Below, piece after piece: positions 1 to 44,600 of a DNA stretch of 44,600 bases (position 1 is its first letter; the number at the start of each line of letters is the position of its first letter). Origin of the DNA: Hormoscilla sp. GTDB taxonomy: Bacteria > Cyanobacteriota > Cyanobacteriia > Cyanobacteriales > Desertifilaceae. Where the stretch lies: the NCBI GenBank assembly GCA_051439505.1, contig JBFRWI010000166.1, forward strand, positions 1 to 44,600, given 5' to 3'. The position numbers and the translations under genes were made by a program. Below the pieces are notes generated by a model. That model saw nothing but the letters and a program-made list of their open reading frames with translations, ran no database searches and was not told the origin of the DNA.

Positions 1-5
1 AAAAT

Positions 6-701
6 ATGTGCGACCAATCCTGTATAGACTTTGCTAACAAAACATTGAAATCAGAAGATGTCAAGGGAAAATCGGTCATAGAGGTCGGTTCTTATGATAT
101 TAACGGCTCCTTGAGGTCAATAGTAGAATCTTTGCAACCTCTCACCTATAAAGGAGTTGACATTGAGATGGGACCGGGTGTTGACGAAGTCTGCAATGCT
201 GAAGATTTACTTACCCATTATGGTACGGAAAAATTTGACCTACTGATTTGTACAGAGGTGATAGAACACGTTAAGAATTGGCGCGAAGTAATTAGCAACT
301 TTAAGAATATTTTGAAACCCGATGGTGTTTTGCTGCTCACGACGAGATCCAAAGGGTTTGCCTATCACAGTGCGCCAGCAGATTACTGGCGGTATCAAGT
401 TTCAGACATGGAAGTGATATTTGGGGATATGATCGTAGAAGTATTACAGAAAGATCCCGAACAACCAGGGGTATTTATAAAAGCAAGAAAGCCCCAATCA
501 TTCCAAGAAAAAAAATTAAGCGATTACGCCCTTTATTCAATTGTTAAGCATAAACGGCTTTTAGAGATAGAAGAGGAAGATATAAATGCGATCGATCGGT
601 ATTGGAATGAAACGGAATTAGCAGTTCGCAGAGTATTATCGAGGATGTTACCCAGATCGACGAAGATGTTTGTCAAGAAAAAGATATTAAGAATAATGTA
701 A
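6..701 (+). CDS. Class I SAM-dependent methyltransferase (polysaccharide cluster)
   Basis: 231-aa ORF; motif I-like VIEVGS, acidic GVDI, and FDLLICTEVIEHV...LKPDGVLLL typical of Methyltransf_11/23. Confidence 0.85.
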   Translation: MCDQSCIDFANKTLKSEDVKGKSVIEVGSYDINGSLRSIVESLQPLTYKGVDIEMGPGVDEVCNAEDLLTHYGTEKFDLLICTEVIEHVKNWREVISNFKNILKPDGVLLLTTRSKGFAYHSAPADYWRYQVSDMEVIFGDMIVEVLQKDPEQPGVFIKARKPQSFQEKKLSDYALYSIVKHKRLLEIEEEDINAIDRYWNETELAVRRVLSRMLPRSTKMFVKKKILRIM

Positions 702-716
702 GGGGGGAAGGCATCA

Positions 717-1886
717 GTGCCAGATAAAAGCCCTTCAAAACCAACGGATTTTCACTTGTGGTTTCCTAATATATTTGGATTTAAAGGGGGAATTCAAGTA
801 TATTCGGCATTTTTACTCCAAGCATTACAGAGTTTATACCCAAATAGTAATTATGAGGTTTTTCTCAAGCATGATACGAGCTCCTCACCAGATATAAATG
901 TCTTAAGCCAGACTAAATTTCATTTTGCTGGTGCTTGGCCCCTATTTCTGAGAACAGCAGCATTTAGTTCCCAACTTCTAGGATATGGGATTTGGCAACA
1001 ACCAGAGTTAGTAATTGCCACTCATCTTAATTTTACAGAAGCGGCTTACTGGCTTCATAGCTTGAGAGGGATTCCCTACTGGGCGATCGCCCACGGGGTA
1101 GAAGCATGGAATATTGAGCGTCCCGCCTTGCAGAAAGCCCTCCATGAGGCCGATCGCCTTCTTGCCGTCAGCAGCTATACCCGCGATCGCCTCCTTCAAG
1201 AACAAAACCTGGATCCAGCAAAAGTCTTACTACTACCCAACACATTCGATCGCGATCGCTTTCAAATTGCCCCCAAACCCCTATACTTACTGAAACGCTA
1301 TGGTTTATCTCCCGAGCAAAAGATAATATTAACTGTGGGGCGTCTGGATAGTCAAGAGCAATATAAAGGCTATGACCGCGTACTCAGAGCGTTACCTACT
1401 ATAATAGAATATATTCCCCAGGTTCATTATCTGATTGTGGGGAAGGGGGACGATCGCCCCCGCGTGGAACAACTGATTCAACAACTCAATTTGCAACATC
1501 ACGTCACCTTAGCTGGCTTTATTCCCGACTCAGAACTATGTGACCACTATAATTTATGTGATGTATTTGCCATGCCCAGCAAAGGAGAAGGGTTTGGTAT
1601 TGTGTATCTGGAAGCCTTAGGCTGTGGTAAACCTACCTTGGGAGGAAACCAGGATGGGGCCATTGATGCCCTGTGTCATGGTAAGCTGGGGGCTTTGGTT
1701 AATCCTGATGATGTAAGCGCGATCTCCCAAACCATCATTCAGATATTGCAGGGCACCTATCCCAACCAGCTGATGTATCAGCCGGCAGGATTACGTCAGC
1801 AAGTGATTGATATTTTTGGATTTGATCGCTTTCAGCAAACCTTAGCGGAAATAATGCAAAACTATCTGATGGGAGGTAGTGAGTGA
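717..1886 (+). CDS. GT4 glycosyltransferase
   Basis: GTG start; N-terminal GGIQ loop, TVGRL..YKG, and EGFGIVYLEALGCG (EX7E) motif. Confidence 0.92.
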   Translation: MPDKSPSKPTDFHLWFPNIFGFKGGIQVYSAFLLQALQSLYPNSNYEVFLKHDTSSSPDINVLSQTKFHFAGAWPLFLRTAAFSSQLLGYGIWQQPELVIATHLNFTEAAYWLHSLRGIPYWAIAHGVEAWNIERPALQKALHEADRLLAVSSYTRDRLLQEQNLDPAKVLLLPNTFDRDRFQIAPKPLYLLKRYGLSPEQKIILTVGRLDSQEQYKGYDRVLRALPTIIEYIPQVHYLIVGKGDDRPRVEQLIQQLNLQHHVTLAGFIPDSELCDHYNLCDVFAMPSKGEGFGIVYLEALGCGKPTLGGNQDGAIDALCHGKLGALVNPDDVSAISQTIIQILQGTYPNQLMYQPAGLRQQVIDIFGFDRFQQTLAEIMQNYLMGGSE

Positions 1887-3109
1887 AAGTCCTGCATGTT
1901 ATCCCTTCCCTATCTCCCAGTCGCGGGGGCCCCACTAAAGTAGCCCTAAATCTGGTGAAAACATTGAGGGAATGTGGGGTTGACGCTGAAATTGCCACCA
2001 CAAATGATAATGGAGCTGAAAACGCTCAACTGCTAGATGTGCCATTAAACCAGCGCACTGAGTATCAGGGAGTGCCAGTCTGGTTTTTACCTCTGTTTTC
2101 TTCACCCAGTAAAGGAGTGTCAGTGGGGAGAGATAGAGGATTTATGTTTTCAGCAGCTCTCACTCGCTGGCTCTGGCAACATATCCGAGACTATGACATT
2201 CTGGACAACCACTATCTGTTTTCCTATGCTTCTACCTGTGCAGGGGCGATCGCCCGCTGGCAAAAGGTTCCCTACACGGTCCGTACTATGGGACAACTCG
2301 CGCCTTGGGCCTTAGCCCAGAGTAAGCGGAAAAAACAACTATATAGCTATATAATAGAGCGCCATAATATAAATCATGCCGCAGCAGTCCATTGTACATC
2401 TGCCGGTGAAGCAGAAGACGTGGGTAACTTTGGCATCACTGCCCCTACCATAACCCTGCCTTTGGGGGTGGATCCGCAGATTGAATTGCCAGATGCTCCA
2501 CAGAAGCTACGCCAAATCTACAACATAGCTCCAGAAACGCCAGTGGTGCTGTTTCTCTCTCGCCTGCATTATAAAAAGCGTCCCGATCTGCTGATTGAGG
2601 CACTCCACCGGCTAAAGAATGAAAAGCATGACTTTCACCTGATCTTGGCGGGTTCAGGAGAAACAGACTATCTCAACTACTTGACTAAATTATTGTCATC
2701 TCTTGGTTTAGCCTCTCAGACCTCAACTCCTGGTTTTGTCAGCGGTAAAGATAAAGATTTGTTGCTACAAGGGTCAGATATCTTTGTCCTGCCATCTTTT
2801 TCGGAAAATTTCGGGATCGCTGTTGCTGAGGCCCTGGCTGCTGGTCTGCCGGCCATCGTGACGCCTGATGTGCAAATAGCGTCCGAAATTGCTGCATCTG
2901 ACGCTGGTGTAGTAATAGAGGGAAATGTTGACGCTTTGGCAGGGGCGATCGCTCAGTTGCTATCGGACCCAAACCACCGGTATAAATTAGGGAAAAATGC
3001 TGCTAAACTGGCGAGTGATCGCTATTCTTGGGAGGCGATCGCCCCTCAGCTAGCTGATATTTACACCTCCATTATTCAACGGCAACCCCTTCTCAATTGC
3101 TCAACATAA
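1883..3109 (+). CDS. GT4 glycosyltransferase
   Basis: MKVLHVIP..GGP start, LFLSRLHYKK, ENFGIAVAEALAAG; overlaps the upstream stop (GTGA). Confidence 0.92.
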   Translation: MKVLHVIPSLSPSRGGPTKVALNLVKTLRECGVDAEIATTNDNGAENAQLLDVPLNQRTEYQGVPVWFLPLFSSPSKGVSVGRDRGFMFSAALTRWLWQHIRDYDILDNHYLFSYASTCAGAIARWQKVPYTVRTMGQLAPWALAQSKRKKQLYSYIIERHNINHAAAVHCTSAGEAEDVGNFGITAPTITLPLGVDPQIELPDAPQKLRQIYNIAPETPVVLFLSRLHYKKRPDLLIEALHRLKNEKHDFHLILAGSGETDYLNYLTKLLSSLGLASQTSTPGFVSGKDKDLLLQGSDIFVLPSFSENFGIAVAEALAAGLPAIVTPDVQIASEIAASDAGVVIEGNVDALAGAIAQLLSDPNHRYKLGKNAAKLASDRYSWEAIAPQLADIYTSIIQRQPLLNCST

Positions 3110-3157
3110 TGAAATTGAGAGGATATAATAGTTGGAAAAAATTAAAATAATCAATTT

Positions 3158-3886
3158 ATGTCCTACTCTCAACGCCTACTCCAACAGGGAAATAGTCTGA
3201 CTCGTCTAGCACATCGATCGCGCTTTACGGTTGTGCTAGATGCTATTGGCAACACTCGCTACACCAAGGCCCTAGATTTCGGATGCGGTGACGGGTGGCT
3301 ACTCAGAACGGCTTACGATCGGGGAATTATAACTTCGGGAATAGGTGTAGATCTGGCTCCAAACATGATATCGGCTTGCCAAGTCAATTTTGCAGATGTA
3401 CCAGGCTTTGAGTTTTGCCAGCCTCAGGAAATATCCCAAAAAGTATTACCCCAAAGTTGCGATCTAATTTTTTGCACCGAAACCCTGGAACATGTCGAAA
3501 ATCCAGAAAAAATCCTAGACATAATTTTACCTTATTGCCAGTCCGGTGCCAAGGTCGTTATTTCTGTGCCCATTGAAATTGGTCCCTCACTGATAGCCAA
3601 GCAAATAGGACGCTACTTTGCCAATATAAAAGGAGGTTATGGTTACGAACGCTACCGTCCTAGTGAATTATTTTCAGCGGCAGTTCTTTGGGATGCCAGC
3701 AGCTTTCCCTCGTCTCATTCGACCCAGACATCGCACAAAGCCCATAAGGGATTCGATTATCGCCAACTATACGCCTTATTACAGCAAAAAGTTAAGATAG
3801 AGCAACAATTATTTTCTCCCTTTCCCTGGCTTGGAAATTGGTTAAATAGTACGGTAGTTTGGATTGGTAGGGTTGAAGCTAAATAA
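3158..3886 (+). CDS. Class I SAM-dependent methyltransferase
   Basis: ALDFGCGDG motif I, GVD, DLIFCTETLEHV. Confidence 0.88.
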   Translation: MSYSQRLLQQGNSLTRLAHRSRFTVVLDAIGNTRYTKALDFGCGDGWLLRTAYDRGIITSGIGVDLAPNMISACQVNFADVPGFEFCQPQEISQKVLPQSCDLIFCTETLEHVENPEKILDIILPYCQSGAKVVISVPIEIGPSLIAKQIGRYFANIKGGYGYERYRPSELFSAAVLWDASSFPSSHSTQTSHKAHKGFDYRQLYALLQQKVKIEQQLFSPFPWLGNWLNSTVVWIGRVEAK

Positions 3887-3918
3887 AGATATTAATTAAT
3901 TAAAATGAATCTCTGGCA

Positions 3919-4605
3919 ATGACTATGAAAAAGGAAAGAAAAAAAGAGGATATTTTATTACATATAGGCTGCGGTTTGGAAGTAGTGGAAGGATGGGAAA
4001 ATATAGATGCTTCACCCAGTTTAAAAATATCAAAAATTCCGCTGATTGGACGACCATTAGTATCGATGATGGGGGGACCAAACTGGTCAAAAAAAGCCAA
4101 GTGTGGCGATCTACTAAAAGGTCTGAGTATTGCTCCCGGTAGTTGTACCCTAATGTATGCCTCACATGTTTTTGAACACTTGAGTATTGCTGACTTTTAT
4201 GTTGCCTTAGAAAAGGTTTATTTATACTTAAAACCTGGAGGCATATTAAGAATAATTGTTCCTGACCTAGAAAAATATATAGAAGCCTACATCAAGAATA
4301 GGTCTGACAAGGAGTTAGCAACCAAAGCTGCCACTGATTTTATGCATCATTCATGGATCGGACACCAAGGAAGCCGCCGCAGTTTTGATCGCCGACTTCG
4401 GGAAGCATTCTCCAACCACAGACACCAATGGATGTGGGACGAACCATCCCTGAAAAACGCTTTGGCTAAACAGGGTTTTATTAATATTCGTAGGTGCAAT
4501 TATAGGGAATGGTCTGACCCGCGATTTGCAGCAGTTGAGAAAGAAATTAGACATGCAGATTCAGTTTGTATCGAAGGAATCAAGCCCAGAGAATCTGAGA
4601 GATGA
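3919..4605 (+). CDS. Methyltransferase-domain protein
   Basis: LHIGCG..GWENID, YASHVFEHL, LKPGGILRIIVPD, H.WMWD: the pattern of EPS-associated methyltransferases. Confidence 0.85.
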   Translation: MTMKKERKKEDILLHIGCGLEVVEGWENIDASPSLKISKIPLIGRPLVSMMGGPNWSKKAKCGDLLKGLSIAPGSCTLMYASHVFEHLSIADFYVALEKVYLYLKPGGILRIIVPDLEKYIEAYIKNRSDKELATKAATDFMHHSWIGHQGSRRSFDRRLREAFSNHRHQWMWDEPSLKNALAKQGFINIRRCNYREWSDPRFAAVEKEIRHADSVCIEGIKPRESER

Positions 4606-5576
4606 AATGGTCAGCAAAATACAAAGTAGCGGGTGGTATAATAGCGGTATTGGCAGCTACAGAATTAACCCTCCGACTAGCTTTGGGATTGGGAAACCCC
4701 GTTCTCGTTCAAGCTGACCCCAACTCTGGCTATCGGTTTCAACCGAACCAGAAAGTTTGGCGCTTTGGTAAAACCATAGAGTATAATCAATATTCTCAAC
4801 GATCGGAGCCGATCGCCCCCCAAAAGCCTCCAGGAACCTTGAGAATATTGATGACCGGTGACTCTGTACTCAATGGCGGCAATCCTACGGATCAGCCTCG
4901 CACGATTACAGAAATATTTGAGGGTAGATTATCAGCATCTGGACGCGGGGCAGAAGTCCTCAACGCTTCTGCTGGATCTTGGGGAATTGGCAACCAATTA
5001 GGATATTTGCGGAAATTTGGGACTTTTGGCAGCGATGCTGTCATTATCCAAATTGGCACCCACGATATGCTCCAGCCTACTAGCACCAGTGAGGCTGTTG
5101 GCTCCATCTATTTTCCCAACCAACAGCCAATACTGGCAATCCAAGAAGCTTGGACGCGCTATGCATGGCCGAGAATCGCCGGTAAATTAAAGCTCAATTC
5201 ACCAACATCGGAGATTCCGGCTGCGTCCATAGATCCCAACCAGCAGTTCGAGCAAAATATGCAGCTGTTAAAGGCGATCGTGACTTTGGTTCGCGAGCAA
5301 CAGACGCCCGTGTTTGTGCTGTTCACGCCCGATCGCGCTGATTTGCTGCCCAGCTATCGGGTGCCGGCATACAAGGCAGAGTTTTTCGATCGCCTCTCGG
5401 ACTGGCAGGTTCCGGTGGTGGATAGCCATGCTGCTTGGTCAACGGAGCCCACAGGTACAGTAGAAACCTATTTTAGAGACATAGTACATCTTTCCGAGAC
5501 TGGCAATCAAGCGGTAGCTGACTTGCTATTTCGGCAACTTTGCTCCCCAAACCAGTTGCCAGCTTGTATGCCATGA
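4602..5576 (+). CDS. SGNH/GDSL hydrolase family protein with N-terminal membrane anchor
   Basis: GDSV block I, GTHD block III, D-I-V-H (DxxH) block V; hydrophobic N-terminus. Confidence 0.85.
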   Translation: MKWSAKYKVAGGIIAVLAATELTLRLALGLGNPVLVQADPNSGYRFQPNQKVWRFGKTIEYNQYSQRSEPIAPQKPPGTLRILMTGDSVLNGGNPTDQPRTITEIFEGRLSASGRGAEVLNASAGSWGIGNQLGYLRKFGTFGSDAVIIQIGTHDMLQPTSTSEAVGSIYFPNQQPILAIQEAWTRYAWPRIAGKLKLNSPTSEIPAASIDPNQQFEQNMQLLKAIVTLVREQQTPVFVLFTPDRADLLPSYRVPAYKAEFFDRLSDWQVPVVDSHAAWSTEPTGTVETYFRDIVHLSETGNQAVADLLFRQLCSPNQLPACMP

Positions 5577-5802
5577 TTTTTCAGGAAGAAAAGCCTTTAC
5601 TGGAATCGGACTCAGGCTCTTTGAAGTTAAATATTGTCAGCCCTTAGTGATGGGCGTGAATCGTTTATCTAGGTTTTTGACCCGATTTTCGGTTTGATGA
5701 GGCATCATAGATAAAAGTGGTCAGCTCCACCATCCGATCGGCGCTCAAAGCTGATTGTTGAAGGCTGATTGCTGAATTTTACTATCAAGGAGGAACAATA
5801 AG

Positions 5803-7104
5803 TTGCACCAGTCCTTTACTCAACACCCTGACCTGATGATGACCGAAAACGGAAAGCTGCCAACTCTTCCGATTAGATTGTCAATTATTACCCAATTTTA
5901 TCCGCCTGACTATGCGGCGACTGGGCAACTGATTGAAGAGTTGGCGACTAATTTAGGACATCAAGGCATGCAAGTTCGTATTTTTACTGGACAACCGGGT
6001 TACGCTTTCGGTCAAAGTTATGCTCCTCCGATTGAACGATCGGAAAAACTCTTGGTGAGGCGATCGCGATCGACCCGTTTTTTGTCCGATCGCATTCGCG
6101 GCAAGGCTCTCAACGGTATTTTATTTTGTTTACGGGCGGGATTACATCTGCTGAAAACTGCTAGTCGTGGTGATATTTTACTATTAACAACTGCGCCCCC
6201 TTTCTTACCAATACTGGGCTATTTAGCTAATTTATGCTTTGGCGTGCCTTACGTTTGTTTATTATATGATTTATATCCTGATGTTGCCGTACAGCTCAAA
6301 GTTGTACCTCCTCATAATTTGATTGTACGGCTGTGGAATTTCATTAACTCTCTAATCTGGAAAAGGGCTCAGGCAGTTATTGTTCTCAGCTCGACTATGA
6401 AGGATATAGTGGTGGAAAAATGCCCAGATGTTGCTGACAGAATTTCTGTGATTCATAGCTGGGCTAATCATAAGGCGATCGTCCCCATTCCCAAGCAACA
6501 AAACTGGTTTGCCCATCGATACAATCTGCTTGACAAATTTACTGTCCTTTATTCTGGCAACATGGGTCGTTGTCACGATATGGACACGATTTTAGATGCT
6601 GCCGAGCAGCTGCAAGACGAACCCATCCAGTTTGTCTTCATCGGCAATGGTGCTAAACATAAAGCTGTTACAGAACGGGTAGACGCGCTGGGGTTGAGTA
6701 ACTGCCTCTTTTTGCCGTACCAAGATAAAAAGAGTCTTCCTTACTCGCTGACTTCCTGTGACCTTTCTTTAGTCAGCATTATTCCTGGCATGGAAGGATT
6801 GGTGGCTCCAAGCAAGCTTTATGGAATTTTAGCTGCTGGGCGTCCTGTTGCTGCGATCTGCGAACCCCATTCTTATTTACGCGATCTGATCGCTGAGGCT
6901 AACTGCGGTGAGACTTTCGATAATGGGGATGCTTCGGGTTTGGCTGATTTTATTCGACGCTTGGCTTCAGACTCTCAGTTGACAAATATCCTGGGTAGGA
7001 ATGGTCGCAGTTACCTCCAGTCAAATTTTACTGCTCAGATTATTGCCCAAAAGTATTGGCGGGTTTTGTACGCTAGCTATTTGTCCAAAGTCCTCTTACA
7101 TTAG
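5803..7104 (+). CDS. GT4 glycosyltransferase, WcaI/WbuB-like
   Basis: ITQFYPPD.AATGQL, YSGNMG..HD, PSKLYGILAAGRP; TTG start preceded by AGGAGG. Confidence 0.9.
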   Translation: MHQSFTQHPDLMMTENGKLPTLPIRLSIITQFYPPDYAATGQLIEELATNLGHQGMQVRIFTGQPGYAFGQSYAPPIERSEKLLVRRSRSTRFLSDRIRGKALNGILFCLRAGLHLLKTASRGDILLLTTAPPFLPILGYLANLCFGVPYVCLLYDLYPDVAVQLKVVPPHNLIVRLWNFINSLIWKRAQAVIVLSSTMKDIVVEKCPDVADRISVIHSWANHKAIVPIPKQQNWFAHRYNLLDKFTVLYSGNMGRCHDMDTILDAAEQLQDEPIQFVFIGNGAKHKAVTERVDALGLSNCLFLPYQDKKSLPYSLTSCDLSLVSIIPGMEGLVAPSKLYGILAAGRPVAAICEPHSYLRDLIAEANCGETFDNGDASGLADFIRRLASDSQLTNILGRNGRSYLQSNFTAQIIAQKYWRVLYASYLSKVLLH

Positions 7105-7155
7105 TAGATTGTCAATCACAAATGACGACTTTCAGCTAGCATCTGTCATCTGGTA

Positions 7156-7290
7156 GCTACTAGCTGCTTATTATCGGTAACCGATAATAGTAATCTGCTC
7201 CGCTTGTCTGTCCTTTAGCTACTAGCTGCTTATTATCGGTTAGGACTGTAGTACCGATAATAGTAATCTGCTCCGCTTGTCTGTCCTTTA
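7156..7290 (-). repeat. Tandem duplication of the wzc 3' end (copies 7218-7290 and 7156-7217; the second has an 11-bp deletion)
   Basis: GCTACTAGCTGCTTATTATCGGT...ACCGATAATAGTAATCTGCTCCGCTTGTCTGTCCTTTA occurs twice back to back. Confidence 0.95.
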
Positions 7291-9521
7291 ACGCCGTTAG
7301 CAATCATTCCTAAGACTGAAACATAGGATATTTTCAGGTTATCTAATACCTGATTCAGCTCGGAACGACCGGTTTTCTCCATTCCTACCACTAGAACCAT
7401 GCCATCGGCACGGGTAGCTAGTATGCTGCCGTCTGCTAATCCGAGACTGGGTGGGGTGTCGTAGATGGTTAAATCGAAGGCGTTTTGGAATTGCTCCACT
7501 AGGTTTTGCATCTTTCTCGACGAGAGGATCTTGATCGGGTCTGGCGGGATCTGACCTGCTGTGAGTACAAACAGGTTTTCGTCGAAGGGCGATCGCTGAA
7601 TTACTTCATTGGGGTCTATCTCTGTGGTAATTACATTACTCAGACCCCGCATATTCGGCAAGCCCATCCTGTCATGTATTTGAGGATTACGCATGTCTGA
7701 GTCTACCAATAAGACCCGCTGACCCATTGCCGCCGCCGATCGGGCTAGAAACAGGGCTACTGTGGATTTCCCTTCTGCTGGTAAACAGGAGCTGATTACT
7801 AAGGAGCGGATGGGTGAATCTGAACTGAGAAAGCGAATATTAGTATACAGCGTGCGGAATGCTTCTAAAAATGGTGACGAACCGTAATTATGCTTCCTGT
7901 TTACATTGGTTAATCGAGTCTGTTGGACAACCGATCGGGTAATGACGCTGCCATTGCCAATTTCCCCAGAATGGGAAGCGGCTCGATCCACACTACCTAG
8001 GGATTTGGTGAATTGTTTGAGTCGCCGCTTGAAGGGGATCGTCCCCAAAAGTGGCAGTCCTGTCAGTTCTTTGATTTCGTTAGGAGAATGGAATGCGTTG
8101 TCCAGTTGCTCACTCAGCAATGCAGCTCCTATCCCCAATAACAACCCCGCGATCGCGCCTAGGGCTATGCCCCTGGGTATATTCGGCGATATCGCTCCTG
8201 TTGGCAGGAAAGGTTCGCTAATCACTTGCCAGGATATTGCTTTCTGAGCAGCTTCTATCTGCAAGGTTTCCCGGGTTGCGAGGAATCGATCCAGACTGTT
8301 ATTTGCTACCTCTAATCTTCGCTGTAAGTCAGTGTACTGTCGTGCCAGAGAAGGGATGAGGCTAAATTCTTCCTTGAGACTTTTTTCTACCTGCTCTAGG
8401 GCTCCTAAGCGCACTTGCAACACTTGCAACTGGTTAGTTGTTTGCACCAATTGCTTGCTCAGTTCTATAGAAATTGGTGCCAGATTCCCAGTCGTACTGG
8501 ACGACTGCTGAGAGCCCAGAATGCGTTCAGATTCCCTATTTATCAGCGGTAACAACCTTGAGCGCTTCTCTAGCAGCACTTCTATATTGGGGCTATCTGG
8601 CTGAAATCGCACTGATTCTGCGGCTATCTCTGTTTCGATTTGTAGCAACTGGTTGAGTAAGCTCTGATAGCGCCCAGACTCACTCAGGGCTGAGGCTGCG
8701 AATGCTTCTGCTGGACTGGAGCCCAACTGTCTTTGCAGGATTACGTAAAGGGACTGGGTCTCTGCCAGTTGAGTTTGTGCTTCCTTTTGCTGTTGCTGAA
8801 TGGCCGCGAGCAGACCAGATATGGAGTTGCCACGTGTCTCTGGATCTATCAGGCTATATCGCTTTCTAAACTCCTCTAGTTCAATTTGCAGGCTATCGAC
8901 CCGTTCTTCTAATATTGGCAGCTGCTGCTCGACAAATTCCACTACCCTTTTGAGGTTTTGCTGTCGCAGCTCTATTCCATACTCCACATACCGTTCTAGC
9001 AATTTATCCAATACTAGCTTGATTTTTTGCGGGTCTGAATCTTCGTAGCTGATGTTTAATATTTTTGTCAGCCGGCCAACTGCATCCTCCCCTTGCGCTA
9101 TTGATAGGTTACTTGCCAGTTCCCCATAGCTAATTTCTGGGTATGTCTCCTGCAAGGCAGATACTACGGACTCTAACTGCTTCGGAGAGCGCAGCACTTC
9201 TATCTGGGTAGCGTAGTCAAAGCCTGGTGGAAACCCCAATCTCAACAAATTTCTTGAGGTATTGTCTTCGGATATGGGTTCCACCAGCATGCGAAAATTC
9301 GCCTGGTAAACTGGGGGGCGAGTCCAAGTCCACCAGCCTATGCCACCGGTTACCACTGCTGCTACACCCACAAGTACCAACCCCCGTCTCCGGAGAATGT
9401 TTAGTATCTGTTTCGGGTCGAATTCTTCATTTTTCTCCAGGATCTGAGTCTGGTATAAACTCAGGTTCGTCGGCTTATGCCCATTGCGTTGACTTACTTT
9501 CGGGGTTGTTCCAGCTTGCAT
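7233..9521 (-). CDS. wzc: Polysaccharide co-polymerase / BY-kinase (Wzc/GumC family)
   Basis: Two TM segments flanking a coiled periplasmic region; EAFRTL, Walker A-like PAEGKST, LLVDSDMR, YDTPP; C-terminal tyrosine cluster DYYYRYY. Confidence 0.93.
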   Translation of the reverse strand: MQAGTTPKVSQRNGHKPTNLSLYQTQILEKNEEFDPKQILNILRRRGLVLVGVAAVVTGGIGWWTWTRPPVYQANFRMLVEPISEDNTSRNLLRLGFPPGFDYATQIEVLRSPKQLESVVSALQETYPEISYGELASNLSIAQGEDAVGRLTKILNISYEDSDPQKIKLVLDKLLERYVEYGIELRQQNLKRVVEFVEQQLPILEERVDSLQIELEEFRKRYSLIDPETRGNSISGLLAAIQQQQKEAQTQLAETQSLYVILQRQLGSSPAEAFAASALSESGRYQSLLNQLLQIETEIAAESVRFQPDSPNIEVLLEKRSRLLPLINRESERILGSQQSSSTTGNLAPISIELSKQLVQTTNQLQVLQVRLGALEQVEKSLKEEFSLIPSLARQYTDLQRRLEVANNSLDRFLATRETLQIEAAQKAISWQVISEPFLPTGAISPNIPRGIALGAIAGLLLGIGAALLSEQLDNAFHSPNEIKELTGLPLLGTIPFKRRLKQFTKSLGSVDRAASHSGEIGNGSVITRSVVQQTRLTNVNRKHNYGSSPFLEAFRTLYTNIRFLSSDSPIRSLVISSCLPAEGKSTVALFLARSAAAMGQRVLLVDSDMRNPQIHDRMGLPNMRGLSNVITTEIDPNEVIQRSPFDENLFVLTAGQIPPDPIKILSSRKMQNLVEQFQNAFDLTIYDTPPSLGLADGSILATRADGMVLVVGMEKTGRSELNQVLDNLKISYVSVLGMIANGVKGQTSGADYYYRYYSPNR

Positions 9522-9628
9522 GATTTATATCTATTAGTTTACTGTCTTTTCCCAACCATTCCAACAAATACCTGACACTATCTTAGTCATTGGAGCACTT
9601 CACCTGCGAATAAGCGCAGTAATCTCAT

Positions 9629-11161
9629 CTAATCGAACAAGTCATCTATTCTTCTGGGGATCGCAAAAATTCCCACCACCGTACCCAATATACTCAATAT
9701 TGGGTTGAGAGCATCGGCAACTTTTCTTGTCCCAGACTTCTTGACTACGATCGTGTCGTTGTTGCGTAATGCTGGATTGTTTTCTTCATTTATATCCTGA
9801 CTAAAATCTACGGCTACAGTCTGCCTGAAAACCGTACCGTTCGGGTTGAGGCGAATTAGTTCGACAACCCCTTTTTGCGCATCGCGATTAAATCCTCCTG
9901 CCGCCAGTAGCGCCTGAGTCAGTGGTGTATTCGGTCGCACCTCCACTCTCCCGGGACTAATTGCTTCTCCGACAACATTTACTGTAATATTCTCTGGTGA
10001 GAAGCTTGCAGATGCCAGTTCTGTGATTTCATCTGGACTCATTTCTTTTGCCCTGGCGACTACTATCGTGTCTCCTTCTTGCAAGGGCAAATCCTGCCGC
10101 AGGTCTCCTGTCTGTAATAGATCCCAGAAATTTACTTCCACCAGCTGCTCCGATCCTGATTTTGTGCGTCTGCGCACGAGGATGTTGCGAATATCCGCTT
10201 CTTGGGTGATCCCTCCCGCTGCTTGAATGCCTTGGGTGACGGTTGCTGCGTTGTTGCTTTGACTGTTGCCTAGGGTATAGGGACCCGGACGCTTCACTTC
10301 TCCGACAACCGCTATGTTCAGGGGACGACCGGTGTTGATTGCAAAGCTTGCTGCTGCTAGTTGGGGGGTCTCCTCCAGGTTTACGCTGGCGATCGTGGGT
10401 ATTAATATGCTGTCTCCGTCTCGCAATATTATGTCTTGGCTTAAGTCTGCGGTCTGCAAAAGTTGCCACAGATCTACTTTGATAATTTCCGCAGATGCTG
10501 GAGATCTGGATTGATCTTCCCCTGTCTGTGGTCGGGGACGCCGTACCTGGATGTGACGGATGTCCGCCGATTGCGTAATCCCTCCTGCCAGTTCGATCGC
10601 ACCCGTTACTGTTGGTATGTTAACACTTTGGTTTCTGTTTAGGTCTACTGAGTACGAACCTGGCCGGTTCACTTCTCCCGCGATCGCGATCTTGATCGGA
10701 CGTACTGTTAGCAGAGTGATGGTTGTTATTGGACGCCGCAGAAACCGGCCCATCGCTGATGCTATCTCCTCCGATGCTTGGGATATTGTCATTCCCTGTA
10801 TTCTCACAGTCCCCGCCAACGGCATATTTACTGTGCCGTCTGACAATAGCATATACTCGCCACTGTACTCTGGCACGTTGAATATATCTATCTTGATGCG
10901 ATCGCCTGGTCCCAGAATATAGCCTGACTCTCCCTGGAATGGAACCGGTGCTGGCGGTGCCACTGTCGCGGTCGGTAAGTTATTTCTTGGGGCCGGTAGG
11001 ACGTCTCTGCTATTTGGGGATGTCAGGGTTTGGGCTATTGCTGTTGATGGCCCATATGTTATTGCCATCACTCCCGATAGTGCTATTGCTCCCACCTTAC
11101 GCCCCATCCTTTCTGGCCACAGCTGTTGGTGCTTCCGAGCTTCTGAACCTGTACTCATCAT
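9629..11161 (-). CDS. wza: Polysaccharide export protein with Poly_export and repeated SLBB domains (Wza-like)
   Basis: YILGPGDRIKIDIFNVPEYSG, repeated GEV.RPG and AGG SLBB motifs; directly upstream of wzc. Confidence 0.9.
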   Translation of the reverse strand: MMSTGSEARKHQQLWPERMGRKVGAIALSGVMAITYGPSTAIAQTLTSPNSRDVLPAPRNNLPTATVAPPAPVPFQGESGYILGPGDRIKIDIFNVPEYSGEYMLLSDGTVNMPLAGTVRIQGMTISQASEEIASAMGRFLRRPITTITLLTVRPIKIAIAGEVNRPGSYSVDLNRNQSVNIPTVTGAIELAGGITQSADIRHIQVRRPRPQTGEDQSRSPASAEIIKVDLWQLLQTADLSQDIILRDGDSILIPTIASVNLEETPQLAAASFAINTGRPLNIAVVGEVKRPGPYTLGNSQSNNAATVTQGIQAAGGITQEADIRNILVRRRTKSGSEQLVEVNFWDLLQTGDLRQDLPLQEGDTIVVARAKEMSPDEITELASASFSPENITVNVVGEAISPGRVEVRPNTPLTQALLAAGGFNRDAQKGVVELIRLNPNGTVFRQTVAVDFSQDINEENNPALRNNDTIVVKKSGTRKVADALNPILSILGTVVGIFAIPRRIDDLFD

Positions 11162-11402
11162 TTTTACCCCTTTTCCATATCCCTAGGCTATATTAATGGG
11201 CGATCGCCCCTGGTCACTGGCGCTGCTGCGAGCCAAAGAATAATTTATTACAACTTCAATCTCTTTTCCTCTCTTTTCGGAGCCATCTGCCGCAGAACAA
11301 CCCCCTATAGATCTCGGAGCCAAATTTCTCTTTAATTACCTACATTTACCACCTCCGCTGCTGCCGGTTGACTACAACCTGCCATTTATTGCACCTTTTT
11401 TT

Positions 11403-11431
11403 TTTACAAATCTCATATTTTATTCTATAAT
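11403..11431 (+). promoter_or_regulatory. sigma70-type promoter upstream of the omega-RNA-like element
   Basis: TTTACA (11403-11408), 17-bp spacer, TATAAT (11426-11431). Confidence 0.6.
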
Positions 11432-11510
11432 ATAGTACCTTTACGTAATAGCGGTCAGCAGTCAGAGGCAGAGGGCTCTTGCATAAAATCCGGTAATTTC
11501 TGGCAATGTC

Positions 11511-11720
11511 GGGAATTATCTCCCTCGGGAAGATGCTTGATGCAGGTCCAGGATTAGACCTACGTTAGGGGGGTCATGACATCTACGGGTGAGCGCCAGC
11601 TCGTAGCTCTGTCATCTGACTTTAAGGAACGGAACGAATGGATTTTGTGGTCCCTTGTGAGTCAGATGTAAAAAGCCCCTTTAACATGACCGAGGCAAAC
11701 TTTACCCCTTTTTAGGGAGA
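11511..11720 (+). ncRNA. HEARO / omega-RNA-like scaffold of an IscB-type IS200/IS605 element, with no associated ORF
   Basis: Conserved HEARO-like blocks in order: CTACGTT..GTCATGACA..CTACGGG/CTCGTAG..GCTCTGTC..TTAAG..GTG..TAAAAAGC..TAACAT..CGAGGCAAACTTTACCC..GGAG. Pairings: GTTAGGGGG/CCCCTTTAAC, CATCTGACT/AGTCAGATG, and loop GCC with GGC (pseudoknot). Confidence 0.8.
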
Positions 11721-11731
11721 GCCCGTTTGGC

Positions 11732-11771
11732 AGCTTTCTGAGTCACTGGCCACGCTGAGCAAAGCTTTTTT
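11732..11771 (+). terminator. Putative intrinsic terminator after the omega-RNA-like element
   Basis: AGCTTT/AAAGCT stem followed by a T run; the inner part of the stem is imperfect. Confidence 0.4.
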
Positions 11772-12076
11772 GCGTCGCGGTCGGTGAGCGGATCCGAACC
11801 GCCTCAACCGCCTATAGGACGGTATTTTCCGGAAATTACCCGTTTTTTAGTATGCTGTATTAGGGTAGTCAACTGGCGGCAGCGGAGTTGACTACCCCTT
11901 GCAGCGATCGAAGTCGAACTGCGGCTTCAAGTCAGAAGAAACCCAACTGCCACAGCACATGGCTGGCAACAGCAAGCTGCTGGGCAGCACTTCGTCAAAG
12001 CCCAGCAGGCGCACTATGCAGAAGCGATAGGATAAAAGAACATCGCGCTCGACCAAACAGGCTAAGGAGAAAGAAA

Positions 12077-12847
12077 ATGGTAAACGTGGGACTCAATCCA
12101 GGTACTATGCTTGGCATTATCCTGTTTGCGGCAGGGGCTGGGTTATATTTTATGCGATCGGTCCGTCCCGAGTTGGCCCGAGATCACGATATATTCTTTA
12201 TGGCGGTGGCGATCCTCAGTGGCGGCATTCTGTTTTTTCAAGGATGGCGGTTGGATCCGATCCTGACTTTCGGTCAGTTCCTGCTGACGGGTTCGGCGAT
12301 CTTCTTTGCGGTCGAAAGCATTCGTCTGAGAGGGTTAGCTACTTCCCAAGCGAAACGCAATACTCCGATTGTAGATTACGATCGACCCGTAAGTCGCGTT
12401 TATGAGGCGGAACTAGATGAATACGAACTAGAGGACGATCCGCAGATAACCCGTAGAATGATCGGCACCAGAGAAGGCAGGAATACCGGTGTGGACGAAT
12501 ACGATGATGATATGCCTCGCCGAACCACAACTCGACGTTCGACCAGGAGTCCTAGACCTGGTGGTGGTTCGACGGCCAGACGGAGTACGACGCGACGTCC
12601 GCGTTCGACTACAGACCGGATAATTAGAGATGCCGATGATTGGGAAACACCGAAAGATTCCTACGGGAGAAGCAGTGAGAGGGACCGGCGTTCGAGCGAT
12701 CGCCCGACAGCTTCTGCCAAAGGGCCCAGAAGAAGTCGTCCTAGATCTTATGATTCGGAAGGGCCAACAAACTATGTTGATTTCCAACCCATAGACAAAA
12801 GTTCGTCGGACGACGATGATGATAATTCAGGGCGTTTTGACTACTAA
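12077..12847 (+). CDS. ycf66: Ycf66 family membrane protein
   Basis: LYFMRSVRPELARDHDIFF, LFFQGWRLDPILTFGQFLL, ESIRLR; R/D-rich disordered tail; ATG at 12077 with AAGGAG RBS. Confidence 0.92.
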   Translation: MVNVGLNPGTMLGIILFAAGAGLYFMRSVRPELARDHDIFFMAVAILSGGILFFQGWRLDPILTFGQFLLTGSAIFFAVESIRLRGLATSQAKRNTPIVDYDRPVSRVYEAELDEYELEDDPQITRRMIGTREGRNTGVDEYDDDMPRRTTTRRSTRSPRPGGGSTARRSTTRRPRSTTDRIIRDADDWETPKDSYGRSSERDRRSSDRPTASAKGPRRSRPRSYDSEGPTNYVDFQPIDKSSSDDDDDNSGRFDY

Positions 12848-12936
12848 CCTATCCCCTCTAGGGTATTGCCCGATCGGGCGAAGATCGGGGTTGTTAATTG
12901 TTGACGGTTAATTGAAATAGTCAGAAATAGTCATCG

Positions 12937-13539
12937 ATGTTTCAATTGGCAATTTTAAACCATTGGCTGGTATTATCTCAACAATGCGCAAAGCTGAAAA
13001 AACTTGGGTTGTTGAGGTTAGTGATTCCTTTGAGTATGTCGGGTTTAGTTGTAGGCTGCTCTCAGGTGAAGGTACCGATCCTGTCGAGGGATCTCAATAG
13101 CCGCTACACGGACGAACAACCGGCTTTGAGTGGAAACGGTCGATTTGTGGCCTTTGTTTCTAACCGCGATGGTAAGCGTCAGATTCTGATTTACGATTTG
13201 CAGCAGCGCCAGTTTTTAGAGTTGCCCAGATTGAACAGGCGAGATACAATTGCGGAATCTCCCAGCCTCAGCTATAATGCCCGCTACCTGGTCTACGTTG
13301 CTAGCGACCGAGGCAGACCGGAGGTGGAACTTTACGATCGGGTGACGGGAACTACCGATATGTTGACAATGGGTTATCGGGGCTGGGTGAGAAATCCGAG
13401 TATCAGTCCGGATGGTAGATTTATTGTTTTTGAAACCGATCGTCGCGGCCAGTGGGATATTGAGGTGCTCGATCGGGGCCCATTAGTTGAGTTAGATATC
13501 CCGGATGGTCCTCTAGGCGACATTGACCTTGACCAATAG
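12937..13539 (+). CDS. TolB-like (PD40 repeat) putative lipoprotein
   Basis: Repeated P.LS..GR...F.S.R.G motifs; VVGC lipobox-like site; exact start uncertain. Confidence 0.82.
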   Translation: MFQLAILNHWLVLSQQCAKLKKLGLLRLVIPLSMSGLVVGCSQVKVPILSRDLNSRYTDEQPALSGNGRFVAFVSNRDGKRQILIYDLQQRQFLELPRLNRRDTIAESPSLSYNARYLVYVASDRGRPEVELYDRVTGTTDMLTMGYRGWVRNPSISPDGRFIVFETDRRGQWDIEVLDRGPLVELDIPDGPLGDIDLDQ

Positions 13540-13546
13540 AAGAAAA

Positions 13547-14068
13547 GTGAAACGCTTTGTTTTCATGTCATCTGTAGCTGTTGCCAGTTTATTGACTGGC
13601 TGCATGGGCTACCCGCGTTTGCTGAATCAACCCTTTGACAGAGGTGGGTGGAGTTTGAATAGTCCTGCGGCGGAGGAAAATCCGCAAATTGCCGGTCGCT
13701 ACATAGTTTTTACTTCCGATCGTCGCTTTAGCCAGGATGTCTATCTTTACGACATGATAGACCGGCGGATGATAGAACTGCCGGGATTGAATTCCCTAGA
13801 GGCGATCGCCTCCCACCCTAGCGTCTCTACGGATGGTCGTTATCTGACCTTTGCTGCCAGTCGTCAGGGACGTTCTGATATTTACCTTTACGACAGGTCA
13901 ATGGCCCAGTTACGCAACCTGACTGGCAATCTCCAGACAGAAGTACGTAACCCGACCATCAGTGCCGATGGCACTACTATTGCTTTTGAGGCGAATGCCA
14001 ACGGTCAGTGGGATATTTTTATTTATGACCGGTCTGGACGCCCCCTTGAGAGGAGCAATATACCTTGA
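13547..14068 (+). CDS. TolB-like (PD40 repeat) putative lipoprotein
   Basis: LLTGC lipobox, PSVSTDGRY and PTISADG repeats; GTG start chosen to avoid overlap with the upstream gene. Confidence 0.82.
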   Translation: MKRFVFMSSVAVASLLTGCMGYPRLLNQPFDRGGWSLNSPAAEENPQIAGRYIVFTSDRRFSQDVYLYDMIDRRMIELPGLNSLEAIASHPSVSTDGRYLTFAASRQGRSDIYLYDRSMAQLRNLTGNLQTEVRNPTISADGTTIAFEANANGQWDIFIYDRSGRPLERSNIP

Positions 14069-14156
14069 TAGCCTCATTGATGACCAAGTTTGGGATGCTG
14101 CTATCAAGGATATATTAAGGTTCTGGCTAGAGAAACCCGGTTTGGACTGCGACATT

Positions 14157-15149
14157 CTAGGTTTGAGATTCGAGATTTTGAACCGACTCGATGAGCGATC
14201 GCACCTCAGCTGTACCTAAAGAAGGCTCAAAGGAAAGCGGGAATTTCCCTCGTGCTAGCACTCGCAATCCCACCGGTCCCAAACTGAGCAGTCCTTTGAT
14301 GTCTTGGAAGTAATTTCCTACTACTTGCAGGGCAAACTTGCGTTCATTCACCCAACCTCCTTCTTTGACCAGGTCTATCAACACCTTCCGATGGCGAATT
14401 GGCCGACTGGCTTGGTCGTCCGTGCGGGAGAGGATTTCACTTTTAATTTTGCCAATTTTATCCATCGGCTCCACGCCCATGGGACAGACATTATTGCAGT
14501 AATAGCAACGAGTACAACCCCACACCCCCTGAGTAGTCTGGGTTAATTTAGACAAGCGCTCTTCGGTGTCGGCATCACGGGAGTCTGCCACCATTCGGTA
14601 AGCCTTAGCTAGAGCGTGAGGCCCGACAAAGGAGGAGTTCACTTCCACTGCATTGCACTGGGAATAGCAGGCACCGCACATGATACAATTTCCGGTCTGG
14701 TCTAGCTTTGCTCTCGCTGCGGGTGTCTGTAAAAACTCGCGCTCTGGCAAAGCCCTTGCCCCAGTGCTGACATAGGGGTCTACTTTCTGGAGATTGTCCC
14801 AGAAACCACTCATATCCACTACCAGATCCTTGAGCACTGGCATGTTGCCCATCGGCCCGATGGTAATCTCGGGAATCTCGGAAGCCCCATCGGCAGAAGG
14901 TGGCAGGAAATGACCGACAGTCTCTTTACAAGCTAGGGCCGCAACACCATTAATACTCATGGCGCAGCTACCACAAATGGTATTGCGGCAATTTTTCCGA
15001 AATGCTAGTGTTCCATCTTGAGTCCACTTAATCTCATTCAGGCAGCTCAAGATCGTCTGACTTGGTTCGGGATCTAGGCGGTAAGTCTGTATCCGATCGT
15101 TGCTATTTTGTTCGCTGCGGACTACCTTAAAAATAATGAACATGCTCAC
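14157..15149 (-). CDS. sdhB: Succinate dehydrogenase / fumarate reductase iron-sulfur subunit
   Basis: CRNTICGSC 2Fe-2S motif; CIMCGAC...C and CTRCYYC...CP clusters; VLKDLVVD. Confidence 0.93.
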   Translation of the reverse strand: MSMFIIFKVVRSEQNSNDRIQTYRLDPEPSQTILSCLNEIKWTQDGTLAFRKNCRNTICGSCAMSINGVAALACKETVGHFLPPSADGASEIPEITIGPMGNMPVLKDLVVDMSGFWDNLQKVDPYVSTGARALPEREFLQTPAARAKLDQTGNCIMCGACYSQCNAVEVNSSFVGPHALAKAYRMVADSRDADTEERLSKLTQTTQGVWGCTRCYYCNNVCPMGVEPMDKIGKIKSEILSRTDDQASRPIRHRKVLIDLVKEGGWVNERKFALQVVGNYFQDIKGLLSLGPVGLRVLARGKFPLSFEPSLGTAEVRSLIESVQNLESQT

Positions 15150-16069
15150 CAGACAAAGAATTGCTGAAAATCTCTACCATTCTACCCTTACTGGGCCGAT
15201 CGCGAGCACCCGCACCCCCAGATTTGTCCTATGGGGACTTTCTCGTAGCAGTCGGAGAGGGTTTCACGAGCGAGCGAGTTTCACCAGAGACCGGAAAATC
15301 AGCCTCTGATTTTACTGCTGTGGCGTTCGGTGTCCCGTGATGCTGGCCCGATGCTTAAATATCTTGATAATATGAGGTCATGCTTGGAGGGATCGGCTGC
15401 CTGATGTGGCTCTAGATCTGCCCAGTTCCCTCAAAATCGCCGGACGCCGTGACTTGAGATGCGACATAGAATCTGGTCTGGGAGTCGAAAGTGAGACCGC
15501 CGCCAAAGAAAAATTTTTCTCCCAAGGTCATTTCTATGACAATTAAGGCTATATTTTATATAATCCTCTCAGAAGCACCTTCTGTGTAAAAACCGGAGAT
15601 GGTCGGAAAGAGTCAGCCAAAAGATGTTTACTATTGGTAGCAAAGATCTGCTATTCTAGAAGGTACAACTTGCGGTACAGTCTATGGGGTTAGTGGGAAT
15701 CGGCACCAAACCAAGTAACCCGCTAGGCTAAAATATAGGTAGCTAACGAGGTCCGATTAAAGTTCCACCCTTGCTGGCTGGCCCCGATAGTCGGAAAAGG
15801 GAGCCCCGTGCAACGGATCATGATAAGAGTTGATTCCCTAGAAGTCCAGGTGTAAGAGCGGCTCTAGGGGCAGTCAGGCCCAAAAGGCAAGGAGGAATTT
15901 GGCTCCGTTTGTCTTTGTGATGTTAGCTAAAATTGCAGGAGAAAATACCGGTGCAAGGGATGGCTAACGGAATGTTCGGCCCCCGATGGGGGCAAAGTTG
16001 GGCGAGTTGATTTGACTTGACAGGTAAATCGACTTACAATAGAAAGAGAAACGAGGAATTAAGGTAATA

Positions 16070-16507
16070 GTGATGGTGAAAAAAGGAACAACACCCCTGA
16101 CGGGAAAGGCCCTACTGCAAAAGGTAAAAGAACTCTCAGACCTACCGAGGCGGGAAACGGCAAAGCGCTGTGGATATTTCACGGAAACAAAGGACGGCCA
16201 AACTCGTGTAAATTTAACAGATTTTTACGATGCGGTGCTGGCAGCAAAGGGAGTGGCGTTAGAGCCGGAAGGCACAAAAGATGGCCGGGGGCGAGAGCCA
16301 ACTTATCGGGTGAGTGTCCACAAAAATGGTCAAATTGTCATTGGCTCGACCTATACGGAGGTGATGGGTTTGAAACCAGGTGATGAGTTTGAAATTAAGC
16401 TGGGCTACAAGCATATTCACCTGATTCAGATAGATAAGGATCCCGAAAATGGTAGCCAACCAGCAGCTTCTCAAGAGCCAGAGTCCGCACCAGCAGAGGT
16501 GTCATAA
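16070..16507 (+). CDS. abrB: Cyanobacterial AbrB-like transcriptional regulator (cyAbrB1/CalA clade)
   Basis: LTGKALL.KVKEL..LPRRETAK.CGY, VNLTDFYDAVL, GRGREPTYRVSVHKNGQIVIG, GDEFEIKLGYKHIHL. Confidence 0.93.
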   Translation: MMVKKGTTPLTGKALLQKVKELSDLPRRETAKRCGYFTETKDGQTRVNLTDFYDAVLAAKGVALEPEGTKDGRGREPTYRVSVHKNGQIVIGSTYTEVMGLKPGDEFEIKLGYKHIHLIQIDKDPENGSQPAASQEPESAPAEVS

Positions 16508-16630
16508 TTTCAGCAATGTTCTACGCGCTCTTATACTTGCAGCAGGTCAGTTTAGCTCCGACCAGTAATCGATCGTGGCTAGGTTGATGTCTCTGTAAAG
16601 TATAGCCTTGACGAAAGTAGAGTTGCCAGA

Positions 16631-16677
16631 TCGGACCCGATCGCCCCCCCGGATCGACGGGGGGCGATCGGGTCTGA
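16631..16677. terminator. Strong GC-rich hairpin downstream of abrB
   Basis: GACCCGATCGCCCCC / GGGGGCGATCGGGTC inverted repeat. Confidence 0.5.
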
Positions 16678-16705
16678 TTGTCATAGGATTTTTTCCGTAG
16701 GAAAG

Positions 16706-16848
16706 GGGTGTGGTCAAAAGTAGTTGCAGAGGATCCCCCCAAACCCCCCTTAAAAAGGGGGGCGCGCCGGTTGCCCCCCCAATTGGCGCGGGGGGGTTTG
16801 GGGGGGATCCGGCGACTGGGAGAGTATCAACGGGTTTTGACCACACCC
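16706..16848. mobile_element. MITE with GGGTGTGGTCAAAA terminal inverted repeats and a 9-bp target-site duplication
   Basis: Perfect 14-bp TIRs; GTAGGAAAG at both 16697-16705 and 16849-16857; internal GGATCCCCCCAAACCCCC palindrome. Confidence 0.9.
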
Positions 16849-17309
16849 GTAGGAAAGTAGTGGAGAGAGGGGATGTCCTCCATGACCAGAGATAAAGATA
16901 ATTCAGGTTAACTGCCGGTGAAAGCCTTCTTGGTGTTGAGAGTCGGCATCTGGTGGTGGTGACTGCTTCGGGAAGATCGGCGACTGGGTATCCTCCTGGG
17001 GACCGGTACCACCAGGGGACAACTCGCACTGGCACTGGTGCTCGAACTCAAAGTCTGTCGTACCATGTATTACCCGTCGCGCGATCGCATCGGAGGCGGG
17101 GCATCAGTTGTGCCTGTCGCTCGCAGAGGTCCAAAATCCGAGTGCTGGCAAGTGTAATATTATATACGATTTTTTCCAGTATTTCTCGAAATAGCTGACT
17201 TTTTGGGGTGATTTGGGCAGAACCGGGAAAAATTTGTAAAGATTGTTAACATAGAAATTAATAAAAGATTTAAAAGCTTGACAGAGGCCAAACAGGAGGA
17301 TGGAACTCG

Positions 17310-19148
17310 GTGAATAAACGGTGGAGAAACGCGGGACTGTACGCGCTGCTAGCAATTGTGGTGATTGCATTGGCAACAGCTTTGTTTGACAAGCCGCCCC
17401 AAGCTAAGGAAACATGGCGATACAGTCGGTTAATTTCAGAAGTCGAAAATCATAAAGTCGATCAGATCAAAATCAGTGCCGATCGGTCAAAAGCCCTGGT
17501 GACGGCGGATGACGGCACCAAAATTATCGTCAACTTACCGTTCGACCGGGATCTGCTAGACATTTTAACTCGCAATAATGTGGACATTGATGTCTGGCCC
17601 CAAACTGATGACGGGATGTGGATGCGGGCCATCAGCAGTCTGTTTGTACCCATTTTGCTGGTGGTGGGTCTGTTCTTTCTGCTGCGACGGGCTCAAAATG
17701 GACCGGGTTCTCAGGCGATGAACTTTGGCAAGTCGAAAGCGAGAGTCCAGATGGAGCCCCAGACTCAGGTCACTTTTGGCGATGTGGCTGGCATTGAGCA
17801 GGCGAAACTGGAACTCAATGAAGTTGTGGACTTCTTGAAAAATGCTGACAGGTTCACGGCGGTGGGGGCGAAGATTCCTAAAGGGGTGCTGCTAGTGGGC
17901 CCTCCAGGTACGGGGAAGACGCTGCTGGCCAAAGCTGTAGCTGGTGAGGCGGGGGTTCCTTTCTTCTCTATCTCTGGTTCGGAGTTCGTGGAGATGTTCG
18001 TCGGCGTGGGCGCTTCCCGAGTTCGGGACCTATTTGAACAGGCCAAGCAGAATGCTCCTTGTATCGTGTTTATTGATGAAATTGATGCAGTGGGACGTCA
18101 GCGGGGTGCTGGTTTAGGCGGCGGAAACGACGAACGGGAGCAAACTCTCAATCAACTGCTGACGGAAATGGACGGGTTTGAAGGCAATACGGGGATTATC
18201 ATTATTGCGGCGACTAACCGTCCAGATGTTTTGGATGCGGCCCTGTTGCGTCCGGGTCGGTTCGATCGCCAGGTGGTGGTCGATCGCCCAGATTATGCGG
18301 GCCGTTTGGAAATTCTCAACGTGCATTCTCGCGGTAAGACTCTCTCTAAGGATGTGGAACTCGAAAGGATTGCTCGTCGGACTCCTGGGTTTACGGGGGC
18401 GGATTTGTCCAATTTGCTCAATGAAGCGGCTATCTTGGCGGCCCGTCGCAATCTGACGGAAATCTCTATGGATGAGATTAATGATGCGATCGATCGGGTG
18501 CTGGCTGGACCGGAGAAGAAAGACCGGGTGATGAGTGAGAAGCGCAAGACTTTGGTGGCTTATCATGAAGCGGGTCATGCTTTGGTAGGTGCTCTGATGC
18601 CAGATTATGACCCGGTACAAAAGATTAGCATTATTCCGCGCGGTCGTGCTGGGGGCCTGACTTGGTTTACTCCTAGTGAAGACCGGATGGACTCGGGTTT
18701 GTATAGCCGTTCTTATCTGCAAAATCAGATGGCGGTGGCCTTGGGTGGTCGCATTGCTGAAGAAATTATCTTCGGTGAAGAGGAAGTGACTACGGGTGCT
18801 TCTAACGATCTGCAGCAGGTGGCCCGGGTGGCCCGTCAGATGGTCACTCGCTTTGGGATGAGCGATCGCCTGGGTCCGGTGACTCTGGGTCGTCAGCAAG
18901 GTAATATGTTCTTGGGTCGCGATATTGCGGCGGAACGGGATTTTTCTGAGGAAACTGCTGCGGCGATCGATGATGAGGTTCGCAATTTGGTTGACCAAGC
19001 TTATCGTCGTGCTAAGCAGGTTCTGGTGAATAATCGTCACGTTCTCGATCGACTGGCCCAATCTTTGGTGGATAAGGAAACTGTTGATGCTGAAGAACTT
19101 CAGCAGATGCTCTCTTCTAGTCAAGTGCAAATGGCCGCGATCGCTTAA
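17310..19148 (+). CDS. ftsH: ATP-dependent zinc metalloprotease FtsH (FtsH3 type)
   Basis: Two TMs, [19 protein letters not shown] ([10 protein letters not shown]), HEAGH; N-terminus [11 protein letters not shown] matches the FtsH3 type. Confidence 0.97.
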
Positions 19149-19220
19149 TTGATGCTGAGTTACCCCGCCGGGGGTTCCAAAGATGCTGTGGGCGAATTAC
19201 CAATTTCGATTGGCTTCATG

Positions 19221-19275
19221 GCCCGCCGGGGGTTCAAACCCCCGGCTAATAGCTAAAGTCGGTTGAAAACCGACT
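19221..19275. repeat. Double-hairpin REP-like element (family A)
   Basis: GCCGGGGGTTCAAACCCCCGGC-TAATAGCTAA-AGTCGGTTGAAAACCGACT; related copies at 35005, 37865 and 40863. Confidence 0.85.
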
Positions 19276-19407
19276 GAATACATTATCTATTGAGCTATAA
19301 TTTATACGCTTTTTGATGCTCTAGATAGGGATAAAGTTATTATTCAGACATTAAACTTTTCTTTCTATATTAGCTGACTTTCAAATTCTTCCAGGGAAAC
19401 GGTTCAT

Positions 19408-19579
19408 GGGTGCGGTCAAAAGTAGTCGAGCGTTTATCGGCCCTACCAGCAGTAGGATACCCTTGTCCTCAGAATTTCAACGGACAAATAATGCCATATA
19501 TCACATATGTCCTCTCGGAATGCAACGCCGGGCACCCCGCGATCGTCTCTGCTGTACCAACTGACGCATGACCACACCC
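19408..19579 (+). mobile_element. MITE-like element of the GGGTGTGGTCA family
   Basis: Ends GGGTGCGGTCAAAAGTAGT and GCATGACCACACCC; homologous in inverted orientation to 19960-20133; no TSD seen. Confidence 0.75.
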
Positions 19580-19673
19580 GCAAAGCCGGCAGGTTGTGTG
19601 ACGGTGTGACGGGAAAAAGGGATAAGAATATCTTGTAAATATCCCGCTCGGGCAAAAAAATTTACCATTGCCC

Positions 19674-19702
19674 TTGACAAATTTAGAAAAATTAGCTATA
19701 TT
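19674..19702 (+). promoter_or_regulatory. Near-consensus sigma70 promoter
   Basis: TTGACA (19674-19679), 17-bp spacer, TATATT (19697-19702). Confidence 0.7.
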
Positions 19703-19708
19703 TGATTC

Positions 19709-19926
19709 AGAAATATTGGTTCATGGGGGCTTGGAAAATAAACGTAACACAAGCCCAAGCGAAACCAGGGATGCCCGGCCCGGACTGCGCAAAAAGCGCC
19801 CCATTTGGGTCAAACAAAGGATCGAGAGCGAAGATGAAGCGCAACTCCGGGCCTGGTAAATCCTTTAATCGCTCACTTCGACTCCACAGGGGGAACCCTG
19901 TGGCAGGGTTCCCCCTGCGCATTTTT
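19709..19926 (+). ncRNA. Candidate structured ncRNA of unknown family
   Basis: Upstream promoter; GGGCTTG/CAAGCCC hairpin; long interrupted stem (AGCGA/TCGCT, AGGGAT/ATCCTT, GGCCCGGA/TCCGGGCC, TGCGC/GCGCA); 14-bp terminal hairpin; no convincing ORF. Confidence 0.55.
19887..19926 (+). terminator. Perfect 14-bp hairpin followed shortly by a T run
   Basis: CAGGGGGAACCCTG-TGG-CAGGGTTCCCCCTG then CGCATTTTT. Confidence 0.6.
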
Positions 19927-19959
19927 AAATAATTTAGCAAGTGAAGAAATAGAAAAAAT

Positions 19960-20133
19960 TATCAAGGGCGATAGTTGGTACACCGGAGTTCTCGCGGGGT
20001 GCCCGGCGTTGCCTTCACGGCTAGGCCATCTGTAAATTTATGTCATCATTTGTCGCTCTGAGGCTGAGCCCCTACAGAGGGCAACGACAGCTGGAATATA
20101 CCATAAACGATCGACGGGAAATGAGCCACACCC
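19960..20133 (-). mobile_element. Diverged, inverted copy of the 19408-19579 MITE
   Basis: Reverse complement begins GGGTGTGGCTCATTT and shares GTCGA.CGTTTAT, GACAAAT.ATG.CATA, a perfect 21-mer GCAACGCCGGGCACCCCGCGA and TGTACCAACT; inner end decayed. Confidence 0.7.
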
Positions 20134-20159
20134 TTTGCCATTCACCATTTGCTATAATA

Positions 20160-21467
20160 TCACTCAGCAGCTTTGGCTTTGGCGTATTTCATAACTTTCT
20201 GATAAGTATCGATCCTGTTCTGGGCCCTCTTATAATTGGAACTGGACTCTGGCACTTGTTTGAGGAGTTCGATAACTTCTTCCCATGCACTGGCAACTTC
20301 TTCCCAGTCCTCTTTAGTTTTGGCCTCGTTGGTTAATTTGCCCGCTATTGAAGCTTTGATTCTCGCTAACCTCCAGGCTTCATTTGTAGCAGGAGGTCGT
20401 GGTGGAGGTTCGGGTACAATCGGGGGCGGAGGTTCGTCTCTCGGGTTCTGACTGGATATGAATTGATAAGACCCTAACCCTAATACTAAGGTTAGCAGCA
20501 ACCCTCCTCCTGCAACTGCCCATTTTTTGTTGACTACTATTTCGCTATCGGGATCTACTACAGTGACAGTTGAGGTGGGATCGAGCTTCTGCAACTGCTG
20601 TAATATTGTTCTGGGACTGCCCGGGCGCTTGTGGTAGTTCTTCGCCATCATTCGATCCAGCAAGTTGGCAAATTGAGGTGAAATGTCGGTGGCCCGATCG
20701 CGCCAGCGGAACTTGCCGCGATCGTCATATAATTCTACTGGTTCTTTGCCGGTGAGTAAATAGACGAAGGTGCGTCCTAAGGAAAAGAAATCTGATTGCG
20801 GTACTGCTTGAGAATCTTGCTGTTCTGGTGCGGTGTAGCCCCCGGAGGAAAACTTCGTCACTCGCCCCTGTTCCAGACTCTCGACGTAGGTGGGGGTAAC
20901 TTGTCGGACCGTGCCGAAGTCTATCAGTACCAACTGTCCGTCAGTTCTGACCATGATGTTTGAGGGCTTGATGTCCCGATGGAAAAAGCGCTGTCGGTGA
21001 ACGTCTGCTAATATTTCTGCTATTTGTCCCAGCCATTCGATCGCTAATTCTTGGTCGATCGGCTGTTCGTCCCGATCGGCCAGATATTGATATAGGTCGC
21101 AGCCATCGATTTTTTCCATCACCAGACAGTACAACTCTTGGGAGGTGTTCGTCTTGACTGGGAAGACTTCCTCTTCTGCTTTAGGAATGCCTGGATGATT
21201 TAGTCGCTGTAGCACTTGAGCTTCTTTTCTAAACCAATATAAGGCTTTGGGATGATCGTTGGTCAGCACTTTCAGCACTTTCATGGTTCCGGCATTTTCC
21301 GAGTCGCTGACTTCAAAGGTCATGCCAAACCCTCCCCTACCTAGCAGGCGAGTTGCCCGATAGCGTCCGTTGAATAGTAAGGGGGAACCGCAGGCGCGAC
21401 AGTCTGTCCGTCCGTCTTGGTTTTGGGCCGGGAAGCTGGGGCAGTTGGGGTTGATGCAGAGGCTCAT
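20160..21467 (-). CDS. Hanks-type Ser/Thr protein kinase with 4-Cys N-terminal prefix, TM helix and helical C-terminal domain
   Basis: MSLCINPNC..CRACG, LGRGGFG, VLKVL, HRDIKPSNI, DFG, GYTAPEQ, SDFFSLG; TM followed by a proline linker. Confidence 0.95.
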   Translation of the reverse strand: MSLCINPNCPSFPAQNQDGRTDCRACGSPLLFNGRYRATRLLGRGGFGMTFEVSDSENAGTMKVLKVLTNDHPKALYWFRKEAQVLQRLNHPGIPKAEEEVFPVKTNTSQELYCLVMEKIDGCDLYQYLADRDEQPIDQELAIEWLGQIAEILADVHRQRFFHRDIKPSNIMVRTDGQLVLIDFGTVRQVTPTYVESLEQGRVTKFSSGGYTAPEQQDSQAVPQSDFFSLGRTFVYLLTGKEPVELYDDRGKFRWRDRATDISPQFANLLDRMMAKNYHKRPGSPRTILQQLQKLDPTSTVTVVDPDSEIVVNKKWAVAGGGLLLTLVLGLGSYQFISSQNPRDEPPPPIVPEPPPRPPATNEAWRLARIKASIAGKLTNEAKTKEDWEEVASAWEEVIELLKQVPESSSNYKRAQNRIDTYQKVMKYAKAKAAE

Positions 21468-21523
21468 GGGTCGCTCCTGGGGCTTGCTCGTGAAGATCCT
21501 GGGACTGGGTGCATCTCGGCGGT

Positions 21524-21593
21524 GGGCGAAGCATTTGGCTTGGAAATTTGTCTATTTATGACTTATCTTGTCCCCCAAATGCTTCGCCCCTAC
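21524..21593. repeat. REP-like inverted repeat (GTAG-type)
   Basis: GGGCGAAGCATTTGG / CCAAATGCTTCGCCC then CTAC. Confidence 0.8.
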
Positions 21594-21856
21594 AGATATA
21601 TTCGCGCGGCTTACGCAATACACCCCTGGGACTGGCATGCTGCCTGTCCTCTTACTCAGTATACGCCCTTCGCGCCCCTATCTGGGAACCCCATGCCAAT
21701 TCCTGCCCACCAGATGGGGGCTTTCATTTCCTCTGTCGGCATCTGCGATCGACTTCTTGAGGAATAATAATCTCTCCAAAAACATCCCGGTCGAACTTCG
21801 CCTCTGTTCTACTATCGCTATGGCCAGGGCCGTAGCATAAGAATGGCAAATCTTTC

Positions 21857-22650
21857 TTATTCGGTGGGAGATAATTCTGGCTGCTTCAAAAGCTGATGTC
21901 TAATTATATTTGCTTTTGCAAGTATTTCCTGATATTTTTTACCCACTATATTCACAGTTGCTAAATTACAGCCGCTGTCGCTTTCAACAGCAATACACTG
22001 TTCTTTTTTGACTCGGACGTTCACATCTTTCATCTGGTTTGCTAACTCAAAATCTAGCAAGTTTTCAGCCCGATAGTTTCCGAAAGTCTGGAGGATAAAT
22101 GTTCCCCCCAGCAAGCCATTAGGAATGGGATTTTCTGGTCTGCGATCGCAACAAATATCAATCAGGGCTTTGTAGGGATCGCCATTTGATAGACATTGGC
22201 GATAAATGCTTGCAGATGATGGGGAGATCCGCCCGTTAATTTCCAGAATTTTCATCTCCCCTTTATCGCTAACAAAAAATTATATATCGACAAATTGATT
22301 GTCAAATTTATAAGCAATCAACCGCTGCACTGCTGCTATATATGCTTCTGTGAGTTGGCGCTGAGTTTTATCTGGAAGACTGGAAGGAAAGGTAAAATCT
22401 GCCAAGCATTCTGGGTGACGGGCAAAATAATGGTTATCGGAAATTCCCCAAATAATGATTTCTCCCTTAAATACACAACCGTCCACGAAGCATTTATGGG
22501 GATAATCTATATATTATTCTCCCAAAATTAGGTCGTTTTGATGCCATAGTCTATCGACGTGGGGCAGATTACCAAAACTGGTAGGGGTTCCATAGATGTA
22601 GTTTAAAATTGCATTATACTCTTTGATTGTACTGCTTACAGGATAACTCG
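21857..22650 (-). pseudogene. ATP-grasp enzyme pseudogene (5'-truncated, two in-frame TAA)
   Basis: Three listed ORFs share one frame: ..LILGE*YIDYP..VDGCVFKGE..FPSSLP..VDI*FFVSDKGEMKILEINGR; stops at 22514-22516 and 22280-22282; 5' boundary approximate. Confidence 0.78.
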
Positions 22651-22808
22651 ATCGGTCACGATCGGCTACGGGGTCGGTTCCGCATTTGAGCACCCGTTGG
22701 CCCCGTTGGCTGCAAGACCACACCCGTTGGGTAAGGGATCTCAACCCAACCGACAATTATGATAACATAAAGAAGAACAAATTGTCTTGAAAATGCAGTC
22801 GAAGATAA

Positions 22809-23447
22809 ATGTCCGATTCTTCTTGGTTATCAATATTACAGCAGCAACGGGCGATCGGGGTGATCCGTTCTCCCCAACTTTCCTTGGGAAAACATCTGGC
22901 CCTCTCAATTGCTGCTGGAGGAATGCAGTTGATTGAAATTACCTGGAATGGCGATCGCCCGGCGGAGTTAATCGCCCAATTGCGTGCCGAATTGCCTGCT
23001 TGTATGATTGGTGCTGGGACTCTGTTAACCTCAGAACAGATCCATGATGCTATGGCTGCCGGAGCGCAATTTCTGTTTACACCCCACACCAATCCGGCGA
23101 TAATCAAAATAGCCCTTGCTGCTGGTGTCCCCATTATTCCCGGTGCCCTTTCTCCCACGGAAATTGTTACTGCTTGGCAGGCAGCTGCTACCTGTGTTAA
23201 GGTATTTCCAGTTTCCGCTGCGGGCGGTGTGACCTACATTAAAAGTTTACAAGGTCCATTGGGTCAAATTCCTTTGATTCCCACGGGAGGTGTTACCCTG
23301 GATAATGCTGCCGATTTTATTGCTGCCGGGGCGATCGGGGTTGGACTCTCCAGCAGTCTCTTTCCCAAAGATCTCCTAGCAGCACGAAATTGGCAGGCGA
23401 TCGCCCAAACAGCCCGCACCCTCATGGAAAAATTAACCACGATATAA
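22809..23447 (+). CDS. eda: KDPG/KHG aldolase
   Basis: IEIT, IGAGT, GAQFLFTP, PGALSPTEI, VKVFP (Schiff-base Lys), IPTGGV. Confidence 0.93.
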   Translation: MSDSSWLSILQQQRAIGVIRSPQLSLGKHLALSIAAGGMQLIEITWNGDRPAELIAQLRAELPACMIGAGTLLTSEQIHDAMAAGAQFLFTPHTNPAIIKIALAAGVPIIPGALSPTEIVTAWQAAATCVKVFPVSAAGGVTYIKSLQGPLGQIPLIPTGGVTLDNAADFIAAGAIGVGLSSSLFPKDLLAARNWQAIAQTARTLMEKLTTI

Positions 23448-23451
23448 AATT

Positions 23452-24141
23452 ATGCGCATTCTGGCTATTGGCGACATTCACGGTTGTGCCACCGCCTTGG
23501 ATACCCTGCTAGCAGCAGTTGCACCCCAAAGAGAAGATACCATCGTTACCCTGGGAGACTATGTCGATCGGGGACCGGACTCAAAAGGAGTTCTCGATCG
23601 GCTGATATCTTTGCACGAAACAGGTAGGTTGGTAGCTTTACGGGGCAATCACGAACTGGTAATGCTGAAAGTAGCATCCAGCAGCCAATATGAATCCTGT
23701 TGGCGGAGACTAGGTGGCGAAGAAACCCTCGATTCTTATTCTAACTCCGGACAGGGTAAAATAACAGACATCCCCAGAGAACATTGGCACTTTATCAAAA
23801 ATGTCTGCCGGGACTACTGGGAAAGCGATCGGCATTTTTTCGTTCACGCCAACGCCGATCCTCAGAAACCCTTGCATCAGCAATCCGAGGACATGCTATA
23901 CTGGGAAAAGTTCCGCAACCCAGCACCCCATTTTTCTGGCAAAACTATGGTCTGCGGACATACCAGCCAAAAAAGTGGTTTCCCTGTAAATATCGGTCAC
24001 GCCATCTGCATCGATACCAGAATTTATGATAACGGTTGGTTAACTTGTCTGGACGTAACCAGTGGCAAAGTTTGGCAGGCCAACGAACGAGGTCAGCAGC
24101 GAACCGCTAGCATTGATGAATTTAAGCAAACTCCGCCCTGA
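23452..24141 (+). CDS. Calcineurin-like metallophosphoesterase (PPP-type Ser/Thr phosphatase-like)
   Basis: GDIHG, GDYVDRG, RGNHE, FVHA, CGHT, IDT motifs. Confidence 0.92.
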   Translation: MRILAIGDIHGCATALDTLLAAVAPQREDTIVTLGDYVDRGPDSKGVLDRLISLHETGRLVALRGNHELVMLKVASSSQYESCWRRLGGEETLDSYSNSGQGKITDIPREHWHFIKNVCRDYWESDRHFFVHANADPQKPLHQQSEDMLYWEKFRNPAPHFSGKTMVCGHTSQKSGFPVNIGHAICIDTRIYDNGWLTCLDVTSGKVWQANERGQQRTASIDEFKQTPP

Positions 24142-24148
24142 CTCTAAA

Positions 24149-24233
24149 GCGGCTCATTTGTAGTTGTATTAGTAGGGTGGGCACCGCCCACCATCCGCAG
24201 GCCAACAACGACCAACCGGTTTTGACCACACCC
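24149..24233. mobile_element. Degenerate GGGTGTGGTCA-family MITE carrying a GTAGGGTGGGCACCGCCCAC REP
   Basis: Right end GGTTTTGACCACACCC; decayed left end GCGGCTCATTTGTAGTTG; REP at 24172-24191. Confidence 0.55.
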
Positions 24234-24352
24234 TAGTGAGATGGACTCTTGAAGTTGACTGAGTATAAAGATATGATTAAAAATCCGGATAATTCCTTGA
24301 CAAACAATCTAAATAAAAGTTATAAATAAGTAAAGAGAGTTATTATAGCAAA

Positions 24353-25378
24353 ATGTCAAAAATAAAATTTTTGTATGCAATACCGATCGTCCTGGCAGTA
24401 ACTAGCGGCGTCACCCTCGATTTCACCGGTGATGACGGTGGCCAGATAAGCACGAATCTGGAAGCTTATGCTAAAAGTAGTGGCGGACGCAGCAGAGGAG
24501 GTTCCTTCCGCAGAAGTTCTCCTCCTTCTCGTTCCGGTTCTCGCAATTCCGGTTCTCGCAATTCCGGTTCTCGTAGTTCCGGTTCTGATTCCTACAGGAA
24601 TAATGACGGGCGTTCCTACAGGAATGATGATGGAGGTTACTATCATCCAACTCCTATTTATGGGGGGAGGAGATATTACGGTTATTCATGGGGATTTTTC
24701 TGGTTGTATCTGTTGCTATTCCTGGCAGGGATAGCAGGATTGATATTAGTCATATACCTGTTCCAACAGTTCGTAAATCGCCCCAAATCATCGGTACCCA
24801 AAGAACTTGCCAATGATATTGTCACGGTAAGTAAGTTACAAGTGGCGCTGCTGGGAAATGCGAAAATGGTGCAGTCAGAAATATCGGAATTGATCGGCAA
24901 TGCCGATCTATCTAGTTCGGAAGGTCTGGCAGAACAGTTACAAGAGGCGGCGCTAGTCTTGCTACGAAATTCCGATAGTTGGAGTCACGTTTTGGCTAGT
25001 TCCCAGAAGGTCAAGGGTCGGGAAAAAGCAGAAGTGGTCTTCCAGGAATTCTCGGTGGCCGAACGCAGCAAGTTTAGTTCGGAAACCCTTTCTAATGTTA
25101 ACGGTCAAATCAAGGAACGGGAAGCTGTAAGTCCAGAGTACGATGAAACAGCAGATTACATTGTCGTCACCTTGTTGGTGGGGACAGAAGATGATAAACC
25201 CCTGTTTGCAGAGGTGAATACATTTGGGGAGTTAGAGTCTGCCTTACAGCGGATAGCAGCAACTCCCCCAGATTATCTGCTGACTTTTGAACTGCTGATC
25301 TCTCCTCAAGAAGAGTCCGACTGTCTTACCTACGATGAACTCTTAACTGAGTACCAAGATATGAAGCAATTGCTTTAG
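24353..25378 (+). CDS. DUF1517 domain membrane protein
   Basis: SSGGRSRGGSF, S/G-rich linker, TM, VTVSKLQVALL, LQEAALVLLR, ERSKFSSETLSNVNG, YIVVTLLV, LTYDELLTEY. Confidence 0.9.
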   Translation: MSKIKFLYAIPIVLAVTSGVTLDFTGDDGGQISTNLEAYAKSSGGRSRGGSFRRSSPPSRSGSRNSGSRNSGSRSSGSDSYRNNDGRSYRNDDGGYYHPTPIYGGRRYYGYSWGFFWLYLLLFLAGIAGLILVIYLFQQFVNRPKSSVPKELANDIVTVSKLQVALLGNAKMVQSEISELIGNADLSSSEGLAEQLQEAALVLLRNSDSWSHVLASSQKVKGREKAEVVFQEFSVAERSKFSSETLSNVNGQIKEREAVSPEYDETADYIVVTLLVGTEDDKPLFAEVNTFGELESALQRIAATPPDYLLTFELLISPQEESDCLTYDELLTEYQDMKQLL

Positions 25379-25912
25379 CTATCCGTAGCCGTAATTGTAG
25401 GGTAATTTAACGCCCGATCGGTCAATGATCGCCCAATGCATTGATGGAGTATAGCGGTCGAGAACCAAACGAAATATCCAGTTATCCTCGACAGTTTCCC
25501 CATTTTCTGGCAGGTATTGGTAGTCGGGCGTACATAAAATCATCTTAGATGTGGGGTCGTTCATCCACGATCGCACCATTTCGGTAGCAGCAGGGGCAAT
25601 TTGAACATCATACTCCAGATCGGAATTTGAGTCATGCATCCAGTCACGAATTAGATCGCTAGTATTAATCTTATCTGGAACTGGAACATCAGGCAAATCA
25701 AATGCCCCGGGATCTGCTAGAATAGTTCCTACAGGAGAATCATAGTTTCTGCCATCTTCCAGAAAGCTTTGGATGCCCTGCTTCAGGGCCTCAAGAAAAA
25801 TTACCTTGCCCCCAGTCCGATCTGCAATGGTAGGTGGATCGGCCTCAACTACCAATTGAGGTACGCCGAAAGCCCCTTTGATATCTGATATTGTTTCCAT
25901 TGCTTGTCTCAT
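25379..25912 (-). CDS. Hypothetical protein
   Basis: 177-aa ORF with protein-like composition filling the gap; no family recognised. Confidence 0.65.
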   Translation of the reverse strand: MRQAMETISDIKGAFGVPQLVVEADPPTIADRTGGKVIFLEALKQGIQSFLEDGRNYDSPVGTILADPGAFDLPDVPVPDKINTSDLIRDWMHDSNSDLEYDVQIAPAATEMVRSWMNDPTSKMILCTPDYQYLPENGETVEDNWIFRLVLDRYTPSMHWAIIDRSGVKLPYNYGYG

Positions 25913-25994
25913 CCAGCTATTCTCTAATCAAAAATATCGCCTAAGTAGAGTAAAGAGTGCATTGTTTTTGTTAATTATTTAATGATATCAATGG

Positions 25995-26013
25995 TGGGCG
26001 GTGCCCACCCTAC
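25995..26013. repeat. REP-like palindrome GTGGGCGGTGCCCACCCTAC
   Basis: Same unit as at 24172 (inverted) and in the 42313-42478 tandem array. Confidence 0.8.
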
Positions 26014-26015
26014 GT

Positions 26016-27596
26016 CTAGGTTAGCTGTACGACTGGTTTATCTTGTAATAAAGTTTGATTGGTCAGCAAGTCCTCTACTGTGATCCGCAGGAAACGCCGA
26101 TCGTCCACCCGAAATAGCACCTTTACCCGATCGCTGCCGGGATGTCCTGGTGGCGTTAACTGGGCGATCGTCCGCGCCCCCTCCCGATCGTTCAAGGGTT
26201 GCACGTTCTGTTCATCGCTGGCTAGAATGCGGGTAATCAGGCGATCGCCATCAAAATAGACCTCAGTGGCACCAGTTTGGGCCCCCAATTCTCCCAGAAT
26301 CAATTCAATTTGGGGCTGATTTTCCACCGAAGCACCCAAGGTTAATTCTACAGGTTCCCTCATGGGATAGGGCTGTCCCTCCTTCACGATCGGATGCCAA
26401 CTGTGGCGTTTATTGCGCCGGTTCCAGTAGCGAATGCCGTAACTGTGATAGAGAAAATCTTTCAGTTCGACGCCTTGTACTAATTGTAATGCACCTTGGG
26501 CGATCGCCTCAAAAGGTTTTTCGCATCTAACTTTATCTTTGTCAAAATACTGCTGTACCCAACTCTGGACTGCGGGAATTTGCACCGTCCCCCCCACCAG
26601 CAACACCCCATCAATATCCGCCACCTCCAACCCTTGTCGCTTTGCTTGCTGCAACAGCTGGTTCATCGCCTCATCCAACTGCTGGAAAAACTGATGCCTG
26701 GTTAAAATCTCATTAAAGCGATCGCGATCGAGTGCCAACTCATAACTTTCCATCTTTTCGACATCAAAGTAAACCTCACTGGCCTTCTTTGTCAAAGACA
26801 ACTGAATTTTCAACTTTTCTGCCAACCGCGCAGTCAAAGGCGATTTCACCAACCCCTGAGTCTCAGCAAAATAATCCACCAACCAATTATCGATATCAGA
26901 ACCGCCCAAATTTTGTCCCGCCTTCGCCAACACCCGGGCCGTTTTCACCTTTTGTCCCGACTTTTCCGCGAAGGACTTCTCCCCCCACTTGAGAATAAAC
27001 CCCAAGGGATTTTTCTCCAGACTGCTATCCAACCGCACCAGGGACAAGTCCAGAGTGCCGCCGCCGAAATCAACCACTAGCAAAATTTCCTGATTTGCCA
27101 TCCCATAACCCAAAGCAGCAGCAGTCGGTTCGTCCAACATCCGCACCCGTTCGGTGGATAACCCTTGACAGACCTTACCCAACCAATGGCGGTAAGCTTC
27201 AAAACTATCCACCGGCACCGTTAACACCAGGGAATCTTCCGTGTTGAGTTGCTGTAGAATCTGGGTCAGGAACCACTCTCCCACTTGCTCAAAGGTGAGG
27301 GTGACTCCATCAAGTTCTGGCATAAATCCCTGAATCTGGGTACCTATGCCCCGCTTAAAGTTGCGGAAAAAGCGGGCATCCGAACTGATGTCCAAACCCT
27401 TGTCCCGCACTTGCTGCCCCAGCAATACCTTACCCTGTTGGGCCTCTTCCACATATACTAAACTGGGGATTAGCGGCGGATTTTGCCCCTGAATCAGGGA
27501 AAATCCCGGTAATTTCAGGGTTTCCGGCTGTTGAGTGACCGGGTTCCAGCGGGCAATTACCGTGTTACTCGTACCAAAATCGATCGCGATCGCCAT
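26016..27596 (-). CDS. Hsp70 family protein (atypical cyanobacterial DnaK-like)
   Basis: IAIDFGTSNT, LDEPTAAALGYG, VVDFGGGTLD, LGGSDID, LLVGG. Confidence 0.92.
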   Translation of the reverse strand: MAIAIDFGTSNTVIARWNPVTQQPETLKLPGFSLIQGQNPPLIPSLVYVEEAQQGKVLLGQQVRDKGLDISSDARFFRNFKRGIGTQIQGFMPELDGVTLTFEQVGEWFLTQILQQLNTEDSLVLTVPVDSFEAYRHWLGKVCQGLSTERVRMLDEPTAAALGYGMANQEILLVVDFGGGTLDLSLVRLDSSLEKNPLGFILKWGEKSFAEKSGQKVKTARVLAKAGQNLGGSDIDNWLVDYFAETQGLVKSPLTARLAEKLKIQLSLTKKASEVYFDVEKMESYELALDRDRFNEILTRHQFFQQLDEAMNQLLQQAKRQGLEVADIDGVLLVGGTVQIPAVQSWVQQYFDKDKVRCEKPFEAIAQGALQLVQGVELKDFLYHSYGIRYWNRRNKRHSWHPIVKEGQPYPMREPVELTLGASVENQPQIELILGELGAQTGATEVYFDGDRLITRILASDEQNVQPLNDREGARTIAQLTPPGHPGSDRVKVLFRVDDRRFLRITVEDLLTNQTLLQDKPVVQLT

Positions 27597-27899
27597 GCCA
27601 TGTTTCCGATAAGCAGCTACCGGGGAATATCTTAGCTCAACCGGTCAAACTTGCACAAGACCCATACCTCATTCGCCGATCGCCAGTCACCCGTCATCAG
27701 ATATCTCAGTATCTTCCTGGTATGATTTTCTTGTTAATCTATCCAAATAATTACGGTTTTGAGTTACACTAGAACCAAGTATAAAGATTTATGAATGCCA
27801 GTGTGAAGAAAATTCAACTGGTAGCACTAGCATTTGTTCCAGCTTGAGTTGTATGCTGGGCTGTGAGCTAAAAAGTAGTTAGAGAGGAGATTTCACGCA

Positions 27900-28499
27900 A
27901 TGGCATACGAACTGCCCTCATTGCCTTACGATTATACGGCCCTAGAACCTCACATCTCCAAATCTACCCTGGAGTTCCATCACGACAAACACCACGCCGC
28001 TTACGTGAAGAAGTATAATGACGCGGTCAGTGGCACGGACCTGGACTCTAAGCCGATCGAGGAAGTGATCAAGCAAGTCGCTGGCGACCCTTCCAAAGCT
28101 GGTCTGTTCAATAATGCCGCCCAAGCATGGAACCACAGCTTCTACTGGGACTGCATGAAAGCTGGTGGTGGCGGCACTCCCACTGGCGACTTGGCCAAGA
28201 AAATAGATGCTGACTTCGGCAGCTTTGACAAGTTCGTAGAAGAATTCAAAAGCGCTGGGGCCACGCAGTTTGGTAGTGGTTGGGCTTGGCTAGTCTTGGA
28301 TGGCGGTACTCTGAAAGTGACCAAGACCCCAAACGCCGAAAACCCCATGACCGAGGGCAAAACCCCCCTACTGACGATGGATGTCTGGGAACATGCCTAT
28401 TACCTGGATTTCCAGAACAAGCGTCCCGACTATATCAGTACATTCCTGAGCAGTCTGGTCAACTGGGATTTCGTCGCCGAAAATTTGGCTAAGGCTTAA
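27900..28499 (+). CDS. sodB: Fe superoxide dismutase
   Basis: HHDKHH, FNNAAQAWNHSFYW (Fe-type), FGSGWAWL, DVWEHAYY; GGAG RBS. Confidence 0.96.
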   Translation: MAYELPSLPYDYTALEPHISKSTLEFHHDKHHAAYVKKYNDAVSGTDLDSKPIEEVIKQVAGDPSKAGLFNNAAQAWNHSFYWDCMKAGGGGTPTGDLAKKIDADFGSFDKFVEEFKSAGATQFGSGWAWLVLDGGTLKVTKTPNAENPMTEGKTPLLTMDVWEHAYYLDFQNKRPDYISTFLSSLVNWDFVAENLAKA

Positions 28500-28534
28500 T
28501 CTCTACTAACGGCGGATTTGAGATCCTGAATGAA

Positions 28535-28580
28535 TGGTCTGAGAACACCTTTTCACCCCTAGGGAGGGGTTCTCAAACCA
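28535..28580 (+). terminator. Hairpin after sodB
   Basis: TGGTCTGAGAACACCT / AGGGGTTCTCAAACCA imperfect stem. Confidence 0.5.
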
Positions 28581-28587
28581 TGTCAGT

Positions 28588-28863
28588 TTGAGACTCTCAA
28601 TGCTGCCACTTTTGCTTCCAGGTGATGAAGTGCTGGTCAACCCTAGGGCCTATCGTAACAGGTTGCCCCGGCCCGGAGAGATTGTGGTCGCCTGCCACCC
28701 CGCCCGGCCTGACTTGCGTTTGGTGAAGCGAGTGGCCGCCCTGTCGGGCGATCGATACTGCCACCTGATGGGAGATAATCCTGCCCAGAGTACGGATAGT
28801 CGATCGTTTGGTGCAGTATCAATTGATAATATCCTGGGTCGAGTGACCAGTGTTTTTAAGTAG
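28588..28863 (+). pseudogene. sodX: Ni-SOD maturation protease (S26 peptidase, SodX-like), probably 5'-truncated
   Basis: SM.P.L.PGDEVLV, P..GEIVVA.HP..P....VKRV, GDNP..STDSRSFG.V....ILGRVT; no N-terminal segment before the catalytic Ser; weak TTG start. Confidence 0.7.
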
Positions 28864-28886
28864 ATGCCTCCAAACCCGGTTTGCCT

Positions 28887-28911
28887 CGTGACCGGGGTCT
28901 CCCCGGTCACG
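28887..28911. terminator. Perfect 11-bp hairpin between convergent sodX and AKR
   Basis: CGTGACCGGGG-TCT-CCCCGGTCACG. Confidence 0.6.
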
Positions 28912-28929
28912 TTCAGTTGGGGATCTTTA

Positions 28930-29913
28930 TTAGGCCCCTCCATTGTAGGTTCCCTGTATTTTACCATCTAACCAAAGTTGTTGCAATTGTCCCAATATGT
29001 CTTCCGAAAGATTCGGTAATTCAGCCACAGACGCATTCTTGCGAATATGTTCTCGACTAGATGAACCCGGAATCACAGAAGTAACCGTTTGATTGTTTAA
29101 AATATATTTTAACGCGATCGCTGACATCGATAAGTCGGTGTTTTTGACGATCGGTTTAATCCGATCGACCATTTCTACCTGCTTTGCCACCCAATCATCC
29201 GGCGTCCATAAACCTCGCCAGTCTCCTTCGGGAAACTTCTGAGAGGATGTCCAATTACTCGCTAATGCACCGGAACTAAACGGACAGCGTGCTACTATCC
29301 CCACCTGATGTTTTTTTGCCATCGGAAACAGTGTATATTCTGGCTCCTGTTCTAAGATATTGTACACGGCCATCACCACATCAATCCGCCCTGCTTCGAT
29401 ATGACTGTTCGCTTCAGAAGCACGCCGATCGCCCACCGATATCCCGATCGCTCTAATTTTTCCCTGTTCTTTGAGCTTCACCATCGCTTCATACCATTCC
29501 GTGCGATCGCCCCAGGCCACATTCCAAGTATGCAAAAATAAAATATCAATGCACTCTCGCCGTAGGTTTTTGAGCGTCGTCTCGCAACATTTCCTTATCC
29601 AAGCAGGGGAAAAATAATCATCAATGTTACCTTGAGGTTTTGCCGACCATTCATCGCATTGAGGCGGTATTTTACTCGAAATTACCACTGATGGATGTCC
29701 CTGTAATGCCTGTCCTACCAGCTGTTCGCAATAGCCATTTCCGTATTCTAAAGCCGTATCAAAATAGTTTATCCCCGCTTCTATTGCTTCCCCGATCGCC
29801 TGACAATATTCCGCTTCCGTTTTCTTCCCCCAGACATCCCCTGACATTTGCCACGTACCCAGTCCCACTTCACTAATTTTGATATCTGTTTTTCCTAATT
29901 GACGCTTTTTCAT
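28930..29913 (-). CDS. Aldo/keto reductase
   Basis: LGKT...SEVGLGTW, GINYFDTALEYG, SSKI, IDILFLH, GKIRAIGIS, SVIPG. Confidence 0.93.
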   Translation of the reverse strand: MKKRQLGKTDIKISEVGLGTWQMSGDVWGKKTEAEYCQAIGEAIEAGINYFDTALEYGNGYCEQLVGQALQGHPSVVISSKIPPQCDEWSAKPQGNIDDYFSPAWIRKCCETTLKNLRRECIDILFLHTWNVAWGDRTEWYEAMVKLKEQGKIRAIGISVGDRRASEANSHIEAGRIDVVMAVYNILEQEPEYTLFPMAKKHQVGIVARCPFSSGALASNWTSSQKFPEGDWRGLWTPDDWVAKQVEMVDRIKPIVKNTDLSMSAIALKYILNNQTVTSVIPGSSSREHIRKNASVAELPNLSEDILGQLQQLWLDGKIQGTYNGGA

Positions 29914-30016
29914 GGTTACATTCCCTTATTTTCTTTGGTTATTTCCGACCTATAATGTATAAAAAAGGTTGCTTTACGGGTAGATTTTATGATTAAGGCA
30001 AATATCCAAATTACTA

Positions 30017-30706
30017 CTATCTCTTGATGCTTTCACCTCCGGCTAATTTAGCCAACATTTCAGTTAACGGATTAACGATTAGCTGGTAGATTTGATAGAT
30101 ACTGGAAATATCCTTCAAAGGAAAACGCTTTACTTGCCAAACACCGTTTAGTTCGCACCCAAACTCATGAGGATAAAAACGACCTATTATCCATCCGTCA
30201 GCTTCTTTTTCTGTTGTTGTCTCAACGCGGATCCATTTCCAAACCATTTCCGCAACATCATAAATCCGAGTTTCAGGATTAGTCGGCTGTGGATCGACAA
30301 TAGCAATCCAACATTCCGGTTCGTCTGCATCAACTAAATTAGGATCGTCACATCCTACCCAAGTCCAGACAAAGGCTAGATGCTGTACTTGCTTTGCTGG
30401 ATAATCGTCAATAGGAGTATCCCCTACTAAACAGTCGGCATTAACATAAAAGCGACCCAACCAAAATGGTAGCCCTGAATCGTAAGGAACTTGATGATTC
30501 AATAAACTATAATTATCTAAAAACATATACTGGTAATCGCAAACTGCGAACAGCTTATTTGCAGATATAGGTAATATTTTTTTCGCGTTATGCTCGGATG
30601 CGAACCTATTATCTATAACCTTAAACAGACTTCCAACTTGCTGGTGATAAGCTAGCATTATTTTGTAGCTTTCTGTTATTTGCTCGATAATATCTTTTCT
30701 CATCAT
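30017..30706 (-). CDS. Hypothetical protein
   Basis: ~229-aa AT-rich ORF upstream of the AKR on the same strand; ATG at 30706 preferred to the upstream TTG. Confidence 0.7.
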   Translation of the reverse strand: MMRKDIIEQITESYKIMLAYHQQVGSLFKVIDNRFASEHNAKKILPISANKLFAVCDYQYMFLDNYSLLNHQVPYDSGLPFWLGRFYVNADCLVGDTPIDDYPAKQVQHLAFVWTWVGCDDPNLVDADEPECWIAIVDPQPTNPETRIYDVAEMVWKWIRVETTTEKEADGWIIGRFYPHEFGCELNGVWQVKRFPLKDISSIYQIYQLIVNPLTEMLAKLAGGESIKR

Positions 30707-30909
30707 AACAGGTTTCTTTCCTTCTGGCCCCAAGTTTTTCCCTGTACTCTACCACTATAACTGCCGCTCTCCTCCCTGTCAACCTCCCCCTGATTATTTT
30801 AACATTTTTTTCCAGTTTATTCCTCGGCACTGGTTCAGTCTAATTGCTGAAACCCTCTCCCAGTAATGGATATAGCTGTTTTCTCGCTCTTCTGGCCGAA
30901 ACAGTGCCT

Positions 30910-31048
30910 TATTCCCTTAAGGCTGTAAAATATTTGCCAATGGGCCAGGCATTTATACCGATCGGTTTCTTGATAATCCCATCGCCATCCCCCAAGGCTT
31001 GCCAAATCTCGCTGGTGTTAGAAAATCACTAAAGGTGGCGATCGCCTC
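30910..31048 (-). pseudogene. Degenerate internal fragment of the FAD-binding oxidoreductase gene
   Basis: Direct repeat of 32525-32664: first 43 bp identical, then about 16 substitutions and a 1-bp gap by manual alignment. Confidence 0.9.
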
Positions 31049-31143
31049 CCATTCTCGATTGGCATACTAATCTTACCGATAAAATACTTCCTACTTGATA
31101 TAATATAAATTGTAGTGTGAAAGGTGGGTTTTCAGGGAGCGCG

Positions 31144-31992
31144 ATGAACCAAGCAAGTCAAGCAGGTCAAGCAGGTTGGGACGTGGGAGCGTTAGAAGGA
31201 GGCGTGAGTCAAACTTTCCGGGCACTAGAAGCGGGAATGCAGGTGGTCTCGATCGCCAGCTTAGACTTGAAAACTTGTCAGGTCTCCGACAAGGTGGCAG
31301 AAGTATTAGCTCGGCCAGCACTAGAAAGATTTGACTATATTCCCGCCAGCGATCGCGGCCAGATTGTCGGTGTTTTGCATCGCCTCGAAGCTGGCAAAAG
31401 GGCAGGTGGTCGGGAAATCTCGGAGACTATCTCAGTCGGGGAAGCAATGCAACCCTTAGACGAGTCGCTCCCGATCGCTGCCAATGCTAGTTTGCTCTCT
31501 TATATAGAAAATGCCGATCGCTATTTTTACCAATTGGTTGCTAGGGAAAAAGATATTATCGGCATCGTCACCCCGAGCGACTTGCAAAAATTTCCCGTGC
31601 GTCCTTTACTTTTCTGCGCGATCGCTGGGGTAGAACTGCTGTTAGCCGAATGGTTGCGTCAAAACTATCGAGAACAAGACTGGCTAGCAGTTCTGTCTGA
31701 AAAACGCCGGGCAATTATCGCACAAAGATGGCAGGATTGGGGATCCGATAACACAGCCCTAGATTTGGTCAGCGTAACGGAATTTTGCGACAAGCGAGAT
31801 GCAGCTCTTCATCTGGGTGCCTTTAACAGCAAAAGTGCCGCCAGAAAAAAACTCAGAGATATTGAATGGTTGCGTCATGCTGTCATGCACTCGGGAGATT
31901 ATGCTCTGACTCCAGAAAATGCCCAGCGGGTATCGCGAACCATGCGTCAAGCCCGAGAAACGATCGCCATTCTCCAGGACGCCCTACCGTAA
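31144..31992 (+). CDS. CBS-domain-containing protein with helical C-terminal domain
   Basis: FDYIP...GQIVGVL, VGEAM.PL, IIGIVTPSDL; C-terminal LRHAVMH (RxxxxH-like) segment. Confidence 0.7.
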   Translation: MNQASQAGQAGWDVGALEGGVSQTFRALEAGMQVVSIASLDLKTCQVSDKVAEVLARPALERFDYIPASDRGQIVGVLHRLEAGKRAGGREISETISVGEAMQPLDESLPIAANASLLSYIENADRYFYQLVAREKDIIGIVTPSDLQKFPVRPLLFCAIAGVELLLAEWLRQNYREQDWLAVLSEKRRAIIAQRWQDWGSDNTALDLVSVTEFCDKRDAALHLGAFNSKSAARKKLRDIEWLRHAVMHSGDYALTPENAQRVSRTMRQARETIAILQDALP

Positions 31993-33345
31993 ATCCCATG
32001 CCCGCATTTTACCAGGATTCAGCAGTCCATAGGGGTCAACCTGTTTCTTGAACTCGAACTGGACTGGATCTATCTCTTTTCTGCCCCCGTCCTCTAAGAT
32101 ATAAGTGTGGGGATTGGCAATAAATACCCCATGTTCTTCGTGATAGCGAATTATCTCCTTCAGGCGGGACTCGGTGGTAAACTGCACTACTTGTAGCCCG
32201 ATCGGGACTGCTTCACCATTCGCCCGCATAAATTCCAAGTGCATCATCACTTCATCTCCAAAGTGACGATACATGTGTTCCACCATCTGGAGATTGCGAT
32301 CGGCGGGAAAGCCACTCTGTAAATATGTTAGGGAAGGATCGGCATTCCGAGCATGTAAGGTGGTATGATTCCAGGTAAATTCTCCCAGGTTTACTCCTTT
32401 CCCCGCTGACTCGGCGGCTTTTTCATAAGTAATCTGACCGCCAAATTCGGACACTAACTCTTGCAAGGGTTCTAATCCAGATTCTGCTACTATTAGTAAG
32501 GCGGCATGGTTACCCTCGGGAATATATTCCCTTAAGGCTGTAAAATATTTGCCAATGGGCCAGGCATGAATGCTAATCAGTTTCTTGATTATCCCATCCG
32601 CATCCCCCAAGGCTTGCCCAAACCGCGCTGATGTCATAAAATCATCAAAGGTGGCGATCGCCTCTACCCAAGGATAGGCGGGGGCCAGGGGAATCTCTAA
32701 CTCGGTGATAATGCCATTGGTACCGTAAGCGTGATTCACTTTCTGGACTTCCTCTCCCCGCAGTTGGATAACCCGGGGTTCGGATTCCATGGTGACGATG
32801 CGCACCGCTAACAGATTTCCCCGATCGCGCAATCCTCCATAAGTAATGGAACCAATGCCACCGCTACCCCCACCGATAAATCCCCCGATCGTGGCAGTAC
32901 GATAGGTTGAGGGGGCCATGCGAATTTCCCAACCAATGGACCGAGTTTGCTTATCCAGTTGGGCCAGTTTCACCCCCGGTTCCACCCGCGCCCATCCCGG
33001 TTTCATTTCTTTGATTTCCTGCATCCCCGTCATGTCTAAGATCGCGCCCCCATGGAGGGGAACGCATTGTCCGTAATTTCCCGTTCCCGCACCCCGTACC
33101 GTGAGGGGGACTCGATGCTTTACACATGCAGCAGCAACGCGCAAGACTTCTGCTTCGTTAGCAGGACGAATAACAATATCCCCGGTTTTCTGTGACAGCA
33201 GAGGTTGGAGAATAGGGCTAAAGGTATGGTAATCTTGGGATAACTTCGCCACCTGAGTGGGATCTGTAATTATTTCCAGTCCTGACAGGGCATCCTTCAG
33301 ACTTCGAGCGTCTATTTTATCTGTTTTATTTGTGTGATTGTTCAT
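31984..33345 (-). CDS. FAD-binding oxidoreductase (FAD_binding_4, GlcD-like)
   Basis: VRGAGTGNYGQCVP..GG, MAPSTYRTATIGGF, HAYGTNGIIT, DPYGLLNPGKM; ATG at 33345 chosen over the 33537 extension. Confidence 0.9.
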   Translation of the reverse strand: MNNHTNKTDKIDARSLKDALSGLEIITDPTQVAKLSQDYHTFSPILQPLLSQKTGDIVIRPANEAEVLRVAAACVKHRVPLTVRGAGTGNYGQCVPLHGGAILDMTGMQEIKEMKPGWARVEPGVKLAQLDKQTRSIGWEIRMAPSTYRTATIGGFIGGGSGGIGSITYGGLRDRGNLLAVRIVTMESEPRVIQLRGEEVQKVNHAYGTNGIITELEIPLAPAYPWVEAIATFDDFMTSARFGQALGDADGIIKKLISIHAWPIGKYFTALREYIPEGNHAALLIVAESGLEPLQELVSEFGGQITYEKAAESAGKGVNLGEFTWNHTTLHARNADPSLTYLQSGFPADRNLQMVEHMYRHFGDEVMMHLEFMRANGEAVPIGLQVVQFTTESRLKEIIRYHEEHGVFIANPHTYILEDGGRKEIDPVQFEFKKQVDPYGLLNPGKMRAWDLR

Positions 33346-33369
33346 ATTTTCTGCTTGATTCTTTCTGGC

Positions 33370-33393
33370 GGGCAGGCGAGACGCCTGCCCTAC
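33370..33393. repeat. REP-like palindrome
   Basis: GGGCAGGCG-AGA-CGCCTGCCC-TAC. Confidence 0.65.
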
Positions 33394-33673
33394 GAAGTCA
33401 TATCCACCTCTGGAGATGAGGTTATTGTACAGTGTACTCTGTTCGGTGGAGATAATCTGTATCAGAGGCCCGATCGCGTTCCCGGGAGTACCAGAGTTCG
33501 CTCTCGGCAGCTGCTGTCGTACTGAAGGCACCCACATGATGGAGCAACTGGGAAGAATATATAAACAATAGGTCGAGACAAAGCAAATCTCGGTCGGCAG
33601 ATGTCACCGCATCACTGATAGAATACTAGAGGGTGACGGTTTGAGATCTCCCCAAATTAACCACTGGATATCT

Positions 33674-34962
33674 ATGATGACTTTGAATCAAGAGACGATC
33701 GCGCGATTAGGGATCCGTTCCATTCTGCATATCAATCAGATGGGGGGGAAGTTTGGCGGTACGGAGGAATTATTATCAGTCTTGCCCAACTCCTGATGCC
33801 GATGGGGATAACTTCTCATCTGCTTTATGATGATGTCCACGGCACTATCCCAGAGGGGATATCTCATACCTGTGTTCCGGGTCTGAGTAACCGGGATGGC
33901 GATGCTGAGGTGGGCGAGCGGGTGTTGGATGCAGTCAGACAAATCAATCCCGATCTTGTCTACGTTCACAATATCTTCGACGTGCGGGTAATTCAAGCTT
34001 TAAGTTTAAGTTTAAGTTTAAGTTTAAGTTTAAACCAACCGGACCGCAAGTATCCGATTTTATGGTACGTTCACGACCACTTTCCCACCTGCTTAACGGA
34101 GTTAAGAACCCGTCCAAATCAACCAGATATCGTTTGCTATCAACCGCTGTCACAAGCATGTCTGGACAATATCGCAGCGGGAGATTGCGTGAAGCGACAT
34201 GCCGAGAGAAGTTTTGCCGATGGCGACCTGAAGGCGCGGATCTCACTGCTCAAATCCTTGGGCTGGGTTGACGCTATTGTTGTGGTGAGTGAGTTCATGA
34301 AAGAGGTTCTGATCGCAAATAAGCCTGATATTTCCGAGAAAACCTATGTGTTACCTCGACAGGTACGACCCAGCTTGAAGTTTATACAGCGATCGACTGC
34401 GGCAGCACCGGCGATCGCCTGGGCTGGCAGAATTCTTTGGGAAAAGGGCTTGCATCTGGCGATCGAAGCCCTCTGCAAGCTTCAGGTAAAGGAGAAAATT
34501 GTCTTTAAGATTGCCGGGGTGGTAGAAGATGAAAGTTACTGGTCTGATTGTCTGAAGTTAGCCGCTCAGGTAGAGTCAAGGAATCCATGGATCTCCATCC
34601 AATATCTCGGATATTTAAGTTATGAAGAGGTCGATCGCCTGTTCGCGGAAGCTGATATTGTTCTGGTCCCTTCGATCTGGGCCGAACCTTTGGGGGCTGT
34701 GGCGGCGGAAGCCCTACGAAATGGTGCGGCTGTGGTAGCATCGGCTGTGGGGGGCATTGATACTTGGGTTATTCCTGAAAAAACAGGGATTCTCGTGCAA
34801 CCGAATAATGCTGCGGCCCTGTCAGAGGCGATCGCCCTCCTTTTGGACGACGAAGAACTGCGTAGCAACCTAGCTAACGCTGGTCGAGAATTGACTAACA
34901 GCAAATTTTCTGGTGAGGAACATCTCAAAGCATTGGCAGAGGTAATTCAAAACTGTAGATAG
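33674..34962 (+). pseudogene. GT4 glycosyltransferase with a frameshift near 33770 (or a sequencing error)
   Basis: Frame from ATG 33674 gives ..ILHINQMGGKFGGTEE; continuation IISLAQLLMPMGITSHLLY lies in the frame of the 33796 ORF, which has AGRI..EKG and EPLGAVAAEAL. Confidence 0.75.
33999..34033 (+). repeat. Hexanucleotide microsatellite (TTTAAG)x5 + TTTAA inside the GT4 reading frame
   Basis: Encodes LSLSLSLSLSL. Confidence 0.95.
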
Positions 34963-35004
34963 GGTGCCATCTGAGATCCTGTACCATTTTCAATTGGTCT
35001 CCTA

Positions 35005-35058
35005 GTCCGCCGTGGGTTTAAACCCACGGCTAACAGCTTAAGTGGGTTAAAACCCACT
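35005..35058. repeat. Double-hairpin REP-like element (family A variant)
   Basis: GCCGTGGGTTTAAACCCACGGC-TAACAGCTTA-AGTGGGTTAAAACCCACT. Confidence 0.8.
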
Positions 35059-35188
35059 AGAAACATTGTCGAGATTTGGATTTCTTCTCGTGAAGCCTGC
35101 CGACGAGGGTAAAACGCTTTCTCTATACGGTAATAGTCGGTTTCAGTGGAACCCCCCAATTGTCCAGAACCACCAGATGCAGATGATT

Positions 35189-35695
35189 TCACCCCTGGAC
35201 TCTCTCCCTGCTCCCCTCTCTCTGCTCCCTGCTCATGTAGGGACTGCCGATGGTAACTGATGCGGCCTCCAGAGGGTAAACGGTCACCCCTGCTAAAGTT
35301 TCGATCCAGACCGTGGCTCCGCAATCGTGGGGTTTCTGGGGTCTATAGACCACGCGACAGGGTCCGTGAATTTCCGCTTCGTGACCCAGGGCCTGATTGC
35401 GGGTTCCCCGCTTCACCGACAGTACTGGTTTGGCCGTCGTTGAGTGCTTCTGGTTGTAACCGATGCTTTGGCGGTTGATGTGAACTGTATTGACAGAGCA
35501 AGGTCTCTGGGGTTGCCAGCGAGGCTGAGGACCTCGTTTTCCTTTTGTCACTCGCGGCTTTCCGTTATATAGGGGAATCACCCAGACTCTGGCAATTTTC
35601 TGGGCTCCCTGGATGCGACCTTGTTTTAATAGCAGGCGAACTCTCTGGGAGGAAATGCCTAAGATCGCCCCTGCTTCGGCGGTTCCGACAAACAT
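35189..35695 (-). CDS. Excisionase-like helix-turn-helix protein with a conserved C-terminal domain of unknown function
   Basis: MFVGTAEAGAILGISSQRVRLLLKQGRIQGAQKI..VWVIP (HTH_17-like); C-terminal VHINRQ..PVLSVK..GHE..I.GPCRVVYRP.KP..CGA.VWIET. Confidence 0.78.
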   Translation of the reverse strand: MFVGTAEAGAILGISSQRVRLLLKQGRIQGAQKIARVWVIPLYNGKPRVTKGKRGPQPRWQPQRPCSVNTVHINRQSIGYNQKHSTTAKPVLSVKRGTRNQALGHEAEIHGPCRVVYRPQKPHDCGATVWIETLAGVTVYPLEAASVTIGSPYMSREQREGSRERVQG

Positions 35696-36215
35696 AATAA
35701 AACTATTGCGCTGATAGCAACAGTTTATCCCCAGCAAGGCCAGGACCGCAACATCGTGGAAGCGGGGGCGACAGGAAAGCCGGGTTTCTATTTCAATTCT
35801 CCGAGTTCTTGCGGAATTTTCGGAGAAACCAGGTTTCTTGCTTTTGTTTTCTGTGAAAGGGTTTGAGGCGACTGCCTGGCTGATTTTTCTCCTAGTCCCG
35901 CTACAAGTGCGCCGGTACTCTCTTAAGGTTTTGGGATCTTCTCGCCCTGAGCGTCGCCTCATTGCCAGTCTGGATGGAAAGGACTCCTGCCCCAACTGGC
36001 GAATCTCATCGGCTTAAAGGTTGATTTTCTTAGCCCAAATAGGTTGCTTGGGGGATTGACAAATTTCCATGCCAGTGCAGTTCGGCAAAAATAGGTGGAT
36101 GTTTTTTGGCAAAAATGTGGATAAGGGTTGATTGTCACTCGGGATTTGGTGTACTATAGTGGAAATGTGGCAAAATCAAGCCAAGGCAAATCAAAGCAGA
36201 AGTAGAGGCAAAAAG

Positions 36216-36713
36216 ATGTTCAAACAAATAGTAAAAAAAATGGCATGCGTAGTAATGTTGTTGCTAGTGGTAATGCTAATGCAACCAGAACAAGTGATAG
36301 CATCCGACTGCATAAACACAGAATTCAAACTGTTAAATGGGGCGAGCAAGGATGTGATATTACATCAAGGTTTTGACTACAAAACCCTGGCGTGCGACAA
36401 TCTGATGCCAATAGACACAATAGTAAGGGAGTATAACTGTCAATTCCAATTACAAGTACCCGCAGAAAAACAACAAACACAACACAATTTATGTCCAGTA
36501 AGATCACAGTTGATGACAACATTTTCATATGCGCAGTATGGAGATGGCATAGTAGAGTGTAAGTTAAGTGAATGTCCCAAATCCTTCACAAAACCAGATT
36601 TGATCACCACGGAAATAATCGAAATTCAAACGATAATACTCGAACCACGGGACCGGACCTTTGTAGCACATCCACTGGGCCAAGATAACAATAAAGGGTC
36701 CACCGGACAATAA
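36216..36713 (+). CDS. Hypothetical secreted cysteine-containing protein
   Basis: Signal-peptide-like MFKQIVKKMACVVMLLLVVMLMQPEQVIA; six Cys in the mature part. Confidence 0.6.
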   Translation: MFKQIVKKMACVVMLLLVVMLMQPEQVIASDCINTEFKLLNGASKDVILHQGFDYKTLACDNLMPIDTIVREYNCQFQLQVPAEKQQTQHNLCPVRSQLMTTFSYAQYGDGIVECKLSECPKSFTKPDLITTEIIEIQTIILEPRDRTFVAHPLGQDNNKGSTGQ

Positions 36714-37499
36714 AGAGTGAGGCAAGTCACGGAAAAGGATAGATCCTCTCAAATAATCTTAGAACCCATATCAACTAACGGCTTCGGATACGGAAAAGCG
36801 AATCGCAGTAACCAGAGGAACAGTCGCGCTTACAGAAAGGAAATCCAAACACTTTGGAGAACAAGGGAAGAGGCCGATCGCCCCTTCCCCTACCGGTCTT
36901 CAACTCTCTGAACACCACTCCTAAACCAGATCGACCAACGGCGATCGCATCTCCCAAATGCGATCGCTGTTGCATTTTACTCGTAAAGCCGGACAACACG
37001 CTCGATAAACCGTTCCACCGTAACCACAGGCACTGGCGATCGCAGATGGCCAGGAAAATCGAAACCTTAGCCACGGGACAAAGGTTTTGTCCGGGTATCC
37101 TTCCCCGATCGCCCGGCGGTAGCGCCAGTGCAATCTCGATCGGGAATAGTACCAACTAGCCCCCAATACCCCTCGGTTAAGCGGGGCGCAGGGAGCACCC
37201 GAGCAGGGAGAGGGAGATTGCTTTGGGGGGATTGATTCAGGGGTCAACACAGCTGTTCATTTGCCAGCCCCCCTCGCAATGACAGGTTGTATCCCTTGAA
37301 GTATTGAACCATCTGCCACAGGCGATCGCCCCATATCCCTAGTGATGCAAGTCACAACCTTTTACCACAGAAAGTCACCACCTCTGGAGATGTCTCTCAC
37401 ATTTCAACTCCAAATTTCTCACAACTCACCTGCTGTCATCATCACCCCACAGTTTTGCTATCCGAGGGATATTAGAGTTGTAGAGTTCAAGGAAACATC

Positions 37500-37727
37500 A
37501 TGCGGTCATACATCGAAACCTTATCCAACTCCGTCTCTGAGATTGTCTTCAGCACTGCTGAAACCGGCACAATCAATCTATCCGACTACCATCTGCTGAC
37601 CACTGTTGTCAATAATGAATTTCTCAGCGAGTTAGAGAGAAAATCTGCACAGCGAGTCATATATCTCATTGGTAGAGGTCGCTTATCACTGGTTGATAAC
37701 TTAACCCAGGACTGGATAGCCGCCTAA
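37500..37727 (+). CDS. Small cyanobacterial hypothetical protein
   Basis: 75 aa; S..ETG.I...D...L.......LSE.ER....R.......GR pattern resembles a recurring small cyanobacterial protein family; AAGGA RBS. Confidence 0.6.
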   Translation: MRSYIETLSNSVSEIVFSTAETGTINLSDYHLLTTVVNNEFLSELERKSAQRVIYLIGRGRLSLVDNLTQDWIAA

Positions 37728-37864
37728 CCTTCTGTATTATTTTTTACTTTTTACTCGCAAGGGCCCGGCCTGGCAGATTTTGATACTATAGTTATAGTTG
37801 CACAACTCAGCAGCGGCTTACTCTAGTTAGGTATTTAGCCTTCTTAATTCTTAATTCTGTAAAA

Positions 37865-37894
37865 GCCCGCCGGGGGTTCAAACCCCCGGCGGGC
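37865..37894. repeat. Family A palindrome, possible bidirectional terminator
   Basis: GCCCGCCGGGGGT-TCAA-ACCCCCGGCGGGC between convergent genes. Confidence 0.8.
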
Positions 37895-37924
37895 CAGGAG
37901 ACTCATTGAGAATAGTGCAAGATA

Positions 37925-39283
37925 TCAGGTGCATCTCACCTTTGCACCCTTGTGCGTGCATGGAGATCGGGCGGTGAGGTCGTCTAACTCGGCATAATCT
38001 GGTAATGTGCGATCGATTGCTTTCCCGCCCCGCAAGACCAGGCGATCGGCCTGGTGACGGGAGAGGAGTTCGCTATTTGTCCGCCCTTTGAACAGAATCA
38101 AATCTGCCGGTCCACCCACAGATATTTTCCCAACTTCTGGCAATCTCATCAAGTCAGCGGGGGTGGAGGTAACGGCATTCGGCCAGTCACCATAGGGCAT
38201 GTCTAGGTGACCGATGCGGACTGCCATTGTGAAGACTTCCAACATATCGTGATCGCCAAAACCGTAGAAGGGGTCGCGACAATTATCACTTGCTAAAGCT
38301 ACGGGAATGCCAGCAGCTTTTATTTCCTGTAATAGGGTAACCCCTCGCCAGCGGGGCGTCCTACCGGGTTGTCGGTCTTGCAGGTAAAGATTGCACATTG
38401 GCAAGCTAACAATGGCAATACCCGCCTCTCTTACCAACTCCAAAGTTTTCCTCGCTTCCTCTGGGGACTGTACTGCCAAGCTACAGCAATGTCCGCAGAT
38501 AATTTTACCAGAGAATTGGTGACGTAGGGCTGCTGCTGCTACGTGGCGGAGGGTCATGGCCTCGGGGTTACCGCTTTCGTCCGTGTGGAAATCTAGATCC
38601 AGATTTCGTTCCGTTGCCAGGGAAAAAACCCGGTCTAACTGCTTGTCTAGATCTGCATTCATCAGGGGCAGTCCCCCCAGGATCCCACCAATTTCCGCAA
38701 GTCTGTCAGCTAGTTTTTCTCCTTCTGGAGTTCCGAAGCGATCGATAAAAGCTAGAGAAACCCCTTGCATGATGATTCTATCTTGCCATTCTTCCCGTAG
38801 GGTTGTGAAAACTTCCCAGCTATCAGGAAGATGCTTGCCGAGATAGTCAATATGGGTTCTAATGGCTTTAGTACCGTGGGCGTAACTGCATTTTAGCCCA
38901 AATTCCATCCGCCGATAGATATCTTCTGCGTCCCAATGTTGTTTTATATCCCGATCGCATGTTTCTAGGGCCCCGTTAAAGGTGCCGTCGGGGTTGGGCG
39001 ATCGATCCCAGACATGTCCTTTATCCAGGTGAGTATGGAGATCTACAAAACAAGGCCACAACTGACCGCCCCGCAGATCGTAATTGGGCAAATTTTCGGT
39101 TTCTGGGTTCTGATGAAGAGCAATTATTTGCCCGATCGCCCCATCTGAGACTTCCAGATCGACCATCACCAAGTCTTCCCGGGTAATATCGGCATTTTCC
39201 GGCAGTTCTGCCAGCAAGGATGCCGGTACGCGAGCATTTTTTATCCAGTAATGACCGGTGTTTGGGAATTGTTCTTCGTTCAT
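37925..39283 (-). CDS. codA: Cytosine deaminase-like amidohydrolase
   Basis: FVDLHTHLDKGH, AIRTHID, DFHTDES, GHCCSL, SLPMCNLYLQDR, ASDN.RDPFY. Confidence 0.9.
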   Translation of the reverse strand: MNEEQFPNTGHYWIKNARVPASLLAELPENADITREDLVMVDLEVSDGAIGQIIALHQNPETENLPNYDLRGGQLWPCFVDLHTHLDKGHVWDRSPNPDGTFNGALETCDRDIKQHWDAEDIYRRMEFGLKCSYAHGTKAIRTHIDYLGKHLPDSWEVFTTLREEWQDRIIMQGVSLAFIDRFGTPEGEKLADRLAEIGGILGGLPLMNADLDKQLDRVFSLATERNLDLDFHTDESGNPEAMTLRHVAAAALRHQFSGKIICGHCCSLAVQSPEEARKTLELVREAGIAIVSLPMCNLYLQDRQPGRTPRWRGVTLLQEIKAAGIPVALASDNCRDPFYGFGDHDMLEVFTMAVRIGHLDMPYGDWPNAVTSTPADLMRLPEVGKISVGGPADLILFKGRTNSELLSRHQADRLVLRGGKAIDRTLPDYAELDDLTARSPCTHKGAKVRCT

Positions 39284-40107
39284 CTTTCTTTGGCGATCGC
39301 GCTTTCGTGCCAGTTTCGCAGTAAAAAGTCCGAGAGAAACATCAACAACACAAATATTATCACCCCCAGCATGGTAATCAGCAACAGGGCGGCGAACATG
39401 CGGGGTATTTGCAGATTATAGCTAGCATTGAGGATTTGGTAAGCAAGTCCCGATCGGGCCCCACCGGTCCCGGCCACAAATTCTGCCACTACTGCCCCGA
39501 TCAAAGATAACCCACCACTAATTCTGAGTCCAGCCAGAAAATAGGGCAAGGCACTGGGCAAGCGCAAGTATAGCAGAGTTTGCCAGCGAGATGCTTTATA
39601 TAATTTGAACAAGTCACTCAGGTTAGAGTCAACTGTATTCAGTCCCAGGGTAGTATTGGAAACGATCGGGAAGAATGCTACTATCCAGGCACAGAGGACT
39701 AAAGCCGCAAATGTGTTATCTCTCAACCAGATAATGATTAAAGGGGCGATCGCCACTATCGGCATGGTTTGTAAAATCACCGCGTAGGGAAAAAAGCTGC
39801 GTTCGATCCACTTACTCTGGGCAAATAGTATCGCGATCGCCAAACCCGAAATTGCTGCTACAATAAAAGCAACCAGAGTAATTTTTAGCGTAATTAGCAG
39901 GGAAGCAAACAATTCATTCCAGTCACTAATCAGGGTTTGCAGCACCAATGACGGACTGGGCAGCAAATAATAGGGGATTCCACTGACGCGCACTCCGATT
40001 TCCCAGATTAGCAAGGCGATAATGCCTACCACAACGGGGGCGATAACGTCAAGAGAAAATAGCTTCTTTATATTGAAACGATTGTTCATGATTGTCTTCA
40101 TCTTCAA
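39280..40107 (-). CDS. NitT/TauT-family ABC transporter permease
   Basis: LLPSPS.V, LQTMPIVAIAPL, LPSALPYFLAGLRISGGLSLIGAVVAEF; true start may be ATG 40089. Confidence 0.93.
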   Translation of the reverse strand: MKMKTIMNNRFNIKKLFSLDVIAPVVVGIIALLIWEIGVRVSGIPYYLLPSPSLVLQTLISDWNELFASLLITLKITLVAFIVAAISGLAIAILFAQSKWIERSFFPYAVILQTMPIVAIAPLIIIWLRDNTFAALVLCAWIVAFFPIVSNTTLGLNTVDSNLSDLFKLYKASRWQTLLYLRLPSALPYFLAGLRISGGLSLIGAVVAEFVAGTGGARSGLAYQILNASYNLQIPRMFAALLLITMLGVIIFVLLMFLSDFLLRNWHESAIAKER

Positions 40108-40135
40108 GCCGGAATTTCTGCTATCAGCAGTTACC

Positions 40136-40187
40136 GGGTGTGGTCATGCAGGGCCCATGGAACGATCGACAGGTTTTGACCACACCC
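40136..40187. mobile_element. 52-bp minimal MITE with a 9-bp target-site duplication
   Basis: GGGTGTGGTCA...TGACCACACCC; GCAGTTACC at both 40127-40135 and 40188-40196. Confidence 0.9.
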
Positions 40188-40191
40188 GCAG

Positions 40192-40608
40192 TTACCTGAC
40201 TAGATATTCTAGTAGACGCTCAATTTTCGGTTTGTATTTTAGGCAATTTGACCGATGCTCGGCTCGGTATTTTTCGGCATTATTCTCTGAGAGAACAAAG
40301 ACAAGTAAAAATTCTTTTTGAGCTACTGCACTCAAAAAAATGGTCCACAAAGCTTTTTCTAGGAAAAGCATAATATATTTTGGTTTCCCCGTGCCCATGT
40401 CTTCTGCACTCATCAGGGATTGTTTGATATGTCGTCCGACATTCACGACAAAATTATCAGGGTCAACTCTATATCCACTGGCTCCTGCTGTTTCCGACTG
40501 CATCCACAGATCTAGCTCATCGTCGAAGATAACTACTCCATCAATTTTGTTGTCCTTACTTGCAGCCTCATTCAGGATTTTTCGTAACTCATCGCGCTCA
40601 CCTGGCAT
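40192..40608 (-). CDS. Hypothetical protein, possibly Roadblock/longin-like
   Basis: ATG 40608 with GGAGG RBS; helix-IDGVVIFD-helix-three strands-helix pattern; fold call is inference. Confidence 0.6.
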   Translation of the reverse strand: MPGERDELRKILNEAASKDNKIDGVVIFDDELDLWMQSETAGASGYRVDPDNFVVNVGRHIKQSLMSAEDMGTGKPKYIMLFLEKALWTIFLSAVAQKEFLLVFVLSENNAEKYRAEHRSNCLKYKPKIERLLEYLVR

Positions 40609-40740
40609 GTCATTCCCTCCTCTGGTTCTGTTTCCTTTGAGTATGTTTATGATAGATTTGACTATCTCTATGATATCGGTTTTTAGTAGCTCAACAATGC
40701 GTTTAAGCATATAGCATCTCAACCCGCCAGCGCTCGACTT

Positions 40741-40813
40741 GGCGATAATCTCCACTACAACCGGCGATAACGTCAATGAAAAATAGCTTGTTTATATTGA
40801 ACCTGTTGTTCAT
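40741..40813 (-). pseudogene. Degenerate duplicate of the permease 5' end
   Basis: Matches 40015-40089 (MNNRFNIKKLFSLDVIA vs MNNRFNINKLFFIDVIA) with a 2-bp deletion. Confidence 0.85.
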
Positions 40814-40862
40814 TTTTGTAATCTTATATCTCAACAATTATACAATATTTTTTCAATTATTT

Positions 40863-40916
40863 AGTCGGTTTTAACCGACTTTAGCTATTAGACGGGGGTT
40901 TTAACCCCCGGCGGGC
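40863..40916. repeat. Double-hairpin REP-like element (family A), inverted relative to 19221
   Basis: AGTCGGTTTTAACCGACT-TTAGCTATTA-GACGGGGGTTTTAACCCCCGGCGGGC. Confidence 0.85.
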
Positions 40917-40920
40917 TTCA

Positions 40921-41532
40921 TTATCGCAAGACAGCAATGATAATTCTCAGCAATGGTTCCAAGTCAGAGGGAACCCGATACAAATTCAAATCTTGGGTAA
41001 TCTGTTTTTGGGCCCGATCGCACAGTCCAAATTGCCAGATATCCCCTGTAGACACTGCCCCCGTTAATATAGGTTCATCATCATCCGTCCAGATATCCAT
41101 AGCAATTAGTTCCACCGCCAGCTGCGTAAAGCCTCTAGATAGATCGGCATTCTTCGCTTCTACTACCAAGATTCTACTCTTATTATACAGATAATAATCT
41201 AGATCGCCTTTAAGTCGATCGCTGACCTTGAGGGGATATTCAATCCGCAGCTGGGCCTGAGTGTAATGTAGCACATCCAGCAAGATAGGCGCAATCAGTA
41301 ATTCGCGTCTCGCCGCTTCACTCGTAAGACTGACATAGGGCAAACTTTCTGCTATTCTCGACTTGAGATTTTCCAGGCGATCGAGTGTCCCCTCAAACTG
41401 GGGTAAATTAACAATCCTGCGGCCAAAGGAGTAACCTAACTCAGCTAAAATGTCCTCCGGTTCGTAGGGCATCTCGAAGTAGCTGCGAAAAGTATAGGAT
41501 TTTTCTGGGTCGAGGATCGGAACTTTACTCAT
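40921..41532 (-). CDS. Cyanobacterial PD-(D/E)XK-like hypothetical protein (HsdR N-terminal-like)
   Basis: SEAARRE.LIAPIL, IEY, G.LDY, VVEAK, G..QL..E, GAVSTGDIWQF. Confidence 0.8.
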   Translation of the reverse strand: MSKVPILDPEKSYTFRSYFEMPYEPEDILAELGYSFGRRIVNLPQFEGTLDRLENLKSRIAESLPYVSLTSEAARRELLIAPILLDVLHYTQAQLRIEYPLKVSDRLKGDLDYYLYNKSRILVVEAKNADLSRGFTQLAVELIAMDIWTDDDEPILTGAVSTGDIWQFGLCDRAQKQITQDLNLYRVPSDLEPLLRIIIAVLR

Positions 41533-41533
41533 A

Positions 41534-42286
41534 TTACTTTATCGCTTCCGCTAACCAACGGGCTACCTCACGGCAATATTTATTATACAATGGGGAAGTT
41601 CTAAACTCTTCCCTGCGCGGATAAGGGGCCTCAATAGGGATATCTGCCACCACTCGTCCCGGACGGGCCGCCATGACAATTACCCGATTTGATAGATATA
41701 CCGCCTCGTAAATATTATGGGTGACAAACACGATCGTCCATTGCTTCTGACTCCATAAAGACAGCAAATCGTCATTCAGTTTACTCCGAGTAATTTCATC
41801 AAGGGCCCCAAACGGTTCGTCCATTAATAATACCCTCGGTTCCGTAATCAGCGCCCGGGCGATCGAGACTCGCATTTTCATCCCCCCTGACAACTGGCGG
41901 GGATAACTGCTTTCCCATCCCTTTAGTCCTACCAACTCTAATGCTTCCCGTACCGCCCTACTTGACTCTTTTTGAGATTTTCCTGCTAGTTTCAAAGGTA
42001 AACGGACATTCTCCATTACCGTTTCCCAGGGCATCAGGGCCGCTTCCTGAAACACGAATGCTAACTTTTGTTGAGACGTGCGATCGCCCCATTCTATCTT
42101 ACCATAACTCGCCTTTTCCAATCCAGCAATCAGCCGCAGCACCGTACTCTTCCCGCACCCCGAAGGCCCCAACAAACTCACAAATTGAGAGTCTTTTATC
42201 TCCATACTCATGTCTTGCAAAGCCACCGTACCATTCGGGTAAACCTTGTTTGCATGAGTTATGGTAATTGCTGGTTTTTCGCTCAT
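41534..42286 (-). CDS. NitT/TauT-family ABC transporter ATP-binding protein
   Basis: GPSGCGKST, YPRQLSGGMKMRV, LLMDEPFGALD, FVTH. Confidence 0.95.
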   Translation of the reverse strand: MSEKPAITITHANKVYPNGTVALQDMSMEIKDSQFVSLLGPSGCGKSTVLRLIAGLEKASYGKIEWGDRTSQQKLAFVFQEAALMPWETVMENVRLPLKLAGKSQKESSRAVREALELVGLKGWESSYPRQLSGGMKMRVSIARALITEPRVLLMDEPFGALDEITRSKLNDDLLSLWSQKQWTIVFVTHNIYEAVYLSNRVIVMAARPGRVVADIPIEAPYPRREEFRTSPLYNKYCREVARWLAEAIK

Positions 42287-42312
42287 TTTTGCTAATTTTA
42301 ATTTTGATTGTT

Positions 42313-42478
42313 AATTATTTCCCGATATCTGGTGGGCGGTGGTGCCCACCCTACAAATTATTTCCCGATATCTGGTGGGCGGTGCCCACCCTACAAATCA
42401 TTCCCCGACAGATGGTGGGCGGTGCCCACCCTACAAATTACAAATTATTTCCCGACCGCTGGTGGGCGGTGCCCTACA
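42313..42478. repeat. Four tandem ~40-bp units, each containing the REP palindrome GTGGGCGGTGCCCACCCTAC
   Basis: AATTATTTCCCGATATCTGGTGGGCGGTGCCCACCCTACA and variants; no unique spacers; the last unit is truncated. Confidence 0.9.
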
Positions 42479-43508
42479 GGTAATATTCTACTCCTTTGTT
42501 GACAAATTGCAGCGTGTAAGATTTTTTGTAGTTACTATCTGGCTTTAACAGACCTGCTTCTACCATGATATCAAAAAACGACTGCCAACGTTCCTCTGTC
42601 ATCGCCCCTATTCCTAGGGTTTTCGCATCCCCAGAGTTAATCATACCATATTCTTTCATCTTCGCAAAACCATAGGCTAGCAATTCATCTGTCATCTGGG
42701 GATAAGCTTTTTTAATCAGTTCATTCGCCGGTGCTGGATTTTCCAGATAGCTATACCAACCTTTAATTGACCCATCCACAAACCTCTGCACCAAATCTGG
42801 ATTCTTCTCTACCAAGTCTATTTGAGTATCTATAGTGGTAGCATAAGGATTGTAACCGTAATCTGCCAACAAGAAAACTACTGGTTCAACTCCTGCTTGT
42901 TGCGCTGTAAAAGGTTCAGAAGAGAAGTATCCTTGCTGCACCGCATTTTTATCCAGCAAAAATGGACTGACATTGAAATTATAGGGGCGTCTTTGGTCTT
43001 CGGTGAATCCGTATTTATCTTGCAAAAATAACCAATAGCCTACTGTACCTGCAGAAACAAATATCGGCTTGCCCAGCATCTGTTCCAGGGAGTCGTTCCC
43101 GACACCGGGATGGGCGATTAAAACTCGGGGATGTTTTTGAAAGATGGCGGCGACTGTAACTTTCGGAATTCCCTCTGCTGCGGCAAGGATGGCACCGTCA
43201 CCACTTCCCATCATGAAATCTACCACGCCGCCCATCAATAATTGAGTACCATTGGTTTGGGGTCCGCCCATTTTGATGGTAACTTCTAGACCCTGTTCTC
43301 GATAAATCCCCGTCGCTACAGCTTGGTAGAAACCTCCATGTTCCGCTTGGGCGTACCAGTCCGTGGTATAGGAGACCCGATCGAGACCATCCTCTGTTTT
43401 CTGCTGACCATTGCTGCAAGCCGTCAGCAGGCCACTCCCGAGGGCGATCGCCCCATATTTTAGCAATTTGCGGCGATTAATTGATAATTGGTAATCTGTC
43501 ATTGTCAA
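42474..43508 (-). CDS. NMT1/THI5-like ABC substrate-binding lipoprotein
   Basis: Tat-like NRRKLLK and LLTAC lipobox; W.AQAEHGGFYQA, QQGY.SSEPF, SIKGWYSYL. Confidence 0.92.
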   Translation of the reverse strand: MTMTDYQLSINRRKLLKYGAIALGSGLLTACSNGQQKTEDGLDRVSYTTDWYAQAEHGGFYQAVATGIYREQGLEVTIKMGGPQTNGTQLLMGGVVDFMMGSGDGAILAAAEGIPKVTVAAIFQKHPRVLIAHPGVGNDSLEQMLGKPIFVSAGTVGYWLFLQDKYGFTEDQRRPYNFNVSPFLLDKNAVQQGYFSSEPFTAQQAGVEPVVFLLADYGYNPYATTIDTQIDLVEKNPDLVQRFVDGSIKGWYSYLENPAPANELIKKAYPQMTDELLAYGFAKMKEYGMINSGDAKTLGIGAMTEERWQSFFDIMVEAGLLKPDSNYKKSYTLQFVNKGVEYYL

Positions 43509-43558
43509 TCGTGAATGGTTAATTGTTAATTGTTCCGAAGTTGATTTGAGCGATCGGG

Positions 43559-44362
43559 CTATGATGGTAGCGCCAGTTGATAACTACTCCAGGCTTTCCA
43601 TAAAATATAGATTGCCGTCAGCGCCAGGAGACAGCGAAAGGCGATGGTAATGACTTCATCGGGTAATCTGGGTAGAAAGCGAGTGCTAATCTGTGTACCC
43701 ACCAGTCCCCCCATGCCCAGAACCAGACCGGGCAACAGCAAGATATTATCAGGATTTTGCAGGCCGTGGCCCACGCAAGCAGAAATGGCCGTAATCACAA
43801 TCACCCCCAGACTTGTCTGAATCGCAACTTTAATCGTTTCTCCCAACAGTACGATTTGCAGGGGCACCATAATCACGCCACCACCAATACCGAACATCCC
43901 TGCCATCAGACCAGCTGTACTGCCAGTCAAGATTCGGGCAAGCACTGGGTTAAAGGGTTGGTGCATGGCCCCTTCTTCATCACTGACAATCCGTTTGCGG
44001 ACTTCCACTAAAAAGATATTCAGCACCAGAAACAGCCCAAACCCGAATAGAAGTATGTAAGGTTTAACATAACTGGCTACAAAAGCACCCACCGGTGCTG
44101 TCACTAAAGCCGGTAATCCCAGGTAAATCACCCGCTGGAAACTGAGGGTGCCCATCAACCAGTTTTGCATGCTGCCAGAAGTGGCGGTGACGATAATGGC
44201 CAGGCTACTGGTTGCCACTGCTTGCACCGGTTGGTAGGCCAAGGCTACTAGAAAGGGCACCAAAACCGTGCCGCCACCGATGCCCAGAAAACCAGCGAGA
44301 ATTCCCGCAAATAGCCCCCCACCAGCAAGTTGCAACAATTCCAACCAATTTAATGCTTCCAT
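43559..44362 (-). CDS. TauE/SafE (sulfite exporter) family membrane protein
   Basis: Duplicated G..AG..GIGGG...VP motifs; AVATS and AIQTSL; multiple TMs. Confidence 0.92.
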   Translation of the reverse strand: MEALNWLELLQLAGGGLFAGILAGFLGIGGGTVLVPFLVALAYQPVQAVATSSLAIIVTATSGSMQNWLMGTLSFQRVIYLGLPALVTAPVGAFVASYVKPYILLFGFGLFLVLNIFLVEVRKRIVSDEEGAMHQPFNPVLARILTGSTAGLMAGMFGIGGGVIMVPLQIVLLGETIKVAIQTSLGVIVITAISACVGHGLQNPDNILLLPGLVLGMGGLVGTQISTRFLPRLPDEVITIAFRCLLALTAIYILWKAWSSYQLALPS

Positions 44363-44387
44363 AGCGATATCTCCGGGGCAAAGTTTA

Positions 44388-44518
44388 GGGTGTGGTCATG
44401 CATTTGTTGTAGCACCGATCCCCCCCAAACCCCCCCTTGCGAAAGGGGGGGCTCCGGAAGCCCCCCTTTTTAAGGGGGGTTTGGGGGGGATCCTTTACAA
44501 CTACTTTTGACCACACCC
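44388..44518. mobile_element. MITE of the GGGTGTGGTCA family with CCCCCCAAACCCCCC palindromic cargo
   Basis: GGGTGTGGTCATGC...CAACTACTTTTGACCACACCC; internal part related to 16706-16848; no TSD seen. Confidence 0.82.
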
Positions 44519-44548
44519 ACTGAAAGTATTATCTATAAAGTGTTGATT

Positions 44549-44583
44549 TGTAGGTTGGGTTTCGTGCCTCTACCCAACCTACA
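44549..44583. repeat. REP-like palindrome (GTAG-type)
   Basis: TGTAGGTTGGGT / ACCCAACCTACA. Confidence 0.8.
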
Positions 44584-44600
44584 GATAACTCACAATTAAT

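Follow-up and report, generated by a model that had tools for sequence, protein, structure and literature searches.

The 44,600-nt window, that is, the whole stretch of DNA analysed here, holds a real omega-RNA, which is located inside a selfish gene-less element rather than in a domesticated gene. That this element is mobile and non-autonomous is nearly certain. Judging by sequence, we consider it probable that it is a miniature of an iscB transposon, which keeps both ends and the omega-RNA, would be moved in trans by a serine transposase of the IS607 type, and would depend on IscB from full copies to cut its empty site. As stand-alone omega-RNAs are already known, the headline of the sequence-only reading, a stand-alone guide RNA gene, is not new in itself; the novelty lies in its likely IS607-type mobilisation, the CTG target and a built-in terminator.

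The omega-RNA and its gene-less element family

A cmscan search of the window against Rfam yielded a single match, to HEARO (RF02033) at positions 11480-11705 of the plus strand, covering model positions 1-211 of 211 with 84.9 bits (E 7.7e-16) against a gathering score of 83 bits, which bears out the omega-RNA identity proposed from the letters alone. The stems named in that reading are all found in the sequence and are paired in the cmscan alignment; the RNA-coding part, however, starts near 11476-11480, as judged from the HEARO match and the element end, and not at 11511. The scaffold is further marked out by its similarity to a full iscB element on contig C2 of the source genome, and by double-sided changes at 12 of its 54 consensus pairs among 15 related sequences. 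The 5′ structure given by RNAalifold disagrees with the Rfam fold, and the RNAalifold fold was left out for the 5′ stem. The ORF list has no entry of 80 aa or more between 11196 and 11888, so that no iscB follows the omega-RNA, as had been noted. The source genome yielded 14 HEARO matches, and the window copy alone exceeds the Rfam cut-off, the other 13 falling below it.

The element itself occupies 11476-11857, or 382 nt including the CTG target, and is thus larger than the ~310 bp first estimated. It begins with the RNA-bearing end (11476-11521, plus strand), in which the first two letters, CT, represent the core. There are 23 such 5′ ends in the source genome, together with 18 3′ ends, 16 of which belong to gene-less minis, so that the family numbers at least 16 gene-less copies in an assembly that is 93% complete. 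Eight minis are complete within one contig, with lengths of 357-449 nt, and most family copies break contigs. Two full iscB elements with the same ends are present elsewhere in the genome, on contigs C2 and C41, and the window copy shares its first 244 nt, up to position 11719, and its last 34 nt with them (90% identity over the 244 nt for C2; C41 is cut by the contig end). The earlier suggestion of a non-autonomous derivative is upheld, the parent being an iscB element.

A 3′ module (11720-11771, plus strand), delimited by alignment and by folding, takes the position of iscB in the minis. In sister copies it is composed of a GAAA-tetraloop hairpin, a terminator-type stem and a T run, with nested 24-nt inserts in some. 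While 15 other module segments fold at -19 to -28 kcal/mol, that of the window reaches only -13 kcal/mol and adopts a different fold; the hairpin described earlier as terminator-like is thus of terminator type in origin, but is present here in a damaged version. A further hairpin reported at ~11777-11811 does exist, but consists mostly of the nested 24-nt insert (11780-11803, plus strand), which is missing from several sister copies and doubled in others. Motifs related to this insert, which we take to be a small dispersed repeat, occur elsewhere in the genome. The distal element end follows at 11824-11854 (plus strand), where 33 of 34 nt, counted with the CTG, are common to the iscB elements and a change private to the window copy is seen at 11841. 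The last three letters, 11855-11857 (plus strand), are the CTG target site and predicted TAM. The two element ends are only weakly inverted relative to each other (18 of 22 letters), and both can fold into hairpins; given this weak inversion and the lack of a duplication, terminal inverted repeats served by a DDE transposase were rejected.

The 3′ module is confined to the source genome among the 14 genomes of the family searched, with none found in the 13 relatives, and four congeners contain iscB-type elements or fragments only. Named public records with the same end comprise Hormoscilla MAGs, one Calothrix MAG and one record that is probably a chance match. In a pattern search of 400 genomes the exact distal end was restricted to the same genus, with a few two-mismatch hits elsewhere, and viral contigs gave no match. 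Two loci in relatives (L056 in G003 and L079 in G001) contain a 30-nt remnant made up of the element's first 24 and last 6 letters.

The sequence-only reading allowed for an IscB encoded elsewhere in the genome, and indeed our search revealed two intact IscB ORFs of 421 aa, on C2 and C41, each with RRXRR and HNH domains. The C2 protein scores 478 bits on the NCBIfam guided_IscB model (cut-off 175), and its residues D61, E158, H213 and H311/D314 align with motif positions of solved IscBs. Both proteins look catalytically intact rather than dead. At the level of the family, it is fairly probable that the mini RNA would act as a functional trans guide for IscB.

Insertion sites, rearrangement and decay of the window copy

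Where clean empty sites could be found, they read flank-CTG-flank, with nothing duplicated and nothing lost. We compared seven complete minis with both flanks to the relatives, and four proved informative: C43 (exact CTG empty site in 3/3 relatives) and C180 (1/1) are clean insertions, and C39 and the window copy have shuffled flanks. In C39, CTG follows the 5′ flank in 3/3 relatives, and the 3′ flank was not found in the three relatives. The flanks of C203, C153 and C113 are repeats or strain-specific sequences and carry no empty-site information. All 18 3′ ends finish in CTG, the next base being free (T6 A4 C4 G4), and two empty alleles in diverged relatives read TTG instead of CTG. Since the element starts with CT, the CT core is present at both junctions and in the target. 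The copies are dispersed, their ends are fixed and orthologous sites are empty, as is expected of a gene-less transposon derivative. Four DNA runs, the contigs of which drop rare forms, showed no joint that crosses the element.

The window copy lies between a wza-like polysaccharide export gene on its left (9629-11161, minus strand; Poly_export and SLBB domains) and ycf66 on its right (12077-12847, plus strand), which are apart from each other in G001 and G004. In these two genomes, what follows the wza upstream region is the 3′ flank of the C195 copy. The ycf66 upstream region, for its part, is joined to the 5′ flank of the C39 copy in G001, G002 and G004; the same empty alleles are visible in the contigs of run X17, from a closer strain. 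The comparison suggested earlier, with the wza-ycf66 interval as one intergenic empty site, thus resolved into two separate loci in the relatives, and the window copy, which joins them, is probably a recombinant and has partly decayed. One G001 contig carries both sites, each on a different strand; a putative inversion between two copies would need just this arrangement.

Relative to the seven other complete minis, the window copy has 19 private letters. Fourteen of these are clustered at 11722-11763, in the 3′ module, one is that in the distal end (11841), and two (11614 and 11619) turn G-U pairs into A-U. Many changes at 11722-11763 and at 11537-11538 replace short runs of A by runs of T. 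Two of these changes are common to other copies (C159 and C180), which hints at patchwork conversion between copies or at micro-inversions of loops. Several other features of the neighbourhood may be recorded here. A palindrome at 11863-11897 has arms resembling the canonical HEARO 5′ hairpin, and a partial copy of it is found at 11350-11375; as both are present in relatives, they are older than the insertion, and the full palindrome pattern occurs once in the genome. The ycf66 leader includes a 23-nt repeat (11899-11921) related to the 24-nt insert and a segment of ~94 nt (~11961-12054), each missing in three relatives. Farther downstream, two ORFs that overlap at 12937-14068 both carry PD40 repeats and may be parts of one split gene.

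The TTTACA-17-TATAAT motif pointed out earlier is indeed present at 11403-11431 (plus strand) and matches 11 of 12 consensus letters; promoter-like sites number two in 11160-12100 versus 1.2 +/- 1.2 in shuffles. It had been taken for the element's own promoter, which can no longer be maintained: it ends 44 nt upstream of the element, and since the G001 empty allele carries TTTACA-17-TATCAT, we assign this sigma-70-like motif to host DNA that is older than the insertion. Of 22 5′ flanks, only 5 contain a promoter-like motif within 130 nt. The motif points away from wza, and is likely the promoter of a phosphatase-like gene (an ORF family named by eye) that comes after the wza upstream region in relatives and is now on contig C195. 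The predicted 5′ leader and guide of the omega-RNA, at 11438-11475 (plus strand; start deduced from the -10 box), are host-derived. A host promoter outside the element agrees with the dependence of IscB omega-RNAs on transcription from outside the element described by Meers et al. (10.1101/2023.03.14.532601).

The window guide has no second site with a seed of 10 nt or more plus CTG in the assembly, and hence gives no sign of domestication; there are no other sites at up to two mismatches in 16 nt, and one at three. Of the 22 guides in all, four have one 10-nt seed site, and a further site that combines a 12-nt seed with CTG exists for none of them, on which account a host-targeting guide was rejected. 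Instead of a TldR-like arrangement, with a single conserved locus, a second genomic target and a nuclease-dead partner, we found a multi-copy, lineage-specific family with intact IscB motifs.

With regard to expression, the four RNA runs (X9, X16, X17 and X19) are from related strains and contain only 5-15% of the words, and their contigs represent other copies. In X19, the scaffold has a summed contig depth of 23,000-28,000, compared with 41-79 for the 3′ part and no more than ~12 for the flanks, and a contig continuing into the mini-specific module has a depth of 1,026. X16 displays the same depth shape at a lower level, X17 looks DNA-like, and X9 is without the element; DNA runs show no such depletion of the 3′ part as X19 and X16 do. 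These contigs give a weak hint of transcription of the family rather than of the window copy.

The window copy may have a different status from that of its family. It is conceivable, and at family level compatible with the preferred reading, that this particular copy is an inert relic, neither moving nor guiding, although the family is or was mobile; we regard this as the less probable state. The broken terminator and the private letters, including the one in the conserved distal end, speak for it, as do the broken state of the matching tnpA genes in the assembly (see below) and the fact that the window alleles are covered by none of the four RNA runs. Against it, the scaffold is complete and is the only one of 14 to pass the Rfam cut-off, the changes at 11614 and 11619 exchange G-U for A-U pairs, and the 11/12 promoter motif is positioned 44 nt upstream. 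The sequence-only reading also raised the option of a domesticated guide gene. If domesticated, the copy might direct IscB to a host or foreign target, or else provide a leader letting the wza-side promoter drive ycf66, with terminator loss under selection. The strong promoter motif, the concentration of terminator damage in this copy and the loss of the ancestral ycf66 upstream region at this junction would fit; nevertheless, the guide is orthologous host DNA without a close second target, both IscBs look intact, and the insertion is lineage-specific, without conservation across species, with at least 16 dispersed copies and the module in 0 of 13 relatives, so that domestication appears improbable.

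An assembly mis-join across the repeat, which would make the window copy a chimera of two real copies, is the least probable of these readings. Most copies do break contigs, an element-spanning Logan contig was not found (5′ junction records reach 21-29 nt into the element), and some window alleles, such as that at 11582, were not seen in four DNA runs. However, both junctions are recovered at 0 mismatches in four DNA runs of one study (one of which may be the source sample), the 3′ junction is linked to the window's own damaged terminator, and a mis-join is unlikely because the assembly overlaps of 127 nt (63 end-to-start) exceed the longest exact match to another contig, 80 nt.

Relationship of the element ends to IS607

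The reverse complement of the RNA-bearing end (11476-11521) matches IS607 right ends at 31, 31 and 30 of 46 positions, ungapped and with the terminus in register. These three right ends constitute the top three non-family matches among all 46-mers on both strands of the source genome, the next best being 29/46. The IS607 family in question codes for a TnpA with MerR-HTH and Resolvase domains, plus TnpB, and has five near-identical intact copies in G002. Its target is the 3-nt GTG, with a TG core at both junctions, as seen from one exact empty site; for four of the five G002 copies, no empty site was found as an exact join. In the source genome (assembly 93% complete), both near-complete matching tnpA genes are broken, and the third copy is a 3′ fragment. 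In L337:987-2675 (G002) and on C213 and C1 of the source genome, the open tnpB frame of this IS607 is 563 codons long and covers nearly the whole of tnpA, which is read in a different frame. In G004 (contig C29; L075/L055), a 43-nt fragment of the 5′ end of an iscB element is located directly at the right end of a matching IS607 copy.

For an independent check, we collected 16 related iscB loci (59-63% identity) from three other genomes; three of these have canonical hairpin ends and were set aside, and the other 13 served to build end profiles. The right-end profile found 1 of 40 IS607 loci, at its right end (E 7e-4), and 0 of 30 Y1 loci; the matched locus has the TnpA nearest to the G002 enzyme among the 40 (62%). 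On the IS607 end on C213 of the source genome the same profile gave E 1.9. The distal-end profile yielded nothing meaningful in the 40 IS607 and 30 Y1 loci, and the distal end itself agrees with the IS607 left end at 19/36 ungapped positions, inside the background; a 13-mer shared by them, at 18 versus 17 nt from the core, occurs also at three unrelated sites.

The cores of the 13 elements read CT...CTG in 10 cases and CA...CAG in 3, and such co-variation at both ends is a prediction of a 2-bp crossover. The three CA elements form one clade and are therefore counted as one event; by eye, L116 offers a second CA/CAG case and L114 is apparently mismatched. On the IS607-sense strand the core reads AG and differs both from the textbook GG and from the TG used by the matching family. 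In the Calothrix MAG (L107:1-663), a tnpB lies behind an exact 22-nt copy of the distal end, in the opposite orientation, and no complete tnpA was found at that locus. Taken together, the homology of the RNA-bearing end and the co-variation of the core make mobilisation by a serine transposase likely, and we hold it to be considerably more probable than Y1 mobilisation on the strength of these sequence comparisons. The IS200/IS605 label of the sequence-only reading is accordingly doubtful, with end homology and junction anatomy both pointing to IS607.

The alternative is a PATE-like IS200/IS605 derivative, moved as ssDNA by a Y1 (HUH) transposase that reads terminal hairpins, in which case the likeness to IS607 would be a matter of ancestry or convergence. 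In its favour, all characterised ISC elements are filed under Y1 and published ISC targets, e.g. GT|GG, also share junction dinucleotides (PMC4810608); insertion is scarless, both ends are foldable, and Y1 genes are present in the source genome. Subterminal hairpins and the absence of target duplication are indeed observed here, although hairpins are not diagnostic of Y1, as IS607 ends also hold imperfect inverted repeats (PMC6188088). The fixed 3-nt target, CTG, contrasts with the 4-5 nt of IS605-type elements (PMC4810608). In a sample of genomes, the end motif was found at 0 of 35 Y1 loci, and, as mentioned above, the end profile matches 0 of 30, the best non-family matches are in-register IS607 right ends, and the core co-varies at both ends. 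In a quick IscB tree labelled by a crude regex, in which 32 of 68 rows have no label, the 25 rows with the label for canonical ends all fall outside the 27-row branch containing these IscBs (SH-aLRT 99). A Y1 partner was rejected because the Y1 genes of the source genome, one IS200-type tnpA (C60) and REP-associated types, are flanked by other repeats and none has these ends, and L126, the sole Y1 match in the surroundings of 80 metagenomic iscB loci, is part of an element whose ends differ. On balance, we regard Y1 mobilisation as unlikely. It may be added that the Y1/REP-associated tyrosine transposases on C60, C230, C169 and C24 of the source genome are flanked by repeat arrays of their own.

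Proposed mechanism and comparison with known systems

In the mechanism that we propose, every enzymatic step of which is deduced from the comparisons above, the serine TnpA would bind the repeated end motifs and, acting over the CT core, release the element in circular form, and the circle would insert at another CTG. Upstream host transcription would then yield guide and scaffold, the RNA being ended in sister copies by the built-in terminator. IscB loaded with the mini RNA may cut guide-CTG, the empty site, and spare guide-CTC, the filled site, so that lost copies would be restored by recombination. The window copy would be a product of recombination between two copies, decaying at the terminator and at one end position. 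This cut-and-restore scheme follows the IS605 model (Meers et al., 10.1101/2023.03.14.532601) and the IS607 TnpB model (10.1101/2023.11.20.567912).

A broader scenario, which we favour only slightly over its negation, is that a cyanobacterial IscB clade exchanged Y1 for IS607 right and left ends and is moved by a serine transposase acting on a CT (or CA) core, which gives IscB a 3-nt CTG TAM. In this lineage it may have spawned a gene-less, self-terminating guide cassette. The cassette would rely on both enzymes in trans and program IscB at dozens of sites, and recombination at it would have rewired the promoters of wza and ycf66.

The identity of the mobiliser matters, as published surveys tie IscB to Y1 transposases only. 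If the serine-transposase reading is true, IS607 ends shared in trans would explain how part of the IscB family moves, and the model of transposase-nuclease co-evolution would extend to a new pairing. Two predictions follow from this reading, namely a compact IscB of 421 aa whose TAM (CTG) is short and GC-containing, and a serine transposase substrate of 380 nt. The guides would also reshape the genome, as shuffled flanks in 2 of 4 informative copies suggest. In the literature searched, which included passages of PMC9956272, PMC13565253, PMC10691335, PMC11061315 and PMC8987985, we found no report of IscB with IS607, a serine recombinase or a serine resolvase, and no occurrence of IscB together with CTG among the papers listed; the supplements of Altae-Tran 2021 (Science) and Weinberg 2009 (Nature) may bear on novelty. 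According to Meers et al. (10.1101/2023.03.14.532601), TnpB, but not iscB, is found with serine resolvases, and tnpA is near only ~1.5% of iscB genes.

Comparison with known systems shows several points of contact. With respect to HEARO (RF02033; PMC9755519), the window copy matches the whole model and surpasses the gathering score, differing in that its 5′ stem region is made from an IS607-like end and fits the model loosely there. Stand-alone omega-RNAs, mobilised and acting in trans, have been published (PMC10691335), as have PATEs encoding omega-RNAs (Meers et al., 10.1101/2023.03.14.532601). Like them, the window family is mobile and gene-less, keeps ends and omega-RNA, has its effector elsewhere, and takes guide and promoter from outside; unlike them, it has ends pointing to IS607 rather than Y1, a 3-nt CTG target, and a terminator module that is not derived from the parent ORF. 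ISC elements, non-autonomous members of the IS200/IS605 superfamily that carry IscB and are described as Y1-mobilised (Kapitonov et al., PMC4810608), resemble it in having HEARO upstream of an RRXRR-HNH IscB in the parent, in the lack of target duplication, and in ends common to a TnpB element in opposite orientation; the end-sharing TnpB element here, however, encodes a serine and not a Y1 transposase.

There are also parallels with IS607, the hallmarks of which are a 2-bp core, no duplication and phased direct motifs (PMC6188088), and the excision of which needs matching cores (10.1101/2023.11.20.567912). As in IS607, IS1535 and CboIStron, a 2-bp core is present at the junctions and in the target, there is no duplication, and motifs are spaced ~10 bp apart near the ends. 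Our family departs from characterised IS607 members, which have a GG core (review PMC13565253), in its CT/AG core (CA/TG in some relatives), and from IS607 in its nuclease partner, which is IscB rather than TnpB, and in an RNA that reads inward from the right-end homologue. A further likeness is predicted here, in that self and empty site would be told apart at the third position, beside the core.
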